NCBI GenBank assembly: GCA_026414365.1
Contig: JAOAJD010000001.1
Span: forward strand, 413,745-477,744
Reading direction: 5' to 3'
Length of the DNA stretch: 64,000 nucleotides
DNA from: Candidatus Iainarchaeum sp.
GTDB lineage: Archaea > Iainarchaeota > Iainarchaeia > Iainarchaeales > SKW153
Shown here: piece after piece, positions 1 through 64,000 of the stretch
How the letters are laid out: every line of letters starts with the position of its first letter
Numbering within the stretch: position 1 is the stretch's first letter
Notes under the pieces: generated by a model
The model's input: the letters and a program-made list of their open reading frames with translations, nothing else
Told to the model about the DNA's origin: nothing
Databases searched by the model: none
Made by a program: the position numbers and the translations under genes

Positions 1-1
1 C

Positions 2-400
2 ATGAAAATAAACAACCCAATAATAGAAAATTCATGGGAGAAACTTAATGAGTCGATAGATATTTTCAAAGACTTAAGGATAAGGAAAGTAATTAGAATT
101 ACTGCTATAGAAGGATATAACATAGATAAAGCTAAAGATTTTGCTAAAATAGTTGATAGAGCAAACCCAGAATTTGTTGAGGTCAAAGCATATATGCATG
201 TAGGATATAGTAGAGAAAGACTCAAAGAGCACAATATGCCATCGTTTGAAAAGATAAAAAGTTTAGCAGAAGAAATTGTGAAATATAGTGAGAATTATTT
301 CTTAGCAGATTACTCTAAAGATAGCAGGGTAGTTTTATTAGTCAGAAAAGATTTAAAAGGAAAAGATTTGACAATTAATAATAGCAGATTAGTTGTTTAA
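2..400 (+). CDS. taw1: tRNA 4-demethylwyosine synthase (Taw1/Tyw1 family), C-terminal fragment; 5' end outside window
   Basis: Frame open to window edge. C-terminal wyosine-formation-domain-like signature PEFVEVKAYMHVGYSRERL...NMPSFEKI, as in radical-SAM Tyw1/Taw1. Confidence 0.7.
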   Translation: MKINNPIIENSWEKLNESIDIFKDLRIRKVIRITAIEGYNIDKAKDFAKIVDRANPEFVEVKAYMHVGYSRERLKEHNMPSFEKIKSLAEEIVKYSENYFLADYSKDSRVVLLVRKDLKGKDLTINNSRLVV

Positions 401-418
401 TTAATATTAAATATTTAA

Positions 419-688
419 GTGACTTTTATGGAAGATGATGATTTAGAAAAGGCAACAAGAAGACTCAAATCAGACAAAAATAATATTTTAACTCCTTTAC
501 TAATTGCCTTCATTTTAGGGTTATTGTTAGGGGCTTTTTTGCAACACTTTTTTTTAGAGGAGACAATTTTAAAGTTACAAGGAAAGGATTATGATACGTT
601 AAAGAAAAAGAATGAAGAGCTGGACAGAGAATTAGACAGATTTTACAAATGTATAATTGATAATAATATTAGCCCAACGTCTTGTTAG
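419..688 (+). CDS. hypothetical small bitopic membrane protein with coiled-coil tail
   Basis: 89-aa ORF (GTG 419 or ATG 428). One predicted TM (ILTPLLIAFILGLLLGAFLQHFF) followed by a charged helical segment. No family recognised. Confidence 0.4.
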   Translation: MTFMEDDDLEKATRRLKSDKNNILTPLLIAFILGLLLGAFLQHFFLEETILKLQGKDYDTLKKKNEELDRELDRFYKCIIDNNISPTSC

Positions 689-738
689 TAAAACTAGCAA
701 TCTAGCATAGTTTTTTTAAAAATTATTTTAATGTAAAT

Positions 739-1347
739 TTATAAAATAACTTCTTCAATTTCACCATCTGGAGTTTTTTCTCTAAATATTTGAGCTTGGA
801 ATTTGCTTATTTTTACCTCTTTATCTTTCCAACAACCTTTCTTTAATCCTGCTTTTTGGCAACAACAGTCCAAAAATTCTTCTTTAGTAAAATCAAATTC
901 AATCGCTACTTGAGGTAAAAGTAAACCTTCATTCAATCCCTTCTTTATTATTACCCCATCTTTTCCTATATTAATCTCCTTCAAAATGTCTTCTGGTTCG
1001 TCTTTTAATATTTGTTGTGGTTCAGTTAATACTGAAATTTCTATTATAATATTTTTAAGCTCATTAAATTCTACAGGATAAAATCTAGGGTCATAAAATG
1101 CAGAACTTATTGCAGCCTCAACTATTGCCTCATTTAATGGTATTACAGGTTTTACTATTCCAATACATCCTCTAAGCTCCATAGATGGGTATTTGTGTAA
1201 AGTAACAAAGACACCTTTCTTAGTTTTTAGTTTATTGTTTTCTATTTTTTCTTTTAATCTTTCGTGTGTATGTATAAAATATTCTATTGATTTTCTTGCT
1301 AATTTTATTAATATTTTTCCTTCTTTAATTGTTAACTCTTCTCCCAT
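739..1347 (-). CDS. AMMECR1-domain protein (AmmeMemoRadiSam system protein A-like)
   Basis: Family signature ELRGCIG plus YDPRF and GLLLPQV motifs; 202 aa is the typical size. Confidence 0.9.
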   Translation of the reverse strand: MGEELTIKEGKILIKLARKSIEYFIHTHERLKEKIENNKLKTKKGVFVTLHKYPSMELRGCIGIVKPVIPLNEAIVEAAISSAFYDPRFYPVEFNELKNIIIEISVLTEPQQILKDEPEDILKEINIGKDGVIIKKGLNEGLLLPQVAIEFDFTKEEFLDCCCQKAGLKKGCWKDKEVKISKFQAQIFREKTPDGEIEEVIL

Positions 1348-1978
1348 GTCTTCTCTTTCTCCTTAGCACCTTTTCTTCAGTTGTTGGTAGAGGTTCAGGT
1401 AGTTCAGCGATATCTTTTGCGATCTCTTCTGTTTTTAATTGAAATTCTTGGATTTCACTCATGCTTATTCTTCTTTCAGCTTCTTTTAATATATCTCTAG
1501 CTTCTTCCTTATAAAGCTGGTTTATAGCTGCTTCTATTTCGACCAACTTTTGTTGTTTATCTTTACAAAATTCTTTATACATGTTTTCATCAATTTTTCT
1601 TTTAAAATACAATTCTTTTGCTTTTGCAAGTTCTCTAAGTAAAATATCTTTTTTACTAAGTAAACTTTTTAGTTCTCCTCTTCTCTTTTCACTTAATTTA
1701 TCTATATCATCGGCATATTTATTTAGCCTATTCTCTATTTTATTTATCTCAATTTCAGTTTCTAATGTTATCAACTCTTTGCTCTTTTCTCCTACTATTT
1801 TTTTATAAGCTTCCTCAGAAATTTCCCTCTTCATAAACTTTGTTTCTGCTAGTTTTATTTCACTTTCTAATAGTTCCTTTCTTTTTTGTAGTTCTTGGGT
1901 ATTATACCTTCCTATTTTAAGATATTTTTTAATATTTTCCAAAATACCAGAAATTGTTCTTGCTATTGTAGTTATCAT
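1325..1978 (-). CDS. hypothetical all-helical coiled-coil protein
   Basis: 217-aa Lys/Glu-rich ORF overlapping the AMMECR1 start by 23 nt. Two I(S/D)E..YK motifs; basic C-terminus RRKRRHGRR. Confidence 0.55.
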   Translation of the reverse strand: MITTIARTISGILENIKKYLKIGRYNTQELQKRKELLESEIKLAETKFMKREISEEAYKKIVGEKSKELITLETEIEINKIENRLNKYADDIDKLSEKRRGELKSLLSKKDILLRELAKAKELYFKRKIDENMYKEFCKDKQQKLVEIEAAINQLYKEEARDILKEAERRISMSEIQEFQLKTEEIAKDIAELPEPLPTTEEKVLRRKRRHGRRVNN

Positions 1979-2113
1979 GCATATAGTTTAAGTTTTTTTT
2001 AGAATAAATTTTTTGCGTGCTCTTGATTTGGAGATTTTATTAAAGTAGTATTAAAGTTATAAATTCGTCTATTGACGAAATAATTAAATATTCTTATCTT
2101 CTTTATTGTTTTT

Positions 2114-5100
2114 ATGAAAAAGATTCTTTTTGTTTTGTTGCTTTTTGTTTTTTTATTATGCGGGTGTATAGAAAATTCCTATAAAGAATTAAGATACGAG
2201 TGTCTTATCTTAAGTTCTTATTCTTCACAAAGCATAGTTGAATGCAATAATCAGGAAGATTGTTACAATAAGGTGAATAATTTTTTCGGTGTTGATGAGA
2301 AGGAATTTGAATATCCAGCAAATATTTATTTTCATGAATATAAAAATCATTTGGCAAGATCTTGGTTTTATTATAATAAGTCACTAAAGAACATAAGAGA
2401 AATACATAGAATTTGTAATAATACTGATTTGAATGAGTACGAGCTCAAAGATGAGGTCGATGATTTTATAAATAATTTTACTTTTTCTGTGGAGGAAACT
2501 CAAAAAGCAAATAAAAAAGCTATAGAATTAATTATAAGCTTGAAAAAATATTTGGATAAGGAAGAAATACCTCTCACTAAAGAAGAGCCATGGTTCATTA
2601 GTTATTCTATTTTAGAAAAAAACATTCTAATATTAAAAGGTATTGAGAGGATTGACGAAGAAACTTATGTTGGAAGATTTCTTAAAGAGACTAATAGACT
2701 AGATGAATTAGCCAAAAAGGTTGGTTTTCAAAGAAGATTAATGTCTGATTTACCAATAGTGCAATATTTTGACTACTTTGAAAATAAAGTCCCGTATTTT
2801 GAAAACATAGGACCTTTTAATCTTTCTCAATTCTTGAGAGAGTTTATCGACTATATTTCAGAAAGGAGTATACTTGAAGAAGCCAATAGTATTTTACGCT
2901 CCAGTAATGCATTCGAATTTTTCAATATTTATGATTCTCTGGTTGGAAAATCAAATTCTTTACCATCTTTACTTAAAGATAATTTACTCTCTTATATAAA
3001 AGCTAAAAAAATTTTTTACCAAAACATAGATTTTTTGTTTGACTCATTAGATAAGAATATTTTGTACGTTGAAGATAAGTTAAACTATTTATACTCGAAA
3101 GAATTTGACAGGTTGGATTCAAACTTTTTAAAACGTCTTATAGACATATCCCCAAAATCAACATCAATTTCTGCAAAAAACTTCGCGTTTGAATCTTTGG
3201 GCGGAGAAAAAGAAGAATTGGTAAAAAAGTTATATCAACTAAAATCTGAATTTTCTTCGATTAAAGAACAATATTATTTAAACAAGATTTCTTTAGGAAG
3301 ACTACTGCTTTCGCTTAAACAGAATAGTCTAAAAATTTTTGAGATAAAAAATAATGTTGATTTTTTATCATCCGAATTTCTCTTAAATTTAGATGCGATT
3401 TGTAAAGAAAGATTGGAGTTTATCAAAAGAGATGTAAGTCAAGAAAGAGATTATAAATTAATAAGTCTGAGTGCATCACTACTTTTTAATATCGAAAATT
3501 TTGAAAAAGAAAACAAACTAGATAAAAGAATTATTCTTTGTTATGATGCTATCAACAAATACGATGAATACCTTTTTGCAAAAGATTCTTACCAAAGATA
3601 TCTAGCTTTTGAGAAGGCAAAGTTGGATAACTGTTTTGTTTCACTGAAAGAGTTTTTCAAAGATAATAGCAATCAAAAAAATTATCCTGACTCTTTGTTA
3701 CAGAGGTTTAATTATCTAAAGGAGATATTGAAGGACAATAATAACTTGATTTATTTATTAGATAGCTGCGAAGAGTTGAAAAAAGATATCTTAGATTATT
3801 TTTTAGATTCTGAGGATATGAAACAGTTTGTTTATTATTATAAAGAATCCAAGCAATATCTCTCTATTTTACAAAAGTTGAATGCATATATGAATAGACA
3901 ACAAATAAACAGATACAATAATTTAGCAGAGTTAATTAAAACATGTGATTTTTTCGATAATAATGACAACCTAACAATTTTTTTAAAATGTAAGGATCTA
4001 GAAATAAACGTTGTTTATAATAATATAAAATCTCTATTTTATGAAGTATTTATATCATATTTAGAAAAAAAAGCGAATTATGAGATTGTTTGTAGTAGTT
4101 TTCCAGAAATTGATAATAATGTTGACTGTAACATAATAATATCTTTTGTAAATAATATAGCTAATATTGATGAAGACTTTGTTTTTTCTCTGCCAGTTAA
4201 TCTAGATAAAATAACTTCTATTGTTTATAAAGATAACCATATAAAAGAGGTCTTTGTCGATGCCAACAAGATAACGATTGATTTTAGTTTTGTTCCTCTT
4301 GGCAAAACTCTATTAATATTATCTTTCAATTCAATGATTGCTAAATCTTATAATGAGCAAAAGTTAGTTTATGCAACTCTTAGTAATGCAGTTTTCAAAA
4401 GGCAGGTTACTGTTCATATCAAACAATTATATTCAAATGATTTAAAAGGTAAAAACTGTTTTAATCTCAATAATTTTAAAGTTTCTGATGTTTATGTTGT
4501 TTCAGATAGTTTAAAGAGTTACTTCCTAGATGATAATGGCTGTGTTGTTTACATCATAAAACCAAGATTAAATAAAGAAGATGTTTTTATTTATTTTTCA
4601 ATTTTACAGCCATTTGAATATAGTTTTAAATTAGAGAGCCAGAATAGTGATGAGAATTATACTTATTACTTTTATAAGGCCATATTAATGAACAGATTAG
4701 ATGTCGATTTAGAAAATGCAAAGATAGAAATTAATTTTGCCAAAGGTGCTGATAATGTAGATATTTATGATGATTCCTTTACTAAAGTAGTTACAGAGTC
4801 TTTAAATAGTTCGTTAATTTTCAGATCATCGTTTTTGCCAAAACAAAGAAAAACATTCTATATTAGTTTCAAGGTTCGTAACTATCAAGATTTTTGGGTA
4901 AAGAAAATTTCTGACACAATTTCAAAACTCTTGTCTATAAATAAAAAAGATTCAAACCAACTTATAGAAGAATTAAAGTCTTATTATAATAAAGATTTAA
5001 GAGATAACAAAACAATTAGTTCATTGATTGAGTTACTTAATAGATCGGATAATTTTATTAGAAGTTGCCAAATTGAAGAATCGGAGAAGTCAAAGTTAGA

Positions 5101-6190
5101 TGCTTTATATTATGAAGTTTTAGAAAAAAGAAATAAACTAAAAAATAGTTTGGATGTTTTAGAAAGACTTAAACTCATTGAAGATTATAACATTTTAAAC
5201 TCCATATTGCAAAATATTGACCGTGCAATGTTAGATTTTAACAACTATTATGAAAAAAAAGATTATCAGAAAGCAAAAGAGTTGTTGTATTATTCACTGT
5301 CTTTGTTATCTGGGGCATCTGAAAAGTCTTTGCAAAATACATTATTTGATAAATGGATTGAACTTAAAAAGCAATTTGATTTGCTGCTGGCGGATAGTAT
5401 AGGTATTGAAAAGAAAATATTCAAGGAAAAATCAGATGCTTTAGAGAATACTTTTAACAAATATCTCAAAATTAGCGACATAAATTCTGCAGCAGACGTT
5501 TTAAACGAATTTTCGGTTTTACTAAAAAGTTTATCAGAAAGCAATTCGAAGAACAAAGAAAATATCTGCAATGATAACTTCAGAATATATAACGAGAATA
5601 ACGAACTATTGCTAAAATCAGAACAACTATTAACTAAATTATCAGATAACCTTAATTCTTTACCAGATGGTTTTTTTGAATCTATATCTTATGTTCCTCC
5701 TTTCTCCAAATCTGATTTAGATAGTTATTCAAAAAAATTATCACAACAGAGAACAAAAATTTTGTTAATAACAATTGATGAAAATTCTTGTATTGATCAA
5801 AACAATAAGAAGGTTCTTGAGAGTATTAACTCTAATTTAAACGATATTTTCGATAGGATTTCTAGAGATTATAATAAATTAAAAAAAGATGCAGAAGAAG
5901 TAATATTTTTAGCAAAGTTAAAAAAAGATAGTTCTCTGCCCAATAAGAAAGCTGATGAGCTATTTGAAAAAGCGAAAGAATTTTTGAGCAAACAGGAATT
6001 TCTCAAAGCAATAGCATACGCAAAAGCTTCGACAGAAGCATACTCTTTCAGAGAGCCTACTGCAAACCTTTATCTTGCAAATTTTCCATTTTCTATAGTT
6101 TTAATCCTTTTAATTTTGATTCTATTTTTAATATTAAAATTCAGAGAAACAAAAGGGCAAAGAACTGTTAGGATTTTAAGGGACTTTTGA
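2114..6190 (+). CDS. very large (1358 aa) predicted surface protein: lipobox signal peptide plus C-terminal TM anchor
   Basis: N-terminus MKKILFVLLLFVFLLCGC (signal peptide with lipobox-like LCGC). Long Asn/Lys/Glu-rich helical body. C-terminus ANFPF-SIVLILLILILFLIL-KFRETKG. Uninterrupted 4 kb ORF in a stop-codon-rich AT genome. Confidence 0.8.
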   Translation: MKKILFVLLLFVFLLCGCIENSYKELRYECLILSSYSSQSIVECNNQEDCYNKVNNFFGVDEKEFEYPANIYFHEYKNHLARSWFYYNKSLKNIREIHRICNNTDLNEYELKDEVDDFINNFTFSVEETQKANKKAIELIISLKKYLDKEEIPLTKEEPWFISYSILEKNILILKGIERIDEETYVGRFLKETNRLDELAKKVGFQRRLMSDLPIVQYFDYFENKVPYFENIGPFNLSQFLREFIDYISERSILEEANSILRSSNAFEFFNIYDSLVGKSNSLPSLLKDNLLSYIKAKKIFYQNIDFLFDSLDKNILYVEDKLNYLYSKEFDRLDSNFLKRLIDISPKSTSISAKNFAFESLGGEKEELVKKLYQLKSEFSSIKEQYYLNKISLGRLLLSLKQNSLKIFEIKNNVDFLSSEFLLNLDAICKERLEFIKRDVSQERDYKLISLSASLLFNIENFEKENKLDKRIILCYDAINKYDEYLFAKDSYQRYLAFEKAKLDNCFVSLKEFFKDNSNQKNYPDSLLQRFNYLKEILKDNNNLIYLLDSCEELKKDILDYFLDSEDMKQFVYYYKESKQYLSILQKLNAYMNRQQINRYNNLAELIKTCDFFDNNDNLTIFLKCKDLEINVVYNNIKSLFYEVFISYLEKKANYEIVCSSFPEIDNNVDCNIIISFVNNIANIDEDFVFSLPVNLDKITSIVYKDNHIKEVFVDANKITIDFSFVPLGKTLLILSFNSMIAKSYNEQKLVYATLSNAVFKRQVTVHIKQLYSNDLKGKNCFNLNNFKVSDVYVVSDSLKSYFLDDNGCVVYIIKPRLNKEDVFIYFSILQPFEYSFKLESQNSDENYTYYFYKAILMNRLDVDLENAKIEINFAKGADNVDIYDDSFTKVVTESLNSSLIFRSSFLPKQRKTFYISFKVRNYQDFWVKKISDTISKLLSINKKDSNQLIEELKSYYNKDLRDNKTISSLIELLNRSDNFIRSCQIEESEKSKLDALYYEVLEKRNKLKNSLDVLERLKLIEDYNILNSILQNIDRAMLDFNNYYEKKDYQKAKELLYYSLSLLSGASEKSLQNTLFDKWIELKKQFDLLLADSIGIEKKIFKEKSDALENTFNKYLKISDINSAADVLNEFSVLLKSLSESNSKNKENICNDNFRIYNENNELLLKSEQLLTKLSDNLNSLPDGFFESISYVPPFSKSDLDSYSKKLSQQRTKILLITIDENSCIDQNNKKVLESINSNLNDIFDRISRDYNKLKKDAEEVIFLAKLKKDSSLPNKKADELFEKAKEFLSKQEFLKAIAYAKASTEAYSFREPTANLYLANFPFSIVLILLILILFLILKFRETKGQRTVRILRDF

Positions 6191-7466
6191 AAGCAAACTT
6201 TCCAACCTTCTTTTTCTCTTCTTCTTTTTTCTTACCTTTTTTGTCAGAGATCATATAGATGTATATAATTATTAATAAACCTATTAATAAAGATACGATC
6301 GAAACTACAACTAATATTTTTTCAAAAGACTTTTCTACCAAAATTTCAAAGTTGTTACATTTCTTCTCTTCTCCAATCAACGAACAACTCAAAACATAAG
6401 TCCCTTCTTCCTTTGCAAGAAAGATTGCTTTTATTTCAATTACTTCATCTGGTCTTATCTCTTCTATTGCTTTTATTTCAGCATTATCTAAAAATCTTAT
6501 AATGCTATTTTTAGTGTTATTCTTTATCTCTGGTTTTATTTTTATATCGTATATTGAGTATTTAGAACCATTTTTTATCTTAAAATAAATTTCTTTCGGC
6601 TCATTAGCCTTTGCAACATTATCTTCCGCAAATATTTCTATATTCAAATCTTCTATGTTTTTTTTGATTTCAAGATAAGTTCTCTCAGTTTTCATAGTTA
6701 TCTCTTCGCCAAATATGTTTGTATATTTTAAAATAGATGGTTGTAAGCTGAGGGTTGTATTTTTTTTAGCTCTTAACACATATTTCTCTATAATTGTTGC
6801 GGGTTCTATACATTTTTCATCATCGTATTTTTTGCATTTGTCTAGAAGTAACTCTTTTTCCAAATCCCCTTTTAATATTCTTATAAAGGGAAACACTTCT
6901 TCTGGATCTTGTGGAGAAAAAATAATTTTTACATTTGCTTCTCTGCTACCATAATTATCAACTTTTACTAAAACTTCAAATTCTTCTCCAACTTGTATTT
7001 TATCTTTAGCAACATATTGGCTTATTTTGATATCTGGCATTAGATACTTACCAACTTTTGATTCGTTGTATATTTTTATTTTTAAAGTATTTGCTTTAGG
7101 ATTTACGCATATCTCGATTTCATTTTCTTCATCTAAAATTCTTTTTTCTAATAAAATCCTCTTCCAACCACTTATGAAATTAGATGGTGTGTAGTTGCCT
7201 AAAATTTTATTATTTAGCTTTACAGTAATCTCTGCGTGGTTATCCGCGACAGGTAGAAAATCAGCTTTTAGGGAGAATACTACATATTCTTCTTTATTTG
7301 GTTTTTCTATTCTAAAGTTGTATTTTTGGCAACCTGAACTATCTGCTACAAAATCTTCATAGCCTAAAGAAGCAAAAGAAAATTCTACCGGTTTTTCTGT
7401 TTGTTGTGCATAGCTAAAGCTCGCAAGCAAAGCAAGTAGCACTAAATAAAATACCCTTTTTATCAT
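6168..7466 (-). CDS. secreted/membrane-anchored hypothetical protein, possible CARDB/Ig-like beta domains
   Basis: Signal peptide MIKRVFYLVLLALLASFSYAQQ. Beta-rich body with a CARDB-like stretch VGEEFEVLVKVDNYGSREANVKIIF. C-terminal TM ILVVVSIVSLLIGLLIIIYIYMI plus Lys/Glu tail. ATGA overlap with the upstream Fap7 gene. Confidence 0.75.
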   Translation of the reverse strand: MIKRVFYLVLLALLASFSYAQQTEKPVEFSFASLGYEDFVADSSGCQKYNFRIEKPNKEEYVVFSLKADFLPVADNHAEITVKLNNKILGNYTPSNFISGWKRILLEKRILDEENEIEICVNPKANTLKIKIYNESKVGKYLMPDIKISQYVAKDKIQVGEEFEVLVKVDNYGSREANVKIIFSPQDPEEVFPFIRILKGDLEKELLLDKCKKYDDEKCIEPATIIEKYVLRAKKNTTLSLQPSILKYTNIFGEEITMKTERTYLEIKKNIEDLNIEIFAEDNVAKANEPKEIYFKIKNGSKYSIYDIKIKPEIKNNTKNSIIRFLDNAEIKAIEEIRPDEVIEIKAIFLAKEEGTYVLSCSLIGEEKKCNNFEILVEKSFEKILVVVSIVSLLIGLLIIIYIYMISDKKGKKKEEEKKKVGKFAFKSPLKS

Positions 7467-7993
7467 ATCAACCCTTTTTCCTTAAGCCTAATAATAACAA
7501 GCTCTTTTGTATTTTTAAAACTTCTTTGAGATTCTATTTCTATTATTTTGTCCTTAGGGTAGTTTCTAAAAGTATGTTTTTTGCAATATTCAATACCTTC
7601 ACAGAATACATTGTCCATAATTTTTTCGTAGTTATAGCCGCGGGCCTCTAATCTATATTCTAAGATTTCTGGATGTAGAGTAATTAAAATTACTACATCA
7701 GCATTTATCTTTGCCTCACATAAAGTATGTCCTTCTATTATAAGCCTATTTTCTTTTTTTATTTTTTCATTCAATTTTTTCTCCATTTTTTTTATATCAA
7801 TTTCAACTTCTTTTATTTCATCATTCCATTTGCCTAATTTATTTTCGAGTGCAAATTCTCTTTCGTTTATAACTTTACAATTTAGTATTTTAGATAAATA
7901 TTTAGCCAAAGTTGTTTTTCCTACTCCTGGACTACCTGTAATTACTAAAATTAGTTTTCTTTTTTTATATTTCATCTTAGTCTTTTTTAGCAT
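7463..7993 (-). CDS. fap7: Fap7/AK6-type adenylate kinase-like NTPase (small-subunit ribosome biogenesis factor)
   Basis: P-loop ITGSPGVGKTT, REFALE, IIEGH and HPEILEYRLEARGY collinear with archaeal Fap7. True start may be the downstream ATG at 7975. Confidence 0.85.
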   Translation of the reverse strand: MLKKTKMKYKKRKLILVITGSPGVGKTTLAKYLSKILNCKVINEREFALENKLGKWNDEIKEVEIDIKKMEKKLNEKIKKENRLIIEGHTLCEAKINADVVILITLHPEILEYRLEARGYNYEKIMDNVFCEGIEYCKKHTFRNYPKDKIIEIESQRSFKNTKELVIIRLKEKGLI

Positions 7994-8233
7994 TAGTACA
8001 TTTTTTACTCAATATTAAAACATCATCTTTAAGTTGAATACCGCCTTTTTCTATTGCTTCGCACAACTTTGAAATTTTTTCTGCACTCATTGGAGATATT
8101 TATTTAACAAAAAATTATTTAAACATATTTCTAAAATTTTTTTAATTAGAAAATATTAAGTAAGAAATTATAAAGTTATAATCTTAGCGTATTTAATACT
8201 TTTTTGAATTTTCAAAAAAAGGTTTTGTATTAC

Positions 8234-10126
8234 TCATTTAAGTCTTAGTGCATCCAAATTTTTCAGCGCGTAAGAACTAACTTTAAATCTATTAGTCAAA
8301 TACCTCGCAAAGTCAACACAGTTCTGATTTTCTCCGTGGTTTACAACAATTCTCTTTGGAGCCGGTTTTATTGCTTTTATATAAGATACTAATTGGTTTC
8401 TGTCACTATGCCCAGAAAATCCTTCACAACTTTCGACTCTCATATTTATTTTCATTTCTCTTGTTTTTCCATTTTCTACAATCGGTATAGATCTTAATCC
8501 TCCTTGTATTTTTCTTCCTAGAGAGCCTTCTCCTTGCCAACCAACAAATATTAGTGTATTTCTTGGATCTTCAGCCATTGCATAGAGGTATCTTACTGAA
8601 ACACCACCTGTAAGCATTCCAGAAGATGCCAATATTATTGCTCCTTTTTCATTAACTATTACATCTCTATCATTAGATCTTGTTTCATGAAACAATTCTG
8701 AAGAGAAAGGCGAGTCATTATGTAATATTCTTGTTCTTACGTTTTGCCTTAGATATTCAGGATATGCTGTGTGTATTATCGAAGCCTCCTTTGTCATGCC
8801 GTCAATATAGCATTTTGTACCCTCAGGTAATAAACCTTTTTTATAAAAACTCTCCAAAACCAACATTATTTCTTGTGCTCTTCCAACTGCAAAAACAGGT
8901 ATTAGAACATTACCGCCCTGTTCCAAAGTTTCTTTAATTACTTTTAATAAATATTCTTCTGATTGTTGTCTATTTGGTTGAATATCATTTGAACCTCCGT
9001 AAGTACTTTCTATTATGAGAGTTTCTAACCTTGGATATTTAGTGTCAAGATTGTCAAATAATCTTGTAAAACCATATTTAAAGTCACCAGTGTATATAAC
9101 ATTATGTGCTCCTTGCCCAATGTGCAAATGTACAGAAGCACTTCCTAAAATATGAGCAGCATTATGGAAAGTTATTCTTATGTCAGGTGTAATATCAGTA
9201 ACTTCTCTATATTCTCTTGTTATGCAATATTTTACCATTTCTTTTACATCTCTCTCTGTATAAGGAGGTTCTTTATCATCTTTAATAAGTACATCAATAT
9301 AATCAAATTGTAATAATGCCATAAGATCTCTAGTTGGTTCAGTGCAATATACAGGTCCTCTATAGCCAAGTTTGAATAGATAAGGTACAAAGCCACTATG
9401 ATCTAAGTGAGCATGGCTAATTACAACGGCATCTATTTCATTAACAGGAAATCTTAAAGCGTCCAGGTATGGATATGGTTCTTCATTAGATGCAACATTT
9501 ATGCCACAATCTAACAATACTCTACTATCTTTAGTTTCTATCATCATACAACTTCTTCCAACTTCTCTAAAACCTCCTAATGCAGTTACTCTAATCCACC
9601 CATTTTGTGTTACAACATTTCCATAGATTTTATTAGCCAAAGCATACAAGATTTTTTTCCTTTCGTTTGAATATTTATGCAAATGGTGTCTTATTCCTTT
9701 TAATATCTCGCTTTCAGAAATAGGAGCTCTCTCTATTTTCGGAGTCCAACCGGTTGTTAAAGTTATTTGTTTAAGCGTTTCTCCACCTTTTCCTATTACT
9801 AAACCTGGTTTAAATGCTTCTATGATTACTTGACTAAAAGAGCTTTCAAACTCAATATTTTTTATGTCCGCATCTTTTGGCACTATCTCCAATATTTTTT
9901 GTTTCACAAATGCAGGATCTTTTTGTAAGCTTTTGTCTGTTCTAGTTTTTATTCTCTTTTTTAATTCTGCAGCTACTTCCGCTATATATTTTTCATTTTC
10001 GAAAAAAATTGCTGGATTCTTTGTGTATATTACAATCTCTGGTCCTTCAATATCTACATTTGTTACTTGCGCTTCTTTTGGTATATATTTGTCTACAACA
10101 GCCTTTACATGTTCTAAATATTCCAT
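8234..10126 (-). CDS. fttA: aCPSF1/FttA beta-CASP ribonuclease with N-terminal KH domains (transcription termination factor)
   Basis: 630 aa. KH-like GKGGETLK, metallo-beta-lactamase HAHLDHSG, beta-CASP and C-terminal H motifs. Typical archaeal CPSF1 architecture. Confidence 0.92.
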   Translation of the reverse strand: MEYLEHVKAVVDKYIPKEAQVTNVDIEGPEIVIYTKNPAIFFENEKYIAEVAAELKKRIKTRTDKSLQKDPAFVKQKILEIVPKDADIKNIEFESSFSQVIIEAFKPGLVIGKGGETLKQITLTTGWTPKIERAPISESEILKGIRHHLHKYSNERKKILYALANKIYGNVVTQNGWIRVTALGGFREVGRSCMMIETKDSRVLLDCGINVASNEEPYPYLDALRFPVNEIDAVVISHAHLDHSGFVPYLFKLGYRGPVYCTEPTRDLMALLQFDYIDVLIKDDKEPPYTERDVKEMVKYCITREYREVTDITPDIRITFHNAAHILGSASVHLHIGQGAHNVIYTGDFKYGFTRLFDNLDTKYPRLETLIIESTYGGSNDIQPNRQQSEEYLLKVIKETLEQGGNVLIPVFAVGRAQEIMLVLESFYKKGLLPEGTKCYIDGMTKEASIIHTAYPEYLRQNVRTRILHNDSPFSSELFHETRSNDRDVIVNEKGAIILASSGMLTGGVSVRYLYAMAEDPRNTLIFVGWQGEGSLGRKIQGGLRSIPIVENGKTREMKINMRVESCEGFSGHSDRNQLVSYIKAIKPAPKRIVVNHGENQNCVDFARYLTNRFKVSSYALKNLDALRLK

Positions 10127-10211
10127 AGCATATCAGCTCTACAAAATTTAAAAATGTCGATATGAGAATTTTCATATCTATAAATTTTAGGTTAAGAAAA
10201 GCTTCAGTTTT

Positions 10212-10862
10212 TTACTTTTTTGCTTTTTTTTGTTTTTGTGATTCTATTATTTTGCTTATTTCTTCTTGACTTAATTCTTTTACGCCCTCTTTATTTATCA
10301 CAACAACTGATACGGATAAACCACCCGAAAATACATCTCTTTTTTTGCCAGCTTCTATTGCTTTTATCGCTAATGCAATTGCTTCATCTTTTGTCATATC
10401 TTCACTGTAACCACTATCTAAAGTGTTTAATGCAAATTCGGTGCCAGATCCACTAACAGCATATTGCTTTCTTTCTAACAATCCACCTGATGGATCAACT
10501 TCATATAACTCTGGAGTTTCATTAATTCCTCCTATAATAAATTGTGCTAAAAAAGGAAAATATCTGTTTGCGTTGAGTATATTTGACAAAAGTGTTGCTG
10601 CGGCTTTGGGGGTAAATTTTGCAGCTCTTTCTATCTCATATAACTTTGCATGTGCTGTTAGAAATCTTATTATTGCTAGCGAATCTCCTACACTACCTGC
10701 ATTTGTAATTGCCAAATAATCTGTTATCTTATATATCTTTTGTGATTCTTCTTCATAAGCAATATGCCCCATAGATGCTCGCATATCTGCAGCTAATACA
10801 ATTGCATCTTTTATTTTTATGCCTACAGTTGTAGTACCTGTTTTGAGTTCTTTGTTTTCCAT
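10212..10862 (-). CDS. psmB: proteasome subunit beta
   Basis: Propeptide followed by the catalytic TTTVGIK N-terminus; GSG..A motifs; 216 aa. Confidence 0.92.
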   Translation of the reverse strand: MENKELKTGTTTVGIKIKDAIVLAADMRASMGHIAYEEESQKIYKITDYLAITNAGSVGDSLAIIRFLTAHAKLYEIERAAKFTPKAAATLLSNILNANRYFPFLAQFIIGGINETPELYEVDPSGGLLERKQYAVSGSGTEFALNTLDSGYSEDMTKDEAIALAIKAIEAGKKRDVFSGGLSVSVVVINKEGVKELSQEEISKIIESQKQKKAKK

Positions 10863-10928
10863 TAATCCACCAAAAAATAGAAATTCTTGATACTTAATTT
10901 TATTTAGGATAACATTTATAAAACAAAC

Positions 10929-11630
10929 TTATTTTTTGTTTTTCTCTTTATTGGTAACATTTTCTTCTTCGTTCTTGTCGATCACAAAACTAACCTTTTC
11001 TATATCTTTTATTTTTTTCTTTACAATTTCTCCAAAAGCTTCTTTCAAGACATCTAATTCTTTAGGAAGTTCTTTCTTGAGTTTAATAACTGCTTCTTTC
11101 TCTTTTATCTCAAAGCTAGGTTTATCTTTTAGTGGGAGATATTTTTCTAGTAAAGCTTTAAATTTTTCTTCTGTTGTTTTGAGCTCTTTAACTATTTTTA
11201 TATAATACTCAACCTCTTTGCCAGCCAAACTGTGATTAAAATCTACTCTAACTCTGCCACCGGATATTGACTGAACTCTGCCTATATTACCGTTAATCTC
11301 AACAGGCATTCCTACATATGGTCTTATTTTGTTTTTTAAGAATGCATTTAAAGGTACAATGTAAATGAGATCAGAATTTCTCTCACCAAAAGCTTTTTTT
11401 GGACCTAATTTTATTGTTCTTTCTTCTCCTTCTTTCATACTCTCTAGTTCTTCATCTATTCCTTCGACTATATCTTTATCTCCTATTACAATAGGTACTG
11501 GTCCATATCTTACTTCCTTTCTATATATACCATTCTTTTTAGCTACTTCTTCTTCAGTGGTATCAAAAACCATACCAGTTGATAATTCTTTGCCGATATA
11601 ACTAACAAGTACTATGCTGCCCTTTTCCAA
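10929..11630 (-). CDS. long-type FKBP peptidyl-prolyl cis-trans isomerase
   Basis: N-terminal FKBP core (VLVSYIGKE..GMVFDTT, LAGKEVEYYIKIV) with insert-in-flap region and C-terminal helical domain. TTG start 3 nt after AGGTGAT. Confidence 0.85.
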   Translation of the reverse strand: MEKGSIVLVSYIGKELSTGMVFDTTEEEVAKKNGIYRKEVRYGPVPIVIGDKDIVEGIDEELESMKEGEERTIKLGPKKAFGERNSDLIYIVPLNAFLKNKIRPYVGMPVEINGNIGRVQSISGGRVRVDFNHSLAGKEVEYYIKIVKELKTTEEKFKALLEKYLPLKDKPSFEIKEKEAVIKLKKELPKELDVLKEAFGEIVKKKIKDIEKVSFVIDKNEEENVTNKEKNKK

Positions 11631-11730
11631 CTAATCACCTTAAAATTTTGTATGTAGCTTCTAGTTACTTAGTAGAACCAAAATAGTATTTCTTATTAAA
11701 ATAATATAGCCACATTAAATTAATATAATT

Positions 11731-13062
11731 ATGGATAAGCAAGAAAAAAACAATCTACTGGTATGGCTTATTGTTATTGTAATGTTAGGTTCAACATTAG
11801 GGTATGCTTTGCTTTCTTCAGGATATTTTAAAGAGAACAAGCAAGAGACAAACCAAGAAGAAAATACCTCTTCAATTAATTTTAAGGCTAGTGATGTTAA
11901 TGCAGTAGTTAAGGAGATTTATAATAGTATGATTTTCTTAGCATATACAGATTTAGAGCTAAAAGACGCAGATAGCAAAATATATTCAGTAGATGGAATA
12001 AAAAAAGTTTCTTCTACATGGATGCCGGAATCTAGTTCTGGTTTAGGCAATCCCATTTACAGAGCAAATATTATTTTCTCAAAAAGGGATCCTTATGATT
12101 TATATTCAGAGCTTTCTAAAATTTCTGATTTTAAACAATCGACAGCATATTTAAACGCCTTGGTTGAGCTTCCTAAAGTTATTACTATTTATAACAAAGA
12201 TCTTAATATGCAGAGAGAGTATACACTTAATGACCAACTGGTTAATGCAATAATTTCCATTGAGAGCAAAAAAGGAGATCTTCTTTTGGTTTCAGTAGAT
12301 CTTTCTCTCTCAGGTTCAAAAGAGAAATATTTAAGTTGTATTGAAACTGCAAATTTATCAGCTCGGCCAAAAATGTTTCTTAAAGATGAAAATTTTACTA
12401 TTTCAACTATAAAACCTGTTCTTAACATAAATGCAGTTTTAAAGCTTTCTAAGGCTAATGAAGACATAAATTTGGAAAAATTAATAGATGATATCAACTC
12501 TTTTGAAAATGTTTTATCTACAAATCTAAGATTTTCAAATCCATCTAATTATTTCGTTATTTCTCTAGATAGTAATTATGAAAGTTTGCAGTCTGACTTA
12601 AATAGTGCCCTTTATGGCATAAACGGTGTCTCAAATGTATCTTTTTATCCATCAAGTCAAGAAATTTTGATAGATTACAATACCAATAATTTTATGTCTC
12701 TTAAACAAAGCATAGAAGAAATCATCACATCTTTCAATTTTAAGATAAAAGATTTTGATGAACCATCTTATACTTTATTAGGTGATTTAAATACTGATTC
12801 AGTAGAACATAATCTAGAACTCTCTGAAAAGATTTTTAATCTCCTAAATGAAAGAAATTTTGAATCTAAGATAATGCAATATGCAACTTTCGATGTTAAC
12901 TATTTTTATTCAGAAAACGGTGAAAAACATATTTTAGAAGATGGAAATTTTTCAGCTTTAGTTAAACCATCTCACAATGTTGGTGATTTGGCTAATCTTT
13001 ATGTTCAATACTATGTAGTTAGAGATAAGATAGTCTATATAAATGCTAAAGAAAAAGAATAG
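11731..13062 (+). CDS. hypothetical N-terminally anchored extracytoplasmic protein
   Basis: 443 aa. Single N-terminal TM (LLVWLIVIVMLGSTLGYALL), then an Asn/Ser-rich mixed alpha/beta body. No family recognised. Confidence 0.65.
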   Translation: MDKQEKNNLLVWLIVIVMLGSTLGYALLSSGYFKENKQETNQEENTSSINFKASDVNAVVKEIYNSMIFLAYTDLELKDADSKIYSVDGIKKVSSTWMPESSSGLGNPIYRANIIFSKRDPYDLYSELSKISDFKQSTAYLNALVELPKVITIYNKDLNMQREYTLNDQLVNAIISIESKKGDLLLVSVDLSLSGSKEKYLSCIETANLSARPKMFLKDENFTISTIKPVLNINAVLKLSKANEDINLEKLIDDINSFENVLSTNLRFSNPSNYFVISLDSNYESLQSDLNSALYGINGVSNVSFYPSSQEILIDYNTNNFMSLKQSIEEIITSFNFKIKDFDEPSYTLLGDLNTDSVEHNLELSEKIFNLLNERNFESKIMQYATFDVNYFYSENGEKHILEDGNFSALVKPSHNVGDLANLYVQYYVVRDKIVYINAKEKE

Positions 13063-13256
13063 GAAAGAATAAATAATACACTTTTATTAATACACTTTTT
13101 TATTTTTTAGTTTTTATTTAAATTGGTGTTGGAACTAAAAAATATTTCTCTTGATTAATTGTTATTTCGTTTTTGTATATAAAATAATTAAGATTGTTCT
13201 AAATATTCCTCACTTCAAAAAATATTAGAGGTAAGATTCAAACAATATAATTACTT

Positions 13257-13619
13257 TCACTTACCATACTTTTCTTTTAGCTTTATTATTGCTTCTGCTA
13301 TGTCTCTACCACAATCTAAATAGGCTTTCATTGCTTCTTCCTTAGAAGCATTGGTTTGTTGCATTATAATCTTAATATCTTCTTCATAATTGGCATTTTC
13401 ATTTTCCTGATTTATCATTTTTTCATTTCCATATATATTGTATGTTTTTGTCCCTTTCATTTCTACGCACGTAACATTTGGATTTTCTATTATTATTTTG
13501 CCACCTTCTTTTAACTCTATTACTACTTTATTTGCATTTATCTCATTAGACTTTATACCTAACTGTTTCATCATTGCTTGTATCTGTTTTGGATTTATAT
13601 TGCCCATTCCAGGAAACAA
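13257..13619 (-). CDS. nac: nascent polypeptide-associated complex protein (archaeal NAC)
   Basis: NPKQIQAMMKQLGIK N-terminus, NAC beta-barrel region, C-terminal UBA-like EEAMKAYLDCGRDIAEAI. TTG start 3 nt after GAGGTGAT. Confidence 0.88.
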   Translation of the reverse strand: MFPGMGNINPKQIQAMMKQLGIKSNEINANKVVIELKEGGKIIIENPNVTCVEMKGTKTYNIYGNEKMINQENENANYEEDIKIIMQQTNASKEEAMKAYLDCGRDIAEAIIKLKEKYGK

Positions 13620-13623
13620 AAAA

Positions 13624-14202
13624 TCACCTCAAAACTTTCAAATCTTTCCACCAACTCATAGATTTTCTTCTCAATAGAGCTTTAAATATAATCTTTGCCT
13701 CTCTTGTTTTTAATCTTGGCTTTATTTTGTTTAGCCAGTCTGAAGCATTTTCATAGCCTGCTTCAAGATACTCTTTTGCTTGAAAGGCACATTCTAAATA
13801 ATCAGCATCTTTGACTATTGTTGATTCAATTGTTTTTTCTTCAAATAGCTCTTGCATTAACTTTTTATATTCTTCCAAAAAAACATATTTGCTCTGTTCT
13901 TCTATAACTTTTTTTGCTATTTTCTTGTTATCTAAATATCTACTTCCAACTTTATGTATATCATTTATTCTAGCTTCATGTATATCATGCATTATTGCCA
14001 TTTTAAGACATTTTTCAGCATCAACATTTTTCATTTTTGCGAGAAAATATGCTATCAAAGACATCCTAAATGAATGATCAGCAACACTTTCAGGTGTTTT
14101 AACCCAACAAAAATACCAGCCTGTTCTTGGCAAACATTTTAACAACCCGATCTCGAAGAAGAAGTCAACCATCTCATATACTTTATTTTTTTTCTTTTTC
14201 AT
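13624..14202 (-). CDS. HD-domain phosphohydrolase (YfbR-like 5'-deoxynucleotidase family)
   Basis: LPRTGW..., ESVADHS, HDIHE and DADYLE motifs in the canonical HD-superfamily order. Confidence 0.8.
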   Translation of the reverse strand: MKKKKNKVYEMVDFFFEIGLLKCLPRTGWYFCWVKTPESVADHSFRMSLIAYFLAKMKNVDAEKCLKMAIMHDIHEARINDIHKVGSRYLDNKKIAKKVIEEQSKYVFLEEYKKLMQELFEEKTIESTIVKDADYLECAFQAKEYLEAGYENASDWLNKIKPRLKTREAKIIFKALLRRKSMSWWKDLKVLR

Positions 14203-14253
14203 AATATCATTTAATTCGGATATTTTTAAATTTAAATATAATAAATCATATTT

Positions 14254-14892
14254 ATGGCTAAAATATTTACTAATTATGACGATTTTGTTAATAGCTTCAA
14301 AGATTTTAACAATAGAAAGAGACTTGAAGCATTAAAGAGATATCTTGCTAGAGGTGGAGTAATCTCTGCAAAACAAATTGGTTCTAGAATAATTTTGTCT
14401 TATCCAGACCCCCAAAGAGTTATTAAGCAGATAGATGAGTTAAAAAAGAGAAAAGAGATTTATGAGAAACAATATGCTGATTGGAAAAAAAAGAAAGATT
14501 CCGCGCAGTTTTATGATATAAAAAATAAGATTCTCAAATATTCTGATCCTGTATATTGGAAACATTTAGCAAAATATTTTTCGGATAAGGACTATAAACA
14601 AGATGTTGATAATGTGAAGTTACCGGTACATTTAGTAGCAGATGAACGTTGGAAGCCCATGATTAAAATGTTTGTTGAGGATCCAGAATATAGAGCAAAT
14701 CTAGTTGAGACTTTTAATAATTCGATAGTTTATAAAAAAGATAAAAAGCTTGCCAAGTATGCGGATCAGATAAAGTCCTTCAGGATAGATATAAGTAATA
14801 AGGTTTTAGAAGATTTAGAGCAAAAGATTTTGGATCTCCAGAAGGATATAGACGCTCTAAATGAAATATTCAATTGGAGTAAAGAAAAATAA
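14254..14892 (+). CDS. hypothetical protein
   Basis: 212-aa charged helical ORF directly upstream of orc1/cdc6. No family recognised. Confidence 0.6.
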   Translation: MAKIFTNYDDFVNSFKDFNNRKRLEALKRYLARGGVISAKQIGSRIILSYPDPQRVIKQIDELKKRKEIYEKQYADWKKKKDSAQFYDIKNKILKYSDPVYWKHLAKYFSDKDYKQDVDNVKLPVHLVADERWKPMIKMFVEDPEYRANLVETFNNSIVYKKDKKLAKYADQIKSFRIDISNKVLEDLEQKILDLQKDIDALNEIFNWSKEK

Positions 14893-14921
14893 ATTTCAAT
14901 TTAAAACAAAAAGGTATTTAT

Positions 14922-14953
14922 CTAATCAAATATTAGGAAAACTAATCTATTAG
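14922..14953. promoter_or_regulatory. pair of short inverted repeats CTAAT-N(5/2)-ATTAG upstream of orc1/cdc6
   Basis: ctaatcaaatattag (14922-14936) and ctaatctattag (14942-14953), the latter running into TAGTGGAAT. Function unknown (promoter operator or origin-recognition-like element). Confidence 0.25.
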
Positions 14954-14983
14954 TGGAATTTTGTTTGCTTCCCTAACTCAATA

Positions 14984-16231
14984 TTGTTAAAACATCTTTT
15001 CTTTTGCTATTATAGGGGGTTTGGTTTGATAGCTGAAAGTATCTTCAAAAGCGAATTTGATAAAAATTCTGTATTTTTAGATAGAAACCTTATAATGCCT
15101 TCATACATCCCTGACGAATTGCCTTTTAGAGAAAAACAGATAGAAGAAGTTAGTAGAGTAATAGCACCAGCATTGAAGGGTCAGAGACCAGAGAATCTTT
15201 TTATATATGGAAAAGTTGGAACAGGAAAAACATCCGTATCAAAACACGTTATGAAAAAATTCAACGAATTTGCTTCTAACAATAAAATAAACGCAGAATG
15301 TTATTATGTGAATTGTAGAACTCACAACACGGTTTATAAAGTTTTAAATAAAATAGCAAAAGATATATATGCTGAAGAAAGTTTTATAGGTTTTCCTAGT
15401 ACCTTCATATACGAAAAGATTTTAGAATATTCAAAACAACAAAAACATATTATCTTTATTTTAGACGAGATAGACAAGGTCAGAGACTTAGATGAATTAA
15501 TGTATAATCTTACAAGAGCGAATGATGAGCTGGACAAAGGATCTATTTCAGTTATAGGAATTTCAAATAATGTATTATTTAAAGACAGATTGGATGCAAG
15601 AACTAAAAGTAGTTTATGTGAAAAGGAGTTGGTATTTCCGCCATATAATGCAGAAGAGCTAATAGAAATATTGAAAAAGAGAGCTAAATTAGCTTTTAAA
15701 GAAGGAGCTATTTCAACCTCTGCAATAAGTTTGGCTGCAGCATATGCAGCAAAAGAAAGCGGTGATGCAAGAACTGCTGTATTGCTTCTCTTAAAAGCAG
15801 GCGAAATTGCAGACAGGCTTTCTTTAAACATCGTCGAAGATGAACAAGTAAAAGCTGCAAAAAGTCTAGTAGAAGAAGAGATTGTTTTAAGTCTTATAAG
15901 TACTCTACCTAGTCAACAAAAGTTGGTTTTGTATGCAATAGCCAAATTAAGTTTAGATAAAAAACCAATAAAATCTTTAATTGGTTTAGAACAAGGAGTA
16001 TTATTTTCTGGAGAGATTTACGAAGAGTATACAAGATTAGCAAAAAAGTTTAAAGAAAGCATCGTATCTGCGCGATGGTATAGAGAGTATATTTCAGAGC
16101 TAGAGGTATATGGTCTTATTATTACAACAAATTCTGGAAAAGGAATAAAAGGTCAAACTAGGTTAATAAAATTAGCTTCAGATCCAACAAAGATAAGAGA
16201 TGTGTTAGAAAAGGAACTCTTTGGAAATTGA
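14984..16231 (+). CDS. cdc6: Orc1/Cdc6 replication initiator
   Basis: Walker A GKVGTGKTS, Walker B IFILDEID, PYNAEEL sensor region, C-terminal winged helix. Real start probably TTG at 15026, after a GGGGG SD-like run. Confidence 0.93.
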   Translation: MLKHLFFCYYRGFGLIAESIFKSEFDKNSVFLDRNLIMPSYIPDELPFREKQIEEVSRVIAPALKGQRPENLFIYGKVGTGKTSVSKHVMKKFNEFASNNKINAECYYVNCRTHNTVYKVLNKIAKDIYAEESFIGFPSTFIYEKILEYSKQQKHIIFILDEIDKVRDLDELMYNLTRANDELDKGSISVIGISNNVLFKDRLDARTKSSLCEKELVFPPYNAEELIEILKKRAKLAFKEGAISTSAISLAAAYAAKESGDARTAVLLLLKAGEIADRLSLNIVEDEQVKAAKSLVEEEIVLSLISTLPSQQKLVLYAIAKLSLDKKPIKSLIGLEQGVLFSGEIYEEYTRLAKKFKESIVSARWYREYISELEVYGLIITTNSGKGIKGQTRLIKLASDPTKIRDVLEKELFGN

Positions 16232-16294
16232 TTTTGCACAAGCAAAGAGGTCCTGTTTTGTTATTTATAAATAACGTTTTTTATTTTATTTGAG

Positions 16295-16648
16295 GTGATT
16301 GCTTTGCCTTATCCAGTAAGAAAATTTAGAGTTGGTTCAATTAGTGTTGCAATATGGCAAAATGATAGTAAAGATGGTAACAAGTTTTACTCAGTTACGC
16401 TAGATAGAAGATACAAGGATAAAGACGGTAGTTGGAAAAGTTCTAACAATTTAGGCATTAATGATCTACCAAAAGCAATATTGGCTTTACAAAAAGCTTA
16501 CGAATTTGTTTTGTTTAAAGAGCCTGAGTTGCAAGAAGATATTAATGAAGATATTAAAGAAAATGATGAAAATAATGAAGAAATTAATGGAGATGTAGTT
16601 TCGAGAGGTCCAAAAGAAGATTTTAATAAAGATCTTTTTGATTTTTAA
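16295..16648 (+). CDS. small PC4-like putative ssDNA-binding protein with acidic C-terminal tail (tentative)
   Basis: Strong SD GAGGTGAT at 16292-16299, probable TTG start at 16304. N-terminal beta-rich core plus helix, then a 45-aa acidic tail ending DLFDF. Confidence 0.55.
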   Translation: MIALPYPVRKFRVGSISVAIWQNDSKDGNKFYSVTLDRRYKDKDGSWKSSNNLGINDLPKAILALQKAYEFVLFKEPELQEDINEDIKENDENNEEINGDVVSRGPKEDFNKDLFDF

Positions 16649-16721
16649 TAATCTTTTTGTTTTTAGAGTGCATAATGTTCAACGAATTCGCAATAACAGA
16701 GTTAATTTTTTATAACTTATA

Positions 16722-18842
16722 ATGGTTTTTATGGGCATAGTTAAAAATTACAATAATTTAATTAACAGCATTCTCGAAATTAATAGTATTGAAGATTTCA
16801 ACGAAATGCAAAAACTAGTTTTAAATAAAAATTGGGGAAGTTCTAATTTAGTAATTAGTTCACCTACTGCTAGTGGGAAAACTTTGGTTGCAGAGCTAGT
16901 TGCATTAAACACAATCTTAAACAAAAACAAGAAAGTTTTGTACATCTGTCCTTTGCGGGCTATTGCTTACGAACACTATAACTCTTTTAAGATTAAGTAT
17001 GCTAAGAGGTTTGGAATTAGGGTTGCTGTTAGTACAGGTGATTTAGATTCAAGTAGTTCTTATTTAAGTTCATATGACATAATATTTTCAACATTTGAAA
17101 AAATCGATAGTTTAATAAGACATAAGTCAGAGTGGTTAAGTTCTATTGGTTTGTTGATTATTGATGAGGTACATTTTTTAGATAGTGATAGAGGCCCAAC
17201 TTTAGAAGTTATTGTTGGGATATTAACTCAGATGAATAAAGATATGCAAGTAATAGCTTTAAGTGCTACTATTCCAAACGCAGAAGATATTTCAGGGTGG
17301 CTAAATGCAGATTTAGTAATTTCAAATTATAGACCAGTCAAACTTGTAGAGAAGATATATTTTGATGGAGTACTTTATAATGGTAGTGAAGAATTTATAG
17401 ATAAGTTAAAAACTCCTTTGGATTCTATACTTTTAGATACTCTCCAAAAAGATAAACAAATTTTAATATTTGTTAATACCAGAAAGAATGCGCAGAGTTA
17501 TGCTGAAAAATCAGCAAATTTGGTCAGTAGTTATTTGGCAAATAAAGAAAAAAAATATCTTAATAACCTTTCTGAAAAAATTTTATCCTGTTTAGATAGC
17601 CCTACAAAACAATGTGAGCTTTTGGCTAACCTAATCAAGAAAGGAGTTGCTTTTCATCATGCTGGCTTGTTACAAAAACAGAGAGATTTGGTTGAAAATG
17701 CATTTAGAAAAAATTTAGTGAAGGTGTTGTTTGCAACTCCCACATTGGCAGCAGGTGTTAATTTACCTGCTTTTAGAGTTTTGATAAGTTCTCTTTACAG
17801 GTATTCTGGAGCAGGAAATTCTTTAATATCTGTGAATGAATACAAACAAATGATAGGAAGAGCAGGAAGGCCAAAATACGATGTTTATGGAGAATCAATA
17901 ATAATAGCAAGAAGCAAAAGTGAGCTTTCAGAACTCTATAATAACTATGTAAAAGGTGATTTAGAGAATATTTATTCTAGATTTTCAAATGAGTCTTTGT
18001 TAAGAACACATTTACTTTCTTTAATATCAACAGGTTTTGTTTATGATTTGTTGTCTTTGGAAGATTTTATAAAAAGAACTTTTTATTATCACCAAAACAA
18101 AAATTTTGATTGTATTGGAGAAATAATGCCCTTACTTAAACAACTCGAGGAGTTTGGCTTTATTGAGGGTAATGAAGAAAGATTTTATGCTACTAAATTA
18201 GGTAAAAGAGTCGCAGAACTTTATTTGGATCCAGTTTCTGCGTACAAAATGATAAATATGTTGAAATTAAAAAAAGATGCTGATTTATTTTATCTTTTCT
18301 TAATAGCTAACACTTATGAATTTGCTCCTTGGTTTGCTCCTTCTAAAGAAAATGAAGAAGAGGTTTATGCATTATTATATGAGAATATGCCAAATATTGG
18401 TTTGTGTGATAAAGACTTATTTAATGATTATTCAATATTAGAAAAGTTCAATACTGTTCTAATGTTAAATGATTGGATAAATGAAAATAACGAAGAACAA
18501 ATATTAGAGAAATACAATCTCTCACCAGGTTTACTTTATAATAAATTAGAGATTTCTGATTGGCTCGTTTATTCTGCATTTGAACTTTCAAAGCTTTTAG
18601 ATTTAAGTTATCATTACAAAAATCTTACGCATATGAGAATCAGGTTAAAATATGGTGTAAAGGAAGAACTGTTACCTTTAGTGAGTGTTAAAGGAATAGG
18701 CAGGGTAAGGGCTAGAAAACTTTATAATGCAAATATAAAGACAATACAAGAATTAAAGAATACGGACATTAAAGATTTGAGTAGACTCATCGGTATAAAA
18801 ACTGCAGAACACGTTTTAAAACATTTAAATACTTATAAATAG
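16722..18842 (+). CDS. hel308: Hel308/Hjm Ski2-like DNA helicase
   Basis: Motif I SPTASGKT, motif II DEVH, motif III SAT, motif VI GRAGRP. C-terminal HhH VKGIGRVRARKL. Confidence 0.9.
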   Translation: MVFMGIVKNYNNLINSILEINSIEDFNEMQKLVLNKNWGSSNLVISSPTASGKTLVAELVALNTILNKNKKVLYICPLRAIAYEHYNSFKIKYAKRFGIRVAVSTGDLDSSSSYLSSYDIIFSTFEKIDSLIRHKSEWLSSIGLLIIDEVHFLDSDRGPTLEVIVGILTQMNKDMQVIALSATIPNAEDISGWLNADLVISNYRPVKLVEKIYFDGVLYNGSEEFIDKLKTPLDSILLDTLQKDKQILIFVNTRKNAQSYAEKSANLVSSYLANKEKKYLNNLSEKILSCLDSPTKQCELLANLIKKGVAFHHAGLLQKQRDLVENAFRKNLVKVLFATPTLAAGVNLPAFRVLISSLYRYSGAGNSLISVNEYKQMIGRAGRPKYDVYGESIIIARSKSELSELYNNYVKGDLENIYSRFSNESLLRTHLLSLISTGFVYDLLSLEDFIKRTFYYHQNKNFDCIGEIMPLLKQLEEFGFIEGNEERFYATKLGKRVAELYLDPVSAYKMINMLKLKKDADLFYLFLIANTYEFAPWFAPSKENEEEVYALLYENMPNIGLCDKDLFNDYSILEKFNTVLMLNDWINENNEEQILEKYNLSPGLLYNKLEISDWLVYSAFELSKLLDLSYHYKNLTHMRIRLKYGVKEELLPLVSVKGIGRVRARKLYNANIKTIQELKNTDIKDLSRLIGIKTAEHVLKHLNTYK

Positions 18843-18911
18843 GAAGTTTTTTGTTTTCCACATTATAATTAAATATATGTTGTTAGCAAAAATTATTTAT
18901 ACTTCTTAGAG

Positions 18912-19280
18912 GTGGTTGAATTGGCATTTATCGAAAAGCTTTTGGGTAGACAACAACAAACAGAAGATATAGAAGACTTTTTGAATGCATTAGATGAAGA
19001 AGATGAAGAACTCTACGAGGATGCAGATGCATTTGTTAGACCAGTAGTCTTAAACACAGAAGAGGATGTCAGTTATGTAATGGAGGAGCTCAAGAAAGGT
19101 AATTTTATCTTACTCAACATTGCAGACTTATCTAGGAGAAATGCAATTAAGTTGAGAGATTTAATAACAGCTATAAAAGAGCAAGTGTTGCAAATAGATG
19201 GAGACATAGCACGAATATCCCAAGAGAAGATCTTAATAACTCCGAGTAGAGTTAAAATAATGAAGAGGAAGCCCAAGTAA
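18912..19280 (+). CDS. sepF: SepF-like cell division protein (FtsZ membrane anchor)
   Basis: Core VRPVVLNTEEDV...LKKGNFILLNI..L......R.....I...V..I.GDIARIS..ILITP matches the SepF/DUF552 pattern. Probable TTG start at 18921 gives an N-terminal amphipathic MAFIEKLLG. Confidence 0.8.
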   Translation: MVELAFIEKLLGRQQQTEDIEDFLNALDEEDEELYEDADAFVRPVVLNTEEDVSYVMEELKKGNFILLNIADLSRRNAIKLRDLITAIKEQVLQIDGDIARISQEKILITPSRVKIMKRKPK

Positions 19281-19347
19281 AGGCTTTCTTTTCATTTACT
19301 TTGTTACTTTTATTTGTGGTTTAGTATATTTTAGTATATAATCTTTT

Positions 19348-20094
19348 ATGTATCTTGACAGTAAGGCTTTTTCTGTTGAGTTTTCTCTGGAAAATTCTTT
19401 GGAATTAGTTAATTCTTTACTAAATTCAAGATATTGGAGAAAATTTAGTAGAGGGAGCATCAAGCTGATTTATGCACCTTGTTGGTATTTTGGTTATCAT
19501 GCTTACGAATTAAACAAAGATGGGGTAGCTAGTATAACACATGCTGGTAGATTAGTTTTTATAGAATTCTTAAATGAGTTTGATGAATCAATAGCAAAAC
19601 TCTATTCTAAATTAGATAAGGGGCTAAAAAATCAAATAGATGAACAATATCCTTTTGAAGTAAAAGAATCTAAGCTTTCAAAAAATGAAGTTTCGGATCT
19701 AATAAAAATAAAATTATCTTCACAATTCAAAGCAAAAAAAGATAATATTGTTATCGATTCTTTAGAGAAAATATATGTTCCCTTTTGGGTTATCTATGTA
19801 TCTTTATCCGAAGATACTCATAGTTTAATAGTTAATGCTATAACTGGAGAAATAGTGAATGAAGCGGAAGTTCCAGAGAGAGATGTAGGATGGATTGAAA
19901 TCACTAGAGAAATGTTGGATGAGTTGAAAAATCCAGGAGCGTGGGTTGAATATACTAAAAAGTTTAGTGCTAAACTTAGCAATAAGAAAGAAGTCACGAA
20001 TTGGAGTTTGCTAGAGGACAAAGGTCTTCTAATTCTTTTGTTAGCACTGTTGACAGCATTATTTTTAATAATAACTGCAATAGCATATTTGTAG
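19348..20094 (+). CDS. hypothetical tail-anchored membrane protein
   Basis: 248 aa. Duplicated Y(A/V)P.W motif (LIYAPCWYFGY, KIYVPFWVIYV). C-terminal TM GLLILLLALLTALFLIITAIAYL ends the protein. Confidence 0.6.
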   Translation: MYLDSKAFSVEFSLENSLELVNSLLNSRYWRKFSRGSIKLIYAPCWYFGYHAYELNKDGVASITHAGRLVFIEFLNEFDESIAKLYSKLDKGLKNQIDEQYPFEVKESKLSKNEVSDLIKIKLSSQFKAKKDNIVIDSLEKIYVPFWVIYVSLSEDTHSLIVNAITGEIVNEAEVPERDVGWIEITREMLDELKNPGAWVEYTKKFSAKLSNKKEVTNWSLLEDKGLLILLLALLTALFLIITAIAYL

Positions 20095-20208
20095 TTGTTT
20101 TATGTTTAACTTAGTTAAATAAAAGCAGAAATATAAAAAATTATAGCTTTAGATACTGTTCTATAAAGATAATAAACAAATAGTTTAAAATGAGATTGTT
20201 TTGAGGTT

Positions 20209-23200
20209 TTATACAAATTCGAAAAGTTTTTTTGGTATGTATTTTTTTGAATCATCTTGTATTTCTGTTTGATCTTCATCTTTATAATCTAATATCTTTT
20301 TTTGCTCTCTTCTTTCGTTTAGAAATATAGACTGAACTTCCTGTTCTATTAAATCAATCCGTTGTCTTATATAATTGCTTAGATTGTATTGTCTAACCAA
20401 ATCCTTTGCAATTTTTAAATATTTCTTTACAGAGCCTTCTGCAATTGTTAATACAATATTCCCTTTACCACATTTTTTACATTTCCCACTCAAAGGTATC
20501 CTTCTATACTTTTCATTACAGTTTGTGCATCTAAAACTCTGCTTAGAGAAAGATCTCGCATTTCCTATAATATCTGGCAAAAAGTGGCTCATCAACACTC
20601 TCTCTAGAGCATCCTTTTGATCAACAGCTCTTATTTTTGCTTGCAATTCCGCTTGCCTTTTAATCTTATCTTCCATACTTTTCAGTTGCACATATCTTGA
20701 AAATTTGGGCCCAATATCGAATATTTTTGTATTATGTGTAAATTTCAATCCTCTATACTGACTCTCTTTCCCAAGTCTCTTCGAAACAATTTCTATATTA
20801 TCTATATTTGGTAAAGATTCTGTTAAACTTTTTTCATATAGTTCTAGAGGATACTTTTCACAAATTTCCATTTCATAAACTTCATTATCTATCTCTTGTG
20901 GATTAATGTTTGTTGTAAAAACCAGAGGTGCATCCATTCTACCACCTCTTTTTATTGGCAGGTATTTGTTAGAGAAATTTAATAAAACATCCAAAAGGAG
21001 CATTATGCTATCTTGATCACCATCAGCATTACGTCTTTTTGCTAAATGAAAATAAGGATGCGCAAAACATACTCTTGCTTTCGTAAATCCTATTATCCTG
21101 CCAACTACTGCTGCTGAGGTATGAGGTGCTAAGCCAAGTATTATTTGACCAACTAAATCTTCCTTATTTTTAACATTATAATAACTTTTTAACCCGTAGA
21201 ATTTTACTAGAAGTTCATCGATAAATCCACATTCTCTTATTAAAAATTCTGCCGCCTCTTCGTTAATAATTATATCCTGAACAAATAACTCTAATATTTG
21301 ATCTTCATCTTTTAGATCTTTGTCAAACATATCTTTGGTATAACCAAGCTCTTTTAATTTTTCAATGCTAGTTCCAATTTCGATAGGTTTGAAATGCGTC
21401 AAAGGTGCATTTATCATGTCAAATCTAATAGTACCATCTCTATAAACATGTAAATCGTATTTTGCTCGTAGAATACCTTTTTCCAGAGGTTCTGGTGTTT
21501 TGTCTTCATTTATTAAACCCCTAACACCTTTTACAATTTCTGGGTATTGGTTTTGCATACCTAAATTTTTTAGAGCTCTTTCGAATATGCTCTTTATGTC
21601 AAGGTTGTATTCTTCGTAGGCGATAGTCTCACTCGTACATTCTTCGCACTTATCTTTGAAAACATGTTTTTTACATTTTGGGCAATAAAATATGTTTTTT
21701 CCCTTATTGCCACAATGACATATTAAGTTATCTATTACTTTTTTACATTTTTCACAATAATATATTTTTATTTCTACTTTTATAGGCTCTTTTGTTTTTT
21801 CGGAATATTCTATGGCCTTGTTTATAGATCTCGTTGGCCCACCATACAACCCTATTGGAAATAGCACATGGGGCTTTCCTTCCATCTCTCTAGCTTTAGC
21901 AGCTTCAGGCCTGCCCATTCTCAAGCCTACAAATGTTCCACATTTATCCTTTATTTTTATACCTGAAATTTCTTCCAATATTTCTAATATGCTTTTTTTG
22001 GTATTGGGTGTTAATTCTGAGAAATAACCAAGTGTTTTTAATAATGGATAGGCATATGTTTTTCCTACGATAATATTATTATTTTCTATTGTATGTGGCA
22101 AACCTATGTCTTCCATAACTTTTTTTATTTTGGGTTTATAAGGGAATATTAGTTTAACTATCTTACTATCTTCAAATATTTTTTCACAGTTTTTTGCTTC
22201 TTTGATTAGTTCTAAGATATCTTCTTTTTCTGCGCAATTAAAATAAAAAGTGTATTTTGGATGTAGAGCAATAGGCAGTTGCATAGATATTTCAACAGCA
22301 GTGAAAGGATCAATGTTGTTCGGATCTTTAATAAGTTTCTCTACATTTATTCCTTTTTCTTCTGCCTCTTTTTGCAATTTTTCTAACTCTAAACACCACC
22401 ACTCTTCACAATATCCTACTGGTAGAAGGTTATTTGCACTCTTTCTAAAGTCGCCTATGCTACAAAGATAATCTCCTAAAAATAAAAATTGGTCTACCTC
22501 ATCTCTAATTAGTTGTGCTTCTTCCACACTTTCTATCTTTCTAACTTCTCCATTTTTTAGTTTAACAATAGGTCCTTCTATACTATCGCAAGGGAATATT
22601 TCTGCACTCTTACCCGGTTTTTCTACTTTCAATTGTGTGCCTACTGCAATGAATTCATCTAGCAAGTACATAGTAGCAGGGTGTATTGCTTTTGCCATAA
22701 TACCTGTATTTCTACATCTACCGTATCTTAATCTAAAACCAAATTTTTTACCAGGATATGAAAAAATTGGCCTACCCGCTGCCATTCTTGATATATATTT
22801 ATAATCAACATCTTCATCTTCACTGCTAATATTTTTATCAACTTTTATTATTTCTTCTAACCAATTCCAATCTAAATTTAGCATTTTTGCATATGATAAT
22901 ATTTTTTTAGCCTTTAGCGCGATACCTTCGCTTATAACTAAACACATTCCTCCTCTAACTCTATTGGAAGGTATTCTTGGTAAATCCTTATATATTGCCA
23001 CTTCTCTATCCTCAGTAGGTTCTCCGTTAATACAAACAGGACAGCCTCTTACAATGGCTCTAACTTCATCAGGTGTGAGTTTATATTGCCTAGTAAATAT
23101 TTCATCATATATTTGGCATTCTTCAACATATCTTTCAATTTCATCTTCCGTTGGCTTATATCTATCTAATCCTAAAATCTTTCTCCCAAGATCACCTAAA

Positions 23201-23706
23201 ATTAGAGGAAAAACTTGTGCTGTTCCACCTGCAGCTCTTATTGGGCCAGCAAAATATATATCTACATATTCACTGTCATCAAAATTTTTACTTATTCTAA
23301 CACTTGGAACACCATCTATAGGAGCTACAACTACACCTTCTGTTATAATCATTAGACAACTTTTTATTGCTTGTTCTAATCTTTTTTCTCTATTCTCGAG
23401 TTTAACCCACTTTTCAGTTAGAATTTCTTCGAATAATCTAAAAACTGCTTTTTCTCTATTATTATTCTCTTCTTTATAAAGCTCGGCATATCTTTTAGCT
23501 ATACCTTTAGGACCTACAATATTCTCACATCTTTCTCCTAAATCTAAAGATGGTTTACTTTCAACATCTGAGGAAACATCTTTTCCTAAACTTCTAGCTA
23601 TCTTTGCAATCTCATACTGTTCACTTACTTTTTCTGCCAGCATGTTAAAATATCTTCTTGTTTCTTTGTCGCATTCAATCTGTTTTAGTAAAAAGCTTTC
23701 TATCAT
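20209..23706 (-). CDS. polC: DNA polymerase D (PolD) large subunit DP2
   Basis: 1165 aa. Multiple Cys4 zinc modules (CEKCKK..CHCG, CPKCKK..CEEC, CTNCNEKY..CKKCG) and conserved DP2 blocks. Directly follows DP1. Confidence 0.95.
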   Translation of the reverse strand: MIESFLLKQIECDKETRRYFNMLAEKVSEQYEIAKIARSLGKDVSSDVESKPSLDLGERCENIVGPKGIAKRYAELYKEENNNREKAVFRLFEEILTEKWVKLENREKRLEQAIKSCLMIITEGVVVAPIDGVPSVRISKNFDDSEYVDIYFAGPIRAAGGTAQVFPLILGDLGRKILGLDRYKPTEDEIERYVEECQIYDEIFTRQYKLTPDEVRAIVRGCPVCINGEPTEDREVAIYKDLPRIPSNRVRGGMCLVISEGIALKAKKILSYAKMLNLDWNWLEEIIKVDKNISSEDEDVDYKYISRMAAGRPIFSYPGKKFGFRLRYGRCRNTGIMAKAIHPATMYLLDEFIAVGTQLKVEKPGKSAEIFPCDSIEGPIVKLKNGEVRKIESVEEAQLIRDEVDQFLFLGDYLCSIGDFRKSANNLLPVGYCEEWWCLELEKLQKEAEEKGINVEKLIKDPNNIDPFTAVEISMQLPIALHPKYTFYFNCAEKEDILELIKEAKNCEKIFEDSKIVKLIFPYKPKIKKVMEDIGLPHTIENNNIIVGKTYAYPLLKTLGYFSELTPNTKKSILEILEEISGIKIKDKCGTFVGLRMGRPEAAKAREMEGKPHVLFPIGLYGGPTRSINKAIEYSEKTKEPIKVEIKIYYCEKCKKVIDNLICHCGNKGKNIFYCPKCKKHVFKDKCEECTSETIAYEEYNLDIKSIFERALKNLGMQNQYPEIVKGVRGLINEDKTPEPLEKGILRAKYDLHVYRDGTIRFDMINAPLTHFKPIEIGTSIEKLKELGYTKDMFDKDLKDEDQILELFVQDIIINEEAAEFLIRECGFIDELLVKFYGLKSYYNVKNKEDLVGQIILGLAPHTSAAVVGRIIGFTKARVCFAHPYFHLAKRRNADGDQDSIMLLLDVLLNFSNKYLPIKRGGRMDAPLVFTTNINPQEIDNEVYEMEICEKYPLELYEKSLTESLPNIDNIEIVSKRLGKESQYRGLKFTHNTKIFDIGPKFSRYVQLKSMEDKIKRQAELQAKIRAVDQKDALERVLMSHFLPDIIGNARSFSKQSFRCTNCNEKYRRIPLSGKCKKCGKGNIVLTIAEGSVKKYLKIAKDLVRQYNLSNYIRQRIDLIEQEVQSIFLNERREQKKILDYKDEDQTEIQDDSKKYIPKKLFEFV

Positions 23707-23709
23707 AAA

Positions 23710-25209
23710 CTACCAACCTTCATAAAAATTCTTTTTGAATACTTTTCTTGTTTTTGTGTTTGCAACTAATAAGATACCTGGTGTTGGTACATGTCCTTGC
23801 TCTTTTTGATACTCTGTTTGCAATTGCCAAGTTGAACCATTCATAATTGTACAACCTCTGTAATTACCATATCCTGTGTGATGTAAATCTCCTCCAAAAT
23901 AAAAGTCTGGTTTTTCTCTTATAATCATAAAATTTTTACTTTCTGGCAAATAGGGGTTATTTAATCCATAACTAACCATCAAGTCTCTTCTCTTTAGTAA
24001 TTCAATTATTGCTTTTTCTGGTTCTGTTAACCGAATATCTTTAATAGATTGTGCAAGATCATGTATAGAAGCTCCATGGTATATAATGCACTTCAGACCT
24101 TCTATTTCGAACCAACTTGGGTTACCAACTAAATGGATATTTTTTAATTTACTTGCATTAGGCAAATATTCTTTGCTTATTGCAGGCTGTGGTTCCGCTC
24201 TTCTAACAGCATCATGTTGTCCAGGACAGATGAAAACTTCGATATGTTCTGGGACTAGTTCCAAATATTTTTCTAAAGTTTCGTATTGTTTATATACATC
24301 TTTTATTGCAAGTTCTTCATACTGCTCCGGATAAACCCCTATTCCATCAACGTTATCACCTGCTATCACTAAATATTTTATTCTTCCTGCTTCTTCCCTT
24401 TCCTTTTCGCTCATACCTTGACCTTTTCCATTTATCCACTTCAGCATATTTAAAAATTCTCTCTCTAAAAATAGCTTACTACCTACATGAATATCCGAGA
24501 TCAACGCAACATTAAGTTCTCTTCTAGCTTCAGTTGTGCCCTGTTCCAAATCAGGCCAAAAAAAATCTTCCATAAAAAATAATTCTTTATCAATACATCT
24601 TGCTTTAATTCCAATTACATCATCATTTAATATCTTTTCAACTTCTTTTAACTGTTTGTTATTATCTCTTTTTGCTATTACGATACATTCATCTTCCAAA
24701 TCTTCTAATCTTATGGCTAAATTGCCATTCTTTGTGATCCATTTCTCGGCAACCATACCTATAAAATCAACAGTTTCGTTTTCTTTTGTTTTTTTTATTT
24801 CTGAAATGTTTTTTGGTTTAAAACCAGGTCTTTGTCTCAAAATTGTTGATAACAATTGAAACTTGTCTCTAAACATCGCTAGAAAATCTTCAACTTTGCC
24901 TTCAGAAGTACTTTTTCTTGTTATGTCATATTCTTCTAATATTTTGAAGTCAGAATTAATTTCTTTAGCTATTGGTTTAAATTTTACTTTCTCTACAATA
25001 ACTTCCTTTATAACAGAACTTACTTTAGTTCTAGATTTTATCAAATATTCTTCAACATCTTTTTCTTCTATTATCACTTTACCAATATTTTCTAACTCAT
25101 CAATAATTTTCTTATAATCTTCTTTTATCAGGATATCTAAAGCGCGTTGGGATAATATTATGTTCTTGTTTGTAGCATATTCCACAATTTCTTTTACTTC
25201 TTCATTCAT
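23710..25209 (-). CDS. polB: DNA polymerase D (PolD) small subunit DP1 (Mre11-like phosphoesterase)
   Basis: Calcineurin-like phosphoesterase motifs SDIHVGS, AGDNVDG, PGQHD and GGDLHH, with an OB-fold region upstream. Confidence 0.93.
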   Translation of the reverse strand: MNEEVKEIVEYATNKNIILSQRALDILIKEDYKKIIDELENIGKVIIEEKDVEEYLIKSRTKVSSVIKEVIVEKVKFKPIAKEINSDFKILEEYDITRKSTSEGKVEDFLAMFRDKFQLLSTILRQRPGFKPKNISEIKKTKENETVDFIGMVAEKWITKNGNLAIRLEDLEDECIVIAKRDNNKQLKEVEKILNDDVIGIKARCIDKELFFMEDFFWPDLEQGTTEARRELNVALISDIHVGSKLFLEREFLNMLKWINGKGQGMSEKEREEAGRIKYLVIAGDNVDGIGVYPEQYEELAIKDVYKQYETLEKYLELVPEHIEVFICPGQHDAVRRAEPQPAISKEYLPNASKLKNIHLVGNPSWFEIEGLKCIIYHGASIHDLAQSIKDIRLTEPEKAIIELLKRRDLMVSYGLNNPYLPESKNFMIIREKPDFYFGGDLHHTGYGNYRGCTIMNGSTWQLQTEYQKEQGHVPTPGILLVANTKTRKVFKKNFYEGW

Positions 25210-25481
25210 TTATTCTTCTCCTTAAGTGCTTCAAGTGAAGAAATTATAGTCCATATCTCAGTTCTCGTATGAACTGGCATATTTATATCATTTGTAATAT
25301 CTTGCAATGCATATATTGCAGCACTAGCATTTACATCAAAGCTTTTTATATCTTTAATTTTATTTTTTGCATCTTCTATTGTAGCTCTTATATTTTTAGG
25401 AACTGAGAAATCATTTATTACTTCGTCCATCATTTCAATTATTTGCTTTAGAGCTTCTTCGTTAATCTTCTTTTTTCTCAT
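25206..25481 (-). CDS. UPF0147-family small helical protein
   Basis: 91 aa. VPKNIRATIEDA ... NMPVHTRTEIWTIISSLE matches the archaeal UPF0147 pattern. ATGA overlap with DP1; SD AAGGTGAT 3 nt before the ATG. Confidence 0.8.
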   Translation of the reverse strand: MRKKKINEEALKQIIEMMDEVINDFSVPKNIRATIEDAKNKIKDIKSFDVNASAAIYALQDITNDINMPVHTRTEIWTIISSLEALKEKNK

Positions 25482-25628
25482 AACATCACCTTCTTAATTC
25501 TAGTTAACAAATAAACGAAAAATAGGGCACACCTCCTTGAGGCAATTCAGCCTCGTATAGCCAAATGTCTTTCAAAATGAAATTATCAAAAATTCAAAAA
25601 TACCAATAATATTTAGAGAACATTTTAT

Positions 25629-26627
25629 TTAAGAATCTTGCTTTTTAGTAATCTTTATGAGTCTCTCTCTGATTTCTTCAACAAATTTCTTTTCTATATC
25701 AAAACCACTTAAAATATAGTTATTAAACTCTTTTTTAGCTTCTTCTATTTGCTCTTTGCTACACAAATCTATCTTATTTATTATGTATATAAATTCTTTT
25801 CCATTAAACTCTCTTTTTAATCTCTTAAGAAGTTTTTTTTGTTCTTCAATACTATAACCACTACTTAAACTCGGATCTACAACAAATATTATTTTATCCG
25901 CTAGATTTCTTATTGCTGCTAAGGCTATCTTTTCTATAGGACTTCTCTTCTCTTCATCTTTATTTAGGAGTCCTGGCGTATCTATAAATTGAATCTCTTC
26001 GTTATTGACTTTGGTATAACCTACCATTATACTCTTTGTAGTAAAAGGATAGTTATTTATTTCCGGCTTCGAGCCAGTTATTCTTGATAAGATTGTACTC
26101 TTACCAACATTCGGTAGTCCAGCTATTATAATTGTATGGCAGTCTTTTAATTTTGGTATTTTTGAAATTGTTATTAAAACCTCTTTTAGGAAAGCCATCC
26201 TCTTTTTATTTCTTTTTACAAAAGATACCGCTCTACCAAAAAATTCTCTTTGGGTTCTAGCTATCATATCTATGTTATTTAATTTTTTAATTTTTGTAGA
26301 ATAATGCGTTTCTAATTTTTTTATTTCGATGGCAGAGTTTTTGATAGCAGCAATAGCTTTTTTTATTTCTCCTATTTTATATATCCCATCCAATGTTTCA
26401 AATTCAAACTTGGTCAATGAATTTAGGTTTGGTATTGTCTTCTCAATTTTTATAAGTTCATCTCTTATAAGTTTTGAAAATAGTTTAACTCTTAATATTT
26501 TTTCATCTTTTAAATTTTCTATTTTCGATTTTTCTTTTCTTGCTTTAAAATTTTGTTTAAATGTTTCTCTGAAAGAAGTTTCAATTATTTGGTCAGCATC
26601 CTTTATATATATTTGCATCAGTATCAC
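25629..26627 (-). CDS. Nog1-like GTP-binding protein
   Basis: N-terminal NOG1-type helical domain, G1 GLPNVGKST, G2 PFTT, G3 DTPG, G4 NKID. Confidence 0.85.
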   Translation of the reverse strand: MILMQIYIKDADQIIETSFRETFKQNFKARKEKSKIENLKDEKILRVKLFSKLIRDELIKIEKTIPNLNSLTKFEFETLDGIYKIGEIKKAIAAIKNSAIEIKKLETHYSTKIKKLNNIDMIARTQREFFGRAVSFVKRNKKRMAFLKEVLITISKIPKLKDCHTIIIAGLPNVGKSTILSRITGSKPEINNYPFTTKSIMVGYTKVNNEEIQFIDTPGLLNKDEEKRSPIEKIALAAIRNLADKIIFVVDPSLSSGYSIEEQKKLLKRLKREFNGKEFIYIINKIDLCSKEQIEEAKKEFNNYILSGFDIEKKFVEEIRERLIKITKKQDS

Positions 26628-26763
26628 ACAAACTATCTAAATAATCACTTTTAAATTAATTTTCTTATTAGTGTTTTTATAGTAATATTTTGATTTAAGT
26701 CTTAATTAAAAGGATATTTAACGGTGTTTCGTTAGTTGTCGTTGTAAACGTATTAACTTTAGA

Positions 26764-27846
26764 GTGTTTTTGATGGTTTTGAAAATAAAAAACATATACT
26801 TAGGTAATTACAAAAGATTAATGATAATACCTATAGCAATATTTGTTTTGTCTCTTATTTGCATATTTATTTATCCGAGAGTCAGTTTAGGAATAGACTT
26901 TACTGGTGGAAATAGGCTTTTACTTAAGACAGACAAACAAATAAATGCTACAGACTTAAAGAATACGTTACTATTGAAATATCCCCTAAGAGAGCTTTCT
27001 GTTGTAAGTACATCTAATCCTCTCGGTGGATATGGCATAGTGATAGAGTATTCTAAAAACGAGGACTTCGAGATTGTTAATAATAAAATAAATAGTGCTG
27101 CAATCTTAGCAAATTCAAATAAGGAGGAAGCATTTACTGTTTTAAATTCAATCTATGTTATCCTACAAAAATATGATGTTAATGAGAGAGTAAATTCTAA
27201 ACAAATAGAAGAAGCAATCGTTGAGGCCAAATCTTTGGTTTCGGTAGCAAATGAAAATTTCATAAAAGATGTTGAGAGTTTAATAAAGAAAAAATATGGT
27301 GTTTCAAATATAGAAACCCAGAGAAGAGAAGTAGGTGCGTCTTTAGGTAAGGCTTTCATAGAGAGCTCTATTTGGATAGTGTTCTTTAGTTGTTTGGCCA
27401 TATTTGCAGTAGTTTTAATATTCTTTAGAGAAATAATTCCATCTCTAGCAATAATAAGTGCTGCATTAATAGACATCTCTTTTGCTTTAGCAGTTATGTC
27501 AATTGCAGATATCCCCATTTCTTTATCTTCTATTGCATCTTTACTTATGCTATTTGGTTACTCCGTTGATACAGATATTTTATTAACTACAAGGAGTTTG
27601 AAAAGAAAAGAAGGAAGTGTTAGAGAAAGGGCATTTGATAGCATGGTAACAGGTTTAACTATGACAACCACTGCTTTAGCATCACTTTTTGTTATGCTTT
27701 TATTTTCTTATTTATATCAAATATCAGTTATATTCGAAATAGCAATAGTTTTGAGTGCAGGGTTGTTGGCTGATATTCCTGCTACTTGGCTTTTTAATGC
27801 TCCTTTGATAATTTGGTATGTAGAGTCAAAAGGTGTTGTAAAATGA
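26764..27846 (+). CDS. secF: protein-export membrane protein SecF
   Basis: GIDFTGG periplasmic head, then a 6-TM region with VGASLGK... Precedes secD with an ATGA overlap. GTG 26764 or ATG 26773. Confidence 0.88.
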   Translation: MFLMVLKIKNIYLGNYKRLMIIPIAIFVLSLICIFIYPRVSLGIDFTGGNRLLLKTDKQINATDLKNTLLLKYPLRELSVVSTSNPLGGYGIVIEYSKNEDFEIVNNKINSAAILANSNKEEAFTVLNSIYVILQKYDVNERVNSKQIEEAIVEAKSLVSVANENFIKDVESLIKKKYGVSNIETQRREVGASLGKAFIESSIWIVFFSCLAIFAVVLIFFREIIPSLAIISAALIDISFALAVMSIADIPISLSSIASLLMLFGYSVDTDILLTTRSLKRKEGSVRERAFDSMVTGLTMTTTALASLFVMLLFSYLYQISVIFEIAIVLSAGLLADIPATWLFNAPLIIWYVESKGVVK

Positions 27847-29465
27847 CTTCCTTACTGAAGAATTATAAAATACTAATTTTAGTATTCTCCTTACTTTTAG
27901 CAATATCTTTTATTGGAATTTTTGGTGTAAAATTTGGAACTGATTTTAGTGGCGGTACTGTATTTCAGATTAAACTTTTGCACAAAGCAAACCAGCAAGA
28001 AATGCAGACAATTACTTCTGTTATAGAGCACAGGATAAATTCTTTTGGTTTGAAAGATATTACTGTTACCCCAGAAGGTAGCGAGTTTGTTAGAGCAACG
28101 ATTGCAGAAACAGAGCCAGGAAGTATAGAAGAGATAGAAAGAATATTAAGAAAGCAAGGTAAATTTGAGGTTGTTTTTGATGGAAATGTCTTATTTACTG
28201 GTGCAGACATAATACAAATAATAACAGATCCAACACTGGGTTACAAAGTTTACCAAGAAGGAAAAAGTTGGCGATGGGTTCTGCCTTTTGTTATAAAAGA
28301 GAATGCCGCTCAAAACTTTTCTAAGTCTATTTTTCACAGATGTACAATTACAGGTACAAATGAAAAAGGAGAAAGACAGTATGATTGTGATAAAACATAT
28401 TTCTTTATAGATAGACCAAATACAGGTATATTAATAATACCTAAAGAAACATTTGCTGCAGATTCTCTGATTTTCTCAGAGGGTTCTTATATTGCAGGAA
28501 TACCTCAAGATACGGATATTGAAGAATTTCTAACAAACGTTGGTTTGCCATATCTGATAGTTGAAAATGAACTTAATGAAGGGGATATAAATAAACTTTC
28601 TAGTTTAGATAATGAAAATAAGAGAGCTTACATTCCAAAGTCTTTGAGTAAAGGTATACGAGAGAAACTAATTTCTTTAGGATTTGAATTGAAAGAGATT
28701 GAAGAAAGGGAAAATTATCCTTGGGTTTGGATAGCTACTGGTGCTCAAACAATTATATCATTAACACCAAGCGTTACTAACATGGAACCTTATGTTAAGG
28801 ATGTTCAAAATGCTAAGATTTTTTCTAACTTGTTAATTCAAGGAAGTGCTGCAACAAAAGAGGATGCATATAGAGAATTAAAATCAATTAAAGTTATTCT
28901 AGAAACAGGTTCTTTGCCAATTCCTATAGATGATATTTCTAAAGAAGTGATGTCTCCAACCTTAGGTTATGAATTTTTAAACGTTGCTTTAATAATGGGG
29001 ATTTGTTCTTTAATAACAGTTTCATTGGTTGTTTTTTTACGTTATAAATATCTTAATCTAGCAATACCTATAATTTTCACAGCAATAGCAGAAGTTACTT
29101 TAGTTTTAGGTATTGCTGCTTTAATAAACTGGAATTTAGATCTAGCAAGTGTGGCTGGATTGGTTGCAGCAGTTGGTACAGGTGTTAATGATCAAATAGT
29201 TATAACTGATGAACTTATTGCTAGAAAAGAAGAAGAAGTAGCTACTTCTCTGTTGAGTAGAATAAAGAGAGCATTCTTTGTTGTTGTTGCTGCTGCGAGT
29301 ACGACTATTGCTGCTCTCTTACCACTTTTAATCTTAGGTTCTTCTACAAAATTGGTCGGATTTGCTTTTACAACTATCTGTGGTGTCTTAGTAGGTGTTT
29401 TGATTACAAGACCGGCTTATTCTGAAGTTGCTAAAATAATAATAGAAAAAGAGCAAATTAAATAA
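27843..29465 (+). CDS. secD: protein-export membrane protein SecD
   Basis: GTDFSGG, large extracytoplasmic domain, C-terminal TM bundle with GTGVNDQIVITDE. Start placed at the ATG overlapping the secF stop (AATGA), GGTG 7 nt upstream. Confidence 0.88.
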   Translation: MTSLLKNYKILILVFSLLLAISFIGIFGVKFGTDFSGGTVFQIKLLHKANQQEMQTITSVIEHRINSFGLKDITVTPEGSEFVRATIAETEPGSIEEIERILRKQGKFEVVFDGNVLFTGADIIQIITDPTLGYKVYQEGKSWRWVLPFVIKENAAQNFSKSIFHRCTITGTNEKGERQYDCDKTYFFIDRPNTGILIIPKETFAADSLIFSEGSYIAGIPQDTDIEEFLTNVGLPYLIVENELNEGDINKLSSLDNENKRAYIPKSLSKGIREKLISLGFELKEIEERENYPWVWIATGAQTIISLTPSVTNMEPYVKDVQNAKIFSNLLIQGSAATKEDAYRELKSIKVILETGSLPIPIDDISKEVMSPTLGYEFLNVALIMGICSLITVSLVVFLRYKYLNLAIPIIFTAIAEVTLVLGIAALINWNLDLASVAGLVAAVGTGVNDQIVITDELIARKEEEVATSLLSRIKRAFFVVVAAASTTIAALLPLLILGSSTKLVGFAFTTICGVLVGVLITRPAYSEVAKIIIEKEQIK

Positions 29466-29484
29466 AATTTGTCTAAAATCATTT

Positions 29485-29997
29485 TTATATCATTTCACTT
29501 ATCTTGCCAGTTTTTTGTGCTAAGTAGTACCAAATTAAAAAAACAGCAAAAAACATTAAGAACCAACTAACAATGTGAGTAATTTCACCATAGTAATTTC
29601 CTAATCTTTTTGCCACCAGAATTATTGTAGAAACTCTGCTAATATTTAATATAAAAATTGCAATTGATGCGACAATTATAAATTCAACTTTTTTACGTGT
29701 GTCTGGCTTTTTCAGGGGAACAACAATCGCAATAAATGCAATAATACTTGTTAACCCAGTACAAAAGTTTGTTATCTCATATGCATAATTATCTACAATA
29801 ATAAAATTTTCTATATTCTGTGAATTTGTTATTTTTGCAACTAAATTAGCTACTATTATTCCCAAAATCTTAGGGTTTATTATACTAACTAGTAATTCTA
29901 AGGCTAAAAATATAAGGGAAAATTTTATCAAAAAAAAAGTTTTTTCTCTTTTGTTTTTGAGATTGCCAAGTTTATTTTTTTTTATTTTTATCACCAA
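29485..29997 (-). CDS. minimal exosortase/archaeosortase-family protein (tentative)
   Basis: 170 aa, polytopic. Membrane-embedded Cys79 in NFCTGLTS, Arg121 in LNISRVST about 42 aa later, His141 in EITHIVSW. Order and spacing fit the exosortase/archaeosortase signature. 7-nt overlap with carS. Confidence 0.6.
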   Translation of the reverse strand: MVIKIKKNKLGNLKNKREKTFFLIKFSLIFLALELLVSIINPKILGIIVANLVAKITNSQNIENFIIVDNYAYEITNFCTGLTSIIAFIAIVVPLKKPDTRKKVEFIIVASIAIFILNISRVSTIILVAKRLGNYYGEITHIVSWFLMFFAVFLIWYYLAQKTGKISEMI

Positions 29998-30509
29998 GGA
30001 ACTTTTTTTATTTTTAGTTTGTATGCCAAATAGTTCGAGAGCTTATGTGCAATCAAAGTAATAATAACTATTGCTAATATCTCGTAAAATGTTGGAGCAT
30101 ACATAATACTACCAAATACCAAACCACCAAAAACAAAATCTAATTGATCTAAAAACAAAACAGGGTTTCCAGGATCAATTTTATTTCTTCTTTTGAAAAA
30201 ACTAGCTACGATATCTCCTATTATCGCTCCTAAAGAAAGCAGAAAGCCAAACAAAACATAATTTTGATAAACTTGCTCAACAGCAGGATTTATCAAGACT
30301 ACTATGAAAGAAGCAAAACTACCAAAGAATACTCCTGCGATAGTACCTCTGATTGTTTTCCCCTTCCCTAATATAGGCTGATTGTCCAACCATTTTTTGC
30401 CAAAATCTAAAGGCATTCCACCGCCAAATAGCATTGCAAAAGAATTAGCAAAATATAATGGTATTATTATCAATATTATTTTTGACATGAGATAACTAAA
30501 ATTTTCCAT
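29991..30509 (-). CDS. carS: CDP-archaeol synthase (CarS, DUF46 family)
   Basis: 172 aa, polytopic. YFANSFAMLFGGG.PLDFG.....ILGKGKTIRG and DQLDFV match the CarS pattern. Confidence 0.8.
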   Translation of the reverse strand: MENFSYLMSKIILIIIPLYFANSFAMLFGGGMPLDFGKKWLDNQPILGKGKTIRGTIAGVFFGSFASFIVVLINPAVEQVYQNYVLFGFLLSLGAIIGDIVASFFKRRNKIDPGNPVLFLDQLDFVFGGLVFGSIMYAPTFYEILAIVIITLIAHKLSNYLAYKLKIKKVPW

Positions 30510-30665
30510 AATAATCTTTCACAATGATATCAATTAAAGGCGCAATGTTAATTAATATTCTCTAAATAATCGATTGTTTTAAATTTTTATTTTTATGAGT
30601 AAATATAAATTTAAAATATTGTTATTAAGGATTTATAAGGATTTATGGAGAGTGTTTAACATAAG

Positions 30666-31652
30666 ATGAGGCTAAAAGATATCTTCTTTGTACTTTTCCT
30701 ATTTATAGTTTTTTTGATAGGTTTTGCAATACTGGCTAGTGTGTTCTTTTTTGGTGATTACCCAAGCCAAGATACGATAGCAGTTATTCCAATAAGAGGA
30801 ATAATTTTGTCTGGAGGAGAAGATAGTTTATTTTCAAACAACATTGCCAAAGCAGATGATATAGTTGAAAATTTAGAGTTAGCTGCATCAGATCCAACAG
30901 TAAAGGCAATTTTATTAGACATTGATAGTGGTGGTGGTTCTGTTGTAGGATCAAGAAGGATAGTAAAGAAAATAGAGTTAATAAAGAAAGATTTTAACAA
31001 ACCGGTTTTTGCTTATATTAACGAAACTGGCGCAAGTGGTGCTTATTATGTAGCATCAGCTGCAGATTTTATTATTGCGGATGAAGGTAGTTTAGTTGGT
31101 AGCATAGGTGCAATAATAATGATACCTGACATAAATGAGTTTTTGTCTAAAGTAGGGGTTAAGATGAATATTATAAGTTCAGGAGATATGAAAGATATAG
31201 GCAGTATTTACAGACCAATGAAGAAAGAAGAAAGAAAATTGTTTGAAGATATAACTGTTGAAATTCATGAAATGTTTAAAGATGATGTTCTAAGGTATAG
31301 AGAAGGCAAAATAAATAAAGAGAGGTTTAATGAAATATCTGATGGAAGAATTTTTTTAGGTAAACAAGCTTTATTGTATGGTCTCATAGATGCAACAGGC
31401 TCTTATGAAGAGGCATTATCTATAATGAAAAATAAACTAGGTATAAAAGGTAAGTTAAAAATTAAGAAATATTATAAAGAAAGAAGCATTATCGAAAAAA
31501 TTTTCTCTGAAAATGCTTACGCACTTAGTCAAGTTATCAAATATAATATCATAGATTCCTTAAATGCAAGCAATAATCTTAGCGATCATCTGTACTATTC
31601 CAATAATTCTCCCATAAACTATTACAATTATGAAGCATATTATATAAAATGA
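30666..31652 (+). CDS. sppA: signal peptide peptidase SppA (36K type)
   Basis: N-terminal TM; S49 peptidase motifs DIDSGGGSV, GASGAYYVASAAD, SGDMKD. Confidence 0.85.
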   Translation: MRLKDIFFVLFLFIVFLIGFAILASVFFFGDYPSQDTIAVIPIRGIILSGGEDSLFSNNIAKADDIVENLELAASDPTVKAILLDIDSGGGSVVGSRRIVKKIELIKKDFNKPVFAYINETGASGAYYVASAADFIIADEGSLVGSIGAIIMIPDINEFLSKVGVKMNIISSGDMKDIGSIYRPMKKEERKLFEDITVEIHEMFKDDVLRYREGKINKERFNEISDGRIFLGKQALLYGLIDATGSYEEALSIMKNKLGIKGKLKIKKYYKERSIIEKIFSENAYALSQVIKYNIIDSLNASNNLSDHLYYSNNSPINYYNYEAYYIK

Positions 31653-32317
31653 TTAAACATTGTTTGCGCAAATACGGCTGCACTTAGAACTGCTAAAAAG
31701 TTTACTGAATTATTATCTATTAACTTCCTATTTTCAAGTTCAGCTCCAAGTATACTATCTATTATAGAACCAAAAACTCCAGCAACTGTTATTATAACAA
31801 AAGCAATAATATTTTTTTCTATTAAAAAAAAGTATGTTGATGCAATAATAATAGCGCCTATTAGACCACATAATGTTCCTTCTAAAGTAATACCACCATC
31901 AGTGCCTATCTTAACTATTTTTTTTGGATTAGTTATTAGTCTTGGAGATATTTTTGTCATCATACCAAGTTCCGAAGACATAGTATCACTTAATGCTGCA
32001 GCCATTGCTCCAAAAAAAGCAGGTTTGTAACCAAAAGCTATTGCCATTACTGCAGGCAAACCATTACCAATTATATTAAATATATCTCTTCTTTCATGTT
32101 TTTCTTTATTTTCGAGTCTCCCAATGTAAGTACTAATCTCAGCCAGAACGAAAAATATAATCATAGTAAAAAATGCAGACAAACCACCGAAATAAAATAC
32201 AATTAAACCGAACATGTTAGCTAAAAGTATACCTCTTAGTGACATTAACTTTTTATAATATGTAATAAGAGATATAATAATTTGGGTAATTGCTACTATA
32301 AAAGAGCTGTCAATCAT
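31640..32317 (-). CDS. DUF92/TMEM19-family integral membrane protein
   Basis: 225 aa, polytopic. GTDGGITLEGTLCG and glycine-rich helices typical of the DUF92 (TIGR00297-like) family. Confidence 0.7.
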   Translation of the reverse strand: MIDSSFIVAITQIIISLITYYKKLMSLRGILLANMFGLIVFYFGGLSAFFTMIIFFVLAEISTYIGRLENKEKHERRDIFNIIGNGLPAVMAIAFGYKPAFFGAMAAALSDTMSSELGMMTKISPRLITNPKKIVKIGTDGGITLEGTLCGLIGAIIIASTYFFLIEKNIIAFVIITVAGVFGSIIDSILGAELENRKLIDNNSVNFLAVLSAAVFAQTMFNHFI

Positions 32318-32326
32318 AAGAATACT

Positions 32327-33016
32327 TTAATTTTTTTCCGTTTCTTTTGTACTTAACTTATCTTCTTGTTTTTGTTCTTTATACTCTGTTTCGCTATTTG
32401 GCTGTTGCTGCATTTGAACTAATATTTTTTTGTTTATGATGCTTTTAACTAACTCAACCCTCTTTATAGGAATAATCTTTTTTGCCCTATCATTTATTTT
32501 TTTGTTCGTTTCATCTGACAGTATGGCTTGCATTATATTCTTTGAGTCAGTTTCTTTTATAAGATTTTCTAGTTCTTCTTTTATTATCTTTCTTATTGCA
32601 GTCCTTTTTTTCCTATCTGCTTTTTTTGCTGTTACAACAACACATTTGATCTTTATACTGTTATTGTCTTTAGAGGTATTTTTAACCACTAGCTCTATTT
32701 TACTTGTTTTTCTCCTAACAAATTTTTTTAAATAAGTATCATTTATTTCATGCCCCAAAACTACAGTTTCTGCTCTTTTACCTTTAACATCCACAATTCC
32801 AAATTTTATTTTAATATAATGTTGTTTTATTTGATTTAATAGATCTTTTACACTTATCCAAATTGTTCTTCCAATAAGTTGTTCTGGTTTTATAGCTACT
32901 GTTTCTCCAATTTCTTTTTCTCCAAACTCTTTTGGTGCAATTATCTTATACCATTGTTTCTTTTTCCATTTATCAACAGTAGTTCTTTTCATAGATTCTT
33001 TTATTCGTTTACCCAA
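32327..33016 (-). CDS. rps3ae: 30S ribosomal protein S3Ae (eS1)
   Basis: DKWKKKQWYKIIAPKEFG N-terminal signature. TTG start 3 nt after GGTGAT. Gln/Glu/Lys-rich C-terminal extension. Confidence 0.9.
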   Translation of the reverse strand: MGKRIKESMKRTTVDKWKKKQWYKIIAPKEFGEKEIGETVAIKPEQLIGRTIWISVKDLLNQIKQHYIKIKFGIVDVKGKRAETVVLGHEINDTYLKKFVRRKTSKIELVVKNTSKDNNSIKIKCVVVTAKKADRKKRTAIRKIIKEELENLIKETDSKNIMQAILSDETNKKINDRAKKIIPIKRVELVKSIINKKILVQMQQQPNSETEYKEQKQEDKLSTKETEKN

Positions 33017-33136
33017 CCAATCACCCTATCTCTTTGTTTATCTTTTCTATAAAGTTATTCAGATCTGTTTTTTCTTCAACAACAATACTTTTTTTGTTAA
33101 GTTTGATAAAACCTTTTATATAAACAAGCATATTAT

Positions 33137-33592
33137 TCACTTTACCAATAGTGCGCCAACTTCTGAACTGTATCTCCAATTCTTAGGTAATTTACCTTCC
33201 TTCAAATAGTAGTTTTGTAATCTTCTTATCTTGCTAACAGTCAGTTGTAATCCTCTTTTTGCAGTAAAATCTTTTTTATTTGTCTTGAGATGCTTCTCTA
33301 GTTTTGCAGCTTTCTTTATAAGATTTAGAAGATCATGTGGTATTTCAGAGCTTATTTTATTCTCTTTAAGTATCTTTTCTATTTTTTTGCCTGTTATTAT
33401 CTTAACACTAGGAATTCCATATAGATCTCTCAATATTCTACCAATATCTGCTGGTGAATTACCTTCATTTGCTAATTTAACAACGAGCTCCTCTATTTGT
33501 TTTGGTTTGTACTCTACCCAAGTAGGAGGTATTTTCGATGGAGGCTTTTTTGACCTGCTTTTACCTTTACTTCCACTATGCATTCTTGCCAA
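33137..33592 (-). CDS. rps15: 30S ribosomal protein S15 (uS15, S13e type)
   Basis: MARMHSGSKGKSRSKKP N-terminus is canonical. TTG start, GGTG 5 nt upstream. Confidence 0.92.
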   Translation of the reverse strand: MARMHSGSKGKSRSKKPPSKIPPTWVEYKPKQIEELVVKLANEGNSPADIGRILRDLYGIPSVKIITGKKIEKILKENKISSEIPHDLLNLIKKAAKLEKHLKTNKKDFTAKRGLQLTVSKIRRLQNYYLKEGKLPKNWRYSSEVGALLVK

Positions 33593-33777
33593 TTTAACAC
33601 CTTTTAAGCAATAAAGATTCTTTTTACCTTCTCTTCCTTTATTAGGGAAAGAGAAAGCTCATAGCAGAATAACTGCTAAGAAATAAGTAATAAGATTATT
33701 TATAGTATAGCAATATTTAAAAATGTTCTCTATTTATAAATAAGTGATTTATCCATCTGTTTAGCAAATCGCAAAAA

Positions 33778-34392
33778 TTAGTAATATCTTGCCCTCTTTT
33801 CTATCTCTTGCAATTTTGCAATTACTTCTTTGCCTTTAGAAAATTCTCTTTTGTATTCTCCTTCTATAATTTTCCAGCCATCATAATATTTAAAGTGTGT
33901 TGCCAAATATGTTTTTTTTAGGTTTAACAAATCTGTTGCGAAATCTTCAATTTTTTCTGAGAAATACCCAAGACCAAAGTCAATGAAGATTAAATTATCT
34001 TTGTTTTTTATAATATTGCTAGTTGTCAGATCACCATGGATTATAGATGCTTTATGGAGCTTAGCTATATTTTTTCCAACTTCGCTGCATATTTCTTTAT
34101 AGTTATTTGAATTTAGTATTTCTTTCACAAGTTTTCCATTTATTTTTTCTAAATATATCGCAAAATTTTTTTTATCTATCTTTAAAATAAATGGTGTTAA
34201 AACTCCTGCTTGTTTTGCCCTATTTATTAAGGTTACCTCCGCTTTTGTTCTAAATTTCCTTATTTGTTCATCCAATATCTTGTTTCTATATTCTTTTGGC
34301 TTTCTTAATTTTATTATAACGTCTTTGTTAATATAACTAGCTTCTATTAATTCTGCTTCTGCTCCTTCGAATAAAACACTTTTTTTCCTCAT
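33778..34392 (-). CDS. bud32: Kae1-associated kinase Bud32 (KEOPS subunit)
   Basis: Minimal RIO-like kinase: GAEAEL, catalytic IIHGDLTTSNII, DFGL. Confidence 0.85.
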   Translation of the reverse strand: MRKKSVLFEGAEAELIEASYINKDVIIKLRKPKEYRNKILDEQIRKFRTKAEVTLINRAKQAGVLTPFILKIDKKNFAIYLEKINGKLVKEILNSNNYKEICSEVGKNIAKLHKASIIHGDLTTSNIIKNKDNLIFIDFGLGYFSEKIEDFATDLLNLKKTYLATHFKYYDGWKIIEGEYKREFSKGKEVIAKLQEIEKRARYY

Positions 34393-34406
34393 GCATAATC
34401 AAAAAT

Positions 34407-34952
34407 TTAACAAAAGATATCTAATGATTCTTTTTCTTCTTCCAAATATTTTTTTATATATTCATAATATCTTTTTGCGTAATCTATTATACCATATTTA
34501 GAAGCCACATCTTTATAATCTTCAAGAAAAGATTCCATTTTTTTAGATGCTTCTTGAGCTTTTGATAGTGCAGCATCCAACCTTACTTTTGCTTTATATA
34601 TCGGTTTATTTGGTGAGCAGTTATCAGAAAAGGGACTTGGAGCACCATAATACCTCTTTGCTTCATATAAATTTTTTGCTGACTCTGCCATATCCAATCT
34701 AACACTTGTAAGTAGGAAGATAGCCCTGGCCTCCTTGTCTTCTTTTTGCTCTAAATTTTTAATTAAGCTTTTTAGTTCCATAATCAGAGTTTCACAATCA
34801 TCTTCGGTTTTTGGAATATTTGAATTATCTAAATCGTATTTTATCTCTATCCTTTTTAACTCTTGATAATACTCACTTTCTGTAAAAGCTAAATTTATAT
34901 AAGCAAAATAAAAAATGACAATCAAAACAAGAAGTAAAAAAATCTTCTTCAT
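34407..34952 (-). CDS. hypothetical secreted/anchored helical protein
   Basis: 181 aa. N-terminal hydrophobic segment KIFLLLVLIVIFYFAYINLAF, helical charged body. No family recognised. Confidence 0.55.
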   Translation of the reverse strand: MKKIFLLLVLIVIFYFAYINLAFTESEYYQELKRIEIKYDLDNSNIPKTEDDCETLIMELKSLIKNLEQKEDKEARAIFLLTSVRLDMAESAKNLYEAKRYYGAPSPFSDNCSPNKPIYKAKVRLDAALSKAQEASKKMESFLEDYKDVASKYGIIDYAKRYYEYIKKYLEEEKESLDIFC

Positions 34953-35015
34953 AACAACATTTAATTATGATTTTATTTAAACCTTATCTAATTTAATATT
35001 TCAATTAAGAAAAAT

Positions 35016-37442
35016 CTACTTTTTAATCAAAATATGCAAATTTTCTGAAATTTGGTTTGTTTTTTCATTCAACAATTTCTTTTCTATTCTCAGTCTTTTT
35101 ATGTTCATTGTTTTCGTGATATCTTCTATACTTTCATCTAATGCACTTTTTATTTTATCATCTTTAGTTATTAGGATAACTTCTGTTATTTCTTGATTCA
35201 TAGACATGTTATTTATTGTTTTATATTTCCTTATAGAGCTTATAACTTCTTTAACAATCTCTCCTTTTTGTTCGGCTATTTCATCTATTAAGTTTTCATT
35301 AACTGTTGGCCATTCTTCTAAATGTACACTTAACTTCTTGCCTTTCAATATTTCTTTATATATTTCCTCACAAATGTGGGGCATAAATGGAGCTATTAGT
35401 TTTATTAAATCATTTATAACTTTATAAAGAGTATACTGTGCAGCTTCTTTTGATTCATAGTCGTTACCATATATTCTATATTTCACTTCTTCTATATAGA
35501 AATCTGCAAATTCTAACCAAAAGAAATTTCTTATTGCAGCTAAAGCCTTTGAAAATTCATATTTCTCAAAACATTCTGTTGCAAATCTTTTCATTTTATT
35601 TAATTTACTGAGAATCCATTTATCACTCAATCGTAATTTGTATTCCTTATGTTCTTCTAATTCAAAGTTTTCGCATGCTACCATTACAAATTTTGCCGCA
35701 TTCTTTAGTTTATTAATGAACTTTTTGCCAGCAACAAACTCTTTTTCTTGAAATGGTAAATCTTCTCCTAAAGAGGCAGAAGCAGACCAGTATCTTAGAA
35801 TATCTGCAGAATATTTATTTATAATCTCTTCTGGATCTACAACGTTTCCTAAGCTTTTGGACATCTTTCTACCTTTAGGATCTAAAGCGTGTCCTGATAT
35901 TACAATATCTTTCCATGGTAAGCAACCGTTGTGCATATGAGCTTTTACTATTGTGTTGAAGGCCCACAAAGTAATAATATCATGTGCTTGTGGTCTCATA
36001 GACATTGGAAATATTTTTCTAAAGTATTTCTCGTCTTCTCTCCACTTTGCGTTTATTTGTGGTGTTAGAGATGATGTAAACCAAGTATCTAAGACATCAT
36101 CTTCAGGTTCAAATTCGTTACTTCCACATTTGCATTTAGTTTTTGGTTTGTCTACCAAAGGGTCTACCGGTAGCTCATCTTCATCTGCTAATTTTACTTC
36201 GCCGCATTTTTTACAATACCAAACTGGAAATGGCACACCAAAGAATCTTTGTCTTGATATGCACCAGTCCCATTGCAGCCCTTTTATCCAGTTATTATAT
36301 CTATGTCTCATATGTTCTGGATACCAATTTAACTCTTCACCTCTTACAATAAACTCATCTTTTAGATCTAAATATCTGACAAACCACTGTTTACTAACTA
36401 AAAATTCTACCTCTGTTTTACATCTCTCGTGCACATTAACTGTATGAATTATATTTTTTTGGGATACTAGAAAACCTTCTTTTTTTAAGTCTTCCAATAT
36501 TTTTTTTCTAGCACTTTTTATATCCATTCCTTCATATTTCCCTGCAATCTTTGTCATTTTGCCGTCTTTAGATATTGCAATCTTTAAAGGTAAATTATGT
36601 GCTAAATACCACTCTATATCTGTTTGATCACCAAAGGTACAACACATTACTATTCCAGACCCTTTTTGGGGATCTACTCTGTGGTCTGCCAATATTGGCA
36701 CATAATAATTATACAAAGGTACTTTAGCCTTTTTTCCAATTAGATGATTGTTTTTGTTATCTGCTGGGTTTACAAATATAGCTACACATGCGCCCAAAAG
36801 TTCTGGTCTTGTAGTTGCAATTATTATTTTACTACAGTCTTCAAGCTCAAAATAAATATCATTAAATGTTGATTCTATTTGTTCGTCTTCTAACTCAGCT
36901 TGTGCTATTGCAGTTTCACATTTAGGGCACCACATTGTTGGAGCCTCTTTCAGATACACCCTCCCTATCCTATATAAATCAATAAAACTTCTTTGGGCTG
37001 TTTTCCTACACCATTCGTCTATAGTTCTATACACTAAAGACCAATCAACACTCAAACCTAAGAGCCCAAACTGTTTTCTCATTCTTTCTTCTACTATTTT
37101 TGTTTCTTCTTGGCAAATTTTTATGAACTCTTCTCTTGTAAAGTTCTTTGCTAAAATATTTCTATTTTTTTCTACTAATCTTTCGGTAGCTAATCCATTA
37201 TCATCAAATCCAAATGGGTAAAAAACATTACATCCCTTCATTCTTTTGTATCTTGCAATAAAATCTGTATGCGTATAGCTGAAAGCATGTCCTATGTGCA
37301 TATTACCACTAACTGTTGGAGGAGGCGTATCTATGGAATAAATGGGTTTATCAGATTGTTCGTCAAATTTATATATATTGTTCTCTTCCCAATATTGCTG
37401 CCATTTTACTTCTATTTGTCTTAGCTCATTTAAATTTTGCAT
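35016..37442 (-). CDS. valS: valyl-tRNA synthetase
   Basis: Class Ia: IDTPPPTVSGNMHIGHA (HIGH), GFDDNGLATE, WCISRQ, KMSKSLGN. 808 aa and the N-terminal pattern fit archaeal ValRS better than Ile/LeuRS. Confidence 0.82.
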   Translation of the reverse strand: MQNLNELRQIEVKWQQYWEENNIYKFDEQSDKPIYSIDTPPPTVSGNMHIGHAFSYTHTDFIARYKRMKGCNVFYPFGFDDNGLATERLVEKNRNILAKNFTREEFIKICQEETKIVEERMRKQFGLLGLSVDWSLVYRTIDEWCRKTAQRSFIDLYRIGRVYLKEAPTMWCPKCETAIAQAELEDEQIESTFNDIYFELEDCSKIIIATTRPELLGACVAIFVNPADNKNNHLIGKKAKVPLYNYYVPILADHRVDPQKGSGIVMCCTFGDQTDIEWYLAHNLPLKIAISKDGKMTKIAGKYEGMDIKSARKKILEDLKKEGFLVSQKNIIHTVNVHERCKTEVEFLVSKQWFVRYLDLKDEFIVRGEELNWYPEHMRHRYNNWIKGLQWDWCISRQRFFGVPFPVWYCKKCGEVKLADEDELPVDPLVDKPKTKCKCGSNEFEPEDDVLDTWFTSSLTPQINAKWREDEKYFRKIFPMSMRPQAHDIITLWAFNTIVKAHMHNGCLPWKDIVISGHALDPKGRKMSKSLGNVVDPEEIINKYSADILRYWSASASLGEDLPFQEKEFVAGKKFINKLKNAAKFVMVACENFELEEHKEYKLRLSDKWILSKLNKMKRFATECFEKYEFSKALAAIRNFFWLEFADFYIEEVKYRIYGNDYESKEAAQYTLYKVINDLIKLIAPFMPHICEEIYKEILKGKKLSVHLEEWPTVNENLIDEIAEQKGEIVKEVISSIRKYKTINNMSMNQEITEVILITKDDKIKSALDESIEDITKTMNIKRLRIEKKLLNEKTNQISENLHILIKK

Positions 37443-37544
37443 ATAAAAAATTAGTTAATATAACTATTTAAATTGTTTTAATTTTCATAAGATTTAAATT
37501 ATATTTTTTATAAATTCTTTCATATTGGTCGGAATATAAAAAAA

Positions 37545-38669
37545 TTATTTTTGATTAAAAAGTTCTTTTCTTTTTTTCTCTATATCTTCTGTTTTGAACA
37601 ATTCTCTAATCATGCTCTTTTGTTTTTCATTAAAGTTCTTGGGTATTTCAATATTCACCTTTACGTACAAGTCTCCTTTTGAAAATGAGTTTATTTTTTT
37701 TATCCCGTGTCCCTTTACTTTAAAAACTGTTCCTGATTTTGTGCCGTCAGGTATTTTTAGTTTTACATTTCCTGTTAAAGAAGGTATGGTTATTTCTGCT
37801 CCTAATATTGCTTCAGATAAACTTATAGGTATTTCTAAGTATAAATCAGATCCATCTCTTTTGAAGATTCTATGCGATTTTACACTAACCGCAACTAAAA
37901 GATCTCCATATCCATCAGGCCCTTCATTACCTAAGTTAGCTACTCTCAGTATATCTCCATCATCTATACCTTCTGGAATTTTTATTTTTATGTTTTTTAT
38001 TTCTTTTATGTAACCTTCGCCGTTACATGTCTTACATTTTTTTTCTGCTATTTTTCCCTCACCACCGCAATTATGACATTTCGTAGTAGTTGTAAAAGTA
38101 CCAAAAGGAATTTTTTTTGTCTGTGTTATATATCCTTGACCATTACAAAAGTTACATGTTTTTAATTTTCCGTTCTCTGCTCCACTACCGTAACATTCTT
38201 TGCATTTTATCCTCCTAATTATTTCTATTTCCTTCTCAACACCTTTTACAGCCTCTTCGAAGTCTATAGTTAGGTTATATCTTACATCACTTCCAACAGA
38301 TCTATGTTTTGTTTTCTTTTTTTTGTTATCGAAACCAAAGTCGAAGACATCAGAGAAGTCAAAAGTTCTGCCAAACCCAAAGTCTTCAAAAATATCTGAG
38401 AAATCGAAATCACTAACAAAATTAGAAATATCTTGATAGTTATAAGTGCTTTGGAAAGCTTTTCCAAATCTGTCGTATTGTTCTCTTTTTTGTGGGTCGC
38501 TTAATACAGAATATGCTTCTGCAATCTCTTTAAATTTTTCTTCGGCATCTGGACTTTTATTTAGGTCAGGATGATATTTTTTAGCAAGATCTTTGTATGC
38601 TCTCTTGATTTCCTCTTGCGTTGCATTTTTTGGTACACCAAGAATCTCATAATAATCTTTGTCTGTCAT
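37545..38669 (-). CDS. dnaJ: chaperone DnaJ (Hsp40)
   Basis: J domain DYYEILGV...HPD. Four CxxCxGxG zinc-finger repeats. C-terminal substrate-binding domains. Confidence 0.95.
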
Positions 38670-38688
38670 ATTATATCATTTGTTTTGT

Positions 38689-40533
38689 TTATTCTTCTTT
38701 ATACTCTGCATCTACTACATTACTATCGTTCTTTCTATCTTCGTTATCGTTTTCTTCATCAACATCACTTTTTTTCGGTCTAGCTTTTTGATACATTTCT
38801 ATTGATGCTTGTTGCACCTCGTTATTGAGTTTTTCTAAATAATTTCTTATTTTTTGAACATCTTTTTGTTCTTTGTCAAGTTCTTGTTTTAAATCCTTTA
38901 ATGCAGATTCTATTTTCTTTATTTTATCTTCACTTACTTTATCTTTTATTTCATTAAGCAACTTTTCAGTTGAGTATGCTACACTATCAGCTTGGTTTAT
39001 TAATTCAATTTCTTCTTTCTTTCTCCTGTCTGCCTCTGCAAATTGTTCTGCTTCTTTTCTCATTCTCTCAATTTCTTTTTCGTCAAGCTTTTGGGAAGCT
39101 ACTATTTTTATATTCTTTGATTTATTCGTGGCTAAATCTCTGGCAGTTACACTTAAAATGCCGTTTGCATCTATGTCAAAAGTAACCTCTATTTGTGGAA
39201 TACCTCTGGGTGCTGGCGGAATTCCGTCTAATATAAATCTTCCTAAACTTTTATTATCTTTTGCCAATGGTCTTTCTCCTTGTACCACATGAATTTCTAC
39301 TGCTGTTTGATTATCTGCCGCAGTAGAGAATATTTGACTTTTTCTTGTTGGAATTGTTGTATTTCTTTGAATAAGAGGTGTTGCAATACCACCCAATGTT
39401 TCTATACTCAAAGTTAGTGGAGTAACATCTAATAGCAAAATATCTTTTATTTCGCCGGCTAAAATAGCACCTTGAATTGCTGCTCCTTGTGCCACACATT
39501 CCATTGGATCAACACCTCTTTCAACTTTAGTTCCTAAGATTCTTTCTAAAAATCTTTGTACAACAGGCATTCTTGTTGGGCCACCAACCAATATAACTTT
39601 ATCAATGTCTGCAGGTGTTAGATTTGCATCAGCCAATGCCTGTTGTATAGGTTTTTCACATCTTTTAATTATGGGATCAACAATTTCTTCTAATTTTGCT
39701 CTTGTAATTTTCATAACTAAGTGTTTTGGCCCTGTTGAATCTACAGTTATGTATGGTAAGTTTATTTCAGTTTCTAAGACACTGCTCAACTCAATCTTTG
39801 CTTTTTCAGCAGCCTCTCTTAGTCTTTGCATAGCCATTTTGTCTTTTGTTAAGTCTACACCTTCTTTCTTTTTGAATTCTTTTACAATGTAATCAATAAT
39901 AGCATTATCCATATCTGTTCCACCTAACTGTGTGTCTCCAGAAGTACTTTTTACTTCAAAAACACCTTGTCCAAATTCCATTATTGTAACATCTAAAGTA
40001 CCACCACCTAAATCAAAGACTAATATTTTTTGTTCTTTTTCTTGTTTATCTAATCCATATGCCAAACATGCAGCAGTAGGTTCATTTATTATTCTCACCA
40101 CTTCCAATCCTGCAATTTTGCCTGCATCTTTTGTAGCTTGTCTTTGATTATCATCAAAATAAGCGGGGCAGGTTATCACTGCCTTCTCTACTTTTTCTCC
40201 TAAATATTCTTCTGCATCTCTTTTTATTTTTTGCAATATGAAAGCAGACAATTGCTGTGGTGTAAATTCTTTATTTCCTACTTTATATTTATAGTCACTA
40301 CCCATTTTCCTCTTAAATGCAGTAAATGTCCTTTCTGGATTTGTTGAGGCTTGTCTTTTAGCTGGTTCGCCTATAATAACATTGCCATCTTTGTCGAAAG
40401 CAACATAGCTAGGAAAAGCTTTACCATACATTGAAACTCCTTCTGCAGCAGGTATCATCTTTGGTTTTCCAGCTTCCATTACCGCTGCAGCAGAATTTGA
40501 AGTTCCTAAATCAATCCCAATTATTTTTCCCAT
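38689..40533 (-). CDS. dnaK: chaperone DnaK (Hsp70)
   Basis: [26 protein letters not shown] signatures. Start set at ATG 40533, 5 nt after GAGGTGG; the track start at 40542 is a GTG inside the SD. Confidence 0.97.
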
Positions 40534-40568
40534 AAACACCACCTCTTTTATTTTAAATATGTTAAACG

Positions 40569-41147
40569 TTATTTGCTTTCTTCTTTGTTATTATCTATAA
40601 CTTCAGAATTATCTGTATTTTCTTTATTTATTTTATTAACTTCTACCATTGCAGGCCTTAACAATTTTCCATTAATCATGTATCCCTTCCTAATAACTTT
40701 TGTTATTGTATCATTTTCTATATTTGGGTCATTCTTTAATAAAACGCACTCATGAATCCAATGGTCAAACTGCCCTTCAGTATTTACTTCTTTTACTCCA
40801 TTATCTTGTAAAATTTTAAAAAATTGTTTTCTCAAATTTACAAGCCCATCTAAAAAGTCTTTTTTTGTTAAATTTTCTGTTTTTTCAGTAGTTGCTATGG
40901 CTTCATCAAGAGAGTCCAGAATTGGCAAGAGTTGTCTTATTAGTTCGACATTCAAATATCTTTTTTGCTCTTCATATCTTTTTTCTGTCATTTTTTTATA
41001 GTTTTCAAAATCTGCTTGTATTCTTTGAGCTATTTCTTTATACTCTTGTACTTTGGCTTCACATGTTTCCAATTCTTTCTGTAATTCTTCTTTGGTTTTT
41101 CTAATTTTTTTTGCTTTTTCTTTCGTTTCCTCATTATTGTTTTCCAT
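40569..41147 (-). CDS. grpE: nucleotide exchange factor GrpE
   Basis: Coiled-coil N-terminus, [21 protein letters not shown]-terminal beta domain [14 protein letters not shown]. Start set at ATG 41147. Confidence 0.92.
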
Positions 41148-41244
41148 AAATATCACTGTTCATAATATTGTCTAAAATATTTAATCAATTAAAAAATTTT
41201 TTAAACAAAAACAAATAAAAACCTTTCTTTTAAAAAAAATTTAT

Positions 41245-41673
41245 ATGACAAAAAAAGAAGATTTTAAAATAATAATAAAAAAAGTTGAAAAACCTTTTGA
41301 CAACACACCTTATGCCGAAATGAATTGGATTTGTGAATCTTTTGGATTTTTTGGCTCTGGACCTAGGTTAATCGCTGGCGAGATATTTAAAAGAATACTT
41401 CAAGAGACTGAGAACGGTAGAGGAATCAGTTCAACAGAGTTAGCTAAGCAACTTGGCTTGAGTAGGGGTTCCGTGATTCATCATCTAAACAATCTAGTTT
41501 TAAGTGGATTAGTGGTTAAAAGAGGAAGGCATTATTTTGCTAGATCAAAGTCAATATATAGAATATTAGATGAGTTAGAAGAAGAGATAGAATTTTTATT
41601 CCAAAGAATGAAGAAAGTTGCAAAGAAGATAGATGAAAGTTTCGGTATAGAGATAAATGATTCAGATTTCTAG
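41245..41673 (+). CDS. winged-helix (ArsR-like) transcriptional regulator
   Basis: HTH ISSTELAKQLGLSRGSVIHHLNNLVLSGLVVKRGRHY. Divergent from grpE across an 88-bp spacer. Confidence 0.7.
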   Translation: MTKKEDFKIIIKKVEKPFDNTPYAEMNWICESFGFFGSGPRLIAGEIFKRILQETENGRGISSTELAKQLGLSRGSVIHHLNNLVLSGLVVKRGRHYFARSKSIYRILDELEEEIEFLFQRMKKVAKKIDESFGIEINDSDF

Positions 41674-41755
41674 TTAAGCAATAACTTTAAATCTATCAAA
41701 TTTTTTAAATTCCTAACATCTTAGCTTAAAGTTTTTTTGTTGTTTTATCATATAT

Positions 41756-42280
41756 ATGTCTAAGGCTTTATATCTACTGCTTTTTCCGGGTGTTATTTTA
41801 CACGAGTTTTCGCATTACATTGCTTGTTTGTTAGTAGGTGTCAAAGTTCACAAAGCAAAGTTTTTTAGTTTTGAAGAAGCTTATGTTAAACATAGCATGC
41901 CAGGACTGTGGGAATCTCTATTTATAACAATATCACCTTTCTTTTTTTGTAATCTCTTAGGAATCATCTTTTTTATAGAAGCAAAAAATTTAATGAATTA
42001 TTATTTTTTGATTAGTGTTGTTTATTATTGGATTAGCCTATCTTCAATTTATTTTTCTTTTCCAAGTGATCAAGATGCACATAATTCTTTGCAGATACTT
42101 TTAGATTTTATAAAGAAAAAGGTTTTAATAGGTAAAATCTTTAATAGGATTTTTTGGCTGCTTATCTCACCATTTTTTGTTTTACCTATAATGATAATTC
42201 TTGCCATAATCCTTTTTTTTAATTATTTTTCTTTTTTGAGGTTGTTTTGGTTAATATTTGTAGTTGTAGCAGTTTCATAA
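41756..42280 (+). CDS. small polytopic HExxH membrane protein (M50/site-2-protease-like, tentative)
   Basis: GVILHEFSHYIACLLVGVKV at the first TM resembles the M50 HExxH start. Later FPSDQDAH is a possible third metal-ligand region. 174 aa, about 5 TM. Confidence 0.55.
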   Translation: MSKALYLLLFPGVILHEFSHYIACLLVGVKVHKAKFFSFEEAYVKHSMPGLWESLFITISPFFFCNLLGIIFFIEAKNLMNYYFLISVVYYWISLSSIYFSFPSDQDAHNSLQILLDFIKKKVLIGKIFNRIFWLLISPFFVLPIMIILAIILFFNYFSFLRLFWLIFVVVAVS

Positions 42281-42335
42281 GTTTTTCTGTGGGCAGTAGG
42301 AAATATTAAATATAAAGAAGTTTAAGATTACATTT

Positions 42336-42692
42336 ATGTCTCTTAAAAATAAAATAAAGAATATTAGGTATAAAGATAAAGAACTTTACGAAATAGCAAA
42401 AAGAGGAATAAAAAAAGGTTTGTCAAAGTATTCTAAAGACCGTCTGCTTTTTGTTCTTGTCGTAGTTGATGTAATTCTAATTGTTATGATAATCTTGGCA
42501 CTTATCTTTCTTTTTGATCCAAACGAAGATTTTTTTGATATGTTAGCTGAAAAAACAGGAATAAAATTTGATTCTTATGCCATACCTTGGGAATTAAAAT
42601 TGGCTTTATTTTTATTAACAATTTTCTTAACTTGGAAACTTTACTCATATACTGAGTGGTATAGGAAAAGGATAAAACATATTTATTCTTAA
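42336..42692 (+). CDS. hypothetical 2-TM membrane protein
   Basis: 118 aa. Basic N-terminus, TM LLFVLVVVDVILIVMIILALIFLF and TM LKLALFLLTIFLTW. No family recognised. Confidence 0.5.
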   Translation: MSLKNKIKNIRYKDKELYEIAKRGIKKGLSKYSKDRLLFVLVVVDVILIVMIILALIFLFDPNEDFFDMLAEKTGIKFDSYAIPWELKLALFLLTIFLTWKLYSYTEWYRKRIKHIYS

Positions 42693-42763
42693 CAAGAAAT
42701 ATGAAAACACGATAGGCAATTTTTTAAATTGTTTAAGTTTTAAATTTTATTGTCGGTGATCGC

Positions 42764-43081
42764 ATGGATAAAAATTCTTTAAATATAGTACTTGATGGTT
42801 TTAATGATGTAGAAAACAGTGTCAGAGAGTCAGTTTTGTTAAAAGCAGAAGTTTTTTGTAACAAAATAGAAGAAAAGTTGAAAAATAAGTGTAATTTGCA
42901 TATTCATATTAAGAAGCACAAACATGGTGACAAAGGTAGGATTAAATACGAAGTTAAGACTAAATTGACCACTGGTGGGGTTTTTTTTGAAGCCACCGAG
43001 TTTGATTGGGATTTGAAAAAAGCATTTTATAAATGCTTAGAGATTTTAGAGAGAAATATAAGAGAAAGGTCTTTTAAATAA
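42764..43081 (+). CDS. small HPF/RaiA (S30AE)-like protein (tentative)
   Basis: 105 aa. Residue pattern reads beta-alpha-beta-beta-beta-alpha: LNIVLDG / SVRESVLLKAEVFCNKIEEKL / CNLHIHIKKHK / IKYEVKTKL / VFFEATEFD / DLKKAFYKCLEILERNIRE. Confidence 0.45.
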   Translation: MDKNSLNIVLDGFNDVENSVRESVLLKAEVFCNKIEEKLKNKCNLHIHIKKHKHGDKGRIKYEVKTKLTTGGVFFEATEFDWDLKKAFYKCLEILERNIRERSFK

Positions 43082-43086
43082 TCAGT

Positions 43087-44064
43087 CTATCTCCAAATAA
43101 CTTTAACATGATCTGTTCTATATTTTGGATTAATTTTTGTTTCTTCTATTTTCATTCTTTTTCCAGCAGAGTATTCTAAAATTCCAAGCCACGCAATCAT
43201 AGCACCATTATCAGTAGCAACTTCTTTAGGCGTAACTTTTAATTCTGCCCCTCTTTGTTTGCACATTTTTTTTAAAATATCTTGCAATGCATTAGATGCA
43301 GCTACACCACCTGTAAGCAAGATTTCTTTTTTTCCAGTATGTGATAAGGCCCTCTCACTAACCTCAGCAATCATAGCAAAAGCATTATGTAGCAAAGAGT
43401 AGGACAAATCTTCTTTTTTGCATTCCCCTATTTTGTTTCTTGCTGCAGTTAACAAGCCAGAAAATACTAAATCCATACCTTTTACACTATATGGTAATTC
43501 TATATATTTTTCTGCTTCAAAATACATTTTGTCTAGTAAAGGCCCTGCTGGAAAACCTATATTTATATATCTGCCAAAAGAGTCTAATAAATTTCCAATG
43601 CCTATATCTATTGTTTCTCCATAAACTCTGTAGTACTTACTTTCAAAACCTATTATTTGTGTATTTGCACCACTCACATAAACAGCAATTGGGTCTTTGC
43701 ATTTACATAGTTTTATACCTATCTCTATATGTGCAACGCAGTGGTTTACTCCTATTATTGGTTTGTTAAATTTTAGAGCTAAGAACCTTGCTGTTGTAGA
43801 ACCGACTTTTAGACATTGTCCAATACCAGGACCTTGAGAAAAAGATATTAAGTCAATATCTTCTATTTTTAAAGATGCTTTCTCAAGTGCTGTTTTTATA
43901 ACGTTAATAGAATTTTTGTAATGAAAATCAGAAACTTCTGCTGGCTTTATGCCAGTGTATTTACTAGTAAAAGATTTCTTCTCGTTAGCAAGTATATTAC
44001 AATGCTCATCTACTATTCCACAGCCAAAAGTGTGGGCAGTCGATTCTATGCCTAAACAAATCAT
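43087..44064 (-). CDS. kae1: tRNA N6-adenosine threonylcarbamoyltransferase Kae1
   Basis: MICLGIESTAHTFG, GVNHCVAHIE and ATDNGAMIA signatures of Kae1/OSGEP. Confidence 0.93.
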   Translation of the reverse strand: MICLGIESTAHTFGCGIVDEHCNILANEKKSFTSKYTGIKPAEVSDFHYKNSINVIKTALEKASLKIEDIDLISFSQGPGIGQCLKVGSTTARFLALKFNKPIIGVNHCVAHIEIGIKLCKCKDPIAVYVSGANTQIIGFESKYYRVYGETIDIGIGNLLDSFGRYINIGFPAGPLLDKMYFEAEKYIELPYSVKGMDLVFSGLLTAARNKIGECKKEDLSYSLLHNAFAMIAEVSERALSHTGKKEILLTGGVAASNALQDILKKMCKQRGAELKVTPKEVATDNGAMIAWLGILEYSAGKRMKIEETKINPKYRTDHVKVIWR

Positions 44065-44230
44065 ATTTTAAAAAAGTGCCAAAATTACTAAAAATCTGTT
44101 TTTTGTACTAAAATATTTTGCTTTTCATATTCTCATAACTATTTTTATTCTTCATTAAAATATGTTTTAAATTACCATATATTTTAAACTAAGGGCTTCT
44201 AATTATTTTAAAAGTGAAAATATGCTTTTA

Positions 44231-44767
44231 TCAAATAGAAATTACAACAATTAGAATGTTTGTTATATTAAATAGCACATGTGATAAATATATTGCTACA
44301 ATATCTTTTGTTTTAAGGTAAAAATGTGCTAGAACATAGCCGAGAAAAAATGCTGCTATTATCTCAACTATCGAATTATAACCTATGTGTACTAATGCAA
44401 ACAACAAAGAGGACAAAAGTATACCTATTTTTTCAGTTAGGAAAACTCTAAAAAATATCTCTTCAACAAAAGTTCTAATTACTAACAGATAAATGAGAAA
44501 GTAAGGAGCATTTTTTATTAGATATCTTAATGTTTCATCTACTTTATAGGTGTCATTTATTTTTATCATAGTGAGGATTGTCAATATTAACCAACTTATC
44601 AGAATTAAAACTAAAAAAACAACTACTGTATTTTTAAGTGTTTCTAAAAAATTCTTTTTATAAATACCAAAAATCTCATTAATCTTTTTCTTTTCTCTCA
44701 ACCCTTGTATAATAACAAAAGATAGAAAAGCTAAATCTATCATTATGTTTAATATTAAATCCAACAA
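44231..44767 (-). CDS. CPBP-family intramembrane glutamic protease (CAAX protease-like)
   Basis: Motifs EEIFFRVFL, FALVH and HVLFN in canonical order within a polytopic 178-aa protein. Confidence 0.8.
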   Translation of the reverse strand: MLDLILNIMIDLAFLSFVIIQGLREKKKINEIFGIYKKNFLETLKNTVVVFLVLILISWLILTILTMIKINDTYKVDETLRYLIKNAPYFLIYLLVIRTFVEEIFFRVFLTEKIGILLSSLLFALVHIGYNSIVEIIAAFFLGYVLAHFYLKTKDIVAIYLSHVLFNITNILIVVISI

Positions 44768-44796
44768 AAAAATACCTTTTATTTCAATATTTTTAA

Positions 44797-45000
44797 CTAT
44801 TTTTTAACAATAGTTGATTCGCTATAACCACATTTCCCACAGGATAATCTGTCTTTATGTTGTGCCATAAAAACACCAGCTCCGCACTTTGGACAGAATT
44901 TCCTTGATCTTTTTAGTTTTTCATCTCCAATTTCGTAATATTTATATTTGTATGTTTTCACTTTCTTTTTTTCTCCGCTTTTTTTTGCTTTTTCAGCCAT
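44797..45000 (-). CDS. rps27ae: 30S ribosomal protein S27ae (eS31)
   Basis: Zinc ribbon [24 protein letters not shown]. Start set at ATG 45000, 4 nt after GGTGAT. Confidence 0.9.
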
Positions 45001-45005
45001 CTTCA

Positions 45006-45314
45006 TCACCCTTTGTTATCAGATTCTTTTTTGGATTTGTCTTCTATGCCTAAATTCTTTCTTAGGTTTTTCTTTGTTTCCACTTTCAAATATTCTTTTG
45101 AGTTATAAACTTTTGCAAACCCTTCTATCTCTTTACTACCAAACTTGTTTTCAATTTTGTCAATTATTATCAAATTTTCTTCTTTATCTAGCAATGCTGC
45201 TAATTTACTTTTTATTTCCTTTCTTGACGGTGTTTTTTCTGAGAACGTTTTAAATATTATTTCTTCTCTTTGTAAGAGAGGATTTTTATTTCTTTCCAAT
45301 ATTTCTAACTCCAT
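45006..45314 (-). CDS. rps24e: 30S ribosomal protein S24e (eS24)
   Basis: [21 protein letters not shown] is a typical S24e N-terminus. Start ATG 45314, 6 nt after GGTG. Confidence 0.9.
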
Positions 45315-45334
45315 AAAAAACACCTTTATCCTTT

Positions 45335-45529
45335 TTACCTGCTCAACCTAAGAGCATATTTGCCTGGTGTCTCTATCCCCATTTTTTTTGAAATTTCTGA
45401 ATGTTCTGGCTTGAATATGTACACGTATCCTCTCCAGAATGTTGTAAACGTAGTACTTCCGCATACAGGGCATTTATCCCCTTCTTCGAAAACTTTTCTG
45501 CATTGTCTACATGCTTTAGGTTGCTTCAT
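45335..45529 (-). CDS. spt4: transcription elongation factor Spt4 (RpoE'')
   Basis: 64 aa. Zinc ribbon KACRQCRKVF..GDKCPVCGS, then W.G. SD GAGGTG. Confidence 0.88.
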   Translation of the reverse strand: MKQPKACRQCRKVFEEGDKCPVCGSTTFTTFWRGYVYIFKPEHSEISKKMGIETPGKYALRLSR

Positions 45530-45562
45530 AAATACACCTCTTTAATGACAAGTATGTTAAAA

Positions 45563-46171
45563 TCATTTTTTATTTTCTTTTAATTCTTTATTATCTTTTT
45601 TCTTCACAATTTTAACTTTCTCCATTTCCTTCTCGTCTATTTTTTTCCATTCTGGTTTCCCCAAACCAAATTGCCTCATTGTTAAACCAATCTTTGAGTT
45701 GGCCAATGTTTCTTTTAGGCTTACGGTTACTATCCTAGCTAATATTGTGTCATTTATTGTTAACTTTTTATTAGTTTCTTTACCTATAAATGCAGGTATC
45801 TTTGAATCATATATAACTTTATCATCCATTATTTGACTTACATGAATTAATCCTTCCATAGGTCCAATTTTCACAAAGGCACCAAATTCGGCTATTTGAC
45901 TGACTGTTGCTTCTATGACTTCCTGTACTTCGGGTTTATATGTCAATATATTTAGATTTACTTGATAGTGTAATGCACCATCTCCTGGTACAACGATACC
46001 ATCTCCTATATCATCTACATTAAAAACTGCTACTATTATTCCAAGGTCTTCGTCTAGAGTACTCTCATACTCTTCTCTAGCTATTTTTACTATTCTATTT
46101 TTTATATTTCCCCCCATTTCGCTGGGAGGAACTCTAATAGTATCTTTTATATTATATATGTAATAAGGCAT
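45563..46171 (-). CDS. rpoE: DNA-directed RNA polymerase subunit Rpo7 (RpoE')
   Basis: N-terminal SHS2-like domain (IKDTIRVPPSEMG), S1 domain (GAFVKIGPMEGLIHVSQI). Conserved position next to spt4. Lys-rich C-terminal extension. Confidence 0.9.
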   Translation of the reverse strand: MPYYIYNIKDTIRVPPSEMGGNIKNRIVKIAREEYESTLDEDLGIIVAVFNVDDIGDGIVVPGDGALHYQVNLNILTYKPEVQEVIEATVSQIAEFGAFVKIGPMEGLIHVSQIMDDKVIYDSKIPAFIGKETNKKLTINDTILARIVTVSLKETLANSKIGLTMRQFGLGKPEWKKIDEKEMEKVKIVKKKDNKELKENKK

Positions 46172-46173
46172 CT

Positions 46174-46572
46174 CTATTCCTCCATTTCTAATATCTTTTT
46201 GCTTCTTATAAAAATAACTTTTCCTCCCTTTTCTCTAATCTTTTTTTTAAGTTCCTTATCGTTTGTTGCGATTACCGCATCGTTTGATGCTTTTAGTAGA
46301 GCACTATCACAATCTTTCTCTTCATTTTCCCATATTTCTATATTTTCGCTCTCTATTATTTTGCGAGCTATTTTAGCTTTCATCGCTTCTTTTCCTCTAC
46401 CTTTTGAGAGTTTTTGTAATTCTTTTAATGTTTGTTTGGCAATAAAAAATTTAACATTACCCAACATCATCTTTATTTCATTTATCACATCTATTTTCAA
46501 ACCGCCTATCGCTGTAAGAATATTTGTATCTAAAAAGACTTTTCTTTGTTTTTGTTTACAACACAACACCAT
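46174..46572 (-). CDS. PIN-domain protein (Fcf1/Utp24-like) of the conserved aIF2gamma-rpoE' neighbourhood
   Basis: VFLDTNIL acidic first motif, ATNDKELKKK near the C-terminus. Position is conserved in archaeal arrays. Confidence 0.8.
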   Translation of the reverse strand: MVLCCKQKQRKVFLDTNILTAIGGLKIDVINEIKMMLGNVKFFIAKQTLKELQKLSKGRGKEAMKAKIARKIIESENIEIWENEEKDCDSALLKASNDAVIATNDKELKKKIREKGGKVIFIRSKKILEMEE

Positions 46573-47794
46573 ATGCAGCTAACCTCCAACCAGTTTCGTC
46601 TTTTCTACTTATTGCAACTCTGTCTCCTTTTTCTGCAACTACTGGATTTTTTGTTATGACATGATAAATATCTTTTTTTTCTTGTTTTGCAACGCTGGCC
46701 AACACATTTGCTGTACCAATCGTTATCATTAAAATCTCTTTTATTTTTATTTCAGATTCGTTTATTTTATATATAAATCGCGGTAAGGGTTTTATTTCCA
46801 AAGTTATATTATTTGTTGGTTCAGGTAATGAGTTTTGAGCCGATGCAATTTGACCTCTCATAGAATCATTTCTAACTATTGAAGGATCTAAATCTGTGGA
46901 AAAGGCCACTAATCCACCTGGTCTTGCTTTATCTATAGTACCATCAGCTACAGCAATACTTTTAATCTTTGTTACAATTTTTTTTCCATTTAATCCAGGA
47001 GTAATTTCAATAGTATCCCCCACAGAAGCTTCTCCTTGCATTATACTTCCACCTATAACGCCACCTTTTAAATCTTCAATATTTGTCCCAGGTTTGTTGA
47101 TATCAAAAGATCTTGCAATATACATTTTTAACTTTGCGTCTTTTTTTAGCGATGGTGTTTTTATTGTATTTTCGATAGCTTCTATTAGCAAATCTATGTT
47201 TAAACCCAGCGGGGCTGCTGTTGGAATTATAGGGACATTGTCATAACCATATTTTTTTAGAAATTCTTCAATATCTTTTTTATTTTGAATAGCTTCTTCT
47301 CTACTCACTAGATCAACTTTATTCTGTGCTACTACTATATTTTTTGTACCACTTATATTAAGGGCAACTAGATGCTCTTCTGTTCTTGGTTGTGGACATT
47401 TTTCATTAGCAGCAATAACTAATATTGCACCGTGCATTAGAGCTGCTCCACTTAGCATAGTTGCTATTAAAGTTTCATGCCCCGGTGCATCAACAAAGCT
47501 AACTTTTCTTAAAAGTCTTGTTTCACTTCCACATATCTTGCATTTGTTTGAAGTTCCGTATGCTTCAGGTCCTTGGCAATTAGGGCATTTATAAAAATAA
47601 GCATCTGCATAGCCCAATCTTATACTTATCCCTCTTTTTATTTCTTCACTATGTGTATCTGTCCATTTCCCAGTAATAGCATAGGTTAAACTGGTCTTGC
47701 CATGGTCGACATGACCAATCATACCTATATTTACTTCTGCTTGTATTGTTTTATTTTGCGATTCTTTCGCTATTTTTTTCTCTTTTTTACTCAT
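46556..47794 (-). CDS. eif2g: translation initiation factor aIF2 gamma subunit
   Basis: GHVDHGKT, zinc knuckle CPNC..C.ICG, DAPGHE, QNKVD. 412 aa. Confidence 0.95.
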   Translation of the reverse strand: MSKKEKKIAKESQNKTIQAEVNIGMIGHVDHGKTSLTYAITGKWTDTHSEEIKRGISIRLGYADAYFYKCPNCQGPEAYGTSNKCKICGSETRLLRKVSFVDAPGHETLIATMLSGAALMHGAILVIAANEKCPQPRTEEHLVALNISGTKNIVVAQNKVDLVSREEAIQNKKDIEEFLKKYGYDNVPIIPTAAPLGLNIDLLIEAIENTIKTPSLKKDAKLKMYIARSFDINKPGTNIEDLKGGVIGGSIMQGEASVGDTIEITPGLNGKKIVTKIKSIAVADGTIDKARPGGLVAFSTDLDPSIVRNDSMRGQIASAQNSLPEPTNNITLEIKPLPRFIYKINESEIKIKEILMITIGTANVLASVAKQEKKDIYHVITKNPVVAEKGDRVAISRKDETGWRLAAYGVVL

Positions 47795-47804
47795 CTACAA
47801 TCAT

Positions 47805-48269
47805 TTATTTTTTCTTTTTTGGTTTTATATTTTTTGCATCTTCTGAACTTATCTTTTCAACAGCTTCCAACGATTCTTTAATTGCTTGTTCTTTTATGGA
47901 TATTTTTTCTTTCTTTTCTGGTAGCACTATCATTTCTTCAATTGGTTTTTCTCCCCATTTAACTATTTTTAAGTTTAATTGAGCTATATCTCTATCTACA
48001 ACATTCCCTCTCTTGGTAATCTTAATTTTTTTTCCTTTCTTCTTATCTATAGTTATTAATATTTTTCTTCTCACAGTACCTCTCAAGTCTGGTTTCATAG
48101 GGAATCCATCTTTATCTGAACCACCTGTTATTTTTACTACATAGCCATTAACTCCTATGGGAGTTAAGTCTACTTCATCACCTATTTTTTTACCTAGAAA
48201 TATTTCGATATTATCTATTTTGCTTGGATAAGCTATTCTTTTTTTAGGGTCAGATATCACTAATATCAT
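47805..48269 (-). CDS. rps6e: 30S ribosomal protein S6e (eS6)
   Basis: ISDPKK.......GKKIGDEVD...GY.VKITGGSDKDGFPM is the S6e signature. Confidence 0.9.
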   Translation of the reverse strand: MILVISDPKKRIAYPSKIDNIEIFLGKKIGDEVDLTPIGVNGYVVKITGGSDKDGFPMKPDLRGTVRRKILITIDKKKGKKIKITKRGNVVDRDIAQLNLKIVKWGEKPIEEMIVLPEKKEKISIKEQAIKESLEAVEKISSEDAKNIKPKKKK

Positions 48270-48271
48270 AA

Positions 48272-50023
48272 TTAGACCTCCTCAACAAATTTAAATTTTT
48301 TTATTTCATCTAAGATTAATAATTCATTATCTGAAAGTTCATCAGCGATAGCCTCAAGGTTGTTAAAATCTTTTTCTGTTAGGTAAGTATACAATATATC
48401 TTCTTCAAATAGCGTCCTTCCTATGACAGCTTCGTCTATTGCAATTGCTACTTCGTCACCTTCTTTGGCAATATCTAAATTTTTACCTTCTTTTTGTAAT
48501 CCTACTATTTTTCCTACTATCTTACCTTCTTTCATAATTGTACTGTTTGGTTTTAATCTACCACCCAAAATTTTTACACCAACAATTGCAGGTTTAGAAT
48601 TTCTAAAAACATATCCACGTAATATTTGCAATTTTGCAGGGAATATCGCTTTTTCTGTTCTCTCCTTTATTTCTTTTATTCTTAACTCTTCTAACCATCT
48701 TTCATAATCTTCTATTAGTCTATAAATAACATTGTTGTTAAATATTTTAATTCCTGATTTTTCTGCTTCTATCATGGCGTTATCATCAACTTTAACGTTA
48801 AATGCAAAAATAACTGCCTTATCACATTTTCCTAAACCACACAAATCTATTACATCTCTTCTTGTAACATCTCCTATTTCTGCTCTTTTAATTTTTATAT
48901 CTTTTTCTTGTAGTAATTTTACTATTGCTTCCAAAGCACCCAAAGTATCTGCTTTTACTATTACTCCTGCACTACTAGATTCAAATCTTATTATCTCTAA
49001 CTCTTCTTCTATTAATTTTTCATCTCCTGTTGATGTGAATACCATAACCGGAGATCCGGCAATAGCATCTTCTAACATTGGTGCAGCAATTTTTACACCT
49101 GCGGCAGCATAAACTTCTTTTACTTGTTTGAATTTTTCTGATGGCATTCTCATTTCATCTAATGGCATAGGTTCCAACAAAGCTCTTATTTTTGTTTTTA
49201 TTATCCCTTTTTTGCCACCTAATATTATAATGTCAGATAATTTTAGCATACCATCATATAGTATAACATCTATAGTTGTACCTAAACCTCTTTCTTCTTT
49301 GACTTCCATGATAGTACCTTTCCCTGGTCCAGATACATTAATCTTTAATTTTTGTTCAAGATATTTTTGGCTTAAACCAGCCAAAAACATAAGAATCTCT
49401 GCAAGCCCCTCACCACTTTTAGCGCAGCAAGGTATAATGACAATCTGTTTTGTAAAATCACTGCATCTATCAAATCTTTCGCTTTCAAATCCTTCTTGGT
49501 AAAGTTCACCAACTATTTTATATATCTTTTCATCTAGTGTTCTTTGACAATCATCAGTTTGTTTTTTTATATTTTCACTAAAAGGGAGTTCTGAAGTTTG
49601 CCATCCTCTTATAGTATCTATTTTATTTGCTGCCACTATAAAAGGTGTTTTATATTGTCTTGCTATTGCTATAGCTTCTTTTGTTTGTGGTTCTAAACCT
49701 TTATTTATATCAACAACTAAAATTGCTAAATCAGCTATACTTCCTCCTCTTCTTCTAAGATTGGTAAATGCCTCGTGTCCTGGTGTATCTATAAATAGAA
49801 GGCCTTCTATTTTTATCTTAAAACCATACTTTTCTATTAGTTTTCCACTAATTCTTCTTATAACTTCTGTAGGAACTTCAGTAGCACCGATATGTTGCGT
49901 TATTCCACCTGCCTCTTTTTCAGCTATGGCAGTACCTCTTATCCTATCTAAAAGTTTAGTTTTACCCGCATCTACATGGCCTAATACTACAATTATAGGT
50001 TTTCTTATCGCACTCTGTTGCAT
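48272..50023 (-). CDS. infB: translation initiation factor aIF5B (IF-2 homologue)
   Basis: RKPIIVVLGHVDAGKT, DTPGHEAF, ANKID. 583 aa four-domain layout. Confidence 0.95.
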   Translation of the reverse strand: MQQSAIRKPIIVVLGHVDAGKTKLLDRIRGTAIAEKEAGGITQHIGATEVPTEVIRRISGKLIEKYGFKIKIEGLLFIDTPGHEAFTNLRRRGGSIADLAILVVDINKGLEPQTKEAIAIARQYKTPFIVAANKIDTIRGWQTSELPFSENIKKQTDDCQRTLDEKIYKIVGELYQEGFESERFDRCSDFTKQIVIIPCCAKSGEGLAEILMFLAGLSQKYLEQKLKINVSGPGKGTIMEVKEERGLGTTIDVILYDGMLKLSDIIILGGKKGIIKTKIRALLEPMPLDEMRMPSEKFKQVKEVYAAAGVKIAAPMLEDAIAGSPVMVFTSTGDEKLIEEELEIIRFESSSAGVIVKADTLGALEAIVKLLQEKDIKIKRAEIGDVTRRDVIDLCGLGKCDKAVIFAFNVKVDDNAMIEAEKSGIKIFNNNVIYRLIEDYERWLEELRIKEIKERTEKAIFPAKLQILRGYVFRNSKPAIVGVKILGGRLKPNSTIMKEGKIVGKIVGLQKEGKNLDIAKEGDEVAIAIDEAVIGRTLFEEDILYTYLTEKDFNNLEAIADELSDNELLILDEIKKFKFVEEV

Positions 50024-50027
50024 TTCA

Positions 50028-50459
50028 TCACTTTAAGCCTGTTGAACCAAAGCCTTTCTCATTTCTTTTTGTTTCACTTAATTCACTAACTTCTTTTAAT
50101 TCTACTTTCTCAACTCTAGAAAAAATCAGTTGGGCGATTTTAGAGCCTTTTTCAACTTTGTATTCTTTATTACTTAAGTTTATTAGTATAACTTTAATTT
50201 CTCCTCTATAGCCACTATCTATTGTACCAGGTGTGTTAAGTACAGTTATACCATAGTTTAGAGCTAGACCACTTTTTGGCCTAACTTGTGCTTCATATCC
50301 TTTAGGGATCTCAACCTTTATTCCAGTGCCTATTGCTTTTCTTTCTAATGGTTTAATAATAGCCTCTTCATTTGCATATATATCCATTCCCGAGTCGTCA
50401 TCATGGGCATATTTTGGCAAAATTGCATTTTCATCTATTTTTTTAACATTAATAATCAT
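50028..50459 (-). CDS. dut: trimeric dUTP diphosphatase (Dut)
   Basis: Five classical Dut motifs including DSGMDIYA, RPKSGLA, GTIDSGYRGEI and RNEKGFGSTG. Confidence 0.9.
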   Translation of the reverse strand: MIINVKKIDENAILPKYAHDDDSGMDIYANEEAIIKPLERKAIGTGIKVEIPKGYEAQVRPKSGLALNYGITVLNTPGTIDSGYRGEIKVILINLSNKEYKVEKGSKIAQLIFSRVEKVELKEVSELSETKRNEKGFGSTGLK

Positions 50460-50462
50460 TAC

Positions 50463-50933
50463 TTATTCCCTCTCATTTTCTGCATAGAGGTATTCAAAAT
50501 CTATTCTCTTGTAACTATGGATCTCTTCGTCTTTAAAAAATCTTTTTATTTCTTCTTTTGCAGCGTCTATACTTTCGGATGCATGAATAATATTGTTTTG
50601 TACACTCATTGAAAAATCTCCTCTTATAGTTCCTGCTTCCGCATCTCTTCCACAAGTATCTCCACACATTTTTCTTACTACTCTCACAGCTTCTTTACCT
50701 TCTAAGACCATTATCACTGAAGGAACAGAACTCATGAATCTTATTAAACCTTGGAAGAATGATTTTCCCTTGTGGTGTGCATAATGGTGTTCTAATATTT
50801 CTTCTTTGAGCAACTCCATTTTCATCGCAACTATTTTAAGTCCTTTGTTTTCAAACCTAGTTATAATTTCTCCTACTAATCCTCTATTTACAGCATCAGG
50901 TTTTATTATTACTAAAGTTTTTTCATTTACCAT
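50463..50933 (-). CDS. ndk: nucleoside diphosphate kinase
   Basis: EKTLVIIKPDAV, TIRGDF, NIIHASES (active-site His). Confidence 0.95.
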   Translation of the reverse strand: MVNEKTLVIIKPDAVNRGLVGEIITRFENKGLKIVAMKMELLKEEILEHHYAHHKGKSFFQGLIRFMSSVPSVIMVLEGKEAVRVVRKMCGDTCGRDAEAGTIRGDFSMSVQNNIIHASESIDAAKEEIKRFFKDEEIHSYKRIDFEYLYAENERE

Positions 50934-50968
50934 TAAGTCACCTCACTTGCATAACATTATTATCTGTC

Positions 50969-51151
50969 CTATCTCTTTTGTCCTTTTACATATCTACTAG
51001 TCCATTTGAAATCTTTTCCTACTCTATTAAGTTTTATTTGATTCTTTTCACATTTACTCGAACAAAAATAATATATCATCCCTTCTTTAGTTACATACAT
51101 CTTTCCTTGACCTTTAGGTAAATCTTTACCACAAAAAGAACATCTTGACAT
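50969..51151 (-). CDS. rpl24e: 50S ribosomal protein L24e (eL24)
   Basis: [17 protein letters not shown]...FCSSKC zinc-binding signature. Confidence 0.9.
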
Positions 51152-51189
51152 TTTTCACCACCTAACACATAATTTTGTTCAGCTTTCTA

Positions 51190-51396
51190 CTACTTTGCCT
51201 TTATTTCTTTAGCTTCTCTCTCTGTGCTTAGTAATATTATGATGTCACCTTTTCTAACTATTCCTTTAACGTTTCTTCTTTTTACTCTTCCTGTTTCTGG
51301 ACCTTCTAATATTTTGCATAAAACTTGAATTATCTCTCCATATACCCCTGTTCTTCCAAGTACTTCTACAACTTCAGCAGGAGTTCCTTTTTCCAT
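51190..51396 (-). CDS. rps28e: 30S ribosomal protein S28e (eS28)
   Basis: [38 protein letters not shown] is canonical S28e. Confidence 0.92.
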
Positions 51397-51400
51397 TTAT

Positions 51401-51769
51401 TCACCTCTTCAATTCTTTTATTTTCTTTGCGAATTCTTCAATATCTTTTTTTACTTCGTTATCTTTAATTATTGCTATTGCAGATGCACCAACTTTAATA
51501 CCTGCTTCTTCACCTAAACTCTTTTTTGTTTCTATATAACCATAGGGAATATTTTTTTCTTCGCATAATACAGGTAAGTGCATTACTATTTCTTGTGGTT
51601 GCACATCTTCTGCGATAACAACAAGGTCAGCTTCTCCTCTTTCAATAGCTTTTGTAACTTCGTTTATCCCTACTTTTATCTTCCCTTTTTTAGCCTTAAC
51701 TTTTTGTATTATTTGTTTTTGTTTTTCTCTCAATTCAGGGGTTAATTTATATTTTATATAATCTGCCAT
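51401..51769 (-). CDS. rpl7ae: 50S ribosomal protein L7Ae (kink-turn binding)
   Basis: GINEVTKAIERGEADLVVIAEDV..EIV.HLP.LCEEK.IPY. Start set at ATG 51769, 3 nt after AAGGAGGTGCAT. Confidence 0.93.
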   Translation of the reverse strand: MADYIKYKLTPELREKQKQIIQKVKAKKGKIKVGINEVTKAIERGEADLVVIAEDVQPQEIVMHLPVLCEEKNIPYGYIETKKSLGEEAGIKVGASAIAIIKDNEVKKDIEEFAKKIKELKR

Positions 51770-51892
51770 TTTATGCACCTCCTTAGGCTTAGCCTTCATC
51801 GTCATAGGCAGAACTAAGTATATAGGGAATAATAAGATTATAATAAAAGAGAATATTTATAAATTGATTTTTTATTAAAAGACTTAGGATTG

Positions 51893-53563
51893 TTATTTAT
51901 GAGTTAAATAAAAAACTACTTTTTCATAGTCTGAATAATCTACTATTGCGTATCCTTCTTTTTCTAAATGAAATCTTTCACCTTTTTTTGTTTCTCTTCT
52001 CTCTATTATACCAAATTCTTCAGAGGCATCTGGTTTTACTATTATTGTATTGTAGGGATCAACAATCCAAGATATTACATTTTTTTCAATTTTTGCTTCT
52101 CCAACATATTGAGCAAATATTTGCATTGGGCTTTTGTTTGTTATTTTGACATTATACAAATTTCTTAACCTTATAGTCATACCTTCTTTCATATATTCGA
52201 AATCTTCTTGATTTATATAGAATCTTTGTTGGCCATCGTGTAGATTTATTATAATACCATCTTTTTCTATTTCCTTTTGTGGGCACAGGACAACATCTAA
52301 TATAACAGGGTTTTTTATATAGTTTATCCTTTTACTCTCAGAATCTATATATTTTTTATTTAGATCTGCTAATTTTGCTTCGGAAATTGAAGCATCGTTT
52401 GGTCTTATTCCTAATTCTATAATTGCATCTACTAATGCTTTTGGATGAAAACCTCTCCTTCTTAATGCTCTTATAGTGCCCAATCTTGGGTCATCCCAAC
52501 CTTTATAAAGACCCCTTTCGATACCTTCTTTTGTTCTAGATGTGCTTAATATTATTCCTTCGATAGCGATTCTCCCAAAGTGAATCGTATGAGGGTATTT
52601 CCAACCGAAATAATCATACAAAAATTTTTGTTTTGTGGCATTTTGTTCATGTTCTTGTCCTCTAATTATCAGGCTTATACCTAGTTCATGATCGTCTATC
52701 GCAGAGGCAAAATTGTAAGATGGCCAAACATGTTTACTTCGAGCTTTTTCATTAGGGTGTTCTGGTTTATCTACGCACTTCGCAGCCCACCAATCTCTCA
52801 CGCTTGGGTCTTTGTGATTTAAATCTGTCTTGATTCTTAAAACTGCTTCCCCTTCTTTTATCTCATTTTTTAGCATTTTTTCAAATTTTAGTAGATTTTC
52901 TTTGGGCTGAAGATTTCTACATTTGCAAGCTTCGCTATTTTCAATCTTTTTTTTCCATGTTTCAGTATCACAATCGCAAACATAAGCTATGCCCATCTCA
53001 ATTGCCTTTTTCATATACGAGTAATATGTTTCTAATCTATCAGAAGCAAAAAATATTTTGTCTGGCGTATAACCAAGCCATTCAAGATCTTCTTTGTATA
53101 TTTGCTCTGCATTTGGCAGAGGTTTTTTTATTTTTGGGTCTGTATCATCAAACCTCAAATAAAAAATTCCATTGTACATTTTAGCATATTCTGCACTAAG
53201 TATTGCTGCTCTAGCATTACCTAAATGAAAAGGTCCATTTGGATTTGGTGCAAATCTAGTTACTACTTTCTCTCTTTCAGCCCATTCTAATTTAGGTAGT
53301 CCTGGTGTTTTCTCTATTGGTCTTAGTTCATAACTACTCTCAAATTTCTTGTATTCTTTTTCAATTTCAGTATAAGTCATTGTATTAACTTTTTCAATAA
53401 TCTCTTTTATCTCAGCAAGTATATCTCTTATTTTTATATCTTTATGCAATGCGGCGACTTTTGATATTACTGCAGCAGTATCTGCTCTGCCATTGTGTAA
53501 ATATGCGTTTTTTATCGCGTATCTATAAGCATCATACAAATAGTCTTTTTCCATAAGAATCAA
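51893..53563 (-). CDS. gltX: glutamyl-tRNA synthetase (archaeal type)
   Basis: RFAPNPNGPFHLGNARAA (HIGH region), LRFDDTDP, class Ib core, C-terminal anticodon-binding beta domains. TTG 53563 or ATG 53554. Confidence 0.92.
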   Translation of the reverse strand: MILMEKDYLYDAYRYAIKNAYLHNGRADTAAVISKVAALHKDIKIRDILAEIKEIIEKVNTMTYTEIEKEYKKFESSYELRPIEKTPGLPKLEWAEREKVVTRFAPNPNGPFHLGNARAAILSAEYAKMYNGIFYLRFDDTDPKIKKPLPNAEQIYKEDLEWLGYTPDKIFFASDRLETYYSYMKKAIEMGIAYVCDCDTETWKKKIENSEACKCRNLQPKENLLKFEKMLKNEIKEGEAVLRIKTDLNHKDPSVRDWWAAKCVDKPEHPNEKARSKHVWPSYNFASAIDDHELGISLIIRGQEHEQNATKQKFLYDYFGWKYPHTIHFGRIAIEGIILSTSRTKEGIERGLYKGWDDPRLGTIRALRRRGFHPKALVDAIIELGIRPNDASISEAKLADLNKKYIDSESKRINYIKNPVILDVVLCPQKEIEKDGIIINLHDGQQRFYINQEDFEYMKEGMTIRLRNLYNVKITNKSPMQIFAQYVGEAKIEKNVISWIVDPYNTIIVKPDASEEFGIIERRETKKGERFHLEKEGYAIVDYSDYEKVVFYLTHK

Positions 53564-53624
53564 AAGATTAATAAGATAATAAAAAATTAGTTAAGTTAAT
53601 TTAAATATTTTCCTTATATATCTT

Positions 53625-54380
53625 TCATTTTATTTTTTTCCAAACTTCATCAAAATGATTCTTTATCATTGCAATCATTATTGGATTACTCTTCCATATT
53701 GTTAAATGATACTCTGGTTTATTTTCTTTTATATTACTTATTCCTAATATTACTTTATTGTTGTCAATTATATATGCATTTAATTCATGATCATAGCCTT
53801 TTATAGATGCCTTTTCCAGTATATCCCCAAAACTTCCTTTTCTTTGCAAAACATCTTTATTTTGTATTACCATCACATTTACATTCTTTTGAATAGCTTT
53901 TTTAACAGACTCTTTGATTGGTTCTATGTGTTCAATATCCAAATGTGAGAACCCTATTATTGAATTATTTGCTTTTTCAATCTCTTCTGCCAATATTCTA
54001 ATAAAATCTCTTTTGTCTTTTACTTTTATTACTTTTTCAGAATAATCTTCTTCCTCTGTTTTGGCTAATAGTTTGTTTTTTAATAATTCAACTTCTGTTT
54101 TTAATGATTCCAATTCTTTAATTTTCTCGTTTAGTAGAATATCCACAATCTTTTGTGGGTCAATGGCTTTATATTTTTTTGGCCTACCGCTTATAGGTAT
54201 AACAAGTTGCTTTTTATCTAATTTCTCTAAAACATCGTAAACTCTTGTTTTTGGAACATTAGCCATTATACTTATATCTGGGGCTTCAACTTCCCCTTTC
54301 TTAATAAGTGCACTGAGGACTCTACTTTCATATTCAGTTAGGCCCATTTTATTAAATAGCTTTTCTATATTGTCTGCCAT
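53625..54380 (-). CDS. TrmB-family transcriptional regulator
   Basis: N-terminal wHTH LTEYESRVLSALIKKGEVEAPDISIMANVPKTRVYDVLEKL, coiled-coil linker, C-terminal effector-like domain. Confidence 0.85.
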   Translation of the reverse strand: MADNIEKLFNKMGLTEYESRVLSALIKKGEVEAPDISIMANVPKTRVYDVLEKLDKKQLVIPISGRPKKYKAIDPQKIVDILLNEKIKELESLKTEVELLKNKLLAKTEEEDYSEKVIKVKDKRDFIRILAEEIEKANNSIIGFSHLDIEHIEPIKESVKKAIQKNVNVMVIQNKDVLQRKGSFGDILEKASIKGYDHELNAYIIDNNKVILGISNIKENKPEYHLTIWKSNPIMIAMIKNHFDEVWKKIK

Positions 54381-54393
54381 TCTTATCCCTATT

Positions 54394-54409
54394 CAATAAT
54401 ATATTATTG
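54394..54409. promoter_or_regulatory. perfect 16-bp palindrome CAATAATATATTATTG, candidate operator upstream of the TrmB-family gene
   Basis: Lies 14-29 nt upstream of the ATG at 54380 and downstream of a TATA-like TTATATAA (about 54420-54428). An extra ATTATTG half-site follows at 54410-54416. Confidence 0.3.
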
Positions 54410-54491
54410 ATTATTGTAATTTATATAATTTACCTTTTACAGTTAAATAGTGTTTATTACTAGTTTTTTAAATTTTCGTTTGTAATATTCT

Positions 54492-55355
54492 TTATTTAAA
54501 TACTATCGAAGAATATGCAACAACACTATGTGTATCTCCTGTCTTTTCTGCAGATGTAGTATACTGAACAACTTTCGCTTCTTTGTATCCTATATTTTTC
54601 GCTACTCTAATAGCCACAGTTATGCCAAGGTATCCACATATTGATAGATCATTTTTTTCAACAAACTCAAAAAATCCTCTGTGATCTAATTTTTTTATAT
54701 ACTCTATCGCTTCAAAATCCCGTTTCTTTGCAAATTCTTCACTTACAAAATGGCTGAAATCACTAGAGGCAATAATACCAATTTTTTCTCCTTTGTTTAT
54801 TAGTCTTCCAATGATTTCTGCCAGCATTTCTAACATATTCAAATCATGTTCTGCTAAAGTTATTGGTACAATCTTGAATTTTTTTTTGTAGTATTGTAAA
54901 AAAGGTATTATAACTTCTATAGCGTGTTCTCCTATATGTGCTAAGTGATCCTCTTCAATATCCAAATAGTTTGTTATTTCTCTCATAATTTTTTGTTCTA
55001 TCTCAACATCACCAAATAAACATTTCCATTTGCCTGCCGGAAATATACTTATTGGTTCCCCAATACCTGTATGATTTGGCGAAATAATTATGTAGCAATT
55101 TGTTGACTCTAAAGCTTTTATTGAATATGCTGTTGTTTGACCAGAATATTCCCAACCTGCATGAGGGCATATTACCACTTTAGATCTGCCTTCTAATTTT
55201 TCACTCAGATCAGCTTTCAAGAAAAAGTTTGCAAGAATTCTCTCAGCTATTTTTTTATCCGAAGGATAGAAAATTCCTTTTACACAAGGCTCTCTTATCA
55301 TCAAATATAAAATAAAATCAATATTATCTTTAATTTTTCCTTTTTTTATAAACAA
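54492..55355 (-). CDS. MEMO1-family protein (AmmeMemoRadiSam system protein B-like)
   Basis: REPCVKGIFYP, CPHAGWEYSG, HIGEHAIEV and SSDFSH motifs. Family N-termini suggest the internal ATG at 55301 as the real start. Confidence 0.85.
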   Translation of the reverse strand: MFIKKGKIKDNIDFILYLMIREPCVKGIFYPSDKKIAERILANFFLKADLSEKLEGRSKVVICPHAGWEYSGQTTAYSIKALESTNCYIIISPNHTGIGEPISIFPAGKWKCLFGDVEIEQKIMREITNYLDIEEDHLAHIGEHAIEVIIPFLQYYKKKFKIVPITLAEHDLNMLEMLAEIIGRLINKGEKIGIIASSDFSHFVSEEFAKKRDFEAIEYIKKLDHRGFFEFVEKNDLSICGYLGITVAIRVAKNIGYKEAKVVQYTTSAEKTGDTHSVVAYSSIVFK

Positions 55356-55507
55356 AACAAAATTCTTGAATTAATATTTTAAAAATTTTTGTTTCAAAAA
55401 ATAGGTGTTGGCTAGAATTGTTTTTAAATTAGTTAAAAAACAGAAAATTCAAATTTTTCGAAGATTATCTACAAACTCGTTATTTCTCTTTCACTTTTAT
55501 TTTAAAA

Positions 55508-56191
55508 TTATTTTTTCTTCTTTCTCTTCTTCCTTCTCTCTGCTTTTTGTATTGCTTTCCTTCTTTCTTCTGCCTTTCTCTCTTCTTCAACTATTTGATA
55601 TTCAAAATCATCTATCGTTAATTTAAAGTCGTCATCATCTTTAATTACACCTTTTTCTTTTAATGTTTGCCTTGTCAATAGCCAATAACCTAAAGCCAAA
55701 CTTCTCCTTCCTTTATTGTTAAAAGGTATGACTAAATCTACATTTGTAGTAGTATTATTCGTACTACAAAATGCGATTACCGGTACTTTTATTTTTGCTG
55801 CTTCTTTAACTGCTTGCATATCTACATCAGTCTCAGTAACTACTATTATTTTTGGTTCAAAAAATTCTTTTGCTTGTGGATTTGTAAATGTGCCCGGCAC
55901 AAATCTTCCTGTAAAAGCTTTTCCTCCTATCGACTCAGCAAATTTTATAATGGGGGTTTTTGCATAGAGTCTCCTTCCAACCACTGCAACTTTATCTAAA
56001 TCATAATTTGCGATTAATTTTGCTGCTAATCTTATTCTATTATCTATTGTCTGAATGTCCATAACTCGTAAGTTATCCGGCCTTATTTTAAAAACATATT
56101 TTTTCATATCGCCTGATTTATTTTTGGTACCAATATGTGCACCACTTTTTAAGTAAGTATCTGAATCTATCAATAATTTCTCTTCTGCCAT
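55508..56191 (-). CDS. rps2: 30S ribosomal protein S2 (uS2)
   Basis: YLKSGAHIGTK, GRFVPGTFTN, IPFNNKG. Basic C-terminal extension ending KKRKKKK. Confidence 0.93.
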   Translation of the reverse strand: MAEEKLLIDSDTYLKSGAHIGTKNKSGDMKKYVFKIRPDNLRVMDIQTIDNRIRLAAKLIANYDLDKVAVVGRRLYAKTPIIKFAESIGGKAFTGRFVPGTFTNPQAKEFFEPKIIVVTETDVDMQAVKEAAKIKVPVIAFCSTNNTTTNVDLVIPFNNKGRRSLALGYWLLTRQTLKEKGVIKDDDDFKLTIDDFEYQIVEEERKAEERRKAIQKAERRKKRKKKK

Positions 56192-56209
56192 TATTACACC
56201 TGCGTAACT

Positions 56210-56404
56210 TTAAACTTTATATTTAGCAATCTCTTTAAGTAGATCTACTTGTGTGAATAACATTCTTCTGCAACAATATCTAGTAATCCCCATACTTTCT
56301 ACTACTTTCAGAGGATCTTCCCCTTTTTCTACTCTCTCTTTAAACTCTTTATATTTATCTCCTATTAAACTGCCACAACTGAAGCATCTTACTGGAATTA
56401 TCAC
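56210..56404 (-). CDS. rpoN: DNA-directed RNA polymerase subunit Rpo10 (RpoN)
   Basis: (M)[10 protein letters not shown] ... RYCCRRM. Start set at GTG 56404, 4 nt after GAGGTGAT, giving the canonical N-terminus. Confidence 0.9.
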
Positions 56405-56409
56405 CAAAA

Positions 56410-56841
56410 TCACCTCTTACTTTTTTGTTTCTTTCTTCTTGCTTTAGGTCCTAAAGGTTTTTTAGGTTCAACTCTTCTAATATCATCAACTAACAACATC
56501 CTATCATACTTTATAAACTCCTTTTTTATCTTCTCGTCTTTTGTAAGTTCAACTATGGCTTTTGCTATGGCAGATCTTGCAGCTATTGCTTGTGCCATAA
56601 ATCCACCACCCTTCACTTTTATATAATAGTCGAATTGCTTTCCTATTGGAGCTAATACAATAGGTTCTGTTATAAACATTCTTAAATATTTTGAGTTGTA
56701 ATTTTCGACAGGTATTTTATTAATTATTATTTTTCCGTTACCTTTCTTTACAACAGCTCTCGCTACGGCACATTTTCTTTTAGCTTTTACAAAAGCATAA
56801 TCTTTTTTTGTTTTTTTTGCTTTCTTAGTCAAATTTACCAC
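56410..56841 (-). CDS. rps9: 30S ribosomal protein S9 (uS9)
   Basis: [36 protein letters not shown]-terminal basic tail ending ..KR. Possible TTG start at 56832. Confidence 0.93.
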
Positions 56842-57260
56842 CTTGCTCCTAACCTTTTACTAATTTCTTCTATGTAAACAGCAGACTTATTTAAAGGTGC
56901 CTTAGCCTCTTCAATAGTTTCAAATTTACTATCTTTAAGCTCGTTAGGTATGCCAATATAAACCTTTATTCTTTTTAGCGCTTTTCTTCCAGTTTCTTTT
57001 TTGTATGGTAACATTCCTCTTATTGCTCTCTTCACTATCAAATGGGGCATTTTTGGATATTTTGGTCCACCTTTAATAGGATTTCCCTTTGTTTTCATAT
57101 CTTTCCTAGTCTTATATTTATTAAAAATTGTTTGCCTTCCGCCAATTATGACACATTTTTCAGAGTTTACTATCTTAATATCTTCGCCTTTTAAGGCTCT
57201 TTTTGCAACAACAGAACACATTCTTCCTAATACTAAATCTTTTGCATCAATAACAACCAT
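56835..57260 (-). CDS. rpl13: 50S ribosomal protein L13 (uL13)
   Basis: VIDAKDLVLGRMCSVVAKRAL.GE.I.IVN and RAIRGMLP signatures. Confidence 0.93.
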   Translation of the reverse strand: MVVIDAKDLVLGRMCSVVAKRALKGEDIKIVNSEKCVIIGGRQTIFNKYKTRKDMKTKGNPIKGGPKYPKMPHLIVKRAIRGMLPYKKETGRKALKRIKVYIGIPNELKDSKFETIEEAKAPLNKSAVYIEEISKRLGARW

Positions 57261-57270
57261 ATCTCATCAC

Positions 57271-57639
57271 TCACTTTATTAAAATCATATCTCTTTCTTT
57301 GTAGTTATTTTCAGCTAATTCTTTATAGTTTATAATTTTTCCACCAGCTTTCTCTATTTTTTGCTTGGCTGTTTTTGAATAGGCAGGAGCTGCAATAATT
57401 ACTTTATTATTTAAAGTACCTGAAGCCAACACTTTTTGTGTAGTAACTAAAATTTTATCTCTAAATTTAGTTGAAAGTTTATTTATTTTCCAAATATTTA
57501 TTTCACCCTTTTTTCTTCTCTGTTTCATTAAACTTTCTGCCAAAATTTTCCAGATTCTCTTCCCTCTTTTTTTTGCTATTTTTTCTAAAAATATTGCTAA
57601 TTTTCTTGTACTTTCTTTTGTTGGACCTGTTTTTTTCAT
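57271..57639 (-). CDS. rpl18e: 50S ribosomal protein L18e (eL18)
   Basis: 122 aa. KTGPTKESTRKLA...RRKKGEINIWKIN..T and position between tRNA-Leu/rpoD and L13, as in other archaea. Confidence 0.88.
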   Translation of the reverse strand: MKKTGPTKESTRKLAIFLEKIAKKRGKRIWKILAESLMKQRRKKGEINIWKINKLSTKFRDKILVTTQKVLASGTLNNKVIIAAPAYSKTAKQKIEKAGGKIINYKELAENNYKERDMILIK

Positions 57640-57676
57640 TTTTCTTCACCGTTTGACATATAAAATTTAAGCTTAA

Positions 57677-57779
57677 TGCAGGGGGGAGGATTCGAACCCC
57701 CGAAGGCACTAAGCCACAGGATTTCTTCTTAAACTTAAAAACTTAAGTCCTGCCCCTTTGGCCACTCGGGCACCCCTGC
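57677..57779 (-). tRNA. tRNA-Leu(UAA) with a roughly 19-nt intron at the canonical 37/38 position
   Basis: Hand-folded. Acceptor GCAGGGG/CCCCTGC plus discriminator A. T arm GGGGG-TTCGAAT-CCTCC. Long variable arm GGC-TTAGT-GCC (class II). Anticodon stem CAGGA/TCCTG with loop CU-UAA-G interrupted by TTTTTAAGTTTAAGAAGAA (about 57723-57741). The only strongly GC-rich island nearby. Confidence 0.85.
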
Positions 57780-57798
57780 CCATAACATTTTTTAATAT

Positions 57799-58554
57799 TC
57801 ATAGTTTTTTAACCTCTTTCTTAATCTTTTCTGCTCTGTTAATTATTGATTCTAGTGCATAATTTATTATTTGTCTTGGCTCGAGGGATCCATAGCTTTC
57901 AACTTTAAATATAAATCCCTCTTTATCTCCTATTACTTCTATCGCGTTTTTTGGACAAATATCTACACACTTATTACACAATATGCAATCATATTGATTT
58001 TTAAATTCTATTTTTTCTCCTTTTTTTTCTAATACATCTTTAGGGCAAACTTTAATACATTTCTTGCATAAGTTGCATTCTTTGCTAACTTTTAATATAG
58101 GAATTTGAGTATATGTTATTAAACCAGGTTGCCATTTTGCATGTTCTTTGCCATAGCCAAATACTGCTTCTGCTTCTAATCTTATTTTTTGTCCTTTTTC
58201 GAGTTCAACTAAAGGTATATCTTTGCAAACCACTTCGACATCGTTAGTTAAAGGTTCTAGATCAGAACTATATACTGTGCAAGGACCTTCTTTTTCAAGT
58301 TTAAATTTTATTTTTTCATTTTCTTTAAACTTTCTTGGATCTGATCTTATTGGGATCATTGCAAGTCTATGAGCTAAAAACTCATCAAACATTACTGAGT
58401 CATTTTGGTATATATATACTTCCTCTATTGCAAGTACAGGAACTCTGTTCATAGCAGCTCTTCTCAACGAATTTACAAAATTTGTATTTGTGCCTTCTAT
58501 TTTTAAAATAATGTCATTTTTACTTTCTTTTAAAACATTTATTTCAACAACCAT
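57799..58554 (-). CDS. rpoD: DNA-directed RNA polymerase subunit Rpo3 (RpoD) with ferredoxin-like 4Fe-4S domain
   Basis: N-terminal dimerisation-domain motif FVNSLRRA....VP. Two complete CxxCxxCxxxCP motifs (CNLCKKCIKVCP, CILCNKCVDICP). Confidence 0.92.
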   Translation of the reverse strand: MVVEINVLKESKNDIILKIEGTNTNFVNSLRRAAMNRVPVLAIEEVYIYQNDSVMFDEFLAHRLAMIPIRSDPRKFKENEKIKFKLEKEGPCTVYSSDLEPLTNDVEVVCKDIPLVELEKGQKIRLEAEAVFGYGKEHAKWQPGLITYTQIPILKVSKECNLCKKCIKVCPKDVLEKKGEKIEFKNQYDCILCNKCVDICPKNAIEVIGDKEGFIFKVESYGSLEPRQIINYALESIINRAEKIKKEVKKL

Positions 58555-58566
58555 TCTTACACCCCT

Positions 58567-58959
58567 CTAATTTTTCTTACTTCTGTTTCTCTTCTTTCTT
58601 CTACAACCATCATGTGGTATAGGAGTAACATTCTCAATACTATCTATTATCATGCCGTTCCTAGTAAGCGCAATTATTGCTGCTTCTGCTCCCTGACCTG
58701 GAGTTTTTGGATTAATTCCACCTTGACCCCTCACTCTTACTATCACATTAGTTATTCCTCTATCTCTAGCTTTTTGTACTACTGCTTCCACAGCTTTCAT
58801 TGCAGCGTAGGGACTTCCTTCTTTGTGCTGTGCTTTTACTACACAACCACCACTACTTTTAGCTATTGTTTCTGATCCGGTTATGTCTGTCAATAAGATA
58901 ATTGTGTTATTCCGAGATGCATATATATGCACTATACCTCTTTTTTTCTCACTCACCAT
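58567..58959 (-). CDS. rps11: 30S ribosomal protein S11 (uS11)
   Basis: [24 protein letters not shown] and [11 protein letters not shown]-like C-terminus. Start set at ATG 58959, 6 nt after GGTG; the upstream track residues overlap S4. Confidence 0.93.
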
Positions 58960-59623
58960 CTTTAGCACCTTCTTCTTGATTATTTTTATTATTTTTATGA
59001 CTCTCATCAAGTTCTTCTAGTTCTTTCATCTCTTCTTCTATATTTTCTTGAATTTTTTTCTTATCTTCTTTATCTTTTTTTCTTGTTTTTAAAACGTCTT
59101 TAGATAACTGCTTATCATCCTTTTTCATCATCTCTTCAAAAACTTTTGATTTTTTTCCATAATACCCTATTTTTCCTTCTTCCTCTTTCAACACTCTATA
59201 TGACGGTCTGTTAACTCTTTTTCCATTTATGGCTATATGCCCGTGTACTATTATCTGTCTTGCTTGCTTTATTGTTCTCGCCAAATTTTTTCTCCAAACT
59301 ATTGTTTGTAATCTTCTCTCTAATATGTCCCTCACTGTTAGGCTTAAAACATCATCAGCATTAGAGTTTTCACTGACTATTCCTTCTCTTGCCAAACTTT
59401 CAATGAGCTCTTTTTCTTTTTTCTTTCTCTCTTCTGCAGTTAATGCTTGGAGTTTTCTAGCAATTGTTCTTTTCTTCCTCAAATACGCTTCTGCTATTCT
59501 TATTTCTCTTTTATTTTTTAGACCATAGAAATTTATTAATTTTGCTTCTTCTTCTATTCTTTGTTTGTCCCATGTTTTTCTTGGTTTCTTGTAATGCTTC
59601 TTTGTTTTTTTAGGATGACCCAT
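58949..59623 (-). CDS. rps4: 30S ribosomal protein S4 (uS4) with about 45-aa Lys/Glu/Asp-rich C-terminal extension
   Basis: MGHPKK..K.Y..PR..WDK.RI, S4 domain RRLQTIVWR...[19 protein letters not shown]. Confidence 0.92.
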
Positions 59624-59635
59624 ATTATCTCACCT

Positions 59636-60223
59636 TCATTTATTCTTTTGTTGTTGTTTTGGCTTCTGTGTTGCTGCTGCCTTAGCAGTTTCTTTTTTTA
59701 ACACTCCAACTACGCCGCCTTTTCCTCTGTGTGTACTTTTTGTTCTTTGTCCTCTAACAGGTAGACCCCAACTGTGTCTTAATCCTCTATATGACTTTAT
59801 TTCTCCAAGTCTCTTCAAGGTATTTCTTATATCAAACTCAAGATCAGACATTATGAGATGTTTATCTTCCCCACTTTCAAATTCATTTCTTCTATTCAAA
59901 GTCCAGGGCGGGATATTATATTGCGTTGGATTTGTAATTATATTCTCGAGTAAAGCAATTTGTTGTTCATTTAGAGTAGATAATTTACTATCATAATTTA
60001 TTCCTGTTTGATTTTCAAAGACTATTGCAAATATTTTACTTGTTCTATGTCCTATTCCCTTTAGACCAGTTAAAGCTCTATATATTGGCAAATCTCCATT
60101 TAAATCTTTACCTGCCACTCTTACTATACTCTTAAAAACTTGCTTTCCTTCTTTTCTGGTTTCTTTTTGCTTCTCTTTTTTTCCTTCTTTTCTAGTTTCT
60201 TTCTTTTGTTCTTTTTCACTCAC
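59636..60223 (-). CDS. rps13: 30S ribosomal protein S13 (uS13) with repeated Lys/Glu N-terminal extension
   Basis: Core IVRVAGKDLNG......ALTGLKGIG, RGLRHSWGLPVRGQRTK.. GTG start 3 nt after GGTGAG. N-terminal KETRKEGK duplicated. Confidence 0.92.
   Translation of the reverse strand: MSEKEQKKETRKEGKKEKQKETRKEGKQVFKSIVRVAGKDLNGDLPIYRALTGLKGIGHRTSKIFAIVFENQTGINYDSKLSTLNEQQIALLENIITNPTQYNIPPWTLNRRNEFESGEDKHLIMSDLEFDIRNTLKRLGEIKSYRGLRHSWGLPVRGQRTKSTHRGKGGVVGVLKKETAKAAATQKPKQQQKNK
60135..60206. repeat. two-copy tandem duplication (36-nt period) inside the rps13 5' coding region
   Basis: ttccttcttttct[g/a]gtttcttt recurs at 60135 and 60171 (22-nt core, 1 mismatch). Encodes KETRKEGK twice on the minus strand. 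Confidence 0.8.
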
Positions 60224-60459
60224 ATTCTCACCATTATTTCATTAATTTTTCTATAAATCTCTCTCTTATCACTCTCTTTTGAAATATCTATTTTTTTGTC
60301 AGTTATTATAAGATGTCGAGAGTTGCATTTTCTCCTTCTAACTTTTGGTCCTTCAACAACTACAAAATTATTTGGTAAAACATCTACTATAACTGCTGCA
60401 TTCCCAGCATCTCTACCTTTGGTTTTTATACAAACCCTCCCTATTTCTAACAGACTCAT
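60220..60459 (-). CDS. rpl14e: 50S ribosomal protein L14e (eL14)
   Basis: 79 aa. KOW-like IGRVCIKTKGRDAG..AVIVDV and position after L34e. Confidence 0.88.
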   Translation of the reverse strand: MSLLEIGRVCIKTKGRDAGNAAVIVDVLPNNFVVVEGPKVRRRKCNSRHLIITDKKIDISKESDKREIYRKINEIMVRM

Positions 60460-60806
60460 TTAGATAGCCTCCTTAACACAGATTCAATGAAATATCTTTC
60501 TTTATTTGACACATCCTCTATGTTCTTTTGTTTTAATTTTATTAAAGATGCATCAATTATAACTTTTTCCCTACATTTTGGGCATAATACACCACCAAAT
60601 ATGCTATTTGGCCTTCTCTGAGTTTTACTTTTTCTATGTATTTTTGCAGGAGATCTTTCATAGATAGCTCCATGTAATTTTGACTTACAAATATGACATT
60701 CTGGTTTTACTTTTTCTTTCCTCTTTAAAAGTATGGTCTTTTGCCCTTTTGGTGTTCTTCTTATAACTTTCTTTTTAGTAATTGCATGCCCACTCATTCT
60801 TCTCAA
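60456..60806 (-). CDS. rpl34e: 50S ribosomal protein L34e (eL34)
   Basis: RRTPKG......KRK......C..C...L.G and C..C zinc-ribbon-like pattern. ATGA-type overlaps on both sides. Confidence 0.88.
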   Translation of the reverse strand: MRRMSGHAITKKKVIRRTPKGQKTILLKRKEKVKPECHICKSKLHGAIYERSPAKIHRKSKTQRRPNSIFGGVLCPKCREKVIIDASLIKLKQKNIEDVSNKERYFIESVLRRLSK

Positions 60807-61282
60807 CCCTTTTTCTCTTCAATTTTATCTTTTATACTATAAAATATATTAATTATAAGAGTTGTAAACAGGGAACTTAAAACGTACCAACCTAACCAAT
60901 TTGTTTGTTTGTACATTTCAATAAGAGAATTTTTTCCAAACCACGGCACTGGAATAGGTAAATCTATAATATAACTCGAATAAAAACTCCCAAGATACCA
61001 AAAAGTAGGTAATGCTAAAACTAAGGAAACCAACATAAATTTAAGATTTTTGCTTAGCATTTCATTCATCTCTAATAAAAGTTCATTCTGTAGTTTATCT
61101 ATCTCCTTTTTATTTTTCTCAAAGTTTTTCATAAGTTCTTTTAATCTTTTTTGTTTCTCAGTCATTTTATCTCTCTGTTCTTTCATTTTTTTTCTGTCAT
61201 GTATTTTATTCTGTATTATCTGCAAAATTATTACTATTGCAACAGACACCAAACTAATATCTACAATAGGACTTATAATCAT
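60803..61282 (-). CDS. DUF106/EMC3-like membrane protein (archaeal Oxa1/YidC-superfamily insertase candidate)
   Basis: TM1, then coiled-coil DRKKMKEQRDKMTEKQKRLKEL...KLQNELLLEMNEM, then TM2-3. Conserved location downstream of secY. Confidence 0.8.
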   Translation of the reverse strand: MIISPIVDISLVSVAIVIILQIIQNKIHDRKKMKEQRDKMTEKQKRLKELMKNFEKNKKEIDKLQNELLLEMNEMLSKNLKFMLVSLVLALPTFWYLGSFYSSYIIDLPIPVPWFGKNSLIEMYKQTNWLGWYVLSSLFTTLIINIFYSIKDKIEEKKG

Positions 61283-61375
61283 TCAAAAACCTCTTCGAGA
61301 TTTTTCAAAAAAGGAGAGTTATTATAATTATTCTTATTGGCATATCTATAAAAAACATTTCTTTTTCTCAAGAGA

Positions 61376-62833
61376 TCACCCCAATATTTTACCTAACAAT
61401 GGATGCATTTCCATAAACTGCAATCTTGCAAGTTCTTCGTAAAGTCTATAAATTATTCCTACTGTTAATAATATTCCCATTCCAGAGGCCAACGTACCTG
61501 TCAAGTCCGCAAACCCTGCCAGAAACGCAACAAATGCTGATCCAAGTATTGTAACTGTAGGAATATATCTCTCTAATATTTTTTGCACAACTCTTGGATC
61601 TCTCCTAAAACCAGGTATAGACATCCCTGCTTTTTCTAACTGTTCTGCAATTGCATCAGGACCTTGATTTGCCATCTCCACCCAAAATTTTCCAAATACT
61701 ACACATGTTAGTATTAATATTATTAGATAAAATATCGCATGTACTATTGCTGCTCCTATTGGCTCACTACCTACTGTTGTAAAAGGACTTGTAGGATTAA
61801 ATGGATTAAAAAACAATATTAAACTATTTATTGCATCTGAAGCAATTTGTGTTATGGGAGTGTATGGTACTTGTGCTAAGAGGACAGCTCTCAAATTATG
61901 CGGTGCTGTCATTATTGAAGCAACTCTCTCTAATATTAACCCAACTATTGGTACATCTTTAGCTAACATAGCCCACATTTTTACATTGGCAAACAGTGCA
62001 ACTGCTAAAATTACTGGTATATTTGAGACATAAAGCAGTTTTACAGGATATCTACCTGTAGCACCTTTAAAGCCCATTGTTATAGGTATATTAACATGTA
62101 TACCTTCTGCAAATACCACTATTAAAAATACTAAAATAGTGAATAGAATAGGTAATAAATACCAATTTATTGCACCATATGTATTACTGCCAATCTCTAT
62201 AATTAGTCTAAATAAAACTCCACTAGCTTCAGCCAAGCTAAATTGCCCAGCAGCGTTGAATGGATTAAGTGTTACCCATAATAATTCATAAGATACTCCT
62301 GCTGCAATAAATAAACTGATTCCTGAACCTATGCCATACTTAGACACTACTTCATCAAGATACATTAATATTATTGCGCCTATCGCTACTTGGAATATTA
62401 CAAAGAAGAACATTCCTTCGGCTGGTCTTAACAATCCTATCGCAACATATACAAATGCTTCAAAGAAACATAAAAATATAGCAAAAGTTTTTTGCATAGC
62501 TGTGAACTTTGCCCTTTCTTTTGGATCTGTCATATTTATACTTATTATTCCACCACCTACTAGTAGTTGCAAGATTATAGAAGCTAAGACTATTGGTCCA
62601 ATACCTATTGTAATTAGGGAACCAATTTCACTACCAAGTATTAGTTGATATTCTCCTATAAGGCCTTTAGCGCTTTCATTTAATCCAATCAAACTTACAT
62701 TTCTCATTATAAAGAAAATAATCATAACTGCGGCTGTCCAAATTATTCTGTTTTTCAACGATGGTTTTACTTCTGGTGTTTTTACTTCAGGGATTAGTTT
62801 ATATATCGGTGCAAACATATCTAAAATACTCAT
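61376..62833 (-). CDS. secY: preprotein translocase subunit SecY
   Basis: 485 aa, 10-TM pattern. PEVK.P....L..R..WT, GIGP.V.ASII.QLL, GSG.SLFI, C-terminal GF.D..G...SG.G.LL.VGI. Confidence 0.96.
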   Translation of the reverse strand: MSILDMFAPIYKLIPEVKTPEVKPSLKNRIIWTAAVMIIFFIMRNVSLIGLNESAKGLIGEYQLILGSEIGSLITIGIGPIVLASIILQLLVGGGIISINMTDPKERAKFTAMQKTFAIFLCFFEAFVYVAIGLLRPAEGMFFFVIFQVAIGAIILMYLDEVVSKYGIGSGISLFIAAGVSYELLWVTLNPFNAAGQFSLAEASGVLFRLIIEIGSNTYGAINWYLLPILFTILVFLIVVFAEGIHVNIPITMGFKGATGRYPVKLLYVSNIPVILAVALFANVKMWAMLAKDVPIVGLILERVASIMTAPHNLRAVLLAQVPYTPITQIASDAINSLILFFNPFNPTSPFTTVGSEPIGAAIVHAIFYLIILILTCVVFGKFWVEMANQGPDAIAEQLEKAGMSIPGFRRDPRVVQKILERYIPTVTILGSAFVAFLAGFADLTGTLASGMGILLTVGIIYRLYEELARLQFMEMHPLLGKILG

Positions 62834-63231
62834 CCTTCTACCTCTTTTTGTTTGAATTTTTTAGATAATAGAACATTTCTAACAATAACATTCTTAGGTA
62901 TTTCTCCGGGCCCTATAATTTTATATATACCTAGATCTTTTCCATCTATGATTATGTTATCTCCTTCTTTTTTTGCTTTGCCTTCTTCTAAAAATTTTTT
63001 AGCAAGTTCTTCTATTTTCCATGCAGGCATTGCCTTCTTCTTGCCTTCTTTTGTTTTTAAAGTTATTTTTTTGCCAAACTTAGTATAATATTTACTAAAT
63101 TTATGTTTGTGGCTACCTGCAAAACCTACCCCCCCTCTACTGCCAGAACCTCTTCTTCTCTTAGTATTTCCTCCTCCATGAGTTCTATTACCTCTTAACC
63201 TGTTTTTTTTCCTTCTTTTTCTTACTACCAT
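62830..63231 (-). CDS. rpl15: 50S ribosomal protein L15 (uL15)
   Basis: RKKNRLRGNRTHGGG..KRRRGSGSRGG.G.AG. Start set at ATG 63231, 6 nt after AAGGTG. Confidence 0.92.
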   Translation of the reverse strand: MVVRKRRKKNRLRGNRTHGGGNTKRRRGSGSRGGVGFAGSHKHKFSKYYTKFGKKITLKTKEGKKKAMPAWKIEELAKKFLEEGKAKKEGDNIIIDGKDLGIYKIIGPGEIPKNVIVRNVLLSKKFKQKEVEG

Positions 63232-63242
63232 ACAGAACACCT

Positions 63243-63701
63243 TTAAATCATTTTCAGCAAAAGTTTGTTTATATATTGTCCACAATATCCTAAATTTCCG
63301 CCTTCCCTAAAGCTTCTTTTTATACCTTTCTTTCTTAATCCTTTAGAAGGAGGAGATAGTCTAAATACTGGTTTTATTCCAAAATCTTGTATTTTTTTAC
63401 CACCTTTTAAAGCAGAAATCAACTCTTCGATATTATTGATACCTTTAGATTTCAAATATTCTTCTGTAATTCTTTTGTTGCCAGGAAGTCTCCCTCTCTT
63501 AATTATTAATTTTGCGAGTACTTTATCGTCTATTTCTCCATAAGTTACATAGTCCTTTATTTTTTCTAACATTCCTTTAGTTGCTTTGTTATTACTTACT
63601 AAGACAGCATGGTTTACTTTATGCAACCTCAACATAGACAATGTAGTTTTTATATCAGGAGCGACTTTTACTTCTCCCCTCATTCTAATAACTGCAAACA
63701 T
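63243..63701 (-). CDS. rpl30: 50S ribosomal protein L30 (uL30)
   Basis: MFAVIRMRGEVKV..DIK.TL.MLRL.K.NH.VLV. SD AAGGAGG upstream. Confidence 0.92.
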   Translation of the reverse strand: MFAVIRMRGEVKVAPDIKTTLSMLRLHKVNHAVLVSNNKATKGMLEKIKDYVTYGEIDDKVLAKLIIKRGRLPGNKRITEEYLKSKGINNIEELISALKGGKKIQDFGIKPVFRLSPPSKGLRKKGIKRSFREGGNLGYCGQYINKLLLKMI

Positions 63702-63713
63702 TTAACTTCCTCC

Positions 63714-64000
63714 TTATTCATTCTTTCTCCTCATTTTGGCGGTTTTTGACAAAGCATCGATTGTTGCTGCAACAAATTCTAATGTAGACCTAGTATTTCC
63801 TTTTGTTTTTACCCAAACATCCTTTATTCCAACCATCCTGAATACATCTTTTATTGCGTCACCTGCAACCAAACCCACTCCTTTTGGCGCAGGTAATAAA
63901 GTTACCCTTACAGAAGAACATTTACCATCTACTTTAAACGGTATTGAGTGAAAGCCATCACAATTGCATTCCCAGCTACCACAACCTTTTTTAACTCTCA
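63714..64000 (-). CDS. rps5: 30S ribosomal protein S5 (uS5), C-terminal part; 5' end outside window
   Basis: My own minus-strand translation: ...RVKKGCGSWECNCDGFHSIPFKVDGKCSSVRVTLLPAPKGVGLVAGDAIKDVFRMVGIKDVWVKTKGNTRSTLEFVAATIDALSKTAKMRRKNE*. It is not in the supplied track because no Met lies inside the window. Confidence 0.88.
   Translation of the reverse strand, partial: RVKKGCGSWECNCDGFHSIPFKVDGKCSSVRVTLLPAPKGVGLVAGDAIKDVFRMVGIKDVWVKTKGNTRSTLEFVAATIDALSKTAKMRRKNE

Follow-up and report, generated by a model that had tools for sequence, protein, structure and literature searches.

A widespread, unannotated DPANN archaeal protein family encoded beside recombination genes: a possible accessory ssDNA-binding factor with a predicted PC4/PUR-type core

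Between the orc1/cdc6 and hel308 genes of the window, by which we mean the whole 64-kb stretch of DNA that was analysed, lies a short open reading frame on the same strand, and the question that this locus raises is whether it is a gene and, if so, what its product, called here protein X, does among replication and repair genes. The earlier note had read it as an orphan PC4-like ssDNA-binding protein with an SSB-style acidic tail, which might act as a replication-linked SSB. The features considered below are the following, all on the forward strand.

14254 to 14892, + strand: p212, an uncharacterised protein of 212 aa encoded upstream of X, without significant Pfam match
14984 to 16231, + strand: Orc1/Cdc6, the upstream neighbour (Pfam Cdc6_lid 1e-18, Cdc6_C 4e-18, AAA_22)
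16264 to 16273, + strand: TATA-like box TTTATAAATA, 31-40 nt 5' of the TTG (from the sequence; function inferred)
16292 to 16299, + strand: Shine-Dalgarno-like GAGGTGAT (from the sequence)
16304 to 16648, + strand: coding sequence of protein X including the stop, TTG start, 114 aa (ORF list)
16304 to 16519, + strand: conserved basic core of X, aa 1-72, beta-beta-beta-beta-alpha (alignments, AlphaFold)
16520 to 16645, + strand: disordered acidic tail of X, aa 73-114, ending EDFNKDLFDF (pLDDT 48-63; composition)
16652 to 16663, + strand: T-rich tract CTTTTTGTTTTT directly past the X stop (from the sequence; function inferred)
16722 to 18842, + strand: Hel308-type helicase, the downstream neighbour (Pfam DEAD 2e-30, Helicase_dom4_arc 1e-25, Helicase_C, HHH_5)

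The open reading frame (16295-16648, + strand), its neighbours and the spacings are as first described: 63 nt separate the orc1/cdc6 stop (16231) from X and 73 nt separate X from hel308 (16722), and Pfam confirms the identities that had been given to both flanking genes. Together with the genes that follow, the order Orc1, X, Hel308, PolD DP2 and DP1 forms a replication island. It was also correctly noted that no OB-fold RPA/SSB gene is visible in the window, as HMMs built from the RPA and RadA of neighbouring loci detected neither protein across the 64 kb, although this window samples only part of a contig that spans 522 kb or more and the absence of RPA from it is uninformative on genome-wide absence.

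Gene X is real. The possibility of a spurious ORF of AT-rich DNA was ruled out by the conservation of the core in hundreds of species. The Shine-Dalgarno-like sequence overlaps the GTG at 16295, from which a longer form of 117 aa would be read, and TTG 16304 is therefore favoured as the start, as had been proposed together with a ribosome-binding site proper to X; the form read from this TTG begins MPYPVRKF..., in alignment with the P-x-K-K-F that homologues conserve at their N-terminus, and corresponds to the protein database entry P0001. The gene may also have its own archaeal promoter, for which the TATA-like box is a putative element, and the T-rich tract that follows it is a putative archaeal terminator.

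X is not an orphan, as it had been labelled, but belongs to a large unannotated family, mainly of DPANN archaea. Its core is 45-68% identical across 242 GTDB species genomes; a word-indexed search returned 232 homologues, and an exhaustive search with a profile of X matched 6,268 clusters (at 50% identity) at E<=1e-3 and 1,954 at E<=1e-10. The named relatives are all DPANN archaea and none carries an annotation. Scans of X, 53 homologues and 10 divergent or long members with Pfam and NCBIfam gave no meaningful family, a scan of IMG/VR with the family alignment found no relatives and literature searches found no description of the family, which, with 6,268 matching clusters and no Pfam or NCBIfam model, merits a database entry. 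Domain fusions were considered as a clue to function and rejected, as the longer members (255-280 aa) have N-terminal extensions only, and these are unannotated. The alignments show conserved core residues P4, F8, G11, W18, N20, R35, Y37, K38 and W44, of which the aromatic and basic F8, W18, R35, Y37, K38 and W44 are nearly invariant and lie on strands, and a conserved helix motif, NDLPKA..L.LQKAYE.

Using AlphaFold, we obtained for the 72-aa core alone a model with a pLDDT of 92 and a pTM of 0.77, and the full-length run gave the same E-E-E-E-H core with a core pLDDT above 90. The predicted secondary structure consists of four strands and a long helix (E6-10, E13-21, E27-38, E44-47, H52-72), in line with the three or four strands plus a helix anticipated from the letters. 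The core is basic and rich in aromatics (pI 9.8, 13 K/R, 10 aromatics) and, as modelled, corresponds to the single beta-beta-beta-beta-alpha unit of about 65-80 residues that characterises PC4-like type II proteins (PMC7549692). In Foldseek searches of the PDB the best match of both models was Borrelia Pur-alpha, which consists of one PUR repeat and has been assigned to PC4-like type II (PMC7549692), and whose chains took ranks 1-3, 6, 7 and 9 with the core-only model and 1-3 and 6-8 with the full-length model; the alignment spans 73 of 76 residues, and the match is sub-significant (E 0.059-0.085, probability 0.82-0.85, TM 0.28-0.40, rmsd 11 A; E 0.06 and TM 0.38-0.39 at best). The structural comparison with PC4, YdbC and Whirly that the earlier note had suggested gave no Whirly match, brought neither PC4 nor YdbC/SP_0782 (2ltt, 5zkl) among the best 50 matches with either model, and placed Pur-alpha, below significance, on top; a monomer query cannot reproduce the swapped helix of PC4. 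A Rad52/SSAP-like beta-beta-beta-alpha core was also considered; Rad52 and PCNA-partner structures were absent from the structural matches, and a search of BFVD (predicted viral structures) gave only uncharacterised phage proteins at TM <=0.43 and was uninformative. We also considered an OB fold and rejected it: the number and order of strands are wrong (four strands and a C-terminal helix), no OB-family match was found in Pfam or NCBIfam, and E. coli and H. pylori SSB reached only E 0.9-1.1 in Foldseek. On these models, a PC4/PUR-type beta-beta-beta-beta-alpha unit is a plausible reading of the core.

Sequence comparison places X apart from the known families of this fold class. Neither X nor any of 53 homologues matched PF02229, PurA (PF04845) or DUF2128 (PF09901) at E<=1; the family profile run against all PDB sequences (hmmsearch, E<=10) returned chance matches only and no PC4 chain, and phmmer of X against the same sequences gave chance matches only. 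The alignment with human PC4 that the earlier note had proposed has a register that hhalign reproduces (a 12-letter PC4 stretch on VTLDRRYKDKDG, and GISLNPEQW on SLrxNDLPKA), although it is not significant (probability 0.3-0.4%, P 0.15), the PC4 alignment having been collected by a database search seeded with human PC4 and being vertebrate-heavy, with Neff about 3 and limited sensitivity. Against five human and fly PUR repeats the hhalign probability was 0.1%, and the control of PC4 against PUR gave 0.6-1.3%, so that this test is blind to fold class; the negative result with its equally blind control excludes membership of the PC4 family and does not exclude the fold class. Judged by sequence, X appears to lie outside PF02229, and of the PC4/YdbC-core reading what stands is the predicted topology of the PC4-like class with Pur-alpha as top match, while the match to PF02229 or DUF2128 does not. 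PC4 and PUR proteins have been described as absent from archaea (PMC3575825, 2013), and a widespread archaeal family of the PC4/PUR fold class would extend that class.

To see the family in its genomic setting we used 78 species-level X loci with room downstream, from several DPANN lineages. The next same-strand gene after X is radA in 51 of the 78 (RadA identity, PF08423 E 4e-84), the two genes lying a median of 29 nt apart, and a canonical RPA, with OB fold and Rep_fac-A_C zinc finger, is encoded at most four genes upstream of X in 31 species, the order seen in radA-linked loci being RPA-(YdjM)-X-RadA. Past radA, this group often encodes three further proteins: one with a TRAM domain, one resembling the LigT 2'-5' RNA ligase and one of cluster c4. 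The c4 protein, of about 200 aa, looks by eye like ribosomal protein S2. The lineage of the window has instead the order p212-X-Hel308, with Hel308 next in 8 loci and within four genes in 13, and p212 at most three genes upstream of X in 16. A third group has a DNA ligase gene no more than about 6 kb away; it lies downstream of X in most loci (within six genes in 5) and upstream in one. In the hel308-linked and ligase-linked loci, no RPA was found within 10 kb on either side of X. X is thus linked to DNA-transaction genes well beyond the genome of the window; when synteny is followed across orthologues, the proposed link to hel308 is kept in the window's lineage, whereas that to orc1 is not, since orc1 stays adjacent only in the closest relatives (L001, L009), varies in position and orientation even among hel308-linked loci, and most members adjoin radA. 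Such neighbourhood evidence is correlative, and synteny inherited within two or three related lineages may account for much of it.

As the family is nearly always found beside recombination genes (RadA, RPA, Hel308), X is probably an ssDNA-binding helper that works alongside RPA, and as RPA is co-encoded in the same clusters, a replacement of RPA by X is unsupported. The most likely explanation, to which we give about an even chance, is that recombinational repair by RadA, RPA and Hel308 uses X as an accessory factor that binds ssDNA. Its basic, aromatic-rich core of 72 residues would fold as a PC4/PUR-type unit and, by analogy with known type II domains, would probably pair as a helix-swapped homodimer and bind single-stranded nucleic acid on the face of its beta-sheet. 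The dimer would then serve recombinational repair and fork restart together with canonical RPA, RadA and Hel308, leaving RPA in place. Hel308 is known as an RPA-binding protein that works together with RadA-dependent recombination (PMC13623763).

The tail of X gives the protein a marked charge dipole: 16 of its 42 residues (aa 73-114) are D or E, its pI is 4.05, it ends in DLFDF and it is disordered in the AlphaFold model (pLDDT 48-63). The tails of P0002, P0003, P0004 and P0007 end in EEEMEF, EEEFEF, AEEFEF and DEEFEF, respectively, so that a tip DF...[F/M]-[D/E]-F is common to X and its closest relatives, and the radA-linked group has tails of 9-31 aa, mostly acidic and commonly ending in EEVI, EEIVM or EEIVA. 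By contrast, most hel308-linked relatives have only 5-13 residues past the helix and no acidic tail. The acidic tail is therefore lineage-variable, and the SSB-style tail described for X holds for X itself, its closest clade and the radA-linked group but not for most of the hel308-linked relatives. An extension rich in N, K, E and D can arise by compositional drift in a genome of 30% GC. The DLFDF tip also resembles the PIP peptide of Pyrococcus RFC-L (...TLFDFL), and a PIP-box reading was considered; the tip is lineage-specific. Where present, the tail would probably act either as a docking peptide for partners or, by mimicking DNA within the molecule, as a gate on the basic surface.

A bolder form of the accessory-factor explanation starts from a gap in archaeal recombination. 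Mediators that load a recombinase onto SSB-coated DNA are RecFOR in bacteria, UvsY in phages and Rad52 and BRCA2-DSS1 in eukaryotes, and no clear counterpart of these is known in archaea, which do possess RadA and RPA. X might be the missing DPANN mediator, a minimal protein of PC4/PUR fold with its gene between rpa and radA or directly ahead of hel308, binding RPA-coated ssDNA and, by its acidic and hydrophobic tail, handing the DNA from RPA to RadA or recruiting Hel308. This proposal agrees with the RPA-(YdjM)-X-RadA order, with the short distance between X and radA and with the conservation of the tail tips, but we regard it as rather unlikely. If true, it would make X a functional parallel to Rad52, DSS1-BRCA2, UvsY and the N-terminal module of metazoan HELQ, an RPA-handling module that archaeal Hel308 lacks (PMC13623763). 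Small, strongly conserved and encoded before radA, behind rpa or before hel308, X makes a candidate for an accessory role of this kind that is both concrete and cheap.

The same gene positions could be read as those of a small transcription regulator of the adjacent radA or hel308 that binds melted or single-stranded promoter DNA, since X stands directly upstream on the same strand, a common position for autoregulators, and in the window appears to be flanked by promoter-like and terminator-like signals of its own. The fold class includes many transcription cofactors (PMC7549692), and PC4, Pur-alpha and Whirly are transcription factors as well. However, Pfam and NCBIfam detect no helix-turn-helix or other archaeal regulator domain in X, the supposed target changes with lineage (radA, hel308 or ligase) while the core keeps its 45-68% identity, and the median gap to radA suggests co-transcription rather than the layout of a regulator and its target promoter, so that we consider a regulator improbable.

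Slightly less probable still is a protein that mainly binds or chaperones RNA and has DNA-repair neighbours by accident. The fold class contains several RNA binders (PMC7549692), Pur-alpha, MRP1/2 and phage coat proteins among them, YdbC binds ssRNA weakly (PMC3575825), and the TRAM-domain, LigT-like and c4 genes are often found in the radA-linked group; these RNA-related genes, however, sit on the far side of radA and are lacking in the hel308-linked loci, and it is RadA, RPA and Hel308, not RNA genes, that are found most often and most closely beside X. We give the same low probability to a coincidental fold likeness, with X a protein-protein adaptor or structural subunit that binds no nucleic acid. 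Every structural match is below significance, unrelated small proteins of beta-sheet plus helix (NTF2-like, LOV, SH2) score similarly, and no profile links X to a nucleic-acid-binding family; against this, the core has a pI of 9.8 and its strands carry Trp, Tyr, Phe, Arg and Lys at conserved positions, as is typical of ssDNA- or RNA-binding sheets, all seven Pur-alpha chains cluster on top in two independent Foldseek searches, and the gene context is one of DNA transactions. Least probable of all is the idea, raised by the earlier note, that a PC4-fold protein stands in for RPA and binds ssDNA during the replication of a reduced archaeon without OB-fold RPA/SSB. In its favour, RPA was not detected in the window or around X in hel308- and ligase-linked loci, Orc1 and PolD are in the window context, the basic core and acidic tail recall SSB and gp2.5, canonical SSB has been displaced elsewhere in archaea (PMC3914693), and there would be parallels in ThermoDBP of Thermoproteales and in phage T5, for which a PC4-like SSB has been proposed. 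Against it, the family coexists with canonical RPA in the 31 species mentioned above, 64 kb of so long a contig says nothing on the rest of the genome, and among the relatives that share the window's gene context most have no SSB-like tail.

The accessory-factor explanation can finally be set beside known systems. The C-terminal domains of human PC4 and yeast Sub1 (1pcf, 2c62) have, like X, a four-stranded sheet, curved in PC4, and a C-terminal helix; PC4 has a basic and aromatic ssDNA-binding face and roles in replication, repair and transcription. Its regulatory Ser/acidic and Lys-rich region is N-terminal, whereas the acidic tail of X is C-terminal and occurs only in some lineages. Bacterial SSB, T7 gp2.5 and crenarchaeal SSB share with X a basic core, which in them binds DNA, and a disordered acidic tail with a hydrophobic or aromatic end, but their core is an OB fold, which that of X is not, and many members of the X family have no such tail. 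Whirly proteins (p24/Why1), PC4-like type I, have the same repeat topology and an acidic/aromatic C-terminal tail proposed to be autoregulatory; unlike X, they carry two repeats per chain and form tetramers, and X has no sequence or Foldseek match to them. In organelles they bind ssDNA and have a modulating effect on recombination and repair (PMC7549692; PMC3245945). YdbC/SP_0782 (DUF2128, PF09901) are, like X, small stand-alone prokaryotic proteins of the same topology, and in bacteria the PC4-like YdbC occurs together with SSB and has been proposed to complement it (PMC3575825), as the X family coexists with RPA, but it has no reported recA/radA linkage. Pur-alpha of Borrelia burgdorferi (3n8b/3nm7), a stand-alone prokaryotic PC4-like type II homodimer that binds ss and ds DNA (PMC7549692), has about 75 aa and the beta-beta-beta-beta-alpha order of X; the two are only 12-14% identical and X has no PurA/PUR profile match, and the X family is set apart from Pur-alpha by its own signature (RRYKDKDG-WK, NDLPKA-L-LQKAYE) and its recombination gene context.

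The small protein encoded between orc1/cdc6 and hel308 (hereafter X) had been described as an orphan, but a database search recovered 232 homologues, all of 70-150 aa and all annotated as 'hypothetical', the named ones belonging to Diapherotrites/Iainarchaeum, Woesearchaeota and Nanoarchaeota. With each GTDB species represented by a single genome, 242 genomes carry relatives; among 1.84 billion cluster representatives, searched exhaustively with the family profile, 6,268 matched at E<=1e-3, of which 1,954 passed E<=1e-10. Members share a conserved stretch some 70 residues long, P-x-KKF-x-G-x-I-x-A-x-IW-x-N ... F-x-TV-x-LDRRYKDKDG-x-WK-x-T-x-SLR-x-NDLPKA-x-L-x-LQKAYEYL, in which F8, G11, W18, N20, R35, Y37, K38, W44 and the NDLPKA/QKAYE helix are almost invariant. 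We found neither a Pfam or NCBIfam model for this family nor, in a literature search, a published description; PC4 and PUR were stated in 2013 to be absent from archaea (PMC3575825). In our view X represents a new sequence family within what is probably a known fold class, and its conserved recombination neighbourhood is distinctive. Some contigs carrying X are labelled Falkowbacteria, Poribacteria, Thaumarchaeota or Methanosarcinales (e.g. L007, L045, L011; about 20 'uncultured Methanosarcinales' MAGs); the Methanosarcinales-labelled ones mostly have the DPANN-type RPA-X-RadA order, and the likely source of these odd labels is mis-binning or automatic naming, not the real hosts.

In the window, the Pfam matches place X within a replication island:

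13624-25209, replication and cell-division island, whole
13624-14202, minus strand, HD/YfbR-like hydrolase (5'-deoxynucleotidase)
14254-14892, plus strand, p212, unannotated, 212 aa, without significant Pfam match
14984-16231, plus strand, Orc1/Cdc6 (Pfam Cdc6_lid, Cdc6_C, AAA_22)
16264-16273, plus strand, TATA-like TTTATAAATA, read from the sequence
16292-16299, plus strand, SD-like GAGGTGAT, overlapping the GTG at 16295
16295-16648, plus strand, X open reading frame from the GTG, 117 aa
16652-16663, plus strand, T-rich tract, read from the sequence
16722-18842, plus strand, Hel308-type helicase (Pfam DEAD, Helicase_C, Helicase_dom4_arc, HHH_5)
18912-19280, SepF
19348-20094, conserved 248-aa SepF partner
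20209-23706, minus strand, PolD DP2
23710-25209, minus strand, PolD DP1-like subunit

The ORF list and Pfam confirm the position of X, both neighbours and the gaps of 63 nt from the upstream gene end (16231) and 73 nt to the downstream start (16722). The TTG at 16304, already proposed as the start, is a better call than the GTG because its product (MPYPVRKF...) lines up with the homologues at their conserved P-x-K-K-F N-terminus and is identical to the 114-aa database protein P0001. The TATA-like box and T-rich tract suggest that X may form its own transcription unit. Elsewhere in the window, Rfam detects a tRNA (57677-57779, minus strand, 43.7 bits, 103 nt), but ARAGORN run over the whole window reported zero tRNAs; the length of the Rfam match suggests an intron-containing archaeal tRNA overlooked by ARAGORN.

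In 82 loci, the ORFs lying up to 5 kb from X were all clustered, and recurrent clusters were checked against Pfam; of the 242 genome matches, the best 80 were covered, and synteny was counted per species, ignoring kinship. The neighbourhoods fall into three arrangements. About 52 loci form group A, of Woesearchaeota/Nanoarchaeota type, arranged as [membrane-anchored proteins]-RPA-(YdjM)-X-RadA. RadA (Rad51, PF08423, E 4e-84) is the next same-strand gene after X in 51 of the 78 loci with downstream room, at a median gap of 29 nt (n=45), and in 31 loci RPA (OB fold, Rep_fac-A_C and zinc finger in Pfam) lies at most four genes upstream. In 22 loci a membrane protein of the YdjM family (PF04307, E 2e-25) separates RPA from X, e.g. 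L039 9249-9701 (plus strand); in E. coli, ydjM belongs to the SOS regulon. Ahead of RPA, three or four proteins encoded on the same strand form a conserved set (clusters c15, c14, c17 and c3; e.g. L034 4796-6895 and L016 5077-5595), each with a short basic N-terminus and then one hydrophobic helix, resembling archaeal type IV pilin-like signal sequences; c3, the sole cluster representative scanned, had no Pfam match.

Group B, of Iainarchaeota type, comprises about 20 loci, the window's among them, and runs NAC-p212-X-(PIN, nucleotidyltransferase)-Hel308. Conserved linkage to hel308 held, the helicase following X directly in 8 loci and lying within four genes in 13, but linkage to orc1 did not: Orc1 adjoins X only in the closest relatives, L001 and L009, and is moved or inverted elsewhere. 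In L001, the closest large relative (a 719-kb contig), a 298-aa unannotated gene (5018-5914, plus strand) separates orc1 from X, and since the window lacks it, the orc1-X adjacency there is recent. In several related genomes, Orc1/Cdc6 ORFs are over-long, at 632-1075 aa (L050 13716-16052, minus strand; L014, L019, L027); that of L050 continues immediately after the Walker A lysine with GKTGCIAGDSLV..., which looks like an intein in the P-loop. In the hel308-linked lineage (16 loci), p212 constantly accompanies X on its upstream side, and it was not found in the radA-linked one; p212 and X may form one functional unit. In the smaller group C, X has a DNA ligase gene within about 6 kb, mostly on its downstream side. 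In groups B and C, neither RPA nor RadA was found up to 10 kb from X, nor was either found anywhere in the window, where the absence of a visible RPA had already been remarked. Among longer members, one is on a 3-kb contig, after an ORC/Cdc6-like ATPase; another, P0157 (167 aa; L086/L087 3400-10300), lies among about 20 small unannotated same-strand ORFs, with XPB plus a DUF790 protein at one flank and a DUF87/HerA-like ATPase at the other, a region that looks like an integrated mobile element with its own X copy.

The earlier note had aligned the X core with PC4. PF02229 (PC4/Sub1), PurA (PF04845) and DUF2128 (YdbC, PF09901) gave no match at E<=1 among 53 family members, and the family profile found no PC4-like chain among PDB sequences at E<=10. 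Against 120 collected PC4 homologues (the human sequence being verified against 1pcf), hhalign gave a probability of 0.3-0.4%; its greedy alignment recovered the proposed register (VTLDRRYKDKDG / ... / GISLNPEQW) at P=0.15. Since the control, PC4 against PUR repeats of common fold, scores only 0.6-1.3%, hhalign is blind to this fold class; the result excludes PC4-family membership, as judged from sequence, but leaves X compatible with the fold.

AlphaFold, in two agreeing runs on the family alignment, bears out the expected strands-plus-helix core, with strands at 6-10, 13-21, 27-38 and 44-47 and a long helix from 52 (pLDDT >90; core alone pLDDT 92, pTM 0.77). Janowski and Niessing define their 'PC4-like type II' unit by this beta-beta-beta-beta-alpha order. 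Members of the class are PC4, the phage T5 PC4-like protein, YdbC, SP_0782 and Borrelia Pur-alpha, which all form helix-swapped homodimers and show 'no apparent sequence conservation' across families (PMC7549692). In both Foldseek runs against the PDB, Borrelia Pur-alpha chains took ranks 1-3, all seven falling within the top nine or ten, over 73/76 residues, with weak, sub-significant scores (E 0.059-0.085, probability 0.82-0.85, TM 0.28-0.40, rmsd 11 A); PC4 and YdbC were absent from the top 50, and viral predicted structures gave nothing useful. The high rmsd may arise from a monomer model misplacing a swapped helix.

The tail is disordered in the models. In the window (aa 73-114) it has 16 D/E in 42 residues and a pI of 4.05, against 9.8 for the core, and ends ...EDFNKDLFDF; P0002 ends ...SDFKSAAQEEEMEF, P0003 and P0007 ...GDFKSAS[ED]EEFEF, and P0004 ...GDFKSASAEEFEF. 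This motif, common to the nearest relatives, indicates a tip under selection in the window's subclade. X and these relatives have an acidic tail of the proposed SSB-style layout, but in group B the majority of the other proteins end 5-13 residues past the helix. Group A tails, of 9-31 aa and mostly acidic, often end EEVI, EEIVM, EEIVA or EEIVY, others EDVE or otherwise. Because length and presence vary, the tail reads as a recurrent, dispensable add-on, not a defining family feature; in a genome of 27-32% GC, base composition may account for some of its N/K/E/D-rich length.

Every recurrent neighbour of known function works on ssDNA intermediates that arise in recombination, repair or replication, and Hel308 binds RPA and acts with RadA-dependent recombination (PMC13623763). 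We put at about even the chances that X is a small, probably dimeric, PC4/PUR-fold binder of single-stranded nucleic acid, accessory to RadA, RPA and Hel308; dimerisation, binding and partners are all inferred. Its core would probably pair as a dimer, and the protein would bind single strands in support of these three. A role as a recombination mediator, passing ssDNA from RPA to RadA or recruiting Hel308, is rather doubtful. The accessory ssDNA reading is better supported than its rivals: that X regulates transcription of the adjoining repair genes is unlikely, and that it binds RNA, or is an adaptor without nucleic-acid binding, somewhat more so. Replacement of RPA as replicative SSB, the role first imagined for X, is highly improbable and contradicted for the family, since 31 species encode RPA within the same gene cluster. 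An accessory role would parallel that of YdbC, which coexists with SSB and is proposed to complement it (PMC3575825), and that of the Whirly proteins, which modulate recombination in organelles (PMC3245945).

What the first reader, a model, noticed from the sequence alone, without database searches (positions are those of the whole stretch)
29485..30509. 170-aa mini archaeosortase-like protein translationally coupled to CDP-archaeol synthase
The ORF at 29485-29997 overlaps the carS stop by 7 nt and has no SD of its own, so it is probably co-translated. It is a small polytopic protein with Cys79 in NFCTGLTS, Arg121 in LNISRVST (42 aa later) and His141 in EITHIVSW. That matches the order and spacing of the exosortase/archaeosortase transpeptidase signature, in roughly half the length of ArtA-type enzymes. 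In haloarchaea, archaeosortase action is linked to C-terminal lipid attachment and depends on archaeal phospholipid biosynthesis. A fixed operon of a lipid-precursor enzyme with a minimal sortase-like enzyme would be a compact version of that link. The nearby SppA (30666-31652) adds a third membrane-protein-processing gene.
Basis: partly seen in the sequence, partly recalled or inferred. Interest (0 to 1): 0.6.

Follow-up and report, generated by a model that had tools for sequence, protein, structure and literature searches.

The report
Small archaeosortase gene coupled to carS
A small membrane enzyme of the archaeosortase family, which in other archaea cuts surface proteins and fixes them to a lipid, sits directly behind the lipid-activating gene carS in nearly all relatives of this tiny archaeon, and those genomes carry a matching, uncatalogued tail signal on surface proteins.

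Summary
The ORF is real and belongs to the exosortase/archaeosortase family (TIGR04178 50.2 bits, cut-off 23). It reaches no named subfamily. Cys79 and Arg121 are invariant and His141 is at least 90% conserved in 60 homologues. Its start lies on the carS stop: TTG, or more likely GTG, which gives a GTGA overlap.

The carS-then-archaeosortase arrangement holds in 145 of 148 related genomes examined. All belong to one DPANN phylum, and NCBI names some relatives Diapherotrites or Iainarchaeum. Relatives carry an uncatalogued C-terminal signal on large secreted proteins: [VI]-P-[ED]-x-N, about 18 uncharged residues, then a Lys/Arg tail. The window's own genome (68.5% complete) has one such protein, outside the window.

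The functional link to CarS is inferred, not shown:
- Four lineages lost the sortase but kept carS.
- One family lost carS but kept a diverged sortase.
- No PssD-type route to archaetidylethanolamine was found, only an archaetidylinositol-phosphate-synthase-like enzyme.

Small archaeosortases and a lipid-gene neighbourhood (artA-pssA-pssD) are already known, so this is a new member of a known kind. Earlier notes of this scan report the same gene pair and the same tail in other Iainarchaeota genomes.

The parts
29485..29997 (-). Small archaeosortase-family gene (170 aa from TTG 29997, or 169 aa from GTG 29994). Unnamed subfamily, called art1 in this report.
   Evidence: TIGR04178 50.2 bits (cut-off 23) and PF09721 35.5 bits (cut-off 25.7). 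C79, N118 and R121 invariant, H141 at least 90% conserved, in 60 homologues. AlphaFold2 model with pLDDT 92.6.
29991..30509 (-). carS, CDP-archaeol synthase (172 aa)
   Evidence: NF003114 187.1 bits (cut-off 148) and PF01864 155.9 bits.
29991..29997 (-). Stop/start junction TTGGTGA. The carS TGA overlaps the art1 start by 7 nt (TTG) or 4 nt (GTG).
   Evidence: Sequence read. In 15 of 19 co-directional loci (the own genome plus 18 relatives) a start codon lies within -7 to +9 nt of the carS stop.
30510..30665 (.). AT-rich divergent spacer between carS and sppA. Presumed promoter region for the carS-art1 pair.
   Evidence: Inference from gene layout only. No archaeal promoter tool was available.
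30666..31652 (+). sppA, signal peptide peptidase (328 aa). Conserved neighbour; membership of the system is unproven.
   Evidence: TIGR00706 181.2 bits (cut-off 155.45). Lies next to carS in 13 of 19 loci from relatives.
31640..32317 (-). DUF92 / TIGR00297 integral membrane protein (225 aa). Conserved neighbour.
   Evidence: PF01940 160.5 bits. Seen in the same block in relatives.
26764..29465 (+). secF (26764-27846) and secD (27813-29465), convergent with art1. They form the conserved flank of the block.
   Evidence: Best NCBIfam matches are SecF (199.6 bits) and SecD (330.5 bits), both below the equivalog cut-offs. secD lies beside art1 in 17 of 19 loci from relatives.

Best explanation
The ORF encodes a catalytically competent, small polytopic membrane cysteine transpeptidase/protease of the exosortase/archaeosortase family. 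It is transcribed, and probably translated, together with carS.

Shown: family membership, the conserved Cys/Arg/His, the near-universal carS-art1 gene pair, and a conserved C-terminal tripartite signal in the same clade.

Inferred: art1 recognises secreted proteins that end in [VI]-P-[ED]-x-N, followed by about 18 uncharged residues and a Lys/Arg tail. It would cut off the membrane helix through a Cys79 acyl-enzyme.

Inferred by analogy with Haloferax ArtA: it then passes the new C-terminus to a membrane lipid derived from the CDP-archaeol that CarS makes. Co-expression with carS would tie the supply of anchor lipid to the supply of sorting enzyme. The acceptor lipid is unknown. It is unlikely to be archaetidylethanolamine made by PssA/PssD, because no PssD was found.
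For: Family and fold:
- TIGR04178 and PF09721 score above their cut-offs.
- All 60 aligned homologues hit TIGR04178.
- C79 and R121 are invariant and H141 is at least 90% conserved.
- The AlphaFold2 model is confident (pLDDT 92.6, pTM 0.84): helices 16-40, 82-92, 100-132 and 134-162, plus a short helix (43-57) and three short strands between residues 43 and 74. With the basic N-terminus, the basic loop 93-99 and the C-terminus taken as cytoplasmic (my reading), C79, R121 and H141 fall at the outer ends of helices.

Gene pair:
- carS lies directly upstream on the same strand in 134 of 136 genomes where both places were listed. Ten of 12 further genomes fetched also have the pair. Together 145 of 148 have it within 1 kb.
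- This includes two genomes of other orders in the class (G213, G212).

Signal:
- Eight tails from 6 genomes align as A-[IV]-P-[ED]-T/S-S/N, then a hydrophobic stretch, then a basic tail.
- Of 40 profile hits fetched from other genomes, 29 have [VI]P[ED] within 40 residues of the stop, 10 have near variants and 1 has none.
- At E <= 1e-4 the tail profile hits 53 of 151 genomes with a high-scoring art1, against 3 of 58 others.
- At least 10 genomes with a single archaeosortase match still have a tail hit at E <= 1e-4: G156, G023, G143, G166, G177, G111, G114, G056, G123 and G035.
- In 10 genomes a tail hit lies 2.9-4.6 kb from art1 (coordinates compared by eye).
- The own genome has one archaeosortase gene and one protein with the signal: 325 aa, ending in SIPDINEW, a hydrophobic stretch and a basic tail, at G000:C11:400343-401320.

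Precedent:
- artA lies next to pssA/pssD in Methanosarcina, and HvPssA/HvPssD are needed for ArtA processing and lipidation (PMC7157517, passages read).
Against: - No cleavage or lipidation has been shown for any member of this subfamily.
- The tail/enzyme co-occurrence counts related genomes and is not phylogenetically independent. The profile was built from art1-bearing lineages.
- Family f30 has art1 in 17 of 18 genomes but no tail hit at E <= 1e-4 in any of the 18.
- Four genomes keep carS but have lost art1 from the slot: G011, G012, G022 and G025.
- Family f3 has no carS in 0 of 22 genomes. G003 also has no CDP-alcohol transferase. Yet G003 and G083 keep a diverged archaeosortase with Cys, N-x-x-R and H-x-x-x-W in the same secD/DUF92 slot. 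The enzyme therefore does not need a genome-encoded CarS.
- The whole block secF-secD / art1-carS / sppA / DUF92 / rps3ae is syntenic, so part of the adjacency may be inherited gene order.
- No PS decarboxylase was found in the own genome or in 5 relatives. The only CDP-alcohol transferase is most like archaetidylinositol-phosphate synthase. The ArtA/PssA/PssD model cannot be carried over as it stands.
- In the own genome only one candidate substrate was found.
Confidence: 0.55

Rival explanations
1. art1 is a maturation or release protease that only removes the C-terminal anchor and attaches no lipid. Its place behind carS reflects co-regulation within a conserved membrane-biogenesis block (secDF, sppA, DUF92, carS), not a shared biochemical pathway.
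For: - The whole block is syntenic across families.
- Either gene can be lost alone.
- No amine-bearing lipid pathway (PssD, PIG-L) was found.
Against: - The pair is co-directional with overlapping or abutting stop and start in most loci. That is tighter than mere neighbourhood.
- Neighbours such as sppA and DUF92 vary in order and strand.
- In the one studied archaeosortase, cleavage and lipidation are coupled (PMC7157517).
Confidence: 0.25
2. The [VI]P[ED]xN tails are not art1 substrates. They are plain membrane anchors, or they are handled by the second archaeosortase paralogue that lies beside type-IV-pilus-like genes in many relatives. art1 would then act on something not yet recognised.
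For: - Most relatives have two archaeosortase-family matches. In G016 the second lies next to pilus-type genes.
- Family f30 has art1 but no detected tails.
- The f3 genome G080, which lacks a high-scoring art1, has one VPD-type tail.
Against: - At least 10 genomes with one archaeosortase match still have tails.
- The own genome has only art1 and one tail.
- G003 has a diverged art1 plus a second paralogue and no [VI]P[ED] tail in its complete contig.
Confidence: 0.12
3. The protein is not a protease here. It would be an accessory of CarS or a lipid-handling membrane protein that has kept the archaeosortase fold.
For: Near-obligate coupling to carS.
Against: - The catalytic Cys/Arg/His are invariant or nearly so.
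- A diverged orthologue persists with these residues in genomes without carS.
Confidence: 0.05

Closest known systems
Archaeosortase A (ArtA, TIGR04125) with PGF-CTERM substrates and PssA/PssD, in Haloferax volcanii and Methanosarcina
   Same: - Same superfamily signature with conserved Cys and Arg.
- Substrates with a motif, a membrane helix and a basic tail.
- The gene sits next to a polar-lipid biosynthesis gene (PMC7157517 passages).
   Different: - 170 aa against a 271-position ArtA profile, scoring 26.6 bits against a cut-off of 75.
- The signal is [VI]P[ED]xN, not PGF.
- The partner is carS, one step upstream of PssA.
- No PssD was found. The only CDP-alcohol transferase is archaetidylinositol-phosphate-synthase-like.
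Named small archaeosortases and exosortases: ArtD (TIGR04175), ArtE (TIGR04124), ArtF (TIGR04293), pacearchaeosortase (NF033505), XrtX (NF046081)
   Same: Similar size (profiles of 150-168 positions). The matches run along the whole length.
   Different: - None reaches its cut-off: ArtD 38.5 of 125, XrtX 36 of 170, ArtE 34.5 of 95, pacearchaeosortase 21.8 of 80, ArtF 19.3 of 150.
- Across the 60 homologues the best subfamily E-value was 2.9e-14, for ArtD.
- I could not read the sorting signals and neighbourhoods of these subfamilies, because Haft et al. 2012 is not held.
PEP-CTERM / exosortase (EpsH, XrtA) of bacteria
   Same: Same enzyme superfamily. The signal has a Pro-Glu core just before a membrane helix and a basic tail. 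The V-P-E-P consensus of PEP-CTERM is recalled, not taken from a call.
   Different: - No PEP-CTERM domain model matched the tails. Only one of 8 tails gave a weak hit (E 0.066) to a PEP-CTERM protein family, NF038129.
- Position +2 after Glu/Asp is Asn, not Pro.
- Archaeal lipids, and no EPS locus.
Eukaryotic GPI transamidase (a functional analogue only; recalled)
   Same: A Cys enzyme removes a C-terminal hydrophobic signal and joins the protein to a lipid. The only head-group enzyme found here is inositol-type.
   Different: No homology. No PIG-L-type deacetylase was found. The chemistry here is unknown.

Membership tests
Exosortase/archaeosortase superfamily (TIGR04178, PF09721) | Signature-region HMM above the curated cut-off | tested here: met
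   TIGR04178 50.2 bits (cut-off 23) and PF09721 35.5 bits (cut-off 25.7). All 60 of 60 homologues hit TIGR04178.
Exosortase/archaeosortase superfamily (TIGR04178, PF09721) | Conserved Cys, Arg and His near helix ends | tested here: met
   C79 and R121 invariant and H141 at least 90% conserved in 60 sequences. Positions relative to helices come from the model. The sidedness is my inference.
Exosortase/archaeosortase superfamily (TIGR04178, PF09721) | Polytopic membrane protein | tested here: met
   AlphaFold2 model with four long hydrophobic helices, pLDDT 92.6.
Exosortase/archaeosortase superfamily (TIGR04178, PF09721) | Cognate C-terminal tripartite sorting signal in the same genomes | tested here: inconclusive
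   A clear [VI]P[ED]xN + membrane helix + basic tail in relatives, with co-occurrence of 53 of 151 against 3 of 58. Only one such protein in the own genome, and family f30 is an exception.
Exosortase/archaeosortase superfamily (TIGR04178, PF09721) | Cys-dependent cleavage or transpeptidation of the signal | not testable with these tools
   Needs biochemistry or proteomics.
Archaeosortase A (ArtA, TIGR04125) | Subfamily HMM above its cut-off | tested here: not met
   26.6 bits against a cut-off of 75.
Archaeosortase A (ArtA, TIGR04125) | PGF-CTERM substrates | tested here: not met
   No CTERM domain model hit in 4 candidate proteins of the own genome or 10 of G016 at E <= 10. HMMER filters may hide very weak hits.
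Archaeosortase A (ArtA, TIGR04125) | PssA/PssD partners | tested here: not met
   PF02666 not found in the own genome (68.5% complete) or in 5 relatives. The single CDP-alcohol transferase scores 22 bits against archaetidylserine synthase (cut-off 240).
ArtD / ArtE / ArtF / pacearchaeosortase | Subfamily HMM above its cut-off | tested here: not met
   38.5 of 125, 34.5 of 95, 19.3 of 150 and 21.8 of 80 bits.
CDP-archaeol synthase (CarS), for the upstream gene | Equivalog HMM above its cut-off | tested here: met
   NF003114 187.1 bits (cut-off 148).

The most novel reading that the evidence does not exclude
In this phylum the archaeosortase anchors surface proteins by a route that does not use PssA/PssD. 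The acceptor would be a CDP-archaeol-derived lipid other than archaetidylethanolamine. The only head-group enzyme found points to an inositol lipid, which would make this a prokaryotic counterpart of GPI-type anchoring. The stop/start overlap with carS would keep enzyme and lipid donor in step.
Probability: 0.15. Interest if true: 0.8.

Novelty: new member of a known kind. Interest (0 to 1): 0.45.

Why it matters
How archaeosortases attach lipid is still open. The only experimental system (Haloferax ArtA) points to PssA/PssD and archaetidylethanolamine.

This finding adds a whole phylum of small DPANN archaea with three relevant features:
- A minimal archaeosortase sits directly behind carS.
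- No PssD was found in any of the six genomes searched.
- The clade has its own uncatalogued sorting tail.

Together these give a second, independent genomic link between archaeosortases and CDP-archaeol chemistry, and a compact enzyme/signal pair (170 aa plus a tail of about 26 residues) that could be tested in a heterologous host. The tail also helps annotation, because it marks the probable surface proteome of organisms that likely depend on cell contact.

Tried and rejected
1. Co-loss of carS and art1 in families f3, f31 and f7. I first read the weak archaeosortase scores there, together with the absence of carS, as joint loss. Reading G003 and G083 showed a diverged art1 still in the secD/DUF92 slot, with carS and sppA deleted. 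I withdrew the co-loss argument. In f31 the archaeosortase-like gene lies elsewhere, next to an orc1-like gene.

2. A GlcN-archaetidylinositol (GPI-core-like) acceptor. No PIG-L family deacetylase was found in the own genome or in 5 relatives, so this is not supported.

3. Known sorting domains. No NCBIfam CTERM model matched candidate substrates or the isolated tails beyond single weak hits: JDVT-CTERM E 0.013 and NF038129 E 0.066, each in 1 of 8 tails.

4. It has a C-terminal helix and a basic tail but no [VI]P[ED] motif and no family hit. It is not counted as a substrate.

5. Word-based homologue search found only the protein itself. The exhaustive HMMER search was needed (130 hits at E <= 0.001).

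6. No solved structure resembles the protein, by sequence profile or by Foldseek on the model (best E 1.5).

7. The search for related loci in genome contigs failed with the alignment and found nothing with the single protein.

8. Literature. I searched archaeosortase with 'CDP-archaeol synthase' (3 papers), with DPANN (7 papers), with Woesearchaeota/Pacearchaeota/Nanoarchaeota names (20 of 310 listed) and with Diapherotrites/Iainarchaeota names (15 of 71 listed). No listed paper describes a carS-archaeosortase operon or this tail. Haft et al. 2012 (PMC3256604) is not held, so statements about ArtD/ArtE biology are recalled or taken from NCBIfam model names. Supplements were closed and were not consulted.

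9. The 40 kb around art1 in G030 (family f30) contains no tail-type protein. The signal used in f30 remains unknown.
Full report
**What is in the sequence.**
Two ORFs lie head to tail on the minus strand: 29991-30509 (172 aa) and 29485-29997 (170 aa). No ORF of 50 aa or more lies on the opposite strand within 29485-30509.

The upstream product is CDP-archaeol synthase (NF003114 187.1 bits, cut-off 148; PF01864 155.9 bits). The junction reads TTGGTGA on the coding strand. The following GTG would give a 4-nt GTGA overlap. The public gene call (P0001, 169 aa) fits the GTG. No Shine-Dalgarno-like sequence precedes either start (by eye).

The flanks are:
- secF and secD, convergent.
- sppA, divergent (TIGR00706 181.2 bits, cut-off 155.45).
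- A DUF92/TIGR00297 membrane protein.
- rps3ae.

**What the small protein is.**
It scores 50.2 bits on the exosortase/archaeosortase signature TIGR04178 (cut-off 23) and 35.5 bits on PF09721 (cut-off 25.7). No named subfamily reaches its cut-off: ArtD 38.5 of 125, XrtX 36 of 170, ArtE 34.5 of 95, ArtA 26.6 of 75, pacearchaeosortase 21.8 of 80.

A word-based search found only the protein itself. An exhaustive HMMER search found 130 representatives at E <= 0.001 and 54 at E <= 1e-10. I aligned 59 of these with the query. C79, G81, N118, R121 and W145 are invariant, and H141 is at least 90% conserved. All 60 hit TIGR04178, and none looked like a member of a named subfamily (best subfamily E-value 2.9e-14, ArtD).

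The AlphaFold2 model from this alignment is confident (pLDDT 92.6, pTM 0.84). It has helices at 16-40, 43-57, 82-92, 100-132 and 134-162, and three short strands at 60-74. If the Lys/Arg-rich N-terminus, loop 93-99 and C-terminus face the cytoplasm (my inference), then Cys79, Arg121 and His141 sit near the outer ends of helices. No solved structure resembles it, by sequence profile or by Foldseek.

Source names of three relatives are 'exosortase/archaeosortase family protein' or 'hypothetical protein', from Candidatus Iainarchaeum or Diapherotrites MAGs. Public annotation therefore already carries the generic family name.

**The gene pair.**
The own genome (578,882 bases, 68.5% complete) has one archaeosortase-family gene. 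In 19 loci from 19 related genomes, carS lies next to the homologue in all 19. It is on the same strand and upstream in 18.

I then searched 215 genomes of the phylum. About 195 were from one order and 19 from other orders of the class.
- The family profile matched 208 of 215.
- carS matched 176 of 215 at E <= 1e-10.
- Both places were listed for 136 genomes. The two genes lie within 1 kb in 135, and carS is upstream on the same strand in 134. G037 is inverted, and G123 has a 1,050-nt insert.
- For 13 genomes only the sortase place was listed. I fetched 12 of them. Ten have carS adjacent (three cut by contig ends, one in two pieces). G122 has only a carS fragment 1.5 kb away. G117 has none within 1.9 kb. 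G116, at a contig edge, was not fetched.
- Together this gives 145 of 148.
- Two genomes of other orders (G213, G212) share the arrangement.
- In 15 of 19 co-directional loci a start codon lies within -7 to +9 nt of the carS stop.

**Exceptions matter.**
Four genomes (G011, G012, G022, G025) keep carS but have lost the sortase from the slot. G014 only appeared to lack it, because its contig ends there.

Family f3 has no carS in any of 22 genomes. G003 also has no CDP-alcohol transferase. Even so, G003 and G083 keep a diverged 141-143-aa archaeosortase between secD and DUF92. It retains Cys, N-x-x-R and H-x-x-x-W and scores 32.5 bits on TIGR04178. My earlier reading of joint loss was therefore wrong. 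Neither gene strictly needs the other to be encoded in the same genome.

**Substrates.**
In the own genome, four secreted-looking proteins have a C-terminal helix and a basic tail. None matches a known CTERM model.

To find a signal I read three genomes: the whole contig of G016 (which has the pair), the whole contig of G003 (f3) and 300 kb of G156.
- G016 has two large proteins ending in AIPETS, a 15-residue hydrophobic stretch and a basic tail.
- Homologues in G020, G018 and G055 end in VPETS, VPDMS and VPETD plus the same kind of tail.
- G156 has TIPDANP and AIPDSNP tails.
- The own genome's 325-aa protein (G000:C11:400343-401320, about 12.4 kb before the window) ends in SIPDINEW plus a helix and a basic tail.

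The eight tails align cleanly. A profile built from them matched 144 of 215 genomes at E <= 0.1.

I fetched 40 of the 150 listed hits; 147 more were not listed. I chose the top-ranked hits outside the training set, some near art1, and two from f3. All 40 are at the very end of an open frame. Twenty-nine have [VI]P[ED] within 40 residues of the stop. Ten have near variants: LPE, [VI]PG, TPE, APE, LAE, VDE, or IPE with a longer tail. One, from f3 genome G083, has no motif. The consensus is [VI]-P-[ED]-[T/S/..]-N-[P/L], then 16-22 uncharged residues, then Lys/Arg. No NCBIfam model covers it.

**Linking tail and enzyme.**
- At E <= 1e-4 the tail profile hits 53 of 151 genomes whose archaeosortase scores E <= 1e-30, against 3 of 58 others. 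The six training genomes were left out.
- Of those three, two are fragmentary members of art1-bearing families, and the third (G083) is the motif-less hit.
- These genomes are related and the profile comes from art1 lineages, so the contrast overstates independence.
- Family f30 is a counter-example: art1 in 17 of 18 genomes, tails in 0 of 18.
- The 40 kb around art1 in G030 holds no tail.
- At least ten genomes with only one archaeosortase match have a tail hit.
- In ten genomes a tail hit lies 2.9-4.6 kb from art1 (compared by eye).
- G003 has no [VI]P[ED] tail in its complete contig.

**Lipid side.**
The own genome encodes GGGP synthase, four UbiA-family enzymes, CarS and a single CDP-alcohol transferase. 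That transferase lies next to inositol-3-phosphate synthase. It is most like archaetidylinositol-phosphate synthase (139.5 bits, cut-off 180), and it scores only 22 bits against archaetidylserine synthase.

G016, G156, G030 and G015 each have one CDP-alcohol transferase. In G016 and G156 it is also of the inositol type. No PS decarboxylase and no PIG-L deacetylase was found in any of the six genomes.

In Haloferax, PssA and PssD are needed for ArtA-dependent cleavage and lipidation, and artA lies next to pssA/pssD in Methanosarcina (PMC7157517, passages; reviews PMC6098224 and PMC9385802, passages). The present system shares the theme of a sortase next to a CDP-archaeol pathway gene, but the proposed ethanolamine route was not found here.

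**Verdict.**
The most likely function is C-terminal processing of [VI]P[ED]xN-tailed surface proteins, with attachment to a CarS-dependent lipid as an unproven second step.

Small archaeosortases, lineage-specific sorting tails and lipid-gene neighbourhoods are all known kinds of thing. This is therefore a new, unnamed member with an unusually tight partner gene.

Earlier notes of this scan report the same gene pair and the same Val/Ile-Pro-Asp-x-Asn tail on other Iainarchaeota genomes. I reached both results before reading those notes, and they agree.

Noticed in passing
window 31640-32317 (-): The DUF92/TIGR00297 membrane protein overlaps the 3' end of sppA by 13 nt and travels with carS/sppA in relatives. 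The family is, from memory, related to plant phytyl-phosphate kinase VTE6, so it may be an isoprenoid-phosphate kinase that belongs to the same lipid theme.
   Followed up: partly
L057:13810-14367 (G016:C1:653810-654367): A second, more distant archaeosortase paralogue (185 aa, TIGR04178 39.7 bits) lies beside a type-IV-pilus-like gene cluster. Most relatives have such a second match. None was found in the window's own incomplete genome.
   Followed up: partly
G003:C1:803286-807788 (L140): In family f3 the block secF-secD / sortase / DUF92 / rps3ae is kept, but carS and sppA are deleted. G003 also lacks any CDP-alcohol transferase, which suggests complete reliance on foreign polar lipids. Three of its tail-anchored secreted proteins have Asn-Asn directly before the helix, which may be a different signal or AT-bias.
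   Followed up: partly
window 2114-6190 (+): A 1358-aa protein has a lipobox-like N-terminus and a C-terminal helix plus basic tail, but no [VI]P[ED] motif. It has no Pfam or NCBIfam hit.
   Followed up: partly
L197:296-2022 (G000:C11:375385-377111): Inositol-3-phosphate synthase (477.7 bits, below its cut-off) is followed directly by an archaetidylinositol-phosphate-synthase-like gene. This is the only CDP-alcohol transferase found in the genome.
   Followed up: yes
L022 (G000:C11:254414-256312): A 632-aa secreted transglutaminase-core protein (PF01841 60.8 bits) with a C-terminal helix and a short basic tail. It lacks the clade's motif.
   Followed up: no
L221 (G099:C67), L208 (G122:C38), L211 (G123:C52): carS is split into two pieces in G099. 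Only a 35-residue carS fragment lies 1.5 kb from the sortase in G122. About 1 kb is inserted between carS and the sortase in G123. These may be frameshifts, insertions or assembly errors.
   Followed up: no
tails in L157-L196: The residues just before many tails follow an Asn-Asn ... aromatic-x-Val pattern, as in the last strand of CARDB/DUF11-like Ig domains (recalled). The tail-bearing proteins may therefore share a terminal domain as well as the signal.
   Followed up: no
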